Counted from the stretch's first letter, positions 1 to 64,000 are shown. The stretch is 64,000 nt of DNA from Caecitellus pseudoparvulus (GCA_965644315.1 CBFFRQ010000068.1:1-64000); one strand, 5' to 3'. Numbers and translations: made by a program. The notes: generated by a model from the sequence alone, not told the origin.

Positions 1-191
1 AAATATTTATAACCTTTGTCATTTGGTAAAAATAATAAATCACCTTGCTGAATACTATCTTTAATTAATGCTTTATGGGTTGGTATCTCTTGTCCTTTGT
101 CTTTCTTTGGAGGATTGGTTAATTTTAATAACTCTGAGTTTTTAGAATTTTTAATAACCTTTAATTCTTCTAAAATCTTATCTGATATCAT
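1..191 (-). CDS. Viral-type hypothetical protein, 5' part only (runs off the window)
   Basis: ATG at 191 opens MISDKILEELKVIKNSKNSELLKLTNPPKKDKGQEIPTHKALIKDSIFSKVIYYFYQMTKVINI with no stop to position 1; TCTA 10 nt upstream. Confidence 0.7.
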   Translation of the reverse strand, partial: MISDKILEELKVIKNSKNSELLKLTNPPKKDKGQEIPTHKALIKDSIQQGDLLFLPNDKGYKY

Positions 192-219
192 TAATAATAT
201 ATAGATTAATATATTATTA
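192..219 (-). terminator. AT palindrome (11-bp stem, 6-nt loop) just downstream of the ORF 225-782 stop; putative hairpin-rule polyadenylation signal overlapping the next promoter
   Basis: taataatatat (192-202) / atatattatta (209-219) is a perfect inverted repeat 5 nt after the TAA at 225-227. Confidence 0.55.
202..205 (-). promoter_or_regulatory. TCTA late-promoter-like motif for ORF starting at 191
   Basis: TCTA (taga on +) in an AT-only context, ending 10 nt upstream of the ATG; matches the CroV/mavirus late promoter in position. Confidence 0.55.
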
Positions 220-224
220 GTAAT

Positions 225-782
225 TTAAAATTTATGGTCTGGGTATTCCTCTTTTAAGTATTTAATTAAATCTTCTTTTGTTTCATATCTGGTATAAAAT
301 CCATTATTTTTAATTCTGGTTATCATTTTAATAAAAAACTCATCTTTTAATAATTCTTTTAATTCATAAGATACCGTTTTTATATTCTTTGGTAGCTTGG
401 GTAATATCTGAGATTTTAAAATATAATGTTGTTGAACGAAAGCCTCCGGACAATTTGTGCCTAAAGTGTCAATGATAAACTGCCGCTTGGGTAAATCATC
501 AATATATAAATTTATAACTTCTAATAAATCTATTAATTGTTCGAAGGTTTTAATTTTATTTTTAATATCTTCTGTTTCTGCTTCAACTTCTAATTTAACT
601 TTTTCTAGGTTTTCGAGCTTTGTATTTTTTCTGATATTAATAGATGGTTCATTAAATATTGAGTAGTAAAAGAAATATGAATAATCCTCAATTTTACAAA
701 ATTTATTTATGAGCGAGTGATAAGAATTTAACTCCCTCTTGTGAATGCTTAATAATGTCTTTAGACTTTTTAAAGTTGTCAT
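225..782 (-). CDS. Viral-type hypothetical protein (185 aa, N-terminal coiled coil)
   Basis: Intact K/I/L/E-rich ORF in ~20% GC DNA, flanked by TCTA and a terminal hairpin. Confidence 0.75.
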   Translation of the reverse strand: MTTLKSLKTLLSIHKRELNSYHSLINKFCKIEDYSYFFYYSIFNEPSINIRKNTKLENLEKVKLEVEAETEDIKNKIKTFEQLIDLLEVINLYIDDLPKRQFIIDTLGTNCPEAFVQQHYILKSQILPKLPKNIKTVSYELKELLKDEFFIKMITRIKNNGFYTRYETKEDLIKYLKEEYPDHKF

Positions 783-792
783 TATATAAATT

Positions 793-796
793 TAGA
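793..796 (-). promoter_or_regulatory. TCTA late-promoter-like motif for ORF 225-782
   Basis: TCTA ends exactly 10 nt upstream of the ATG at 782, the same spacing as for the ORF at 191. Confidence 0.55.
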
Positions 797-933
797 ATAT
801 TTATTTTTTAAATTATTTTTTAGATTTAAATAAATTCGTTTTAAGAAATATTTTTTCTCTAGATTATTATATATATCAAAATGTAATTTATATAATGTAT
901 TAAATCAACGTTGTATCATAAGCCATAATATCC

Positions 934-974
934 ATTTTTTATAAGTATTAAATAATATAATATTTATAAAAAAT
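934..974 (-). terminator. AT palindrome (17-bp stem with one mismatch, 7-nt loop) spanning the stop of ORF 964-1494
   Basis: attttttataagtatta (934-950) / taatatttataaaaaat (958-974); the TAA stop at 964-966 lies in one arm. Confidence 0.6.
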
Positions 975-1494
975 CATCTTTACATATTTCGTTAAAAATT
1001 CCTAATCTATCGGCATTATTTGGATGATAAACAATTGATAAAAATTCATCTAAAACATTTTTATATTTTACTTTGTGTTTTTCTTTATATCTTAGAATTT
1101 TTATATATTCTTTTAATGTATTTGAAGACCATTTAAAATTATCAAATATTTCTATTAAATCAAAAAAAAAGAATTCTTTTTTTTCTATTCCTTCTGCGTC
1201 CCAATCTTTCATAGGATATTTAAAAATCCAATCAATATTAAAATTTTTAGATTTATGTAATACCATAAAAATTAAATTACCATCATCAAATTTTTTTATT
1301 AAATTAAGGGTTAATCCTGATTTTCTAATATTCTTAATATCTTCAATTGTAATGTTTGAATTATCAGCCCCTCTAAATCTTGTAGCTTTAATAAATATAT
1401 TTCTTACACATTCTATATTTTCACAACAAGTTAATAAAATATCATCTTCAATATTATCACAATTCATAATATCATAATATAAATTAACATCCAT
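964..1494 (-). CDS. Giant-virus-like hypothetical protein with degenerate NPNIT/PDKPWDW-type repeats
   Basis: NSNITIEDI, DWIFKYPMKDWD and C-terminal DEFLSIVYHPNN resemble the repeat units and C-terminal EL..V[WF]HP motif common in Mimiviridae-type proteins (from recall). Confidence 0.7.
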   Translation of the reverse strand: MDVNLYYDIMNCDNIEDDILLTCCENIECVRNIFIKATRFRGADNSNITIEDIKNIRKSGLTLNLIKKFDDGNLIFMVLHKSKNFNIDWIFKYPMKDWDAEGIEKKEFFFFDLIEIFDNFKWSSNTLKEYIKILRYKEKHKVKYKNVLDEFLSIVYHPNNADRLGIFNEICKDDFL

Positions 1495-1508
1495 TATATA
1501 TATTATAC

Positions 1509-1512
1509 TAGA
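1509..1512 (-). promoter_or_regulatory. TCTA late-promoter-like motif for ORF 964-1494
   Basis: TCTA ends 14 nt upstream of the ATG at 1494 in an AT-rich context. Confidence 0.5.
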
Positions 1513-1659
1513 TAAAATAAAAATCTTTAAACCCTTTTAAGTCGTTTTTATGTGTTTTTTATTATATATTCGCACACGCCCCACGCTATGTCTGATTCTT
1601 TTGATATTATTATATATGGTCTCGTCTCGCTCGTTTGGTCCTTCTCTCTTTCTTTTTAT

Positions 1660-2005
1660 CGTAATGTAATGCTTACACAACAACACAAATTACATCTCAA
1701 AATATCATATTGATTAAAGGTTGTTTAAATTCTCAAAATATAGCCGTTTTTCCTGTTGTTCTGTATTTTCGTTAGCTTGTTTAATTTGTTTGTAATGTAT
1801 CTGTATTTTACAACAGAGAATCTGTATCATATAGTTTGTAATGAATCTTACACAAAAACATAAAAAACATCTGAAAATATCATATTGATAAAAGGTTATA
1901 TGAAATCTTGAAAAATAGCTGTTTTTCCTGTTGTTCTGTATCTTTGGTGTCTCTTAGAGTTTTTTTATATAGTATCTGTATTATATAACAGATATTGTGT
2001 ATTTA
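1660..2005. repeat. Imperfect tandem duplication, two copies of ~175 bp
   Basis: cttacacaa..acatct.aaaatatcatattgat.aaaggtt..tagc.gtttttcctgttgttctgtat..gtatctgtatt..aacaga starts at 1672 and again at 1847 (offset 175). Confidence 0.85.
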
Positions 2006-2880
2006 TAATATTTATAGTAATTAGAAGGGATTATTTATAACTTTATCATATGGATTTAATAATATTACGCTATCGCATAATATCATTAACTGTTTTGATT
2101 ATTGGCACAGATCAATTTTTATCAATAAAATTGATCGAGCATGACGATAGTATTGTAGAGTATGAGACCCTGGAGCCAAAAAATATAATTTTACAACGCC
2201 CTTTTCGACGCGAAGGAATCGTTGTCCAATCACTAAATTTTGCACGTATTCCTTTTTGCATAGTCTCTACACCATGACAATATGTATTGTTCCGTGTTCG
2301 TGGTACAACATGCCAAAACGCCGTTTTCAGCCATTTTTCAAAACCAGTTTCTATCAAGTATCCGACATAATATCAATCGTAATACAAATTTGAACCCATT
2401 AGTGTTTAGAGTATATCAATGTCCACCTTTCATGAAAAGGCAGTGCTCATCGTCATTCTTTGAGAACGTTCAAAGGCGTGTCAACAATTCGACTCCAGTT
2501 TGATGAACCCCAAAATCTGCCATTTTCTTGAGAGGTAAAGATGAATCACAAACTGAAACAAATTAAAACTATGTCTGGGGACTGCGTACAATGGATAAAT
2601 ACTTCAATGGTTTGGTTCAATATGTCCAGGTGTGTGATACAGCGCTATCAATGCTTTCCACCTGAAGGAGCATTGGGCTGTTTGGAGCCTGAAGAAGCCA
2701 CGAAAGTGCATTAAGTACCTACTCATGCATGTAACGTGTTAGTGATGATACGGCAAATGCTCCTCGTATTCACGTGTATCAGAATATGTACGATAATCAC
2801 GTTTCACGGTGTCAAACCTACTACTGAGGAACTGCATGGAGCCTGTTTCAGATTTTGCATTGTTCCAGAATTCCCACGCG

Positions 2881-3597
2881 CTAGTCGGGACGACCTTCAG
2901 GTGCCCTAAAACCTTTCTGCGTGTTTTCAATCTGCAAAATGCTGCTATCAGTGTCTGAACTGCTTGAGGAATCCAGCGTGTAAGTCCTGCCTGACGCTAC
3001 AAGGGTGTGCCGATGTCGCAATTTTGCCGTCGTAAACAGCATATCTAACGCCTGCACAGAAGCTGGAGAATGCCAGTAGGCCAGGCAGGGTTCTTCCCAT
3101 TGACCTAGCGCCCAGATGACCGCGAGTATCATCAATCGCTTGGGAAGCCACGCATTGGCAGCAGGGCTTCCCACACCTGCTGCAGTTCCAAGCAGCTCCC
3201 ATGGCCTGTGGATCTGATGCTCCAGTTTCTTAGCCTGTCTCAATGTTGGAATTTCAGGTACATGGAGGATGAGCATCCACGTTTGACCCGCAGTCTGCCT
3301 TGCGCCAGTCCCATTGTTGTGCTTGGCCAGCCGGTCCAGAACGCCAGCTGTCGCACTTAGTCGAACCAGACGCTTGAAAGCAATGCTCATTGCTCCTCAT
3401 CCAACAACCATTCACGATCGTTCAAGTACAGGGCAGTCAAGGCAACTACTGAGACTGAACACTTTCCTTGCCGATCTTGCAGATCGATCGCAGCAATTCT
3501 TGCAAGCAAATTCATAGGCGTATTTCACACCGAATTGATCTGTGCCGGATACGCCTTGTGTCAAGTCAAAACAAAGCACAAGTCGTGTCGCTGACAT
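2881..3597 (-). CDS. Degenerate SLX1-like GIY-YIG nuclease-domain gene (probable intron 3373-3462) or pseudogene
   Basis: LDRLAKHNNGTGARQT..W.LIL.V....TLRQAKKLEHQIH matches the R-L-x-x-H-N-x-G-x-G-A-x-x-T ... A-x-x-E pattern. The in-frame upstream ORF 3412-3597 carries KYAYEFAC (first motif). A phase-0 GT..AG intron would remove both intervening TGAs. Confidence 0.55.
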
Positions 3598-3605
3598 CAG
3601 CGACG

Positions 3606-3722
3606 TATCCTCTAGTATATCTAAAAATATAGATTCTGATATAAATAAATATATATTAATATATTGTATGCGGGGTATGTATTCATAGAGTCTATAGCTG
3701 ATTAGTAGATATATATATATTT
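3606..3722. promoter_or_regulatory. AT-rich island between divergent ORFs; putative bidirectional promoter or element junction
   Basis: ~115 nt, mostly A/T, with an (AT)n tract, several TCTA/TAGA and short palindromes, set in 50-60% GC DNA between ATGs at 3597(-) and 3723/3797(+). Confidence 0.4.
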
Positions 3723-3796
3723 ATGTCCGCTTCTGAGTCCGTGTTAGCCGCAGGTTGCGTTAGCAATCCGAGGCACGGCAGCTCATACATTTATGT

Positions 3797-4621
3797 ATGC
3801 TGTCCCCCGTACACTTGTGGCAGACCTTACAAGTGCTGCACGGCGAAGATCTCCCTACTCTCTTTCGGGAATGCCCGCTGTGCCACAGCCGCATGTGGTC
3901 CAGCCTCCATGAGCATATCCTGCTTGCTTGCCCCCACCCCCCTCTGGCAGAGTCCAGAGCAGCAACCCTGACAAGCGTCCTCCAGCTGACACTTCGTTCT
4001 GCAGAGGAAGGGTCGAGCAACCCACAACCCCACCGCGTTGGGGTCCCTTCACTCTTGGTAGCATCCCTGCGCCGCTGGGAGGCTGGTCTGTACCTTCGCA
4101 CACCAGAGCGCAAGACCATGCTTCGCTTTCTCCTCCTTGGTCAGTGGCCATTCCGATGGGGCACTGCTGCAGAGCTCCAACATGTGTCCAGGGAGCAGGC
4201 ATCTGTGCTGTCGAATCCCCACCTGACTCTTCGAAACTCCGAGGGTCCTCTCCTTCCTCCACTCTATTGGAAGACGATGCTTGTGAAGGCGGCTGAGTAT
4301 TCCTCATCTGCATGGGACGAGTGTGTGAAGCGCATGCTGAAACTTACCTCTGAGGACTTCCTACCTGTGCAGAAGCATGCGCGATATCTGTGGTGGGCGG
4401 CGCATGGTCGCGGAAGTGCGCTACCAGGATCCTCCACACCCTTGCCGAGTGCAGTGAGAAAGCACACGGCGAGGGTGCGGGCGAGGCGCTTCGAGCGCAC
4501 TTACTACCCAGTGCGCTCTGAACGGCGTGCACCACGCTCCTTCAGCACCCAGTCCACTCTGTTCGATGTAGGTGTCTCCAGGCCTGATAGTCCTTCCAGT
4601 TCGGGATCCGACTCGGAGTAG
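3797..4621 (+). pseudogene. Non-LTR retrotransposon ORF2-like C-terminal fragment (CCHC zinc knuckle); no RT domain present
   Basis: ECPLCHSRMWSSLHEHILLACP = C-x2-C-x10-H-x4-C, typical of LINE ORF2 C-termini, followed by LRFLLLG and a helical W-rich tail; no RT or endonuclease motifs upstream. Confidence 0.45.
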
Positions 4622-4972
4622 TCCTTGCACTCTCCGAAGAACGTCCGTGGATCTGTGAAAGAAATTCTGCAAGGCGTGGTGAGAACCACGATGGAACCAG
4701 AAGGCTTGGCAACGTGGGCCCAAGCGGCCCCCTTCATGTTGACCTCTCTCTGCGAAGCGGAGAGGAATAGGTCAAGAAATGCTGTCACAGTGCTTACCTG
4801 GAGGTTCTTGATCCCATACAAGTCCTAGCTGTCTCCCTGCAGCGGCGCGTGCGGAACTTGGCGTGCTTGACGCACGGGCGTCAGGCGCGCCGCCAGAGAG
4901 GACTCACCAGGATCCAAGCCGTCCACAAGCACTCCAAGGGTTTACCTGCGCAGAAAGGATCGGAAAGGGCGC

Positions 4973-5315
4973 GGAACGTACCAAGAACAAGGCGTTCCTC
5001 AGGTGTTCGGCGGGGCAGGCAGTGCGTGATGCTGCCAGGTGCACTGCCCCACTGCGAAACGCCCCCACTTGTCCCGGGCACTGAGGCCCATGTAGGGCCC
5101 ACAGTGGGACGAAGTCCCGGGCCCGAGTCGGAAACCGGCCCGGGATAATGGGGGAAGTTGAATTGTAAGCTGATGGAATGTCTGAGTGGGTGGCGCTGAC
5201 TGCGCACCCCCCCAAGAGACCGAGCTCTGGCCCCCTCGCGGGCATGTGGACCTTCTTTCGAAGGGGCGGGCGTTGAAACGCCCTAGCGAAGCGGCGGCTT
5301 ATACAACGGACTCAC
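4973..5315. other. Non-coding highly structured region (chain of hairpins and two multibranch domains)
   Basis: Stems 4973-4978/4993-4998, 5012-5018/5044-5050, 5062-5078/5139-5154 (enclosing 5079-5106 and 5107-5117) and 5163-5170/5297-5306 (enclosing 5230-5243, 5251-5264, 5268-5283 and GCGAAGC at 5286-5292). Confidence 0.6.
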
Positions 5316-6117
5316 GTCTGTGCTGGCTGCAGATCCATTAACATGGTAGCCGCTGTGGTGTACACCGGAGCGCACTCGTGTGCGACGGTGAGCAGGACAC
5401 CACGTGTGATGCCCCAGCTGCACCGCGCCTGTGGCAAGCGTGGAAGCGAATTGCAATGCATTGACTGTCTAAACCGGCAAAATTGGTGCGGTGCCCAATG
5501 ATCATGTGCGCGAATGAGGCACATTGCAGTGGTTCGTGCGAACCTCAGACGCCAGTCCAGGGGCGCGCAGGGGGCCTCACAGAGCCAGTAGCCTCGCTGC
5601 GTTTCAAGTGTGTTGAGTGCTGGTCGCGGCGACCTGCACCATCGCTGTAATCCACCTTGATCAAGTCCGAATCGTAAGACCTCGTTACTTGATTTGGAGG
5701 CGGCGACGAGGTGTTTCTACGGCTCTGCAACGCTCCATGGAGATAATGCCCCAACAGGAGACGAAATTTCCAAAAATTTGTGCTACATACAATCCTAATA
5801 GATTTATGGAAGTGTTCCTGTCCAAAGCGTGCCCGTGGGTTGTCTCTCTCCTGCCAGAGAGCGCTGCACAGTGCGGGTGTGGCGTTTCGGTTTGCCTCAC
5901 CACGCCAATCCACGAGGCCTGCGATATCTCTGCATTGGGCTGCACTCCACCGGCTCTGAACAGTTGAGAGGTCCGTTACATGAAGGTAGTCTTATGAAAC
6001 GTTGAATTATTCTGCAAGTCTCTCATACCACGCGTCTAGCCTCGGGGTCCTGGCTGGCCTGTGTGTGGATGAAACTCCCTTCACCCAGCCGGAGCGCCGG
6101 TGGCCCTGCTCCAGCCC

Positions 6118-9100
6118 TCAGCATCGCGCACGCTTGGCACTCGGCGAACTGAGACCATGGTGCCTTGCTCGCTTCTCCCGCTGGACAAACTGCTCTTCTT
6201 CCCCCTGCATCAAGCTGGCCACTCGCTCGACCTGGCCGACAGTGGCGTGAGCAGCGGAAGCGATGCGGGACGCCGCTGTGTTGGGGCTGTACTTGACAGT
6301 CTTGGCCTCTTGCGTCTCCCTCTCCTCCCTGAGCAGTCGGCGAATATCTTCCTCAACCTCTGGCGTGACGGACGAGCTGGCCTTGTGGTACAGGGGCAGG
6401 CCACGGGCCTTGGCTTCCTCGAACGTGGTAGGTGCAGGCGCATCCGGGCAGCTCTGCAAGGCTGCTGTCAAGGTACCTCGAGCAAAGCCACCTACATCAC
6501 CTGTCAGCACAGAGCAAAGCTCCAGAGTAGCCGCAACGTCTTGAGACTTGCTGTGTGTCTCTTCCTGGCGGCATTCATCGCTCGCATACGTGGACAGCAG
6601 CTTGGCAGCAGTGGCCTGGTTCTTCTCCAGCCAGTACAACGTGAGGTTCATCTCGGCAACATCCAGGCGAGTGGATGTGCCTGCTGACACCATGTGCCGC
6701 ATGCCTGAGTGCAGGCTCTCATTGCCCCCGGTGGTGGTGGCGCCGTGCACCGCGTCACGCCCATCCAACAAGCCTTGAAGCCCCACATCATACTGCAATG
6801 ACGCCTTGACCCGAGCACGAACGGCGGGAAAGGAGGACTTGAGATCCAGGATGCCGCGTGTGATGCGGCCTTGCACGGCGGTGCCTGCGCCACCCCGCGA
6901 TGAAGGCGCCCACACCTGGCGAAACAGGCTTGCAGTGCGCTCCAGTGCCGCTGAGGCCTGTTTGTGAGTGCAGGGCCCAATGTGAAGGGGAAGAATGGGC
7001 ACCCCGCTCGGGTGCACCCCAGCCTGAGTTGGCGTGAAGTGCTCTCCTTGGCACCGACGGAGCAGCATGCCTGCTGAAGTGGCACAGGCAGCAGCCAGAG
7101 CGAGCGGGACGTGCTTGCGAAGCCTCGCGGCAGCCCCAACTGCACGCCCTGGCCCATACAGGGCCCACCCATAGGCTGCGAGGAATTCTTGGACTTGTGT
7201 CTTTTGGGAGTCTGAAAGGGACTTGCGTTGCAAGATGCGGCAGGCGCAGTCGATGAAGGCCTGGATGTCGGCAGGCTCAGCAGAGACCAAGGCGGCTCGT
7301 TGGCGAGCAGCGGCATCCTCTGGAAGGAGCAGTTTGGGAGACACCACGCCCAGTGCAGGTGTTCGGATCCACTCCACTGTGTCGAACCACAGCCTGATCA
7401 TAAGTGGGCCATCCTGGTGCATGCCTTTCTTGGGAATGGCCTTGGCCACGCGTCTGGCGAAGTGCCACGGGTCCACGGCGAACCGCACCACGCCTTTCCG
7501 CAGCAGTGGGAAGTGCACGTCGATGATTGCCTGCAGGGCGTGCTGGTGGATCTTGAGGTTGTCCACTGTGATGACGCTGGGGTGGGACGCCGCCGGGCCG
7601 CGCTCCGGCAGGTGTCCCTTCAGCCTGCACAGCACTAAGTCCAGGACCCAGGCCAAGTTTGCCGCGCTTTCGTATCCCGTGAACATGGGAGGCTGCAGGA
7701 TGAAGCCGTACCGGCCCACAACCGTGGCTATGCAGGGAGCTACTCGCCACCGAGTCCTGCGTGTGGCCCGCGTGGCCCGGCCTCCGCTGCCCGCACAGGC
7801 TTCCTCCTCTGCACCCTCGTCGCTGTCGCTGTCGCTGGCGCTGTCGCTGTCGCTGGCGCAGTCACTGCCTTCTTCCCCATCCAGCTCATCTTCAGGCTCT
7901 TCCTCGCCCAGCTCGTGCTGTGGACTGGCTCGCGCAGCTCTGGCTCTGCGCAGTGGCTGCGGGCCCGCGACGTGCACCCGGGCCGAAGATGCAAACGTCC
8001 AGTCTACGCCGATGGTGTCAGCGAAGCGTGCGAGGGCCTGCAGGTACCCCTCCACATGCGGCTTGACAGCGGCATGGTAGATGTGCAGGGTGGCATCACG
8101 CAGAGCCTTGCCACTTGTGCTGGATCGCACGTTGCCCACAACATGCTTTCTGGCTCGGTGCACGGCTTGGGCCAGCGCATATTGCACCTCAGGGCATTCA
8201 TCGAGAGAGGAGTGCTTCTTGAACAGCTTCTCTTTCCAGGAGTCTACCTTGTCCTCGAAGGGCCGCATGAGGTCTCGCCAGAAGGCTTTCTGCACCTTGA
8301 CCATGCCTTCCCGACGATGCGCAACGTAGTTCTCCCACAGACTCGTAGCAGCAGCCTCGTCCATGAGAATGGTGCCAGCGATCGCGCATGGTATGGAAAG
8401 GACCAGCCTGCGGCCCTCCATGCCAGGTGGGGACGATCCATCTGGGAGTACGTCCGGGTACAGCTGGTGCTTGACCCTCCAAAAGGATCGCGACCCCACT
8501 GTGACAGCAAATCGATGGCTTCTGCAGAGCAGAGTCGCCTTTGTTACAGGCTGCACTCCCTTGAATCCGGTGAATAGACACTGCTTCGCGCTGTGGGAGC
8601 CATTGGTCGTCCACTTGCACGTGCCGTGGCAGCTGCCTGCCTTGGGACAGGTGCCCCATGGCAGCTGCTGCCGCACATCAGTCCAGCCCTTGCTACTCAC
8701 GGATAGAACTGTGAGTTCGGTGCGCATGGAGGGGTGCGCCATGCTTCCCTTCAGGTCCGCTTCCATCTGGACCAGGTCCGCTTGGACCTCTGCGGGGATG
8801 GGTCGGTCACCCACCTGGGCCGGCCTGCCAGCTTGTGCGGCCACTGCGACTTCGAAGCGCAACCGTGCTGCGGCTGCAGCTGCTTGGTATGCTTCACTGG
8901 CTGGCAGGCTGTGGCCGTCTGGGCTCCACGGCACAGTCTTGCTGCGGCATGGGCCAGGAGGGCGAGGGAGGAAGGGTAACTGCTCGCCACAGGCTGCGTG
9001 GGTGGCAGCGAGGCCCACTGGCTGGACGTCCAGGGTGACGGGCTGCTTGCGGGTGGGGATGTAGTGCTCGTACAGGGAGCCTGCCAGGGCAGCGTTCGCA

Positions 9101-10328
9101 GCAGGCTGCACAGCCCAGGAGTCCCTTGTGACGGCGTGTGTTGTTCCTGCCAGGGTGCCTGCCTTGCTCTCCATATCCTCACACGGCTCAATGTACCTGT
9201 ACAGCATGTTGCCTTGCTTCTCAGTGGCATCCTTCCTCAGTGCTGCGTCCACGGAGCCTTGCCCATCTCGCAGCGCTGACGCGACGCCCAGCTCAGCAGG
9301 GTTGTCAGGAAAGGCCATCAGCACCCCTTCTCCATGCTGGGGCGGCAGCCTAGCCCGGCTTATTGCTGCACGGGTGGCCATGACGGTCGCCCCAGGCAGT
9401 CCCAGGGTCACAGGCTGCGCGGGGGATGCCATGAACATGCCCAGCACTGAGCCCACCGAGCCAGCCAGGGCAGCCGCGCTGGGAGGCACGATCATGTCAG
9501 AGGGAGCCTCAGGGAGGCACTCAGGAGCTACGTCGTCCTTGGTGCACTGCTGGACGAACTCGTCGCCGACAGGGGCGGCGTCCAGCAGCAGCCGGCTGGC
9601 TGCAGCTGCACCGGCCCGCACCATGACTCGGGCGCTGTCGATGGCTTGAGAGAACCAAGTGGTGCCCTGGCCGCCTGGAAGGCTTCGGCGGAAGAACTCT
9701 TCAGCCATGTCTGCGATGGCCCGTGGATACAGCATCCACTCGCCGCTGGAGCTGGGGGGGTCCATGGCTGGGCTTGCAGCGCCTCCAGAGCCTGAGCCAG
9801 TGCCTGCGCAGAGGCAGCACCATTGCCGTGACGCTGTGGCGCGGCAAGCAAGGCGCTTTAGCACGCACATGGATCGGCAACCACACCGTTTGGGGAAGGT
9901 TTAGGCATTTCAACCACAACATGGTGCGGGGCGCCCGATTCTGCGCCGCAGGGAGGCTCGGCGTGCTGGCTACGCAGCTGGGCGAAACGCCTGTTTGAGG
10001 CACCACCACGCCACGCACCTGCCGCCAGCTTCATGGCCCGCGCATGCCCACATCGGTGGTTGGAGAAGTTACTGGGATTCTTCCCTCGCCAGCGACACCC
10101 TGTTCGCAAACAGTGGTAGTGTGTCCTGGTCACGAGGTCTTCCCCTGAGGAGCGACCCTGCGAGGCACGTAACCCCTCAGCCTGCTCTTGCCTCCAGCGC
10201 GCACAGTGCACGCAGTGACGGGCGTCAGACGAAGAAACTTTAATCAGGAACGGCCCTTGTTGCAAGTTCAGAGGCGGAGACGGCGCTGGAAGGGCCGTGG
10301 GCGACGCCGCGAAAATGGGCTGGTCCAT
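6118..10328 (-). mobile_element. Mutator(MULE)-superfamily-like DDE transposase gene with N-terminal zinc finger (exons ~10328-10019, 9940-9887, 9803-6118)
   Basis: IGVDWTF (D1), CIATVVGRYGFI, VITVDN (D2), VDPWHFARR (DxxH), TTGGNESLH (E). Upstream Cys/His cluster HCVHC..HYHCLRTGC..H joins through phase-1 GTGCGT..CAG and GTGTGG..CAG introns. No TIRs found. Confidence 0.75.
7818..7862 (-). repeat. (GTCGCT)n hexamer repeat encoding an Asp/Ser acidic insertion in the transposase
   Basis: gtcgctgtcgctgtcgctggcgctgtcgctgtcgctggcgc encodes ASDSDSASDSDSD. Confidence 0.7.
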
Positions 10329-10738
10329 GCCAAAAACAGCGCCTGTGGGGCTGGTGCCAGCCCAAACAATAAATCAAAGCCTGCAAATATTCCCTATGGG
10401 ATGCCAAAATTGCGCCCTGTCAGCGAAAATACTGGAGGTGGTGCGAGAATGTTTTGCCCATTTCCAGTATATTGCCATGCCAGCGAGAGAGAGCGGCCAA
10501 CGCCCAGCTCGTGCACTGGGAACTTTCTCGAAAAACATCAACCCACCACATTATCATGCCCATTCCCTGGCCTGTTCACCCTCCAGCCCCCCCGATCCAT
10601 CCTCCACTTCCTACCGGCTTCAGGGGCCCGCCACCTCAAGAGTCCGTCAGCAGGTGCACAGGTGTTGCCTCTCACCTGCATTGGGGCGTGCTGGGCCAGC
10701 CACACTGCCTGGATCGCTGCAGTAGGGATTGAGGTGGC

Positions 10739-12349
10739 ATGATGGCAGTCAGCGGTGGGATGCCTCAGGTACCTCAAGCTGCAGCCATGGCACACGGCGG
10801 GGCTTGGCACACCTCCTCGCTCCAAGCTGGCCACTCTGCTGGTGCAGCAGCTGCTGGGAGTGACTTCCGGGCTGTTCATGAGGCTTTCGATGTGGCAAGC
10901 CAGCTCGAGTTCAAGGATGGTGTGGCATTCAGTCTGGTTCAGGCAATGTCTCGCGTCCTGGACGCACTGAAGCGCTGTGCAGCTCCACAAGGATCGCAGC
11001 TTTCGGTGGCGTTTCGCGCGTTGGCCGTGGCCCTTCAGGCAGGCGGCTGCCTGAACCCACAGGAATTGCGAGCGCGGCTGAGGAATGTGCTGAGTGCTGG
11101 ATTTTTGCATGTTCATCTGGGCCCTGTGGTTCAGGAGGCCACCAAGGTTCCACGGGTTGCTGTGCAAGTCCGTGGCGTTTCATCTTTGGCGTGGGCATCC
11201 AGCAAGGAAAGCCTTGACTTCGACCAGTTCATCATCCCAGCACTGTACGCATCAACCCAAGAAGTCGTGCAGTACCTTGTGGAGGAAGCTGTTTCACAAG
11301 TGCCCGCCCATGCCAAGTATGCGTTGCCGGTGGGGGCTTTGACACTGGTGCTCTCGTGTACCCTGGACCCAGCTGGCGCTGGTTTCATTGACACACGCAC
11401 GCTGAAGGAGTGGCGGGATGTGTTTGGACCGACGATGGGAGATGCTGCCCGGAACTGCATGGCCTTGTTCTCTGTTCCAGGCTTTCTTGGCCACATGAGC
11501 GTTGACGTGGTGCAGGCTCTGCTGTCCGTCAAGCCTGTTGGCACATTCGCAGTCACTTTCGGCAGCGACGGCTGGCACAGCTTTGTGGTGCACGCTGTCA
11601 CCATGTCACCACAGGGTGTTTCTGCTGTCCAGTTTCGACAAGTCCCAGCTTCGGGGCATGGTACTCCTGCAGAGTCTCTGGCCAGGGCCTGTGCCGACTT
11701 GGGCACCAGTCTCGGACAGCCCATCACGCAGGATCTCTCCCTCAGCCCGTGGTTCCATGGCCGGCTTGCATCAAAGGAGGCGACTCAGCGCCTGACTCAT
11801 GCTCCTGAACGCTCTTTTTTGTTCCGGTTGTCAGAGTCAACGCCAGGCGCCTTGGGTGTGGCCATGGTTGTTCAGGGGTCTGAGGGGCGGCTGTGTGTTG
11901 TGCACGAGCTGGCTCGACCTGGCCAAGGAGGGGGGTATGTGCTGGGCGGGCAGGCGTTTCAGGATGCCTTTGATCTGGTTGCGAGCAATTGCGGCTTATT
12001 GCGCCACCCCATTCTGCAGTGCGGGGGCAGCTACGGGCAGCTGAGCAACATGGAAGCTGTGGTCCAGGCTCGGGACTCGTTTACTGCATGGGCTGCTGCT
12101 CGGTTGGCGCAGCGCCCTGCCTCGGGGCGCATGGGCAGTGCCGCAGCTGCGCAGTCTCCCGCACCTTCAGCTTCAGGTGGCTTCGTGTCGCCAGTGCATG
12201 ACGCACCGCCGCCCACCTTGGAAGTGCAGCAGTCGACCAACCCTCCGCAGCTGCTGTACACCAACCTCCCCGGGACGGCGACCCTGGGGGAACAAGCGAG
12301 TGGTGACCCTGCTGCAGTGCCTAGCGCTGCCCAAGCGCACCCGCCGTAG
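10739..12349 (+). CDS. Tandem SH2-domain protein with a Cbl-like EF-hand/SH2 module
   Basis: GAGFIDTRTLKEWRDVFGP (EF-hand-like), GFLGHMS..VQALLSVKPVGTFAVTF (degenerate SH2), PWFHGRLASKEATQRL..APERSFLFRLSESTPG (canonical SH2 with FLxR); start codon uncertain. Confidence 0.8.
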   Translation: MMAVSGGMPQVPQAAAMAHGGAWHTSSLQAGHSAGAAAAGSDFRAVHEAFDVASQLEFKDGVAFSLVQAMSRVLDALKRCAAPQGSQLSVAFRALAVALQAGGCLNPQELRARLRNVLSAGFLHVHLGPVVQEATKVPRVAVQVRGVSSLAWASSKESLDFDQFIIPALYASTQEVVQYLVEEAVSQVPAHAKYALPVGALTLVLSCTLDPAGAGFIDTRTLKEWRDVFGPTMGDAARNCMALFSVPGFLGHMSVDVVQALLSVKPVGTFAVTFGSDGWHSFVVHAVTMSPQGVSAVQFRQVPASGHGTPAESLARACADLGTSLGQPITQDLSLSPWFHGRLASKEATQRLTHAPERSFLFRLSESTPGALGVAMVVQGSEGRLCVVHELARPGQGGGYVLGGQAFQDAFDLVASNCGLLRHPILQCGGSYGQLSNMEAVVQARDSFTAWAAARLAQRPASGRMGSAAAAQSPAPSASGGFVSPVHDAPPPTLEVQQSTNPPQLLYTNLPGTATLGEQASGDPAAVPSAAQAHPP

Positions 12350-12860
12350 GCCCTGGCGTGTGTGTAGGGTCGCCAGCTTCGAACCGCAGTGAAACCTGTG
12401 TGCATTTTTGTGGACCGATGCTTGAGGGGGTCCGCTTGTCCCGTTTCGAGTGAACCCCGCCACATTGACACCTACCTGTGTGCATGTCGTTTTCTAGCGC
12501 CTGCCTGAACGCCTTGCGCTGGGCCCACACTTTCTTGTTGTCTGTCCGAAACTCATGCCGGCTGGCTCCCAGCCGCTGCTTTCGCAGGCAGCCCATGTAG
12601 CTACAAGGCAGGCGTGCCTGAAGGAGCAGACGACCACCTTGTTTATCCAGTTTGGTCCCTGCACAACAATGTAGCCTCTATGCTGCTCCTTTTCCTGCTC
12701 CGAGTAGATCGTCTGTGCAACACGAAACTCCGCTGAAACACTCGTACCGGCCTGTCACTTTTCCATCCACAGACTCACTCGCGAAGAAGCAGCGCGCAGC
12801 AGTCTCACAACATTTCTCGCTTGCTTGCTCTGTCACTTCGTCTGTGTCCCCCTTTTTGCC

Positions 12861-13600
12861 ATGAGAGCCCTGCTCCAGCGCGTTTCGAGCGCCAGCGTGT
12901 CAGTGGATGGCACAGTGGTGGGAAGCATTGAACGGGGATTGGTCGCCCTTGTCGGCATCGGAGCTGGTGACGGCGCAGAAGATACCGATTGGATTGTCAA
13001 GCGCCTCTTGGGTGCAAAGCTGTGGCCAAATGCGGATGGCAAGCAGTGGAAGGCCAAGTTCGTTCAGCTCATGTCTCAGCTCATTCTCGGCGTTCACAAC
13101 AATGCCCCTTCCCCCGCCCGCAGTGTCGCCGGTATTGACGGGGAGGTGCTGCTCGTGTCACAGTTTACGCTGATGGGGTACATGAAGCGTGCACGCGTGA
13201 GTGGGCCCCGTGCGCCCACCTCACTTTTTCCGTCACACACAGCGTGCCCACTTTACAGCCGGACTTTCACCGCGCCATGGGGCCAGGGGAAGCCAGCAGC
13301 ATGTTTGACGAGCTTGTTTTGAAAGTGAAAGGCAGTTTGGGCGAGGTGAGAGTGGCGACTGGGCAGTTTGGCGCCAACATGCAGGTGTCCCTCACCAACG
13401 ACGGGCCCGTGACCATGATGCTGGACAGCCACAACAGGGACAACAGCGATCCGCCAGCGGGGGACTGCACCCCCGCACCGACACCAGTCGTGGAGGGGGG
13501 CACTCCAACACCGTCTTCGCAGCCCGCCGCTGTGCAGGGGAGCTCAGCTTCCCTGGTTGAGTCCACTGCTGCTGCAGCGGAAGCCAGCGACCAGCCTTGA
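12861..13600 (+). CDS. DTD1: D-aminoacyl-tRNA deacylase (introns 13058-13123, 13197-13258)
   Basis: MRALLQRVSSASVSVDG, LLVSQFTL, PDFHRAM, GQFGANMQVSLTNDGPVT; both introns restore the frame. Confidence 0.95.
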
Positions 13601-13856
13601 AGCCAGCGCAACGTCTGCCCTTGCTCCTTGCTGCCTTGATAAGTGGGCGTAGCAAACTGCGCAGGGGCCATCGAAGTGCTTGGAAAGGATCGATCCAGTC
13701 CGATCCGAGGCTTCGTTGGCGGCTCAGCTATGCCAGTTCTGCTGTGGCAGCTCAACAAGGCCTGTGCTGCTGTGGCGGCTCAACAAGGCCAGCACTGCCG
13801 TGTCGGCTCAACAAGGCCTGCTGCGGTGACAGCAAAGCCAGGCCAAGGCTTCCTCG

Positions 13857-16082
13857 ATGGCTGTTTGCAGCACCAAGGCTCCTTCGGCAGCGCAGCAAAC
13901 ACCCGCAGCAGGGAAATTTACCCCATCTTCCATCAACACAGCACCTTCTTTCTTCCTGCCCTGCTATTGCCTGCGACCCTTGCAGCTGTGCAGCGGCCAG
14001 GCGGACGGCCCCGAGCGGAAATTGGGCGCGCAGCACACCCGTACACCCTGTAAACCTCACATCAGGCAGTGGGCCCACGACACGCCAAGCATGTGCCAGG
14101 GCCGGGGCACCGCTTCCGATTCATGTTGTTGCATCAGCCATGAGGGTATTCCTGACTACAGCACACAGTCCAGCCTGCTGCATGGGTGGTACCTGCGTCG
14201 AAGTGCTGCTGCAGGCTTTCTTGTTGGCTTGTCATGCCTCGCAGTGTACGTGGGGCTGTACACCACGGATACGCTGGACCGCCAAGTACGCAGCGCGATC
14301 CTGTCGGCTGCATTGATGCTTCTAGCGTGGCCTGTTTCCATTCTTCTTGATGCCACGTTCATGCATTGGCTGCCAACGAGTTTCGTGCGCAATGGCTGCT
14401 GCAGTCGCCATGCGGCCACTTGGACCGCTATTGGCCATGGGCCGCTGGCGGTGGCGCTGTGGGCGTCTGCCGCCATGCTGACGGTGCACTTTGCCTTGCA
14501 GCCACCCAGACCATCGGCGAACCTGCTGCTGCTCTTCCGGGGCGCGGCGTGTGTGCTGGTCTTGGCTGGGCTGGGCATTGTTCGACGAGCCATCGTGCGC
14601 CTGTCCCTGCAGCGAGTGGTGCAGGGGGCGGCAACAGAGCACCTGGAGACACTGGTGTACGTGCACAGCACACTGACCGCCTTGTTCATGCGGCCAGGTG
14701 TCCCCGGGCCGGAGGGGTCCATGTCCCTGGCAGAGGTGCTTGACATGGAGGCCAGTGACCAGCTGCGTTGGGCGGAAAACCTGCAGCTGCTCGTGACGGC
14801 CCCCAAAGGCATGCACTCTGCCAGCGCGCATCGAAAGTCGTTGTGGCCTCTGCGTAAGGACCGGGGCTTGTCCCGCAGCTCCACGTCCAGCCTGCTCACT
14901 GATGGCAAGGGCGACAAGAAGCATCACAAGAAGCGCGTCATCTTGCTGGGCTCTCGAGGTCAAGCGGTCCGAGCTGCAAAGACGCTGTTTCATGCGCTGT
15001 ACGAGGCGTGCCTCAGCCCAGCTGAGGGCCCGAAGTCCACGGTGGCTGAGGCCCCCACCATGGAGCAGCTGAGGCCGCCTCCGCCCCCCTCCTCCTCCTC
15101 AGTTCGCATGCGCAGGTCTGGCGCCGCCCACCCAGACGTGCCAGGTACTTCATCCATTGCTGACCACGCAGACCACCACACCACACATGCACTGGAGCTG
15201 CACCATCTGGAGGCCATCCTGGGCCAGCAAGAGGGCGGCGCACTCATGAGCAGGCTGGACACAAGTGGTGACGGGAGCATTTCCCTGGCAGAGTTCAGTC
15301 AGGGCATTGGTGGCATGTGGGACTCTTTTGCAAACGCGCAAGCCACTCTCGCCGGCCGGACGACGGTGTCCTCTGCCGTGTCCATTCTTGTGGATGCAGG
15401 CATCATTCTCGTGGCCATCGGCGCGGGTTTCGCAGTGTTCCAGCTGGACGTCAGCGCAGTGTTGCTGCCCTTGTCAGCAGTGCTGCTGGCGGTGTCTTTC
15501 GCCATTGGCCCCTCTGTGTCGCGTTTGGTGGCGTCTCTCACCTTTGTGCTGGCAGTGCAGCCGTTCGACGTTGGAGATCGGGTGGTCATGGAGCGTGTCA
15601 TTGACGGCTCCCGGCTGGATGTCGTCGCGGTGGGCGTCATGGCCTCCGAGTTCCGATCCGTGGAAACCGGCGTCATGGTCACAATTGGTAACGACGTCCT
15701 CAGCACCATGCCTGTGCAGAACCTCACTCGCGCCTCCTCTGCCATGGTCCGCTTGCCTTGCAAGGTTCCCAGCACCGTGACTGGAGCTCAGATTCAGGCA
15801 CTGAAGGCCTGGCTGTCCGAGTACTGCAAGGAGCACGCGACAGAGTGGGCGCAGAACCCCCTGGTATTTGTGGACTCCCTGCAGCATGGCACGGATGGTA
15901 CCATCTGTCTAATTTTGCGCATGCGGTTCCTTCGCAGCCCTGCTCAGAGCCCACGCCTGGCAACTGCCCGCACAGACCTGTGGGTTGCCCTCTCAGAGCG
16001 CTTCCGCGAATGGGGCTTCCAGTTTGCCAGGACGCCGCAGCCCATCCACCTCAAACAGAGCATTCAAGAGGAGGAAAGCTAG
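13857..16082 (+). CDS. MscS-like mechanosensitive channel with EF-hand (Msy1/2- or MSL-type); true start uncertain
   Basis: Multiple TM helices, EF-hand LDTSGDGSISLAEF, MscS signature FVLAVQPFDVGDRV, N..L....VQNLTR. Confidence 0.88.
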   Translation: MAVCSTKAPSAAQQTPAAGKFTPSSINTAPSFFLPCYCLRPLQLCSGQADGPERKLGAQHTRTPCKPHIRQWAHDTPSMCQGRGTASDSCCCISHEGIPDYSTQSSLLHGWYLRRSAAAGFLVGLSCLAVYVGLYTTDTLDRQVRSAILSAALMLLAWPVSILLDATFMHWLPTSFVRNGCCSRHAATWTAIGHGPLAVALWASAAMLTVHFALQPPRPSANLLLLFRGAACVLVLAGLGIVRRAIVRLSLQRVVQGAATEHLETLVYVHSTLTALFMRPGVPGPEGSMSLAEVLDMEASDQLRWAENLQLLVTAPKGMHSASAHRKSLWPLRKDRGLSRSSTSSLLTDGKGDKKHHKKRVILLGSRGQAVRAAKTLFHALYEACLSPAEGPKSTVAEAPTMEQLRPPPPPSSSSVRMRRSGAAHPDVPGTSSIADHADHHTTHALELHHLEAILGQQEGGALMSRLDTSGDGSISLAEFSQGIGGMWDSFANAQATLAGRTTVSSAVSILVDAGIILVAIGAGFAVFQLDVSAVLLPLSAVLLAVSFAIGPSVSRLVASLTFVLAVQPFDVGDRVVMERVIDGSRLDVVAVGVMASEFRSVETGVMVTIGNDVLSTMPVQNLTRASSAMVRLPCKVPSTVTGAQIQALKAWLSEYCKEHATEWAQNPLVFVDSLQHGTDGTICLILRMRFLRSPAQSPRLATARTDLWVALSERFREWGFQFARTPQPIHLKQSIQEEES

Positions 16083-16321
16083 AGCCCCCCCTCGCTCCCT
16101 TTTGCGACAGAGCAGCCAACTCTGGTGCTGGTGCGAACCTAGTGAGATTGGCTCATTTCCTCACAATACACGAGAAAGTGGCCCGAAAGCGCACATGCGC
16201 CCCACCTCCCACACCAGATGCCAACCTTTGGCAGAAAGCAGGGAAGCTTCACGTCGCAAGCTGCGCTGGGGTGCCTACGGTAAATCCCAAGCCCTGCTTG
16301 TTCCCAAGGTGCGCACTTGCA

Positions 16322-19300
16322 CTAAACACGCTTTCCGCGGGAAGCTTGTGCCGGGATGGAGCCAGTGTAGCTGACTGAGCTCATGCCTCCACTTGTTCGC
16401 GTGAGCGGGCGTGTTGGAGACGACCCAACATGCCCTGTCCTTGCTGCGGACACTTGCCCCCCATCCGCAGCTGCCGCTGTGGCCGCTGCTGTCGCTTGTG
16501 CGCCGCGGGTCCGGGCGCGCACGGGCGCTTCATCACCGGGAACAGGCGACAAAAATTGCAAGCGCCGTCGTTGACGCGGTTCGAGAGCCTTGCACAGAGC
16601 TTTTGCTGACATGTCCACAACACTGACGTCGTTGATGGACATGAGGATGGCCCCAGGGCACACAAAGCCACCCAGTAGCGACTTGCTGAGAACACTGGCC
16701 ACAATGATTGAGACGCCTGAAGTTCGCATGTGCGACTGGCCTCGCTTCAGCGTCAGCACGTTGGAGCTCTCAACAGATCCGTAGCCACTGTCGGAGCCCT
16801 CCAGCAGCTTGATGCTGGCGCTGGGGTCCAGCTCCACTGCTACCATGTGAAAGGTGGGTGTGGATGCGTCCTCACCTGCAGCCTGGCTGCCACCTACAGT
16901 TGGGTCTTCGCGCGCCCTGCTGCTCGGACCGTGACTGCGCTGCTTCGGTGCTGTGGCAGCCTGACCTGCAGTATCGGAGGGGGTGGCAACAGAGGCGCCA
17001 GCCTTTGCTGCTGCAGCACCGGCCCCTGCACTCCCAGACCCCAATGCGCCTGCTCCGACGCCACCCGGCCCTATTCCAGCGTGGGTGGCTGCTGCTGCAG
17101 GCGCGGCTGCCTGGCTGTGGGCTTTGGCAGCTTGCCAGCCCCGCGCAAAGCCCCAGGCGGCGCACTCTTCTGGTGTTTGCAGACGCCGAGTGCTGCCTGC
17201 CCTGCGGACGTAGAATAGCTCCTGGGTGCCGTGGACGTGGCAGAAAGGAACGCGCTGGTGCTGGGGGCAGCGCACCCTAAACTCTACGACAAAAAGATCG
17301 GCCACACGTTCGTACAGCACTTCCCCTGCCGCATCAGCGTGCCTCCTAAACACGGGCACAAACGCGGGACTGTCCACCAGCTCTCTTGCACCCGGGGGTT
17401 GGATGTGCCGCATGATCTCGTTGTCCCAGGTGAGGTTCACCTGGTCTCTCACTGCCCGTGGTGCACGGCAGCCAATGACATCTCCATCGTCACCCACGCC
17501 AAAGTACAGCGTGCCGCCTTCAGCGTTCAGGAAGCCGATGATGTACTTGTGCCCAACTTGGAGCAGTAAGCCCCTTGGGCCGGCACCACACTTTTTGAAC
17601 TCGTGGTGGATGTCTTCGTCCACGCCAATCTGCTCACCTTCCACGTAATGCCGCTCAGGGAGAGCAGAAACCGGGACACGATCAGCAACGCCTGGGCCAC
17701 CAGGTTCTGGCAATCCAAGTGCTCTCAATGCGGCGAGGTTCAGGGTTGCCCCTGACACTCGGTCTCGTGCCAGTCCAGGTGCTAGCCGCACCCACAATCC
17801 ACCAGTTCGCTCCATGAGTGTCTCAAGGGGCAGGTCCAGTTGCCGCAGCCACTGCTCACAAGTGAGCCCTTCGCTGGGGGCGAGCCCATGAGCAATGAGC
17901 TGCACGAACAGCGGCGTGACTTGCACGAATCCAGCGATGGGCTCGCCAGTCGCCACGTCACACGGCCCAAGCCACATCCCCGCTCCACTCTTCCGCGAGG
18001 GCACATTGCTGGACGACTGCAACCTTTGCAAGGTGGCCTCGCGCTCACTCCACATCTTTCGAATGAGAGCTTCAACACGGCTAGGCTCAGCCGAAGCTCC
18101 TGCACTGCTCGTCACTCGTTCCAGATCAGGCGCAGCGCCACCCCCCTCCGCGGTGCTGTCCACAGAGACGAGGAAGTCATCACCCACCTCACCTGTCGAG
18201 CGTCGCAGCAGAATGGGGGTGTGCCCTGCCACTGAGGCAGTGCCTTCGGATCTGACGGAGTCCCCCGTAGTCCTTCGGCGCAGTGGATACTCTGGCGCCC
18301 GCACTGTAAGCGCAGGGAAGCGCTGCACAAGGCGGACCCAGACGTCGAGTTTGTTGGCGCCCTTGCCGCGCAACACCTCAACGTAGCCCTGGCAGTGGCT
18401 ATGAATGAAGTCAGCCAACTTGCCAGACACGTGCTTGGAGCCGCCTCGCCGTCGCAAGTCTTGGCCAAGCGATGTCAGGGGCACGTCTCCAGGCTGCAAG
18501 CCACATGCGAGGGCTCGCTTGGCGGCCGACAACGCCGCGAACTTGGGGTGACCACGGGTCACGCGCCGGCTCCGGCCCGCCTGAAGGGCCTCCTCTTGGG
18601 ATTGGGACAATCGCCGCATTGCTGATGTGATCACGGACAACGCCTTGGCATGGGGGGGCAGCGGTGCTTGTGGGGAGGCGGGAACAGCCAGCGGCAGTCG
18701 CGGCGCGGGCTTCGCCTGCTCCGCCTGTCGCCCCAGTCGCTGGGCAATGACACCAAGCCAGACGCTCACACTGTCTTGCACGCCTTGTGACTGCTGCGAG
18801 AGGCAGAGCAGGCTCTCTTGCAGCTGCAAGTGTGGCACTGACGCTTGGCGCCGGGAGCGTGCTGGCACTGCGCTCTCCTCGCTGGCCACGTGCACGAGAA
18901 GTGGCAGCGGTAGCAGGATCGTGAGCACCTTGAACACCGCTGCACCGGCGCTGCCATCTCGCCGCACCTCCAAGCAGGGCATCCATGACATGAAGTTCGT
19001 AAACGTGGCACGGAAAGAGCTTGTCTCGGTGGGCACGGCAGTGGGCGCCTGCTCAGGCACTCGCCACCCGCCGTCATTGACCACCTGCCGCAGGTGCTTG
19101 CACTGCATGCAAGCGCCCATGTCACCTGTACCTCGTTTCACTTGCACCAAGGCCAATGCAAGCACATACACTCGCCATAAGTACTGCTTCCAGGTATCAA
19201 CTACTTCTGGGGGCACGTGTGCCAGCTGCGCCTCGGCAGCGTCAAGGGTCATGGCTGGCTGCGCCTCAGGAACAGGCGGCGCCGGAGCGTCAGCAAACAC

Positions 19301-29493: not shown

Positions 29494-31884
29494 TCACTGC
29501 GCAGTGTCAGGTGGACACACGCCGCGCACTGGCGCCAGCTCCTGCACATCAGCGAGCACCCTCATGAGCTGAGTGCACTGGCCTTCTGCTCGGGGGGCGC
29601 CAGTTGCCAGCAGTTGCTCCACCGCTGCGTGGGCGAGGTGGGCGCCGCCTTGGACACGCCGCCAAGCCAGCGCCGGCGTGTCGGCAGTCACACACCCTTC
29701 AGCGTCCTGTAGCATGGGCAGCACTTCCCCTTGCACAGCGTCCAGGGCGGCGGTGGCAAGGCTGGCTGCCCAGCGCTGTGCCGCCCGGGGCTGCACCCAG
29801 CTGCGGCCGCTGGCCTGCAGCCCGCCCACCACTTCCCCAGCCCAAGCCAGCGCTTCACCCACAAGGTGCAGGCGGTGTCCACACACCAGCACACGCACGT
29901 CCACGTCGTCAGAAGGGGTGTCTGGCAAGCGCACATGCAGCTTAAGAAGCCGCAGCCAAGCATCTGCCATGCTCCAGGGCTGGCTGTGCAAGTGCCCCTG
30001 GCAGCTCTGGCAGGCAGACAGAGCCGTGGCCCACGCCGCAGCCAAGTGGTCGCAGGTGGCGCCTGTGCTGGCCGCTTGCACTGCACCGTGACAGGCATCC
30101 AGCAGGGCGATGTCGAAACGAGGGTAGGGTGCACACCCCGCTGCCAGCAGTCGGTTGTACACACGCCGCATGCGGTGAGCGTGGGCAAGGTGGGGTGCCG
30201 GAGCAGGGCGCCTCCACACGTGCATGTCTGCCACCGCGACGCTGTGCGTGGGCTCAGGCGGCGGGAGATCGACCCCTGCGAGGTCAGCCAGCAGCGTTGA
30301 GCCCCCTGCCTGTGCCTGGACGGCTGCTGCGTGCTGTCTCCCCGAAGCCGGCGAGCTCCTGGGCGGGCCAGCTGCGCTGGGTGCACTGCGGTGAGGGGCT
30401 AGCGCCTGCATGGCCGCCAGCACGCAGGCGGGGGCGTCCTTCGGCAAGCGCGTGCCCACTCGAGCCCCGTCGCCCAGCAAGTACTCCAGGTGTCCCAAGT
30501 CACCCTGCCCCGCGACGGCCGGCAGCAGGCAGGCCAGGGAGGCGGTTGCCGCCGCGCCACGCTGCTGGAAGTGCACGAACTCTGCCTCACTGGCACGCCC
30601 GCCCATGAGCAGCGCATGCACGAAAGCTGCAGTGGGCAAGGGGGCGTGGGCCAGGGGCCTGCGCAGGGCATTGGCGCGCTGCTGCCCCTGCAGCCACCGC
30701 AGCATGTCCCGGGCGTGCCCTGCTGCCCACGGCTGCTTGCGGGGCCTGCTGGCCCAGGCGGACGCCACCACCCGCGGGGCCGTGGCGATGAACACTCGCC
30801 GCGCAAAGGAGAGGTGGCCACGGCTTGCCAGCGCTGCAATGGCGGTGGCGGTGGCAGTGGGCAGCCACACGGCAGACGCCACTCGCTGCGACTCCACCAG
30901 CACATTGCGCAGCGGACTAGCTGCCTCCGCCGGCCCCTCAGGCTGGGCGGCCTGACCCAGCACGCGCACAGCACGGGGCACGCCAGAGGCCCTGCCTGGC
31001 GCACTCTCCACCCCCACCACCCCCTCCGTCGCCATCGAGGCAAGGCGGGCAGGCCTGCCTTGGTGCAGGCTGCGCAGGAGCGCCATGATGTCAGCTGCAG
31101 GCTCCGGCCCGGCTCCCAGCGCGTGCACAGCGACAGCAGCTGTGATGTCTGTCCACGTCACAGCTGTGGGACTTGGTGCAGCACAGCTGGCGGTGATGAC
31201 GGCGGCTGCTGCAGCTGGCACCCAGCACCCGGCAGCCTGTGCCTGCCACGCCGCAGCCAGCAACACCCGCCCCGCTGCGATGGCCCCTCCCGCGGAGTCA
31301 CACACTGCATCGTGGACGGCGGCCATAGGCAGGGGCTCTGGGCCGCCCTGCACCACCAAGGCAATGCTGCCCAGCATGTCGCCAGAGGGCTGGGCAGTGG
31401 CAGGCGCTGCGGCGGCGCAGGCCAGCACGCAGCTCAGTAGGCGCCTCTGGAGGTCAGGGGGCAGCACGACGCCTTTGAGGGCCAAGGCCTTCAAGGCAGC
31501 AACGGCGTGTTCCAGGGCGCCCGTCTGCGCGCTGCCTGCCGCTGCCTGCACAATTTCTCCAGCCGCCTGGCTTGCCGTGCCCAGCTGTCCCGCGTCCAGC
31601 GCTTCCTGCAGCGCCAGTTGCCCAGCCTTCCACGCAGGACGTTTGCTCTGCATGGCAGCCTGGACAGCATCCAACAGCTCCTTTGCTGTCCTGCGGGCGC
31701 CACTACGGCTGGGACTGGGGCCTTGCAGCACTGCCGAAGCAGAGCTAGCAAAGTGCCGAGCGCCACCCGGAAACACACACGCGCCAAGGGCTCTCGCGCC
31801 GAGCGGCGCAGCCACAGAGCATGCCACGGCCAGATGAGTGCCAGAACATACATTCCATCGCTGCACTAAACGCACTATGGCCAT
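29494..31884 (-). CDS. Hypothetical Ala-rich helical-repeat (possibly PPR-like) protein with mitochondrial-type presequence
   Basis: 796-aa ORF; ARHFASSAS cleavage-like motif; segments such as TAIAALASRGHLSFARRVF and AAFVHALLMGGRASEA resemble degenerate PPR/TPR units. Confidence 0.55.
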   Translation of the reverse strand: MAIVRLVQRWNVCSGTHLAVACSVAAPLGARALGACVFPGGARHFASSASAVLQGPSPSRSGARRTAKELLDAVQAAMQSKRPAWKAGQLALQEALDAGQLGTASQAAGEIVQAAAGSAQTGALEHAVAALKALALKGVVLPPDLQRRLLSCVLACAAAAPATAQPSGDMLGSIALVVQGGPEPLPMAAVHDAVCDSAGGAIAAGRVLLAAAWQAQAAGCWVPAAAAAVITASCAAPSPTAVTWTDITAAVAVHALGAGPEPAADIMALLRSLHQGRPARLASMATEGVVGVESAPGRASGVPRAVRVLGQAAQPEGPAEAASPLRNVLVESQRVASAVWLPTATATAIAALASRGHLSFARRVFIATAPRVVASAWASRPRKQPWAAGHARDMLRWLQGQQRANALRRPLAHAPLPTAAFVHALLMGGRASEAEFVHFQQRGAAATASLACLLPAVAGQGDLGHLEYLLGDGARVGTRLPKDAPACVLAAMQALAPHRSAPSAAGPPRSSPASGRQHAAAVQAQAGGSTLLADLAGVDLPPPEPTHSVAVADMHVWRRPAPAPHLAHAHRMRRVYNRLLAAGCAPYPRFDIALLDACHGAVQAASTGATCDHLAAAWATALSACQSCQGHLHSQPWSMADAWLRLLKLHVRLPDTPSDDVDVRVLVCGHRLHLVGEALAWAGEVVGGLQASGRSWVQPRAAQRWAASLATAALDAVQGEVLPMLQDAEGCVTADTPALAWRRVQGGAHLAHAAVEQLLATGAPRAEGQCTQLMRVLADVQELAPVRGVCPPDTAQ

Positions 31885-32059
31885 ACTGCTTCGGGCCTTG
31901 CAGTGCAGCGCCCGCTCCTGTGCGTGCTGCGGAAATTGCTACAGCCCTCACACGCCGCAAGTCTCCCTCGCCTACGCATGCGAAGTAGGCTATCGCACGC
32001 GGGGAAGGGACAATGCAATGCAAATGCACTACGTTTATGTGAGAAATTTGTTACATTTC

Positions 32060-35000
32060 TTACTGGCTGCGGTTCTTTGCCCAGTAACGAGCAGCCAGCA
32101 CTACGGCGGCCACAACCCCGACTGTGCCCACGATGGCAAGGCCAGTGCTCAAGCCACTAGCCGTAGACGCCGGCATCTCCTTCTCCAGCACCTTCTCCAT
32201 CTGCACTTGTGCCGCTCCTGCCATGTTTGCAAGTGCACCCCCCGTCTCCGTGCCGCTCGCCTCAGCAGCAGACGCCTCTCCAGACAAGGCACGCAGCTCC
32301 GCCGCCTTCGTCGCGACCTCTGCCTTGGCGGCTTCCTGCCTCGCCTTGGCGGCTTCTTCCCTGGCCTTGGCAGCTTCCATGGCACTGGTCACTGCGGTGT
32401 CTTGGGGCGCTGCAAGCTCCTGCCCGGCATCATCTGCCACGCCAGCACCCGCAGTAGCGCTTGGCTCCGCCTCGCCACCCGGGGAAGCCTCGTCTGACGG
32501 CCCGCCCTCACTCGTCGGTTCGGCAGAGGACGCATCGCCATCCCCTGCAGGTGCGGGAGACTGATCTCCAGCATCAGCGACCTCCCCACCCAGGGCTTCG
32601 TCCAGAGCACTGTCAAGGCCTTCTTGCTCAGCAGCAGCAGCCTCAGCAGCGGCCTTCTCTGCAGCAGCAGCCTCAGCTGCCGCCTTCTCTGCAGCTGCCT
32701 TTTCAGCAGCAGCCTTCTCAGCAGCAGCCTGCTCTGCAGCAGCCGCCTTCTCTGCAGCTGCCTTCTCAGCAGCAGCCTTCTCAGCAGCAGCCTTCTCTGC
32801 GGCAGCAGCCTCAGCGGCAGCCTTCTCTGCGGCAGCCTTCTCTGCGGCAGCAGCCTCAGCGGCAGCCTTCTCTGCGGCAGCCTTCTCTGCGGCAGCAGCC
32901 TCAGCTGCCGCCTTCTCTGCAGCCGCCTTCTCAGCAGCTGCCTTCTCAGCAGCCGCCTTCTCTGCAGCTGCCTTCTCAGCAGCGGCCTTCTCTGCAGCTG
33001 CCTTCTCAGCAGCAGCCTTCTCTGCAGCGGCAGCCTCAGCTGCCGCCTTCTCTGCAGCCGCCTTCTCTGCAGCGGCAGCCTCAGCAGCGGCCTTCTCAGC
33101 AGCCGCCTTCTCTGCGGCAGCAGCCTCAGCGGCAGCCTTCTCTGCGGCAGCAGCCTCAGCTGCCGCCTTCTCAGCTGCCAGAGTCAGCCGCCCCTTGACT
33201 TCAACGTAGGAAGACCTGTGCAGAGGCTCCTGTGCTGCCAAGGTTTCCGCATCACGAGAGACCATCTTGGAGCAGATGGGGTGGTAAAGGGGCCCTTGTT
33301 CCTGCAGCAGCTGCAGCGCTGCCGCCCGGTGGTCAGCATCAGCCAGGACATCCCTGAACAAGGGACGCACGTACTTCATGCGGCCGTAGGACCGGAGGAA
33401 GTCCTGCACCTGTGCCCAATCGGCATGCCCAGCTTGCACCGTGGCACGCAGCCACCTGAACTTCACTTCGCAGTTCTGGGAAGCTGAGAAGCCGTAGGCA
33501 CCATCCATGGCGTCCACGCTGGCGGCGGGGAGGCGGCCAGGGGGCACCGCAGCAGCCAACTCCGCCATCTTGTCCAGAAGGCTCTCCAGCAGTGCGACCT
33601 TGCGGGAGGAGGACCAACCAGAGATGTCCACGCCCTCCTCAGGGGCATCGGGCGCCGTGTCCAGCCACGCCTGCGCCACCTCCCCGCAGGCGTCCAGCTG
33701 GGACGTGTCGTAGGTGGGGGGCACGTGGGGCATGCCTGGAGTGTGCAACCACGTCTGCCAGTCGATGTCGTCCAGAGTGCAGCCTGGGCCCATGTCTGCG
33801 CTGTGGAAGAAGTGCAGGAGGAAGTCGCGGAAGTCGGCGGTGGTGAGGGAGGTGTTGGCGAACTTGGCGATGTAGGCGAGCATGAAGGGCTCCCAGTACT
33901 GAGGCCCGCCCACCTTGCTCTGCAGCCACTGCAGCAGGTAGTACCCCTTCTCGTACGGCACGCGGGAGAAGCTGTCGTCGGGGTCCACGCCGTCCAAGGC
34001 AGGCACCAGGCAGGTGTAGGCGTGGTCGTGGCCGTGGCGGCAGACGTCCTCCTTCAGCCCAGCCAGGCCCAGCAGGGAGTCAAAGTCCCAGAAGGCCTCT
34101 GCAGCAGCATCGCCCTCTCGCTGCCGCACCACCGCCTGCACCATCTTGCGCTGCACCATCATGGTCCACCCTTCGTTCAGCCAGAAGTGCTCCCATGTGC
34201 GGGAGGTGACCAAGTTGCCAGTCCAGGAGTGTGCCAGCTCGTGCGCCACGACGTCTGCGAGGGACTTGTCCCCTGCCAGCAGCGTGGGTGTGACGTTGAT
34301 GAGGTTGCCCTCCATGCCGCCATACGGGAACGAGGGCGGCATGACCAGCAGGTGAACATGGCCCCACTTGTACGAGCCCAGCAGGGCCTCACCCGCCTTC
34401 AAATACAGCTCCGTGTCCTCGAATTCGTGCGCGGCGGCGTCCACCAGGGACGGCTCTGCCCACACGAAGACGCGGGGAGACAGCTCACGACTGGCGAGGT
34501 GGCCCACTGCCAGGGACACGAGGTACGACGGCACGGGCACTGGCTGCCTGAAGGAGAAGACCTTGAGGGAGTCCTCCTCATCGGGGGTGTCTTCTTCTTC
34601 GCATTGGATGGCACCCATGAGCACAGTGACGTCCTGCACAGAGGGCCAAAAGCGGGGGGGGGGGGGAGTGCAGCCGACGGTGCGCCAGCGCTGGCCAGTG
34701 CCGCATCACGCACGTCGGTGACGGAGACCTTGGAGGTGAAGGTGAACTTCACCGCGGGCGTATCTTGGCAAGGGTACATGCTGCGTGCATGAATGGCCTG
34801 GAAATGGGGCGGGTGAGCAGGTGTGGGGGAGTGTGTGGGTCGGCGTGGTGCATGGTGCTGCACGCACCTGGCATTGCGTGAACAGAAACGGCTGCTGCTT
34901 GTCCTTCGTCTGCTCCGCGGTCAGCCACTGCAGGGCCTGGGAGTCCTTGGTCGTTTCATACTCAATGCGAAGGCGGCCCTCATCAGTCCAAGTCTCAGGC

Positions 35001-35370
35001 AGGGGAATGCGCAGCGCCGAGCCGAAACACGCAACTGGCTCCTCCACAATGAAATCCTCAACCGAGACTTCTGCAGCAGTGCGCGGCAAGCGGGGTGTGT
35101 GCCTGAGGCGGCATGGCTGACCATGTGCCGCTCAGTCCACCCACCTGTTTCCTCATCCAGCATCACCGCCACGCCGGTGATGTTCAGGTGGTTCGTGTCC
35201 AGGACAATGGTGTCAATTTCCGCGCCGTCTTCCACGCCGAAGGTGTACTCCACGCTGCCTCGCAGGACACTGGCCTCGAAGTCCACGGCCCAGGCGAAGT
35301 CAGCATGTACGACTGACACCTCCTCATAGTTGGATAGCGTGTGCTTGTCTGTGGAGCTATCTGCCGACAT
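32060..35370 (-). CDS. LTA4H: Leukotriene A4 hydrolase-like M1 aminopeptidase with (EKAAA)n stalk and C-terminal TM anchor (multi-exon)
   Basis: ALQWLTAEQT..KQQPFLFTQCQ|AIHARSMYPCQDTP, PPSFPYGGMEG, VVAHELAHSWTGNLVT..FWLNEG, VPYEKG, GRMKYVRPLF; hydrophobic GLAIVGTVGVVAAVVLAARYW tail. Confidence 0.93.
32625..33180 (-). repeat. 15-nt coding tandem repeat (~35 units of EKAAA/EAAAA)
   Basis: Reiterated gccttctc[ta]gc[ag]gc[ag] units on the + strand. Confidence 0.95.
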
Positions 35371-36628
35371 GGCTGCCTGGTGCGGTGCCGGGCTTCGAGG
35401 AGCGGCTTTCGATGACGCCTGTCCGGCTCACAAGCGCGGGAGAGCGGGGTCGAGGGGGGGGAGAAGGCGATACAGTTTGTTTGAGGCGTGTGGTGGCGTT
35501 GTTTTGCAGCAGCGTCACAGCTGTTACCGTTGCCGGTGCGGACAGTGGTCCAACTGCAGCTACGTGGACGTGCAGCGGTCTCTTGGGAATGCAAGAAGTC
35601 CTACGTCTCGCACAACCTCAAAGGAAGAAAGAGGGGTAGGTGGGGGTCTGCTTTTGGTTTCTGCCTTGCGCGCTGGCACTTTCCAGAGAGACTCCCGGCG
35701 TCGCTGCTTGTCAGGCTGAGCAGGAAGCCGCGCCCCTCGGCAGCTGCGGGTGCTGCGGGGGCAGCGCCTGAGCATGAGCAAGGACGCTGGCACAGTGCGC
35801 TTGGCAGCTTGTGCCGAAGTAAGGAGGTGCGGGCGCCTCCTCTACGTTGTGTACTTCACTGGGGCGGCGAGTGAGGGCGCCACGTCAGCGACAGCACTTG
35901 CCGTGCACCTCGCCGCTTCCGCTGCAGCGAGCGTGGCCTCGCTTCCAGTTGCCTTGCGCCGGCGCTTGGACAACGGCGGAGTGCAGGGAAGAGCACACAG
36001 GCGATGCAGGGAGGCATGCGGGTGGGGACTGTTTTCAGTGAGCATTGTACCTACAGGGATGGGAAGCTTTTGCGCAGTCTCCGCGTGCAGGGCGCGCAAG
36101 CGCTGGGGTGGATGGGTGGTGCCGGCTTGGAGGGGCAGTGCAGCAGCTGCAGTTTGGCTGTCGAGCGAACGCCCTCAGCCGACAAATCCTGCGTGCCGGT
36201 CGACGCACTCCGACCCTGCATGGATTCAAAGGTCTCCAGGGTAGCCCATCCGCCCTGCACTCCCCCCCGCACCAGCCCTGCAGAGCTCAGTGACGAGCAT
36301 TTCGCTTGCTCTGCTGCGCCGTCCCCGTTGGGCCTGGCTCTTTTGGCGTGTCGCGGGAAGCAAGACTGCCGGCACTGCACACCAACCACGCTGCCAGGCT
36401 TGATCCCAGCTCGCCAGGTGCAGCTCACACATCGCACCTACGTCTTCCAGGGTGCGTAGCCGCGCCCACTGCTTCGCGCGCCGCGCCAGGGGGCCTCGCC
36501 GAGGCGGCTGCACCTGATAGGTGCAAGGTGGGCTGCTTGCTTTGCCAGATGACGCCGGGCCTTGCAGCGCCGCCCACCGCACGCCCGCACGCGTCACCGC
36601 GGCCCTTCCACGCAGGGTCTGCGCCACA

Positions 36629-38580
36629 ATGACTCGCAAACGCTCCAGTGGCGGCAAGCCAAAGGCTGTGCGGCCTGGCTACGCGTGGTGAGTTGGCCCT
36701 CAGCGCAGGCAAGGCAGCTGACACAGCTGTCCCAGGCGGCGTTTGCCGGACCGCCGCGAGGCCTGCTCCGCCAGCCCCAGCACCTCGCACGACGCTCCTC
36801 CCCCCTGTCCCTTCGCAGCAACCACTGCGCAAAGGCAAAGGTGTGTGGCTTGGGCGAGGAGGGGGAGCACCCTGCCCTGTCACTGTGCAGCACGGGCTAC
36901 TTTGCTGTCGGCTTCGTCACGCCGCTTTCGCCCCCGCTCCGCCCCCACAGAAGCGATGCAGCGGGACAATCGGTGCCAAAGCCTGTGAACAGTGCATTGC
37001 AAAGGGCCTGGAAGCCACGTGCGCGCCTGTTCAGACGCGGCGCGCTTTCAGCGGTGCGTGCGCCAGGGCTCCCACCTGAGCCGCCTCGCCGGAGTGTGAC
37101 TGCCCGCACCCTTCTCCCCGCTCACACTCGCACAGGGCCCCGACGGGACAAGGCCAGTGGTTTAGCAGGCAGTAAATCCGCCGGTGTAGCACCTGCGCCT
37201 GAAAGTGTACGTGCCTGGGCAGTCTGGAGGGCAGTCTGCGCAGACACCTCTCCGCGTGTGCCGCCCGGCGAGCTGCGGCTGGCGCTGCCTCGCGTAGGAC
37301 CTTTTCTGATCCCGGGGCGGGCTGTCGTGCCTACATGCACCGGGAGAAGCACGTTACAGGCATGTCTAGTGCTGTTCCTCGTGTTGCCCTGGTCTGTGGA
37401 GGCTGGCTCCCAGCTTACGAGAGGTGTTGCGCGGAATCGTAGAGTGGTGGCCAGGCCTGCGATGCGCAGCTGATGCCGGGATCACCCCGTTCACCCCCCA
37501 CCGCCGCAGGCTTCGATATTTGCACGGAGTCATGGTGCCATGCATCACTACAGTGAGATCCGCCCAGTCTGCCGCGCGCGCTGGTCTGCGCACCCTCGCA
37601 CTTTGCGCCGCCTGCACCGCTCCTGTGCAGTCGACCCCTCACGGAACCCAGCTGCTGTAGCTGCCCAGTGGACGCCCGGATTTTCCGTCGGTGGCCCCCC
37701 CACACAGGTGACCAGACCCCACCCGCAGACACTGTACACGCCAGATGCCTTGGGCATGCCCTGGGGCGGGGGTGGGGCACTGCCCTTGCCCAGCCGGGCA
37801 CATGCGGCCTTCCACCCCGCGCACAGTGCGTCGACTCCCCACCACCTGCACGTCAACCAGGGAATGCCCCACAAAGCCACGCCAGGATACACGATGCCCC
37901 CCCATGGGCAGCCAGGGGACCCTCTGGCGCCAGGCATGGCCGTCTCCTGGGGCACAGCTCGCAGCCTCAGCGGAGAAGTCGCCTTTTCTCACATGCAGGC
38001 AAGTGAGGTGCAAGCTGGGCGAGCTGAAAGCCAGTGGCTCGCGCCAGTGGCTACCAGGAGCTCTGGGAACACACCAGTGCACTCTGACGCACCCTTTCCC
38101 CAGCGATCATGGCCTGGAAGTGGGTGGTTGACCGCGCCACATGGCGGAATGGGCATGCCGCCTGCATCTCCCACCGCCGCAGCGCCTGCCTCCTGGGCGC
38201 CCGCTCGCACCGTGAGCTCTCTATCCGGCAAGCGGCCGAGGCAAGAGGCGAGCAAAGACCTGCCGCCAGGGCATTTCACTGGCTCCCCCACCCCACCTCC
38301 AGCAGATGGGGCAGGCACCGCCTCCCACGTGCAAGACCCAACTGCGCAGTGGCAGCCCGCCGCCAAAGCACCGCGGGCAGAGGGCTCCAAATGCCGCAGT
38401 TCAGCTGTTCCGCAGCAGGTGCAAGGTGTGGCAGCGCACGCTGGTGCAAGAGTTGAGGGTGGTGCCACTCGCCCGGCTCTGGTGCAACCCAGCCACCTAC
38501 CCGTCACAACGGTGCACCCCGCTCACCGAAACGGCGCAGCAGCGAGCCAGGCGTGGGCTTCGGCGCCTGTTATGCTGTAG
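36629..38580 (+). CDS. Zn(II)2Cys6 (GAL4-type) transcription factor with Pro/His-rich C-terminus (exons 36629-36687, 36819-36840, 36951-37053, 37136-..; middle exons uncertain)
   Basis: Spliced MTRKRSSGGKPKAVRPGYAC|NHCAKAK|KRCSGTIGAKACEQCIAKGLEATC = C-x2-C-x6-C-x8-C-x2-C-x8-C with phase-consistent GT..AG introns. The link to ORF 37540-38580 is inferred. Confidence 0.78.
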
Positions 38581-39027
38581 GCCGGGCAGCGCTCCTCGTC
38601 GCTACTGCAGTGTCATCCTTCGCTCCCTTTGCTCTCGAAACCTGCGTCTCCAGCCAGCCCCTTGCTGTGTCGAAAAGCGTCCAATGTCAAGTCAGCAGGC
38701 CTTGGGGGCTCAGCGATTGCCCCCTGCGAGCCTTCTGTTGGGCAGGCTCGTCTGCCCTCGGCGGCTTCCACGTCCGTGTGCTGGGTCCTGAATTGATGAA
38801 AGTCATGCCCGCTGCGTCTTTAAGTGATCTCTCTGCAATGTAGTGTCTTCTCTGGCTTCTGCAGCGCTGGGGCGCGTGGCAAGGCGCGCCAGCACTTGAC
38901 GCTCGGTTCAAGTGCACTTCACGAGGCTGACCTTGCTTGCACCAAGCGCACGGACGGCCCACGCGAGGCTGTCGGGCAGGCAGTGCATTGTATGAGCATG
39001 AGGGACAAGGTGGCCGACATGCTCTCG

Positions 39028-40938
39028 TCACTGCGGCACGTACAGCTTGGGCTCGCCGAGTCCGAGGGTGATGGTGAACGCCCCGCCCTGCACTGTGACG
39101 CAGTCCTCGCCCTCGACGCCCTGCACGCCCTCGGACGTAGCGCCCAGCTTGGCTTGGCGCAGGACGGACGCCGTCGCTGCTTCAGCAGCTGCCAAACGGG
39201 CCCGGGTTCGAGCAGGCTCCTGTGCCTCACCCACTTGCCCGGCGGCCTGTCCGGCCGCTCTCACGGCTGCCATGAGCGTGGACATGGCGCGCTTCATCGG
39301 GGCGCCCCCCCCTCGCACAGCGCCGCGGCTCCCACCCACTGAGACTCGGCTGGCAGGCGCACCAGCAACACCACTCAACATGGCGGGGGCATCCCAGCTC
39401 GTGGAGCCGTCCGTGGCGAACCAGTTGCACAGGCGCGTGCCGTCAGGGTAGGGGTGGTACGTGATCGTGCGCGTGACGTCGCCCCCTTGGCTCCCAGTGT
39501 TAGTGAGGGCGACGAAAATAGCAGATGCGTCGTCCTTGCCGCCTTGGCCTCGCGTAAAGGCGTAGAAGGAGTCGTCCGAGTACCGCTGGGTCTGTGCCCA
39601 GTCCGCCGCCACACCCCGCTGCGCACGCAGCTTGTTCACGCTCTGCCCGAACACCCCCAGAGGGTGTCCACTGATGTCAAAGCCAGCTGGCCACAGGGCC
39701 TCGCGGTTGGCGGGGTCGTCAGCGCCGTCAAAGCCGTACTCAGTGCCGTAGTACCAGATGGGGATGCCGCGGGCGGTGAGCACCCACAGGAGTGCGTTGG
39801 TGTACAGCGCCCAATCAGACTGCTGGGACAGGAAGCGGGGGTTATCGTGGTTGTCCACAAAGGTGCCCAGGACAGAGGTGTCGCTGAAGGCGCCCTCGTA
39901 CGCCTGCACCATGGCCTGCAGCTGGTTCATGGACTGCTGCTGGCCGAACACTGCCCGCAGGGTGAAGTACATGGGGTAGGACAGCACGCTGGTCAGGGCA
40001 CTGCCTTGGAAGCTGGACACGTACCCGACGTCTCCATTGAACACCTCCCCCACCGCAAACACGCCAGAGGCGCCCTCGTACGCCCTCCAGAAGGGCTTGT
40101 TCACCTCTGGCGTCGTGTCCACGCGGAGGCCCTGGAAGCCGAAGCGTGAGATGGCTGCGTGCACCCACTCTTGCAGTGTGTTGGCGACAAATGATTGGGT
40201 TTGGTTCAGGTCGGGCAGGCCGGCGAGGCGGCAGTGCTGCACTTGGGCTTGGTTGTTGTAGTCCTGGATCTGGCAGTTGCCGGGGCAGCCGGTACAGTCG
40301 TGGAAGGAGGCGGAGGAATTGAAGGGGTAGAAGGTGGGCGTGTCGGAGATGACGCCGCCCATGTGGTTCCCCACCACGTCCAGCATGAAGGCGAAGTCCG
40401 CTGCCGCCCCCGCAGACGTCATTGCGGCCAGGTCAGCGGCGCTGCCAAAGTGCGGGTTCACCATGCTGCAGTTCTGGGGCGCTGCATCCTCTGTCACGAC
40501 GCAGCGTTGCCAATAGCCGTGGTAGCCGTTGGGTGTGTTGGGCTGCGGTAGAGCGGCGTGTGTGTCTTTGGGGTGTGCTGGTCGGCCCCGCGTCGAGAAT
40601 GCCTCACAGGAATGGGTGAAATCCACGCCGCGTCGAACCCCATGCTCTGCATGTACGGCAGGTGCGCCTGCACACCTGAGAACGTCCCACCACAGTACGT
40701 GTGCAGGTCCGTACACGGGGCGCTGGAGGCGCCAGCTGCACGGCGTGGGAGAGGCTCGGCGTGGTAGAGGTGGAGCTTGCGCAAGTGCACTGCACTACGC
40801 ACGCGCAGGCGCAAAGCGATCAGTGAGCAGCTGATAGATTGTCCGGCCCCGCCAGTAGGCGGCATCGCCTGCCAGAGTCGACGGCACTGCGCACAGACAG
40901 GCAAGGCTTGCCAGCCACCGGGCACGCAGGCTTGTCAT
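39028..40938 (-). CDS. Secreted alpha-amylase, GH13 (Taka-amylase-like; multi-exon)
   Basis: Signal peptide; WRGRTIYQLLTDRFA, YCGGTF.G, MGFDAAWISPIP, YHGYW, MLDVVGNH, LPDL, GLRVDT, GEVF, FVDNHDNPRF. Confidence 0.95.
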
Positions 40939-41022
40939 GGCTGGAGCTGCAACCAGCTGATATGGAGGGCTCGCTCTGTGACAGCGCACGGTGACAGTGG
41001 GCACAGAGGCAACATGGTCCCG

Positions 41023-42714
41023 TCATCCGGCTTTTGCTTTGCGTGCACAGGCTAGGCGCAGGTGCGTCCGAATCCGCCGCCCCCACGGCCGCAGCAGCAG
41101 CCCCCCCAGGCAGACCCCCACCAGCGCAAGCACAAGCACGCCTGCCACGGCCGGCTGTGAGAGGTTCGCAGCTGCCCAGGCGGAGGTTGGGCAGGCCACA
41201 GAGAAGCGCTGGGAGGGCAGGGGTGCCGTGAGTGCCGCCCACAGCCTCTCCCCCGCGTGGGAGCTGGCAGAGGGGGGCAGGTCCACTGTGCCGGTGCAGC
41301 CAGCCTGCAGCGCCCCCTGCAGGTTCCACGTGGACATGCCCGGCACTGGGAAGGAGGGGGACAGCCAGCGCAAGCGCCCTGCCATGTGCATGGCAGCCGG
41401 CACGCTCTGGGGCAGGGGGTGCTGGCTGGTGTCGTTGGACATGCCGCCCGGCCCTGCCAGCTGCGACACGCGCCCCAGCAAGGGCAGGTGCACTGCCCCC
41501 CCCGCACAGCTAGCTTCCACCAGGTGGTCGTAGCAGTAGTTGTCGCAGGTGAGGCAGCCCCGGAAGCCGGGCCAGCGGGAGAGGCCAGCCCACGGCAGGG
41601 CGGCGTGGGACACAGTGACACGCAGTGCCCCCCCTCCCGCCCCCTCCACGACACTCTCCACGACACTGTCCACACCTGGCACACGCAACAGGCTGGCTGG
41701 GGTCGGCGCGTCTCGCAAGGAGGGCGGGGGGGGCGGGTCCCACACCGTGGAGGCCAGGAGCAGGTGCCCCAGGTGCTGCTGCCAGAAGGGCGCCGACACC
41801 CACCATGTCAGGGTCTTGAACACCAGGCGCGGCGTCACAGTGGCAGCCTCCGCCAGCCCCAGGCGGCTGGAGGCCGGCACCGCCAGCACATCTGCCCAGG
41901 TGTCCCACTCGCCCGACGCGATGCCGGGCCGCCACACAGGCAGCAGGCTGCCCACGTGCAGTCCCTGCTGGGCCATGAGCTGGGCGTGAGCCTGGGCTTG
42001 TTGAGTGGGCACGGTGTCGGCTGTGGCGGCTGCCAGGTGGCGCGTCAGGGCGGCGGGGGGTACGTGGGCGCGGCCCAGCTGGCCGGGGGGCGGCAGGTCC
42101 CCACACCACGACACGGCCGCGCGGGAAGTGTGGGAGGGGCCGCTGCCTCCCCTCCAACTGCCTGCGCTGTGCATGAGGCTGGTGGCCAGGTGCCGCCCTG
42201 CGTCGCTGGCCAGGACCACGTCATCCTCCAGCACAACTGCAGCAGCAGCGTCAGGGGGGGCCAGTGCGCAGGCCAAGCCTACGTACAGGTTGGCAGCCGA
42301 GTTGCGCTTGCCGTGCACGCGAGCGGCCAGGGTTTCGTCCAGGGCCGAGGCCAGGGCAGGTGGCGGCAGTGGTGCCACCTGCACGTGCCGCACGCTTCGG
42401 AAGACTTCGGCCAAGGCGGGCATGGCTTCAGACAGCCGGGCGGCGACGGCGGGCTCTTCGGGGCTTGCGAGAGACCCAAACACACTTTGAGTCACCACCA
42501 GGTGCAGGGTTGCCCCCGTCCCTCGTAGGGGGTCCAGCATGCCGTCCTGAGTGAGTTGTCGCAGCAGGCCAAGCAGGCGCTTCGGCCGGTTGTGCGTCAT
42601 GACCACCACAGACAATGCCTTGCCCTCCAGGTGCTGCTGGGGAGTCACACATTCTAACAATGTCAAGCTGCACAGGAGCACGAGCCACAGCGACGCCACG
42701 GCGGGGCGCAGCAT
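41023..42714 (-). CDS. GT-A fold glycosyltransferase-like protein with signal peptide and C-terminal TM
   Basis: MLRPAVASLWLVLLC signal; LSVVVMTHNRPKRLLGLL, VVLEDDVVL (DxD-like); C-terminal hydrophobic helix followed by a basic tail. Confidence 0.72.
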   Translation of the reverse strand: MLRPAVASLWLVLLCSLTLLECVTPQQHLEGKALSVVVMTHNRPKRLLGLLRQLTQDGMLDPLRGTGATLHLVVTQSVFGSLASPEEPAVAARLSEAMPALAEVFRSVRHVQVAPLPPPALASALDETLAARVHGKRNSAANLYVGLACALAPPDAAAAVVLEDDVVLASDAGRHLATSLMHSAGSWRGGSGPSHTSRAAVSWCGDLPPPGQLGRAHVPPAALTRHLAAATADTVPTQQAQAHAQLMAQQGLHVGSLLPVWRPGIASGEWDTWADVLAVPASSRLGLAEAATVTPRLVFKTLTWWVSAPFWQQHLGHLLLASTVWDPPPPPSLRDAPTPASLLRVPGVDSVVESVVEGAGGGALRVTVSHAALPWAGLSRWPGFRGCLTCDNYCYDHLVEASCAGGAVHLPLLGRVSQLAGPGGMSNDTSQHPLPQSVPAAMHMAGRLRWLSPSFPVPGMSTWNLQGALQAGCTGTVDLPPSASSHAGERLWAALTAPLPSQRFSVACPTSAWAAANLSQPAVAGVLVLALVGVCLGGLLLRPWGRRIRTHLRLACARKAKAG

Positions 42715-43179
42715 GGCTGTGTTGTGGGTTGGCAGCAGGCTCAATTTCCGCACAATCGCCCGCCGGCCCTCCTCCTCCAGGACGCAAAAGGACGCTCCAG
42801 CTGTGTTTGGGAACTGCAGCTAGAGATCCAAATTGATGGGGCTCGTGGGTTGAAAATTGTGCGGCAGCGATTCGTTTTGAGCGGCAGGCGTGCTTGTTGG
42901 CGTGTGTGGCTTGCCGGTTCTTGCTCAGCTCCCGAGGCAAGGGCCACGGCAGCTGCAAGACCCGCGCATGAAAAAATCCCCAGCCTTCAAATCCCCAGTC
43001 AGTCGCACCCCCCTGGCAGGCTGCCTCAGGGGCCGTACCCTGCCTGGCCTGTGCTGCGCAGGTGCCAGCGTCAGGAAGGCCCGGCGCCGCAGAGGACGTT
43101 TTGCAAGGCCTGGAACAGGGGGCTGCACTGTTGCAGTGCTGTCTAGCTGTGGCCATATGCTCTGTTTGTGTGGTTAGAC

Positions 43180-46100
43180 ATGCCTAAATTCAAGAAAGGC
43201 GCCACTGGCCGCCACAGCGAACCAGTGAGCCAGAACTGGCTTGCAGCGGAAATTGACGCACGGCACGCACACTCCGCATGCTCCGCCCCCTCAGGCCAAG
43301 CACCATGAGCGCGAGGTGCTGCTTGATATCAAAGATGACCTAGATACTCCGCTTGAATCCAGCCCTGGCGGGGAGTCCCCAGCTTCAGGTGCGTGTGTGG
43401 TGCCTGCCTGGCTTGCTCCAATGCTGATGCGCCACGGCCAGGTGTCACTTTCCCCGGCCTGCTGCCGCAGGTGACGATGCCAGTGCTGACTGCGACAGTG
43501 CCAGCGTCGTGCCGCGCTCTGGAGAGTCCTATGTGGAGTACCCTGCGTCTGACGAGCTGTCTCGCGAGTGGTACCGGGGGGAAATGGCCCGATCTAAGCC
43601 GCACGGGCACGGCACGCTCAAGTGGCGGGCTGGCAACTACGCACGCTTCGTGGGGTCCTTCCGGGCAGGGGACATGAAGGAAGGCACGCTGTACTTCGGC
43701 CCCGAGGGCAAGAGCAGGTACTCGGGCAGCCTGAAGGACAACCGGGCTGAGGGGCAGGGGCAGCTGGTGCCTCACGCTCTGGATGATGGGTTGCTGGCGC
43801 GGTATGACGGTGGGTGGGCGGGGGGGCTGAAGCAGGGCCCTGGCACGGCGCTGTTTCGCAATGGCGACCTGTACAGCGGGGACTGGGTGGGCAACAAGAT
43901 GTCTGGGCACGGCACGTACGTGTGGGCGGACGGCGTCACCTTCCAGGGCGACTTCCGCGAGGACGAGGTGCACGGCGCGGGCATGCTGGGCTTTCCCTCA
44001 GCCAGCACCGCAGCCAGCACTGCGCAGGGCCTGTGCCGAGCCCTGCACCCGACACAAGGTGCCTGCCAGCCCTGCACGGCGCTGGCCTGCTGCGGCCTCT
44101 GCTGCACGGCCCCACGCTCCGCCCTGCCGCCAAACTACGCCAGCACGCCGCTGCCTGTGCCGGGCTCCACTGCCCGTGTGTCGCCCGAGACCCTCATGGC
44201 GCACACCGCCTCCCGCCACCGCCGGGTGGTGCACGTCGCCGCCGTCTTCGAGCACTCCTTCCCCGCTGCCCTGCGCCAGGCCGCCAACTGGCTCTGCGCG
44301 CTGCTGGTCAGCCTGACCCTCCTGCACATGCTGCCGCACGTGGCAGAGGTGTTTCTCTTCGCGCCCCTGCCGCAGGGCGAGGCTGCCGCGCTCAGTGCGC
44401 CGTACACCCTGCTGCAGCATGTGCCCAGCGACACCATGCCCGTCGTGGACGGCATGCCCGCACTGCAGCCACGCCTCTTGCAGCTGGCCTTGCGCCAGGG
44501 ACAGGCCGAGCTGCTGCCGGCGGCGCTGGAGTGCCTGGCACCCCGCCCACCCAGCATGGAGGAGTGGCTGGCTGGCGCCGTGCCGCCGTGTCCACCAGTC
44601 TTGCCCACCACCGACGCCGGTGTGCTGGCCATGCCGGCTGCCATGCTGCCGCCCATCGTGCACGCAGCCTCCAGCCACCGCCTGGCCAGCATCCTGGCAG
44701 ACCCCGCCCCCCCCACGCCCACCTTCAGCAGCCTAAACGCCTCCATGCTGGACGAGGTGGCGCGCCTCTCCGCTGCCTCCGTGTACGCCTCTGCAGTGGA
44801 CAGCTGGCTGCAAGAAGGCGGGGTGCCAGACCTGGCCCACCTGCCCCCCTCCGCCCAGTGGCGCATCCCCTTCACCAACGCCAGCGTCACGGCACTGCCC
44901 TGCCCACCCGGCTGCGACACTGACGTGCAGCCGGATGGGGCGCCTGCCAGGGTGGCGGGGCAGACCGATGGGCCCCAGGCGCAGTGGTATGCGGGGGGGC
45001 GCTTCGTGTGCCGGTGCTCGTTCCTGGCACCCCTGCGCCTGGCACGCCTGCCCCTGGCCCTCATGCCCGTGGCCATCTCCCAAGCCAGAGACAACGGCAC
45101 TTCCCCGCTGGCAGACAGCATTAGGCAGGTCTTGCGGGGGTGGGGCCCCGCCCTGGGGCAACTCATGGCAGGGTCCCCCCCCCACCCCCATGGCGGCACG
45201 TGGCATGCCTGGGCACGGGCGGTGCATGCGCGCTTGCATGGCCAGCTCGCCTCCACCGCCTCCGTCCTTGGCTGGACGTCCACCCGGCGGGGGGGAGCGG
45301 CTGACGCCTGCCGCAGTGCCCGCTTGGCAGCCAGCCTGCCAGCCTTCTCCTTGCCGGGGGACGGCGTGGCTGCCGAGTTAGCGGGCCTGCTGACCAACCC
45401 TGCCTACTGGATGACGCCGTGGAGCTGGTACCAAACCCTGGAGCGGGCGGTGGCGAAGGTGGAGAATGTGGCACTGGGGCAGTCAGGGCTCTCTGCCGTG
45501 CGCCTGAGGGGGCTGTGGGGGCAGGGGCAGCCCACGCTGGGGGGTGCCGTGCGCGGCGGCATCGGCGCTGGGCAAGCTTGGAGCCACGTGGGGGTGAACG
45601 GCTTCGGCGCTGACCTGCAGCTGTCCATGACGGATGCTGTGCTCATGCTGCAGCAGGTGCAGTGGCTGCAGCACCGCTTTGACGTGTCGGCGGCGGCGCC
45701 GGCCACCTGCCCGGGCGATGGCTCCCCTCTGCCCCCCCTCCCGCACTGGCCGCAGCCGGCGGAGCACCAGCCCGCCAGCAGCGCCAGCGACGTGCAGGAC
45801 CTGGCCGCTGTCACCGCTCTGCCACAGCAGTACCCCAGCGTCGTGAACGGCTCCGATCCCAACGCCTCCGCCATCACCTCCGTGCTCACCCTGTACCTGC
45901 GCCTGCACCTGAAGCGGCAGCTGCACTACCTGCGCATGGGCATGCTGGCCCTCTTCGTGCTGACGGGGGATGTGGAGGACGGCGTCGCGACGCTGCTGTG
46001 GCCCCTCCTGTGCTGGCTCATGTACGTGCTGCCACTTGGCCGCAGGCTGTCGCCGCCTCAGCCAGGGCCCTGGCGCGGCGACCAGGTGCTCGTGGTGGGG

Positions 46101-46319
46101 CAAACTACATTCTCCCTTGTCGTGGCTTTGACTACAGTGCTAGGGCTGACTATCGCAGTGCTGCTGGCGCTGTGGCTGCCGGAGCTGGCTGCTGAGTGCT
46201 TGCGTGTCGTGGTCATGCAGGGGGCCCATGTGGCATCCCTGGCCCCGCCGCCTGCACCGCACCAGCCCTTGGCGGCGGCTGAGGTGGGTGTCGCGGGGGT
46301 CACAAGCCCCCTGACATGA
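43180..46319 (+). CDS. MORN-repeat membrane protein (5' exons approximate)
   Basis: YRGEM..KPHGHGTL, YSGSLKDNRAEGQG, YDGGWAGGLKQGPG, YSGDWVGNKMSGHGTYVWADG, FQGDFREDEVHGAG; several later TM segments. Confidence 0.8.
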
Positions 46320-46494
46320 GCCCACCGCGGCCTGGCGCGCACAGGGCCAGTCCAAATTCCACCTCAAGCACGCAAGATCGTGCTGTTTCCTCTCGTCAAA
46401 TGCAGAACCACTCTCTGCGCACGGCTGCAGGGCGAGCACCCCCCGGTTCTGCACCCGCTTGCCTGGAACTTTCCGCTCCACACCGACAACCACG

Positions 46495-48146
46495 ATGTGC
46501 CTCGGCCTGGGCCTCATGGGGGCGGCAGGCTCCGCTGCATGTTGTGGAGTGAGCAGCCTCATGGCATGCTGCTGCGGCTCCTGCTGTGCAAAGGGGGGAG
46601 GCGCGCCCCCCAGCATGAAGGTGGCCAAGGCGTTTTACTTCGGCCAGCTTGTGCTGGCGGCGGTGGCTGCTCTCATCCTGGGGGAGTACGGCGGGCAAGC
46701 TTCGTGGCTGCACACAGCAGCTTCCTTCACAGGGGTCTGTGCAGCAGGAGATGATGGCTGTTTCGGCAACAGCCTCGTGTTCAGGGTGCGCCGCGGCACG
46801 CACGACAGCAGCCGTGCCTGGCTCCACCCTGCCACGCCGAACCCCTCGCAGGTTTCATTCGGCACTGCCATGTACTTCTTGGCCATGCTGGCCTTCAGCT
46901 TCGCAGGCAAGGAAGCATACACGGGCTACTGGGGGCTGAAGATCGTGCTCCACGCCGCCCTCTGCGTTGGCGCGCTGTTTATCGAAGCAGGTGCGTGAGG
47001 CACCCTGCGCTGCACTGGCTCACCACCTGCACCCCGCCCTGGCCGCGCCACACAGAGGTGTTCAACACTTGGGCGTCCATCTCTGCCGGGGCCAGTGTGT
47101 TGTTCCTCCTGCTCATGGTGGTCGTCCTGCTGGACTTCGCGTACACTGTGCATGAGGGCTTGGTGCTGCGCATGGAGGCGGAGGAGGAGGCGGCTGCCAC
47201 CGCTGCAGAGTGGGGCGCAGACGCCGAGCAGTCCTCTGGCTGCTGTAGCTGCTGCGCTGGTAAGTCCTGCTGGAAGCCCCTGTACCTGTCCGTTGTGCTG
47301 GTGCTGTGGTTCGGCTCCCTGGCCACACTGGGGTGGCTGTACGCTTACTCCCACAACCAGCGGGAAGTGTACTGTGGCTGGAACTTGGGCGTGCTGTCCA
47401 TCACCCTCGTCAGTGGCGTCGTGTACACGGTCCTGTCCGTGACGACGTGCCTGTCTCGAGACGGCACGCCCAAGGGCCTGCTGCCTGCTGCAATCATCTT
47501 CACCTACACCACCTACCTCACCTGGACCGCCATCCACTCCTCGCCCAAGGAACAGTGCGACCCCCTGCACGGCGCCGACAAGGACGCCAGTGCCGCCGCG
47601 GGCATCATCATCACTGGGCTGACCCTGGGATGGACCGCCTTCTCCGCGACGTCCAGCCTGCCCTCTGCCTTCGACACGCCCCCTCCCGCGGAGAGCGACG
47701 CCCCCGCCGTGGGCAGGTCAGGCGCAGGCCACCCCAAGGCTGCAGCGGCAGAGGAGGACTTGACCACCCCTGCCATGCCAGCGCACGGTGCCACTGCTGC
47801 GCCCGCACCAGCATCCGAGTCAGGCCTGCTGGAGGGCAGCGACTCCTCTGCCGGCGTCGGGGACCGTGTGTCCAGCACAGCGTACGGCGGGCAGGAGCCT
47901 GAGGGACAGCGGGTGGCGGCACCGTGGGCCTTCCACATCGTCATGATCCTCGCCTCCACTTACATGGCCATGCTGCTGACAAACTGGACGCTGGACGCTG
48001 CGCGCACTGCTAGCCGGCACACTGCTGGCAACTTCTTCGTGAACGCAGCGGCGTGTTGGGCCACCATCTTGCTGTACGGCTGGACCCTCATTGCCGAGGT
48101 GGCTTGCCCTGGCCGAGACTTCAAACCAGCACGCTCCCAAATTTAA
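46495..48146 (+). CDS. SERINC: Serine incorporator (SERINC/TMS) family membrane protein
   Basis: Cys-rich N-terminus, VFRV|SF, GYWGLK, VVLLDFAY, GLLPAAIIFTYTTYLTWTA, FHIVMILASTYMAMLLTNW, LYGWTLIA..CPGRDF. Confidence 0.92.
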
Positions 48147-48331
48147 ACTCCAATGCATGTCCGCCTCTGCCTGCACTGAACCTCCCTGCCCTGCCCACTG
48201 GGGCCTTGCAACAACAAGTGTTGCTTGACCCGCGCGCACACCTGCACTTGCCGGCGTGCCGCCTGCGTCCAGAGCCCACGCTGGTTTCCAGGGCGATCCC
48301 CTTCATCCCAAATACACCAACCAGCGAGAAT

Positions 48332-50147
48332 ATGGCTCATGGGGGCAACATTTTCGAGCGGCTGACAGACCCCGCGTTGTACACAGGTTGGTGCAGCGCC
48401 CGGCGTTTCTGCGCGCGTGCCTGTGCACTTTGCACGCCCTGCGCCCCCCCCCCCCCCGGTGCAGGCGTGTACGCAGAGCGCTTCCGGTCTGGTCCTGGCA
48501 TCAATCAGTTCAGCGACAAGCCAGCATTTGGCGGGTGAGAGCTGGAGGCATGGCGGCGCGCTGGCAGCTGCGCACGTGTGCAACGACATCAAATTCCGCA
48601 CCTGCCCCTGCGCAGTGCGAGCGAATTCCAAGGCCACACCAACACGAACAGCGACACTCGCATCCGAGACATAAGCCAGATCATGAGGCCTCACCTCCAC
48701 GTCAGGTGTGTGGCACTTCCGTGCCTCCCTGCCTGGAACGCCGCTTCCACGGTGACTCACCTTCCTTCCATTCGCAGCGACGCAGAGCGCAGCAGGGTGA
48801 GGCTACACCCCGCGCATGCGAACCACACCGCCGCCTTCCAGGCACGAACCCGCATCCCCTGCTCTCCTTTCACAGCACGCTGCCGTCACCCGCAAGGTGC
48901 AGGCGCACGCACAGCGATCGGGAAGCAGCTCACAGCTCGGCAGCCCTGCAGCACCCTCTGCCACCTTCCCCATTGACACCAACGCCCAACTGCAGCTTGT
49001 GTTCCAGTACTACTGCCGCTTCGGCCGCACTGGCGGGCATTCTGGGGAAGACACCATGGACAATGTGAACTGGGCGAAGTTCGCGCGGGAGTGCCCCGGC
49101 CTGGTGGACCGGCGCCTGGACCGCACGGAGGTGGACCTCATCTTCACCAAGGTCAAGACGCGAGGCAAGCGCCGCATCACGTACTCCCAGTGGCTGGACG
49201 CCTTGTCGGCCATGGCTGCCGTCAAGTTCCCCCGGGAGGACCCCGCCACTGCCTTTTCCCTGCTCCTCTCGCGCTTCGTCTTCAACTGCCCCGCGTCCCA
49301 GGGCGTGGGGGCCCTGGCTCGTGCCGGACAGCTGGACCTGCATGCCATGACAGCTGGGGAGGGTCCTGCAGCCACACTCGCCCCTACCCCAGCCTACACA
49401 CACACGGGGCCACTGCAGTCCCCGCCTGCCCCAACCCCCTATGCCGCCCATGCAGGGGCCTATGCAGCCACGCCCCGGCGGGAGGAGACGCCCAGCGCCA
49501 CATTCGTGCCGTCGGCTGGAGAGGCCCCGGAACTGGGCCCTCCTCCACCTGGTGCCGCCACGCCTGGGGCGACTCGCTACCCGCCACACCAAGCCCCTAT
49601 GACGCCGGGCACCGCGGCGGCAGCGCAGTACACGACGGCGTCTGCCGCCCACGCCAGCCGCCAGGCGGCAGCCGCTGCCCAAGGGTACTACACTGGTGAC
49701 CCGCACACTGCCATGCTGGAGGCAGCAATGGCTGGCGGGGAGGGGCACATGCAGCCCCGCCCCACATCGGCGCGCACTCCCGGCACCCGTCGTAGCTCAC
49801 GGCAAGAGGAGGCCTGGGGCAGCGGCCATTCCCGGCCCTCTTCGGCTCGCAAATCGACCATTCGCACGCCAGTGCAGTACGGTACCCGTCGATACCGCCC
49901 GACAGTGGCAGGGGAGAGCAACAAGGCAGGCGGAGTGTACGACCGCCTCTCATCGCCGTCCTCCTTCACCGGCGTCTACCGCCGGGCGTACATGTCTGAC
50001 GGCCGCATGAACGCGTTTTCAGAGTCGGGAGTGTCCGCCATGGGCTCCAAGTACGCGGGCAGCACGAACACGGGCAGCGACGAGACCATCCACGACATCA
50101 AGCACCTGCTGCGCCCCAACCTCAAGTCAGGCAAGACGTTCAAATAG
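48332..50147 (+). CDS. Multidomain TPPP/p25alpha-family microtubule-binding protein (multi-exon)
   Basis: Central MDNVNWAKFAREC..LVD..LDRTEVDLIFTKVK..RITYSQWLDAL; N-terminal GNIFERLTDPALYTG|VYAERF..FQGHTNTNSD and C-terminal GGVYDRLSSPSSFTGVYRR..YAGSTNTGSD partial p25alpha units. Confidence 0.85.
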
Positions 50148-50190
50148 CCGACAGCAGCAAGCAATGCAAGGCTACTGGGGGCGCGTGCAT

Positions 50191-51149
50191 TCACATGAAG
50201 TCGTCGTACTCAGCCCCCAGGCCGGAGCTGCCCTGCACCCCCTCCGCCATGAGGTCGTCCGTCGTCTCCACGCGGGCGAAGGCCTTGGCCTTCTTGCCCT
50301 TCTTGCCCTTCTTGCCCTTGGGCTTGGCCGCCGACAGCTTGGAGTTCTTGGCGGTGTTCAGGATGGCAATGATGTCTGCCAGGTCATCCACCGTCATGTG
50401 CTCCTTGACGGCGTACAGGAAGGACTTCACGAACTTCAGGCCGTTCAGGCGGGAGCGGCCAGAGTACAGCTCCGTGGCCATAGCGTCGGCGATGGTGTCG
50501 TGCTGCGCCGCCACCTTCAGCGGCAGCAGGCCCACCTGCCCAGCCACGTCGTCCGTCGCCACCCCCGGCTGCACAGCCTCGTCGTCGCCCAGGCCGAAGG
50601 TGTCCTCCGCGATCTGCAGGTCGGCCTGCTTCTGGATACGCTCCAGGCGCAGGCGCTCCTCGGCGGGGTCGTCGCTGGGCTCGCCGTGGGCAGCTTGCGC
50701 ACGCGCGAGGGCCTCGTCCTTGGCCTTCTCCTTGGCAGCAGCCTCTGCCAGAGCGGCCTTCTTCAGCTGTGCTCAGGAAGGGGAGCAGGGGGTGTGCGGA
50801 GGCGGCGCCCAGTTCCAACTGCAGCCTGCCACACGCACGTGCTTCTCCTTCACAACCACGGGGGCGGCTGGGGCAGCGGCCTTGGGCGCAACCTCTTCCG
50901 TCGCCTCGGCGTCTTCGTCCTCCCAGTCCCCGGCAGAGCCGAGCGCAGCTGTGGACTCCCTGTGCATAAGGCGGGCGTGCCACTGTGTGCAGCACATGCG
51001 GGCGGACGCCACCGAACACCGCAAGGGCCACTCACGTGACGGGCACGGCCACGTCGAAATCATCGTCGTCTGAGAAGGTGGCACATAGCTCAAGGTGAAG
51101 GGGGGGTGACGCCTGGCGCCAGGCACAGACAGAACACACCCCAGTTCAT
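50191..51149 (-). CDS. EIF3J: Eukaryotic translation initiation factor 3 subunit J (multi-exon)
   Basis: MNW|DDDDFD, DWEDED, DPAEERLRLERIQKQADLQIAEDTFG, KGKKGKKGKK, terminal EYDDFM. Confidence 0.88.
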
Positions 51150-51611
51150 GGTGGCAGGTACTCGCGTTTCAGCAGCAATGAAACGCGCTCAACAATGTGC
51201 TGCCCAGAGTCTGGGGAAGCAGGGACAGCTTCAGGCGGTGGTGCGTGGGAGTACAATGCCCGAATCTGGGGCGAAGGTGCATTGAGTGGCAGTGGAAAGT
51301 GGTCAGCGGCGGTCTCCGTTCACTGTGCAGCGACTGCCTCCCAAGCACAGCCCAGTGCCTCGCACAGCCCAGCGCAGCCCACGCACTCGCCGCCCGCACG
51401 ACACAGTAAAAGTCACTTTTGTGCCTGCTCTAATGCGCCCTACTCCCGCGCTCTCTTCCCTGCGCCCCTTCCCCCTGCACCGCTGATTCCAGCGCAAATC
51501 ACAGCTTCGCCGTGCGTGCTGCCGCATCGGAATTACGCCGCCGGTGGGCCCCACTTCCCGACTGCTTCTCTTCACGACCCGCGGCCTCGCTTTGCAGACC
51601 GCTGAGCAACA

Positions 51612-53099
51612 ATGAAGGCTGTCCGCACCATTTCTCTGGCGGCGGCTCGTGCCGTTTCTGGCCGCTCAGCCATGGTTGCCCGACAGGTGCGGTCTTTGAC
51701 GCTGGCTCTGCCCCCGCCCCTCCGTGCGGCACGCCTTGCCTTGCCTTGCTCAGATTGGTGCCACGGGAGCGTTCATGAATGTGATGGCCCCCGCTGCTGC
51801 CTCCGCTATCCCTCAGTGCGTGGCGCTGCGCCTCCCCTGCCACATCTGCGTCGCCCACACCGGCTCCACCCAACCATTCCGTGCCCAGGCTGTCCCACGT
51901 TCGCGCCTTCAGCTCTGGTACGGCAAGCTGTGTTCTGGGCAGCAGGCCCCGCACAATGAAGCACTGCGCCCCCCGCTCTTGTCACAGAGGCCAAGACCAT
52001 GCTGCTGAGTGGCATGGGCGAGAGCATTTCTGAGGGCACTGTCGCCCAGTGGCTGAAGCAGCCTGGAGACTGGGTGGATGAGGACGAGGCCATCGTGGTC
52101 ATGGACACGGACAAGGTCGCAGTGGAACTGCGGGCAGAGTTCTCTGGCTTCATCCAGGAGCACCTGGTGCAGGCTGACGACACTGTAGAAGTGGGCGCCC
52201 CCATCGTCACCATCGTGCCGGGGGAGAAGCCTGCCGACGCTGGCTCCTCCGCTCCCGCCCCTGCTCCCGCCCCTGCTGCGGAGAGTGAAGCAGCACCTGC
52301 CCCTGCCTCGGCACCCACGCCTGCGCCCACCCCAGCGCCCGCGCCAGCGCCGACCCCCGCCCCGGCCCCCGCTGCCGGCTCCACGCCCGCTCCCGCTGAG
52401 CGATCTGAGGAGCGCGTGAAGATGAGCCGCATGCGCCAGCGCATCGCCGCCCGCCTGAAGGACGCCCAGAACACCAACGCCATGCTGACAACCTTCCAGG
52501 AGGTGGACATGTCCGCCCTCATCAACCTGCGCAAGAAGTACAAAGACGCCTTCGCCGACGCACACGGCGTGAAGCTGGGCTTCATGTCCGCCTTCATCAA
52601 GGCCTCTGCCCTGGCCCTGCAGGAGATCCCCGCAGTGAACGCCGTGGTGGACGGCGGGGACATCGTCTACCGCAACTACGTGGACGTCTCTGTGGCAGTG
52701 GCGTCCCCTCGAGGCCTGGTGGTGCCCGTCGTCCGCGACGTGCAAGACAAGGGCTTCGCGGACATCGAGGGCACACTGGCAGACCTCGCCTCCAAGGCGC
52801 GCTCTGACGCCATCACCATGGAGGACATGGCCGGCGGCACCTTCACCATCTCCAATGGCGGCGTGTTCGGCAGCATGATGGGCACGCCCATCATCAACCC
52901 GCCCCAGTCTGCCATCCTGGGCATGCACGCCACCAAGATGCGCCCCGTCGTCGTGGACGGCGAGATCACCATGCGCCCTGTCATGTACCTGGCGCTCACC
53001 TACGACCACCGCCTCATCGACGGCCGTGAGGCTGTCACCTTCCTGTGCAGCATCCGGGACAAGGTGGAGGACCCCTCCCGCATGCTGCTGGGCCTGTGA
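51612..53099 (+). CDS. DLST: Dihydrolipoamide succinyltransferase (2-oxoglutarate dehydrogenase E2), mitochondrial
   Basis: Presequence at 51612; lipoyl domain MGESISEGTV..DTDKV; PA linker; VKMSRMRQRIAARLKDAQNT, GGTFTISNGGVFGS, YDHRLIDGREAV. Confidence 0.96.
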
Positions 53100-53377
53100 G
53101 CCCCTCCCGCCCTCGCCACAATGCACCCAAACCGGCACAATGCCACAGCATATCAGTGCTAGGCAGCCAAACATTGCTTGACGGAAGCCCAGCGCCGCAC
53201 GGGACGCGCGCTCTAGTGCCCGGTGGAGCACCACAACGCGGCGGCATTTGGCACTCTCACACCTCGATCCCGAGCAGCAGACTTCCACCCCTGAAGAAGT
53301 GGGGAAGGCCACCGGGAGTGAAGAACTTGCTGTGAGGGTGCAGCAGTTTTTCCCCTCTACCTTCCTTCGTCACCAAC

Positions 53378-56300
53378 ATGGCAGCGGATCTCCAGGCTCG
53401 AAGGTCAGCCATTCAGAGCAGAGTGAGTGGCTTCGTCGCATGCGACGCCAAACGCGCCGGCACGCTGCACTCCTTCGGCACTCAGGTGAAGAACTTGAGC
53501 ACCTCTGTGCTGAACCTAGATGATGATGCTGGACAGGGCTCTGCTGGCAGCGATGATGATGATGCCTTCATGTCTCCCTTGCCGCGATCCCAGCGCCCGT
53601 CCACCACAAGGGCTCGGTCCGGCAGATCAGCCAGCGTTGCTGATGCACGCCCGGCCTCGGCGCGCTTCTCACGAGGCATGCCACCCTCCATCCTCAGCAT
53701 TGATGCTGGTAACGATGATAGCGACGGCGGCGCCATTCCCCGCACCATCAGCCCTCCCCGGCGCCAAGTGCGATCCGTGTCTGCAGCTGGAGCTGGACGC
53801 GCGCGCCGCTTCTCCATCGCCGACTTCCGCAAGGAACGGGCCAAGAAGGACAAGGAGTTCCAAGCAAAGCGCAAGGCTGTGGCGGATGGTGCGCCTGCCG
53901 CTGCCGCCGGCGCGTCGGCATCGAACTCGGCTGCAGATCAACAGGCCAAGCACACCGAAGACAGCACGCCGACTGCTTCCCCTGCTGTGCCTGCCTCTCC
54001 TTCCCGCGGGTCCCCCCCCCGCAGATCTCCCTCTCCATCGCGAAGCATTGGAGCGGGGAGCACGGGCAGTCGAAGGTCCTTCGCTGGGGGGCTGGCCGCC
54101 CTTGGCATCGGCGACGTGCCGTCCGACGAAGATGAGGAGTCGGGAGATGCGGTAGATGCTGTCTCCTTCCTCACCTCCCGCCGCCCCAGCTCAGCCCGAC
54201 GCGGCCGAGCCCAAGAGGGCGACGCTGCCACCCTTTCCACGGCTGATGCAACACGGGCCTCGTCAGAAGAGGCAGCTAAACCCCCTCCCGCGTCCCTCTC
54301 GGCGGGAGGCTCCGCGACGCCACGTGCCAAACCCTCGGCCAGCATCGCACCTGCGCGCAGGCCTGTGCAAAGTGAGCAACCCAAGCCATCAGTGCTGTTT
54401 GACGTTGTTCCGGAGGCTAAACCGCCTGCACCTGCTCCAGCGCCAGTGCCTGAGCCAGCTCCAGCTCCTGCGCCTGAGCCTACACCAGCGCCAGCTCCAG
54501 CTCCTGCGCCTGAGCCTACACCAGCGCCTGCGCCTGCGCCTGCTCCTGAGCCCGCTCCAGCGCCAGTGCCTGCTCCTGCGCCCGCTCCTGCTCGTGCTCC
54601 TGAGCCCGCTCCAGCGCCAGCTCCTGAGCCTTCTCCAGCTCCTGCTCCAACTCAATCTCAAGCAGACGAACTAAATGACCCGCCCAGTGCAACAGAAAGT
54701 GTTCCAGATTCAGAAGGCCCTGGCAGGGAGAGGTCCGGCAGCGTGAGTAGCCGCCGCCCCGACCTGCTCCTGACCATCCCAGTCACTCCCCACACGCCGA
54801 CAGCCAAGGCATTCAACCTTCATGGCGCACAGCCCGAGACAACTCACGCTGTATCCACACCAGCTGCGCCGGAGGGCGCCACCGCCCTGCGGCTTCGAGT
54901 GGGCAGCACCACTAGCACAAGCTCAGCAGACAAGCCCAGGCCCGGCCCACCGCCCGGGAAACCGAGTCCCGCAGCAGGGAAGCAGCAGCCAGCTGCCCCA
55001 CCGGGGACATCCCCTCGCTCCAGCAGTGGTTCAAGGACGCTGTCCCCCGCACAGGCCCCTGGCCTCACGCCCACGAGCTCCAGGGCTCCCAGTGGACATG
55101 CCACACGTCGGGGCGTCCTGTCAGCTTTGAAGCAGGCCAACACGCCCTCCACCCCAGCAGCAAAGCGCGCTCTGAGTCACTTCAGTTCCAGCAGTCGTTC
55201 CGTTGGGGCGTTGTCGCCTGTCGTTCCCAGCGACAGGCGCCCCAGCACTGCCCCAGGCGTGCTCAAGGCTTCTCGGAGTGTGTCGTTGGGGGGCGGGGGA
55301 GAGGAGGCGGAGCCTGCCAGGGCGCCCTCACGCTCCAGCGTCACCTTCGCGGAGTCTCCCAGCGTGAGGGAGATCCCCTTGGCATCCAGCAGGCCGCGTG
55401 TTGCCAGCGACTCGTCCAGTGACCTGGACAGCCCTGACTTTGGCAGCGACGACGAAGAGAAGCGGGCGGGCTTCCCGACATCCACCCCGCTGTTCACCCC
55501 TGCCACCAGCACCGCACCAGTTGACCGCGAGGCGTGGAGCAGTGACTCGTCAGAGCCGGGCGACACCCCGCTCGCCAAGGCGGGCCCCACCGTGCGAGCT
55601 CGGACAGACGCGGCAGGGCTGCAGTCGCCCCCAGTGGCGGGCGCCTCCACCTTGGCTTCACCAGACTCCTCCGAGGTTGGGGTGGACTCTGCCCCTGAGC
55701 CTGAGGCGTCCTTTGCAGAAGCCGTCGTGGCACTGACATCTGTCGTGCGGGAGAACAAGGCCCAGGCGTCGCTTCGAGCAGGGACGGCGGCCGCCACGGC
55801 GCAGGAGGGGGGCGAGGACGCGTCAGCACAGGATACGTCCAGCGACAGCAGCAGCCTAGAGGACGCCGATGAAGACTACATGATGGGGCGATCCCCCACT
55901 CCCAAGCGCGCCGGGCAAACTTTCTTTGCGCACGACGAGGAGACGGCCGATGCCATCATCCAGCGCATGCGCCGAGGCTCGGCGTCCAGCGCAGAGGTGG
56001 CAGGTGCGCCAGGTGCGCGGCGGGCCGCACCTGCTCGAGCGTCACGTCCAGCCAGCGCAACCCCCGTGCTTTCGGGGGACCGAAGAAGCAAGCCAGGAGG
56101 GGGCGCACCGACCCAGCATCGTTCCCTGGACCAAGAGTACGAGGCGGCTGGCATCCCCGAGGTGGACGCTGGTGTGGACTCCAGTAGCAGTGATGACGAA
56201 GAGGAACGAGTGTTGTTCCGCTCAGGATCGGTGAAGCGCCACTGGCTGGCTGAGGCGTGGGTGTCGGTGCCGGGGGAGGAGGGGGCGGAGCAGCCTGCCC

Positions 56301-58405
56301 GACCCCCCTCCAGGCTCCCACCCGTCGCCGCCGCCCTGGCCCCGGATTCATCCATGCTAGGCAGCTCGGGAGCACCCTTGCCCAGGGCACAGCCCCGCCT
56401 TCCCGCCCCCCCCACCAGTAGGCCACCCATGCGTGGAGGTGTGCGACGGCGGCCAGCAGGGCAAGGCTCTGCGCTGCTGCCCAGCGCCGCCGCATTGCCA
56501 CTGCAGCCTGATGCGCAGGGTGAGGGCGGCACAGCGCGGTGCAGGGCCCCCGCACGCAGCAGACTGCTGTCCACATCCTCCTTCCGCCTGCAGCGCATGG
56601 CTGGCGGGGGGCACCAAGCGCGGTCCCGACCCACGTCCGCCCCGCCCCCTGCAGGCACCTGGGACGGGCACAGCACTACCCTCCGCAGCACTGCCTCTGC
56701 CAATGCCCCTGGTGCTCTGCCCCTGCCACAGTTCAGGCAGGCGGCCGTGGATGTGGAGGCGCCTCGCTTGTCAGCTGTGCGGCCCCACCTGCGGCGCGTG
56801 GTGCTGCCGCTGGTGGGCGCACTGCAGCAGCACGCTGCCATGTGGGCAGATACCGTGCTGCCATCCATTGTGGAGGGGGCGACAGGGGGGGGGCAGGGCC
56901 TGGCCCTGCTGGACTGCATCCAAGAGCAGGTGGAAGGCAGCTGGGAGGCTGCCATGCAGCCCCTCGAGCAGAGCATTCTGTCCACCACCTGCCAACTGGC
57001 ATCCATCGCCAGTGTGGCAGGGTTGCCGGAGGCACAGGCTCCGCGGGCGTGGGGTGGTGACCCTGACCCAACCTTCCTGCCGCTGGCGATGTTCTGCAGG
57101 CTGGTGGCGCACAGCTACAACAAACTGGCCACCGACGCCATGGGTGAGGGCCGTGTCCTGGCAGCACACGCGTTCCTGGAGGCTGCCGAGGACACCGTGC
57201 GCACGTACGTGTCCCAGTTCAGCCGTCTGCAGCTGGGGCACCTGCTGGCGGCATGGACACTGATGGGGAACCATGGCACGGACCTGGCCCTGGCAGCTCC
57301 ACAGGCGGCTGCAGGGGGGAGCGGCGCTTTCCCTGCCTTGCCACACCGCAAGCGCCCCCCCTCCGCCTCCACCCTCATGGCCGCCCACCCACGCCACCGC
57401 CGGCCTGCGTCAGCCTCCACCACTGGCAGCTTGGGCAGCACCCACCGGCGCAAGGCTGGCAACGTCACTCTGGAATCTGCCGGCCTGGCCTTGCTCAGCG
57501 TGAAGGGCGTGGACCCCGATGACATCGGCCTCCTGCACACCAGCTTCGAGGGGTCGCTGCCGGCAGCCATGAAGGCGTGCTACGAGGGTGCCATGCTGCT
57601 GCAGGCCACGGCAGGTGGCGAGACCTTCTCGCCTGGAGCGCTGGCTGCCCTTGCCGTCACTTACAACAACCTCGGGGTCCTGTTCCACCAACAGGGCTAC
57701 CCCAGCCGGGCCCTGGCCCAGTTCCACCGCGCGCTGGCTGTGGAGGAGGCCATGGGACACATGGCCACGGCAGTTCAGATGGGGCGCCCCAGCCAGGCCC
57801 CCCTGCCCACGCCCGAGGGCGGGGACCACGGCAGCTCGCAGACGCTGGGCAACCTTGCTGCTGTGTACCAGGAAGCTGCCAACGCGCTCGTGGCCCAAGC
57901 GACAGGGGGTCGCGGCGGCGCCCTGCCCAGCGCCAAGCACCCCTTCCCCGGGGCCACCAGACCCCTCAAACAGCCCCCCCGCCGAAGCAGCAGGCGCCAG
58001 GAGTCACATCGGCACGCTGGTGCTCCCCACACTGCTGAGCTGTCCAGGGCTGGCCTCTCCCCACTGCACGCTGTGAGTGCCGGGCGGCGACACATGGCCG
58101 ATGCGCTGTTCCCCCTGGATGAAGAGGGGGGCGTCGGCTCCGACCTTGCCAGCTCGGCGTCAGAGCCAGACTCAGCGGAGCAGGTGCAGCATCCTCCCGC
58201 TCAGAGCGCGCTCACGCCGCCCAGCGCTGGCGCCGGGCAACGACGGGGTGGAGCAGCGCAGCCTGTGCAGTATGCCAGCCCAAAGGCCATGTATGCCAGT
58301 GGCACGTCCCCCGATCCCGCGCGTGCGTCGGCTCGGCATGACCGCCAGTACGCTCGCTTCAGAGGGCATGCCAGCCCAGCGGCAGGCTCGCTGTCCTTCA
58401 GGTAG
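53378..58405 (+). CDS. Large low-complexity (S/P/A-rich) protein with C-terminal TPR-like repeats
   Basis: 1675-aa ORF; ALAVTYNNLGVLFHQQGYPSRALAQFHRALAVEE and QTLGNLAAVYQ are TPR-like. Confidence 0.7.
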   Translation: MAADLQARRSAIQSRVSGFVACDAKRAGTLHSFGTQVKNLSTSVLNLDDDAGQGSAGSDDDDAFMSPLPRSQRPSTTRARSGRSASVADARPASARFSRGMPPSILSIDAGNDDSDGGAIPRTISPPRRQVRSVSAAGAGRARRFSIADFRKERAKKDKEFQAKRKAVADGAPAAAAGASASNSAADQQAKHTEDSTPTASPAVPASPSRGSPPRRSPSPSRSIGAGSTGSRRSFAGGLAALGIGDVPSDEDEESGDAVDAVSFLTSRRPSSARRGRAQEGDAATLSTADATRASSEEAAKPPPASLSAGGSATPRAKPSASIAPARRPVQSEQPKPSVLFDVVPEAKPPAPAPAPVPEPAPAPAPEPTPAPAPAPAPEPTPAPAPAPAPEPAPAPVPAPAPAPARAPEPAPAPAPEPSPAPAPTQSQADELNDPPSATESVPDSEGPGRERSGSVSSRRPDLLLTIPVTPHTPTAKAFNLHGAQPETTHAVSTPAAPEGATALRLRVGSTTSTSSADKPRPGPPPGKPSPAAGKQQPAAPPGTSPRSSSGSRTLSPAQAPGLTPTSSRAPSGHATRRGVLSALKQANTPSTPAAKRALSHFSSSSRSVGALSPVVPSDRRPSTAPGVLKASRSVSLGGGGEEAEPARAPSRSSVTFAESPSVREIPLASSRPRVASDSSSDLDSPDFGSDDEEKRAGFPTSTPLFTPATSTAPVDREAWSSDSSEPGDTPLAKAGPTVRARTDAAGLQSPPVAGASTLASPDSSEVGVDSAPEPEASFAEAVVALTSVVRENKAQASLRAGTAAATAQEGGEDASAQDTSSDSSSLEDADEDYMMGRSPTPKRAGQTFFAHDEETADAIIQRMRRGSASSAEVAGAPGARRAAPARASRPASATPVLSGDRRSKPGGGAPTQHRSLDQEYEAAGIPEVDAGVDSSSSDDEEERVLFRSGSVKRHWLAEAWVSVPGEEGAEQPARPPSRLPPVAAALAPDSSMLGSSGAPLPRAQPRLPAPPTSRPPMRGGVRRRPAGQGSALLPSAAALPLQPDAQGEGGTARCRAPARSRLLSTSSFRLQRMAGGGHQARSRPTSAPPPAGTWDGHSTTLRSTASANAPGALPLPQFRQAAVDVEAPRLSAVRPHLRRVVLPLVGALQQHAAMWADTVLPSIVEGATGGGQGLALLDCIQEQVEGSWEAAMQPLEQSILSTTCQLASIASVAGLPEAQAPRAWGGDPDPTFLPLAMFCRLVAHSYNKLATDAMGEGRVLAAHAFLEAAEDTVRTYVSQFSRLQLGHLLAAWTLMGNHGTDLALAAPQAAAGGSGAFPALPHRKRPPSASTLMAAHPRHRRPASASTTGSLGSTHRRKAGNVTLESAGLALLSVKGVDPDDIGLLHTSFEGSLPAAMKACYEGAMLLQATAGGETFSPGALAALAVTYNNLGVLFHQQGYPSRALAQFHRALAVEEAMGHMATAVQMGRPSQAPLPTPEGGDHGSSQTLGNLAAVYQEAANALVAQATGGRGGALPSAKHPFPGATRPLKQPPRRSSRRQESHRHAGAPHTAELSRAGLSPLHAVSAGRRHMADALFPLDEEGGVGSDLASSASEPDSAEQVQHPPAQSALTPPSAGAGQRRGGAAQPVQYASPKAMYASGTSPDPARASARHDRQYARFRGHASPAAGSLSFR
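54423..54650 (+). repeat. Coding (PA/PE/PT)n repeat
   Basis: PAPAPAPVPEPAPAPAPEPTPAPAP.. encoded by reiterated cctgctccagcgcca/cctgagcc units. Confidence 0.9.
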
Positions 58406-58695
58406 CTTGCTTGGTGGCGGGGGTGGCAGCGAACCCCCCCCTTGCTCAATGCAGCACCCCCTATTCACTCCTGGCAACACGGTGCACGCCCTGCCCCAAT
58501 TCAGCCCGCGCGCACCTCTGCTCCCTCTCACCATGAGCATGTTTCTGCATTAGCAGAAGCACAGAACAATAGGTGCTCCTTTTCCCGCAGAGTGCAAGCA
58601 AACTCGTGTCGCTGGCTCTCCCACCGGACGCCCAGGCCGCCTCTAAAAAGCCGCCAAAAGCGGACCATCCCACCCTTGCAACCACCTGACCACGC

Positions 58696-60474
58696 ATGGC
58701 TTGCCTCCTGCGCCGTGCCGTCGGAGTGGCGCGGGGCAACGTCAGTGGCGCAGGGCAACTTCGAAATTCCGCACCCGCCCTCGCCGCCCTGCTGGACTGT
58801 CGACTGAGCACAGAGGCGCCCTGGACGCTGCCACAGCTGCCATCACCACTTCCCATGCGGCCATACCATGTCGTTCCAGGCAAGGACAAGCCCCTGCGCA
58901 AGGACAGCAGGGCGCCGCCCAAGCGCCGTGCCGGCTCCCGATCTGGCGGTGTGAACGCCGCCCTCACCAGCGCCCTGGACATGGTGCTGCGCAAGGGCGT
59001 GCAGCCACACTCGTACCTCATGCCACAGGGCTCCATTTTGGGCGACGTTGTGCACGCCTTTGTCGAGCGGCGCATCGGGCACGTGCTGCTGCAGGACGGC
59101 AGCGGCAAAGTGACGGGCATGGTCACGGCGCGGGACGTGCTGCGCGCCATGGACAAGCACGTGCACGGCATGGGCATGGGGGACGTCTTCAAGCGCCCAG
59201 TGGACGAGTTCGCCACCCCATCTAGCGCCCTGGTGCATGCCGAGTACGACGACCCCCTGCAAACGTGCGCCCTCATCATGTCTGAGGTGAAGGTGCGGGT
59301 GCTGCCAGTGCTGAAGGAGGGCGTGCTGCTGGGCGTCATCACCCTCAAGGACATCGCCGATGGCGTCAACCGCAACTTGACGGGCGGCAAGGACACATAC
59401 GTCCGCCACGTGCTGCCCCGCCGGGGCGGCACCATCACCGCCATGGACGGCCGCCTGGACGCCGCCCACCTGCCCAAGTCCCTCTCCCACGCCGTGGGGC
59501 CAGCGGCCTTCCCTGGTGCCTTCCCTGCGCCGCAGGAGAAGCGCACCCTGCCCCGCCTGACCCTGCACACGGGCGCCATGTGCATTCCCGGGCCGGGCAA
59601 GGCTGTCGCAGAGGACGCTCACTTCGTCAGCCACCAGGCGTGGGAGCACCAGGCAGCAGACTTTGCGACGTTCCTGGGCGTGGCTGACGGCGTGGGGTCC
59701 TGGGCCATGCGGGGGGTGGACCCGGCTGCCTTTGCTGGGCGGCTGATGCAGGCTGTGCAGGAGGCCGTGTCTCGTGCGTCGGGCGTGGGTGTGGACCCGC
59801 CCAGCCCCATCGACCTGCTCATGCAGGCGTGGCAGAGCACTCTGGCTGAGCGGGTAGTGGGCAGCAGCACCGCCCTCGTGGCGTCCCTGGACCACACCTA
59901 CAACCAGTTCGCCACTGCCAACCTCGGCGACAGCGGCGCCCTGGTGCTGCGCCTGGTGGACGACCCCGCCACCCTGGGCTCCATGCAGCTGGGGCGAGAG
60001 GGCGCTGACGAACACGACTGGGAGGTTGTCTTCCGCACTGGCCAGCAGCTGCACGGCTTCAACCAGCCCTTCCAACTGGGCTTCGATGACGAGGCGCCGT
60101 CGGGGGAGATCTGCTTCGACCGCCCTGAGGCTGCCGACGTCGCCCGCACGCCCGTGCAGAGCGGGGACATCATCATCCTCGCCTCAGACGGCCTCTTCGA
60201 CAACATGCACGAGGCAGAGCTGCTGGATGTCGTGCAGGCGTGGCACAACGCACGCGCGGCGCCCGAGGACAGCGTCCCAGCCCAGCCCCGGCCCAGCGAC
60301 TCGGTGCAGGCGCTCGCCTCGCAGCTGGCCAGCAAGGCCCAAGCCCTCAGCATGGACAGCGACCGAGACAGCCCCTTCGCGGTGCTGGCCAAAGACAACG
60401 ACATCCTCTGGTCTCATGGGGGGCGCATGGATGACATCACGGTGCTGTGCGCAGAGGTGCGCACTGTGGAGTGA
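58696..60474 (+). CDS. CBS-pair + PTC7-type PP2C phosphatase fusion, probably mitochondrial
   Basis: Arg-rich presequence; CBS pair (RIGHVLL..GKVTGMVTARDVL; VRVLPVL..GVLLGVITLKDI); PP2C motifs EDAHF, GVADGVGSW, GSSTA, ANLGDSG, FNQPFQLG, ASDGLFDN, GGRMDDITV. Confidence 0.92.
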   Translation: MACLLRRAVGVARGNVSGAGQLRNSAPALAALLDCRLSTEAPWTLPQLPSPLPMRPYHVVPGKDKPLRKDSRAPPKRRAGSRSGGVNAALTSALDMVLRKGVQPHSYLMPQGSILGDVVHAFVERRIGHVLLQDGSGKVTGMVTARDVLRAMDKHVHGMGMGDVFKRPVDEFATPSSALVHAEYDDPLQTCALIMSEVKVRVLPVLKEGVLLGVITLKDIADGVNRNLTGGKDTYVRHVLPRRGGTITAMDGRLDAAHLPKSLSHAVGPAAFPGAFPAPQEKRTLPRLTLHTGAMCIPGPGKAVAEDAHFVSHQAWEHQAADFATFLGVADGVGSWAMRGVDPAAFAGRLMQAVQEAVSRASGVGVDPPSPIDLLMQAWQSTLAERVVGSSTALVASLDHTYNQFATANLGDSGALVLRLVDDPATLGSMQLGREGADEHDWEVVFRTGQQLHGFNQPFQLGFDDEAPSGEICFDRPEAADVARTPVQSGDIIILASDGLFDNMHEAELLDVVQAWHNARAAPEDSVPAQPRPSDSVQALASQLASKAQALSMDSDRDSPFAVLAKDNDILWSHGGRMDDITVLCAEVRTVE

Positions 60475-60711
60475 GGGGGGGTGGCAGACTCGAGAGAGGG
60501 GGGGGGGGCACGCTCCTTCCACAAGCCCGACCCTGGCAAAAACCAAACACACTCCGACCCCCGAATGTACATTATGCGCATCGCACCAAGATTATCTACC
60601 TGAATCTCTACACTTCAAGCACACCTAGCCAGCTCTCATTGAGGCGGCACCCGCACCGGTATCGAACGTTCCAGAAACCACCCACCGGCGCCACCCCAAT
60701 CTTCGACCACC

Positions 60712-63700
60712 ATGTCGAACTTCGACCCATCGCGATTCACGGAGCGAGTGAACGGAGTCCTCCGCGCCGCCATTGACACGGCCCTCGCCAAGGCCAGCTC
60801 CCAAGGAGCCACACCATTGCACGTGTTTCAGGCGCTGCTCGCGGACGATGCCGCATTTGCAAGGCGAGTCCTCACCAAGGCAGGCGTGGATGCAGAGAGC
60901 TTGATTGCAAAGACAGAGACGGCAGTGGCAAGCTTGCCGCAGCAATCACCCCCTCCAAGTGAAGCGCTGCCCAACAGCGCTCTCGTCAAGGTCCTGCGAT
61001 CAGCTGAGACCGCCGCCAAAGCCAACGGCGACACAGTCACTGCTCTGGACAGCCTCTTCAAAGCTCTACTGAATGATGTACGTTCCAGTGCCCTGTGTAC
61101 CTTCTCGCTGGCCGCACCGCAGCCAGCGAGCTGCGTGGTGTGCGCTTGATGCGCGAGCGTTTCTGCCGTTGGCTCTGTCGAACTTTCCCCGCCTTCCATC
61201 GCAGGCGAGCGTGAAGAAGGTCCTAAAATCCCAAGGCGGTGCACCAAGCAGTGCCATTTTGGATGCCATCAACTCTAGCCGACCATCGAAGCCTCTCACA
61301 TCGTGCGTGCACGTGGCGCCAGTCGACGCTGGCGGCACCCTCAGCTGAAAGCTCACTCCGCACTCACCCCCCCCCCTTTCCCCCGCCGCTTCACAGGAAG
61401 GCTGCCGAGGGCACCTTTGAAGCTCTGCAGCAGTATGGGACAGACCTCACACAACTGGCAGCCGACGGCAAGCTCCCGCCAGTCATCGGGCGCGATGAGG
61501 AGATCCGGCGCTGCATCAGGGTGCTGTCACGGAAGACCAAGAACAACCCCGTGCTAATTGGCGAGCCGGGGACAGGCAAGACAGCCATCGTCGAAGGCCT
61601 AGCACAGCGTATCGTGATGGGGGACGTCCCCCACACGCTGGCGTGCAAGCTCATCTCCCTGGACATGGGCAGCCTTATCGCCGGCGCCAAGTACCGCGGC
61701 GAGTTTGAGGAGCGCCTGAAGGCCGTGCTGGGCGAAGTGAAGGCTGCAGAGGGCAACGTCATCCTCTTCATCGACGAATTGCACCTGGTCATTGGCGCCG
61801 GTAAGACTGAAGGTGCCATGGATGCCAGCAACCTGCTGAAGCCGATGCTGGCACGGGGTGAGCTGCGTCTACTGGGTGCAACCACCCTTGCTGAGTACCG
61901 GCAGCACGTGGAGAAGGATGCTGCCTTTGAGCGCCGCTTCCAGCAGGTGTACGTGGCTGAACCCAGTGTGGAGGACACCGTCTCCATCTTGCGCGGCGTG
62001 AAGGATTCGTACGAGACGCACCATGGTGTGCGCATCTTGGACTCCGCTCTCGTCCTGGCAGCCAAGCTGGCCGACAGGTACATCACGAACCGCTTCCAAC
62101 CCGACAAGTCCCTGGACCTCGTGGACGAAGCCTGTGCCAGCATTCGAGTGCAGCTGGACTCCCAGCCAGAGCTCATTGATCGCTTGGAGCGGCGCCAGCT
62201 GCAGCTGGAGGTGGAAGCCACCGCCCTGGCAGTGGAGAAGGACGCCGGCAGTAAGGACCGCCTGGCCAAGGTGCAGGAGGAGCTAGCATCCGTAAAGGAG
62301 CGCCTTGCGCCTCTCCGACTCAAGTATGAGGAGGAGCGCAGCCGAGTGGACAGCGTGCGCAAGCTGCAGCAGAAGCTCGCCGACACGAAGCACAAGCTGG
62401 AGGTCGCGCGCCGGGAAGGCAACACAAGCAAGGTTGCAGACCTGCAGTATGGTGCGCTGCCACAGCTGGAGGCAGACCTGGCCCGCATGTCGGCAGCTGC
62501 AGCAAAGGAGACGGCCGCCGTGGAGGCGGCGGTGGCAGCGGGAGATGAAAGCGCGGCACCCATGTTGTCGGAGGTAGTCACGCCTGAACACATCGCCACG
62601 GTGGTGTCCCGCGCCACAGGCATCCCCCTGTCCAAGATGCTGTCATCTGAGCGCGAACGACTGCTGAACCTGTCGTCGTCGTTGCACGCCCGCGTTGTGG
62701 GGCAGGACAGCGCTGTGGATGCGGTTGCGGACGCCATCATGCGCAGCCGCGCTGGCATGTCGGACGCAGGGCGACCCACGGGCAGTTTCTTGTTCCTGGG
62801 CCCCACTGGCGTCGGCAAGACTGAGCTAGCCAAGGCACTCGCGTGGGAGCTGTTTGACGATGAAAAGCACATCGTTCGTGTGGACATGAGCGAGTACAAC
62901 ACAGAACACACGGTGAGCAGGCTGGTCGGTGCTCCGCCTGGCTATGTCGGCCACGAATCAGGCGGTGCACTCACCGAGGCGGTGCGCCGGCGCCCCTACT
63001 CCCTCGTGCTCCTGGACGAAATCGAGAAAGCCCACCCGCGCGTCATGAACGTGCTGCTGCAAATGCTGGACGACGGGCGGTTGACGGACGGACAGGGACG
63101 CACCGTGGACTTCTCCAGCACGGTCGTCATCATGACGAGCAACTTGGGCGCGCAGCACCTGCTGGAAGACGCCATGCGCCGCCAAGCTGCAGCCCCAACC
63201 TCCAAGCGCCCCCGCAGCTCGGAATCAGGGGACGTCGGCGAGTCCGTGGAAGCTGGCATCTCGCCAGAGACGGAGGAGGCTGTCATGTCGGAAGTGCGTG
63301 CATTCCTCACGCCTGAGCTGCTCAACCGCTTCGACGAGGTGGTCATGTTCCAGTCCCTCACCCGGGCTCACCTGAGAGGCATCCTGCGTCTCCAGGTCAA
63401 GGGCTTGGCGAAGCGCCTGGCAGAGCGACACATCACGCTCACACTTGGGGACGATGCCCTGGACGCCATCATTGCGGCAGTCTACTCCCCAGCTTATGGT
63501 GCACGGCCCCTGCGGCGCTGGATGGAGAAGCACATCGCCACAGCACTTTCACGCCTCATCGTCAGTGGGCAGCTGCCAGATCACAGCACGGTGCATGCCT
63601 CCCTTGCTACCGAAACAGATGGTGCTGCCGCAGCCCCAGACGCTCGTCGAGGCGGGCTTGTCGGGGGCAAGGTCCCGCTTGCCTTTACCGTGGAGCCGGC

Positions 63701-63800
63701 AGCCTCTGCTGGAGCTGCAGGGTACAGCTCCCCCATTCCAGCGGACGCAGTTGGGTCCAAGTGGGATGAAGATGGGGACATCACATCCCCCTACCACTAA
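60712..63800 (+). CDS. HSP101: ClpB/Hsp101-Hsp104 AAA+ disaggregase (multi-exon)
   Basis: FDPSRFTE N-domain; [31 protein letters not shown], middle coiled coil, [28 protein letters not shown]. Confidence 0.96.
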
Positions 63801-64000
63801 GGCGCTGGACCTCATGATTAGCATGTGTCCACGGCCCAGGTCATGTTCGAGCGCTGGAGCCTAGCCTGCTGCAGCACTTGCTCCACTTCGGATCTGGTGA
63901 AGGTGCCAAGCCCTGCATGTGCTGCTGATGCCGTGCCTGCAGCCAAACCAAATGCAAATGCATGCCAACTTGGGAGCGTTGTCCACGCCCATGCCATGCT

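Follow-up and report, generated by a model that had tools for sequence, protein, structure and literature searches.

A probable end of an integrated virophage/Polinton-like element, with TCTA motifs before its genes, in Caecitellus pseudoparvulus

What is a block of extremely AT-rich, intronless DNA doing beside a GC-rich protist genome, and which polymerase would read its genes? The question is raised by the left end of a 64,000-nucleotide stretch of Caecitellus pseudoparvulus DNA (GCA_965644315.1 CBFFRQ010000068.1:1-64000; hereafter the window), where GC content is 21.1% over positions 1-1494 versus 65.5% over 10501-64000, in agreement with the contrast drawn by a first-pass annotation of the same DNA. 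Three intronless open reading frames are present, all on the minus strand and all in the first 1.5 kb: ORF3 (3-191), ORF1 (225-782) and ORF2 (964-1494). We conclude that positions 1-3808 are probably one terminus of a virophage/Polinton-like element integrated in the genome, on which the first part of an rve integrase gene and two orphan genes are found, with TCTA 10-14 nucleotides before the gene starts; the genes are likely to stay silent until infection by a giant virus that uses the CroV-type late promoter, which is predicted to switch them on. The annotation had the element end at 2050, short of its true end at 3808, and had called the host intron-rich, which it is not: many host ORFs run to 500-1700 codons, the mark of an intron-poor genome. 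Only 2.3 kb of the element is visible, with 21.1% GC in the coding part and 27.9% in the terminal region; none of the Nucleocytoviricota hallmarks PolB, MCP and RNA polymerase falls within it. Rfam gave no match within the window, NCBIfam recognized none of six ORFs, and genes for capsid, penton, ATPase, protease and polymerase are absent from the window, which stops inside the integrase. No longer copy of the element was found in viral, metagenome or genome contigs.

ORF3 comprises the first 63 codons of a gene whose remainder lies to the left of the window. Its last residues resemble what we take to be the start of the rve integrase core, and nothing of the catalytic triad past the first Asp is visible in these 63 N-terminal residues. 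The fragment was unrecognized in Pfam, PDB and phage searches, and a strict integrase pattern found no match in viral contigs; a looser, degenerate pattern matched seven. All seven matches fall in proteins of 297-457 amino acids with a Pfam rve match, which reaches the curated cut-off in five, and four of the proteins have a chromodomain. ORF3 is 40-46% identical to these seven motif-fished integrases over 35-67 residues. As a control for circularity, ORF3 residues 1-48, upstream of the motif, were scored on a profile of the seven proteins built without ORF3, and the resulting 13.1 bits were reached by none of 2,000 shuffles; pairwise, the same residues were significant against three of the seven integrases and non-significant against four. 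Of 108 stretches examined in an alignment scan, 10 were confirmed as integrase relatives; three of these were new, each with an rve match below the cut-off, and Pfam rve was matched in all ten. Judged by similarity, ORF 3-191 encodes the N-terminal part of an rve integrase, and this integrase is of the virophage/Polinton-like-virus (PLV) type. The first-pass annotation recognized none of the ORFs as mavirus core genes, which still describes ORF1 and ORF2, both without a known family, and no longer describes ORF3.

The contigs that carry these relatives indicate the kind of element concerned. Three of the ten have a virophage-type capsid match, and pPolB, A32 ATPase or helicase domains were found in most others (66 ORFs scanned, with flanks of up to 10 kb only). 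The two best relatives of ORF3 are equally close: L003, in which no capsid was recognized, and L005, whose capsid matches Sputnik V20. Because these two differ in capsid, the 63-residue fragment cannot separate virophage from PLV. Within the wider set of IMG/VR rve-chromodomain virophages and PLVs (L001-L015), the integrase N-terminus is 40-51% identical over 35-67 residues. The likeness stops there, as these loci lack a homologue of ORF1 or ORF2 (neither was matched in the ten integrase-relative contigs), have only AT-rich chance matches to the terminal region, and are sparse in TCTA and hairpins.

The two complete genes are harder to place. ORF1 (185 amino acids) has a single relative, a 99% identical protein; a weak Pfam hint of copia gag (E 0.005) lay below the cut-off and was rejected. 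ORF2 (176 amino acids) has relatives at 74% and 67% identity, plus 13 distant matches among 1.84 billion proteins, most of which contain a 22-residue W-rich repeat and none of which is informatively named. No relative of either was found in viral contigs (0 of 92 pattern matches for ORF1, 0 of 33 for ORF2), none of ORF1 in prokaryote genomes (0/469), and none of ORF2 in metagenome contigs by alignment (0/592). Mean AlphaFold pLDDT was 38 for ORF2 and 37 for ORF1; the ESM Atlas returned nothing for ORF1 and, for ORF2, only unnamed viral clusters (0.89-0.90, low recognition). A bacterial or plasmid origin (the annotation had named best matches to bacterial genes as counting against its reading) gains no support from the prokaryote search, nor from the terminal region, which has no plasmid match.

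ORF2 had been credited with Mimiviridae-type repeats. One clear 21-residue W-rich unit and a C-terminal tail motif stand; the link to giant viruses is weak. A profile of 33 repeat units matches ORF2 once, at 79-99, a circular result because the profile proteins were themselves found with ORF2, and no viral contig was found for a repeat-family protein (0/2). The tail pattern occurs in five viral contigs, three of them labelled GVMAG, and a family-B polymerase is present in both tail-motif loci scanned for it; it was the 74% relative, not ORF2 itself, that aligned to four tail-motif contigs at E below 0.01. That ORF2 may be an accessory gene acquired from giant viruses is, on such similarity, plausible but weakly supported.

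The same tail motif, together with the 21% GC and the use of TCTA as a giant-virus promoter, could also suggest the end of an integrated CroV-like giant virus with an integrase near its terminus. We consider this very unlikely. All ten integrase relatives sit on contigs of 14-30 kb with virophage/PLV gene content. The genes also lack an early promoter: the early motif AAAATTGA is upstream of none of the three ORFs and is present only inside ORF1 and inside an insertion described below, as expected for an all-late virophage. CroV has several hundred genes in total. The late motif is reported for 124 of them (PMC5294985), whereas all three genes here would be 'late'.

The promoter motifs were located where the first-pass annotation had put them, with TCTA ending 10, 10 and 14 nucleotides before the ATGs of ORF3, ORF1 (793-796) and ORF2 (1509-1512) on the minus strand, and with 0, 0 and 1 G or C in the 21 flanking bases. 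Among 20,000 dinucleotide shuffles of 1-2101, 3 placed TCTA 5-20 nucleotides upstream of all three ORFs, as did 22 of 20,000 in which only the spacers were shuffled; a looser window of 0-30 nucleotides gave 11 and 179 of 20,000, respectively, both windows having been picked after the data were seen. The minus strand of 1-2101 holds 12 TCTA sites, nine besides the three placed as promoters, so the motif is not limited to promoters.

The AT palindromes noted at the ends of both complete ORFs proved to be the sole strong hairpins in 1-2101. One lies directly after the ORF1 stop (192-219, minus strand; its loop contains, at 202-205, the TCTA that precedes the integrase ATG) and the other spans the ORF2 stop codon (934-974, minus strand). 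The ORF1 stem of 12 bp was reached by 8 of 2,000 shuffles and the ORF2 stem of 16 bp, with one mismatch allowed, by 1 of 2,000. Stems of 12 bp occur in 9 of 292 sliding windows across 1-2101, all nine overlapping the ORF1 and ORF2 ends. Folding z-scores were -2.8 at the ORF1 end and -1.9 at the ORF2 end, the latter only -1.3 in a wider window.

We applied the same rules to ten related contigs, after dropping five duplicate loci, and to four giant-virus-like loci, after dropping one near-duplicate. In the related contigs, TCTA lies 5-20 nucleotides upstream of 16 of 125 ORFs and a 12-bp hairpin at the stop of 9 of 120; the giant-virus-like loci have TCTA upstream of 9 of 60 ORFs and a 12-bp stem at 2 of 60 stops. 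At 3/3 for TCTA and 2/2 for hairpins the element is above both control sets, on small numbers. TCTA also stands 13 nucleotides before the integrase ATG in two of the ten relatives. Since it is a four-letter motif in very AT-rich DNA, seen here at three genes and shared with these two relatives, it does not single out CroV.

These counts bear on a different view of the locus, in which a Polinton-like virus or transposon is transcribed by the host polymerase, TCTA and a TATA-rich run forming its own promoter, with no giant virus needed. By its integrase the element is no nearer to virophages than to PLV-like contigs, TCTA precedes 16/125 ORFs in the relatives, and some PLVs are reported to replicate without a helper (PMC10945749). 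We nevertheless find such host transcription unlikely, as TCTA recurs at the same spacing in 3/3 genes, well above the relatives' 13%, hairpins occupy both complete gene ends, and the five host gene starts viewed are GC-rich upstream and without TCTA. Start and stop signals in the giant-virus style argue instead for an element likely to be switched on at giant-virus infection.

Beyond ORF2 the element ends in a non-coding terminal region of 800 nucleotides (28% GC), a putative terminal inverted repeat (TIR), whose inner part (1495-2101) and outer part (3616-3808) are now separated by an insertion. The inner part includes two tandem 175-nucleotide units, 79% alike, at 1661-1992, and the outer part ends in a run of five Cs at 3808. 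An inverted second copy is absent from the window, the other element end lying outside, and exact terminal patterns matched nothing in viral or metagenome contigs.

The intervening 1,514 nucleotides (2102-3615, plus strand, 46% GC) are a later Helitron-like insertion, absent from other element copies: the direct joint of 2101 to 3616 was found in three of four public sequencing runs, the shorter arm measuring 145 letters in one of them, and single contigs of runs X1 and X3 span the inserted form. Helitron hallmarks are a 3' CTRR end, a hairpin about 11 nucleotides upstream of it, and insertion between A and T without a target-site duplication (TSD) (PMC4778049). This insertion sits between A and T without a TSD and has CTAG as its last four letters; an 8-bp hairpin (3587-3604) stops 11 nucleotides short of the insertion end. 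Its 5' end is TT, not the Helitron TC, although the joint may lie one base further. The longest open frame has 171 codons, with a weak GIY-YIG match at 2884-3396 (minus strand); no RepHel transposase was matched in the three insertion frames scanned, which fits a non-autonomous Helitron copy.

Is the junction with host DNA real? Among the public runs listed, 20 of 22 contain part of 1-4200, and four were examined in detail. Contigs of X1 and X3 cross 3808/3809 with 38-39 letters on the left and 30 on the right, one short of our 31-letter threshold, and these two runs may be the source of the window itself. X1 and X3 also have another flank after 3808, and X5 has three unlike contigs there. From the other side, 3809, the first base of the flanking host DNA or repeat to which the element is joined (3809-5472), is preceded by other DNA, an empty form, in all four runs; no left junction pairing with this empty form was seen in the four. 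A 2-bp TSD suggested by the two flanks in X1 and X3 was at chance level and was dropped. The element end at 3808 is thus defined and joins several flanks, which marks it as belonging to an element that integrates at multiple sites and makes an assembly chimera improbable. With the rve integrase start, the multi-flank end bears out the annotation's reading of the locus as the terminus of an integrated virophage/PLV-type element.

We therefore give almost no credence to a chimera of free virus and host DNA, for which the shortness of the right-hand overlaps, in runs that may have supplied the window, could be cited: contigs from two samples, each assembled on its own, reproduce the junction, other flanks follow this end in X1, X3 and X5, and a host-type mobile element lies inside the terminal region. 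The flanks bear too on a reading as a truncated derivative, or one devoid of a capsid, comparable to EMALE08 or a transpoviron, which would have kept its integrase and giant-virus signals, would ride on other virophages or a giant virus, and would provide no host defense by itself. X3 shows only two flanks at 3808 versus the four expected from two full TIR copies (a weak point, since contigs drop variants), no capsid gene is seen in the window, and truncated EMALEs with TIRs have been described (PMC8547959). However, missing genes are no evidence where the window stops inside the integrase, and the visible ORFs are intact; such a derivative seems improbable beside an integrated virophage/Polinton-like element that continues to the left.

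To whom does the GC-rich DNA belong? The protein collection includes five of ten host translations, spread over four clusters, and NCBI entries named Symbiodinium sp. KB8 belong to two of these clusters. One KB8 entry is identical to the host protein over 220/220 residues and another over 521/552 with 30 gaps; they sit on contigs of 5.8 and 8.7 kb. The KB8 assembly is reported as 51.9% GC overall, with a GC filter applied only to scaffolds over 100 kb (PMC8045281). The 65.5% GC, the long unbroken ORFs and the CCCTAA-type repeats that adjoin a local repeat point to a co-cultured non-dinoflagellate protist, and the KB8-filed proteins probably stem from such a flagellate rather than from a dinoflagellate. 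Four mavirus-like capsid genes reported in the KB8 assembly (PMC10120064) would fit the element's host. A Cafeteria-like flagellate as host is a matter of resemblance only; at 90% clustering, no cluster member of the host proteins is named Cafeteria.

The closest known systems are mavirus/EMALE04 of Cafeteria burkhardae, with mavirus compared by published description rather than by sequence, and the virophages of Halocafeteria. As in mavirus/EMALE04, a low-GC intronless element lies in a GC-rich protist genome, its rve integrase is close to one end, its genes are preceded by TCTA in an AT-rich setting (here 3/3 ORFs), and its terminal region has taken in other mobile DNA. The 800-nucleotide terminal region is of similar size, inside the EMALE TIR range of 0.2-2.3 kb (median 0.9 kb; 615/616 bp in mavirus; PMC8547959, PMC10945749, 10.1101/068312). 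Differences are also apparent. GC of 21-28% over the 2.3 kb seen falls below the 29.7-38.5% of low-GC EMALEs and below every complete EMALE (29.7-52.7%; PMC8547959). A primase/helicase gene marks the integrase-bearing end of EMALE04/mavirus, which also have pPolB (PMC8547959), whereas here two orphan genes and no primase/helicase stand between end and integrase. The nested element is Helitron-like here and Ngaro there, and hairpins at gene ends go unmentioned in the accessible portions of PMC8547959, PMC10945749 and 10.1101/068312. By analogy, the element would work like EMALE04 on its visible signals, as a candidate member of that type whose capsid module would lie beyond the window; its GC and terminal gene order are different.

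The Halocafeteria seosinensis virophages and PLVs, likened here by description only, sit integrated amid MULEs, LINEs and Helitrons, in many cases close to telomeric repeats, and the virophages have a mean TIR of 808 bp versus our 800-nucleotide terminal region; one virophage subclade has CroV-late-like promoters and no known helper virus, while the host is 47% GC and the elements 34-35%, unlike the present case (10.64898/2026.07.28.741278). Hairpin 3' ends have been described for mimiviruses and Sputnik (PMC6723459, PMC4402537, PMC6163669, PMC11814242). The AT-rich hairpins at gene 3' ends here are alike, but Sputnik relies on the late promoter of mimivirus instead of TCTA (PMC6723459, PMC4402537), and the poly(A) sites of our element are predicted ones. 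For CroV or mavirus we found no statement on hairpin 3' ends in the literature searched, the original CroV and mavirus papers lying outside it.

How might such an element operate? Within C. burkhardae, EMALE04 is the one EMALE type with TCTA and also the one that responds to CroV (PMC8547959, PMC10945749); the ChlorV late motif is also TCTA (PMC13196603). The integrated form of mavirus stays silent until CroV infects, and its protection extends to later infection rounds, not to its carrier; the authors hypothesize that a late factor enters the nucleus and activates it (10.1101/068312). Following mavirus biology, the integrase would join the ends of a linear genome into host DNA, and a giant-virus late transcription factor would read TCTA; mRNA 3' ends would fall at the hairpins, as they do in mimiviruses. 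Replication and packaging of the element would follow, at a cost to the giant virus, and neighboring cells rather than the carrier cell would be protected. Activation by a giant virus and host defense are here inferred only, from these analogies. The suggestion of a possibly new defense system was overstated, given that TCTA-bearing endogenous virophages reactivated by CroV (PMC8547959, PMC10945749) and CroV-late-like promoters in Halocafeteria virophages (10.64898/2026.07.28.741278) are already described.

The element class itself is common and well described, and this is a known kind of system. A more ambitious interpretation, which we hold to be doubtful though conceivable, is a virophage lineage distinct from EMALE04, inserted at numerous sites in a widespread marine flagellate found as a contaminant of algal cultures, and combining a CroV-type late promoter with mimivirus-type hairpin 3' ends; it would point to an undescribed Aliimimivirinae helper and to a second cultivable host-virophage defense trio, with a terminal repeat that ferries a host Helitron. 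Few protist hosts have so far been demonstrated to possess an inducible virophage defense. Finding TCTA and an integrase gene on an element of a further GC-rich marine protist leads us to predict a helper giant virus with promoters of the CroV/ChlorV type, and the hairpins together with TCTA, if true signals, would mean that hairpin 3' ends are in use in this virus group as well.

In contigs of the public sequencing runs X3 and X5, variant copies of the integrated virophage/Polinton-like-virus-type element (one end of which spans 1-3808) have the middle of ORF1 replaced, at window positions 272-551, or, in X5, diverge past position 1597 into a different terminal region. The element variants are a family of recombining copies. 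Within the long spacer between ORF1 and ORF2, the CroV-type late promoter motif TCTA occurs on the plus strand (858-886), followed 19 nucleotides on by an ATG and then at once by a stop codon, possibly a dead gene start. Two integrase genes related to ORF3, on metagenomic virophage/Polinton-like-virus-type contigs L010 (1217-2257) and L013 (9980-10537), each carry TCTA 13 nucleotides before the ATG; the L010 gene appears to be broken into two frames.

A repeat at 5070-5472 adjoins differing DNA at its right end in other copies in the run contigs: CCCTAA telomere-like repeats in X3, X5 and a further run, X8, and, again in X5, the viral terminal region at position 1873. It could be one end of a retroelement targeting both kinds of sequence. 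A 1,260-codon ORF (6118-9900, minus strand) had no match in Pfam or NCBIfam searches and has motifs reminiscent of a MULE/ISL3-like transposase. Summed contig depth across this stretch is very high, with many variants, and a search for a terminal inverted repeat found none.

Among the host genes, a protein encoded at 10733-12349 (plus strand) has an SH2 domain (E = 8e-7), and a 1,661-codon ORF (16322-21307, minus strand) has a Schlafen AlbA_2 domain (E = 9e-9), a type connected with antiviral RNases. The host proteins at 28797-29474 and 58696-60471 are near-identical to NCBI entries labelled Symbiodinium sp. KB8, and these sequence matches suggest that the KB8 assembly contains DNA from another protist, to which the mavirus-like capsid genes reported in that assembly may belong.
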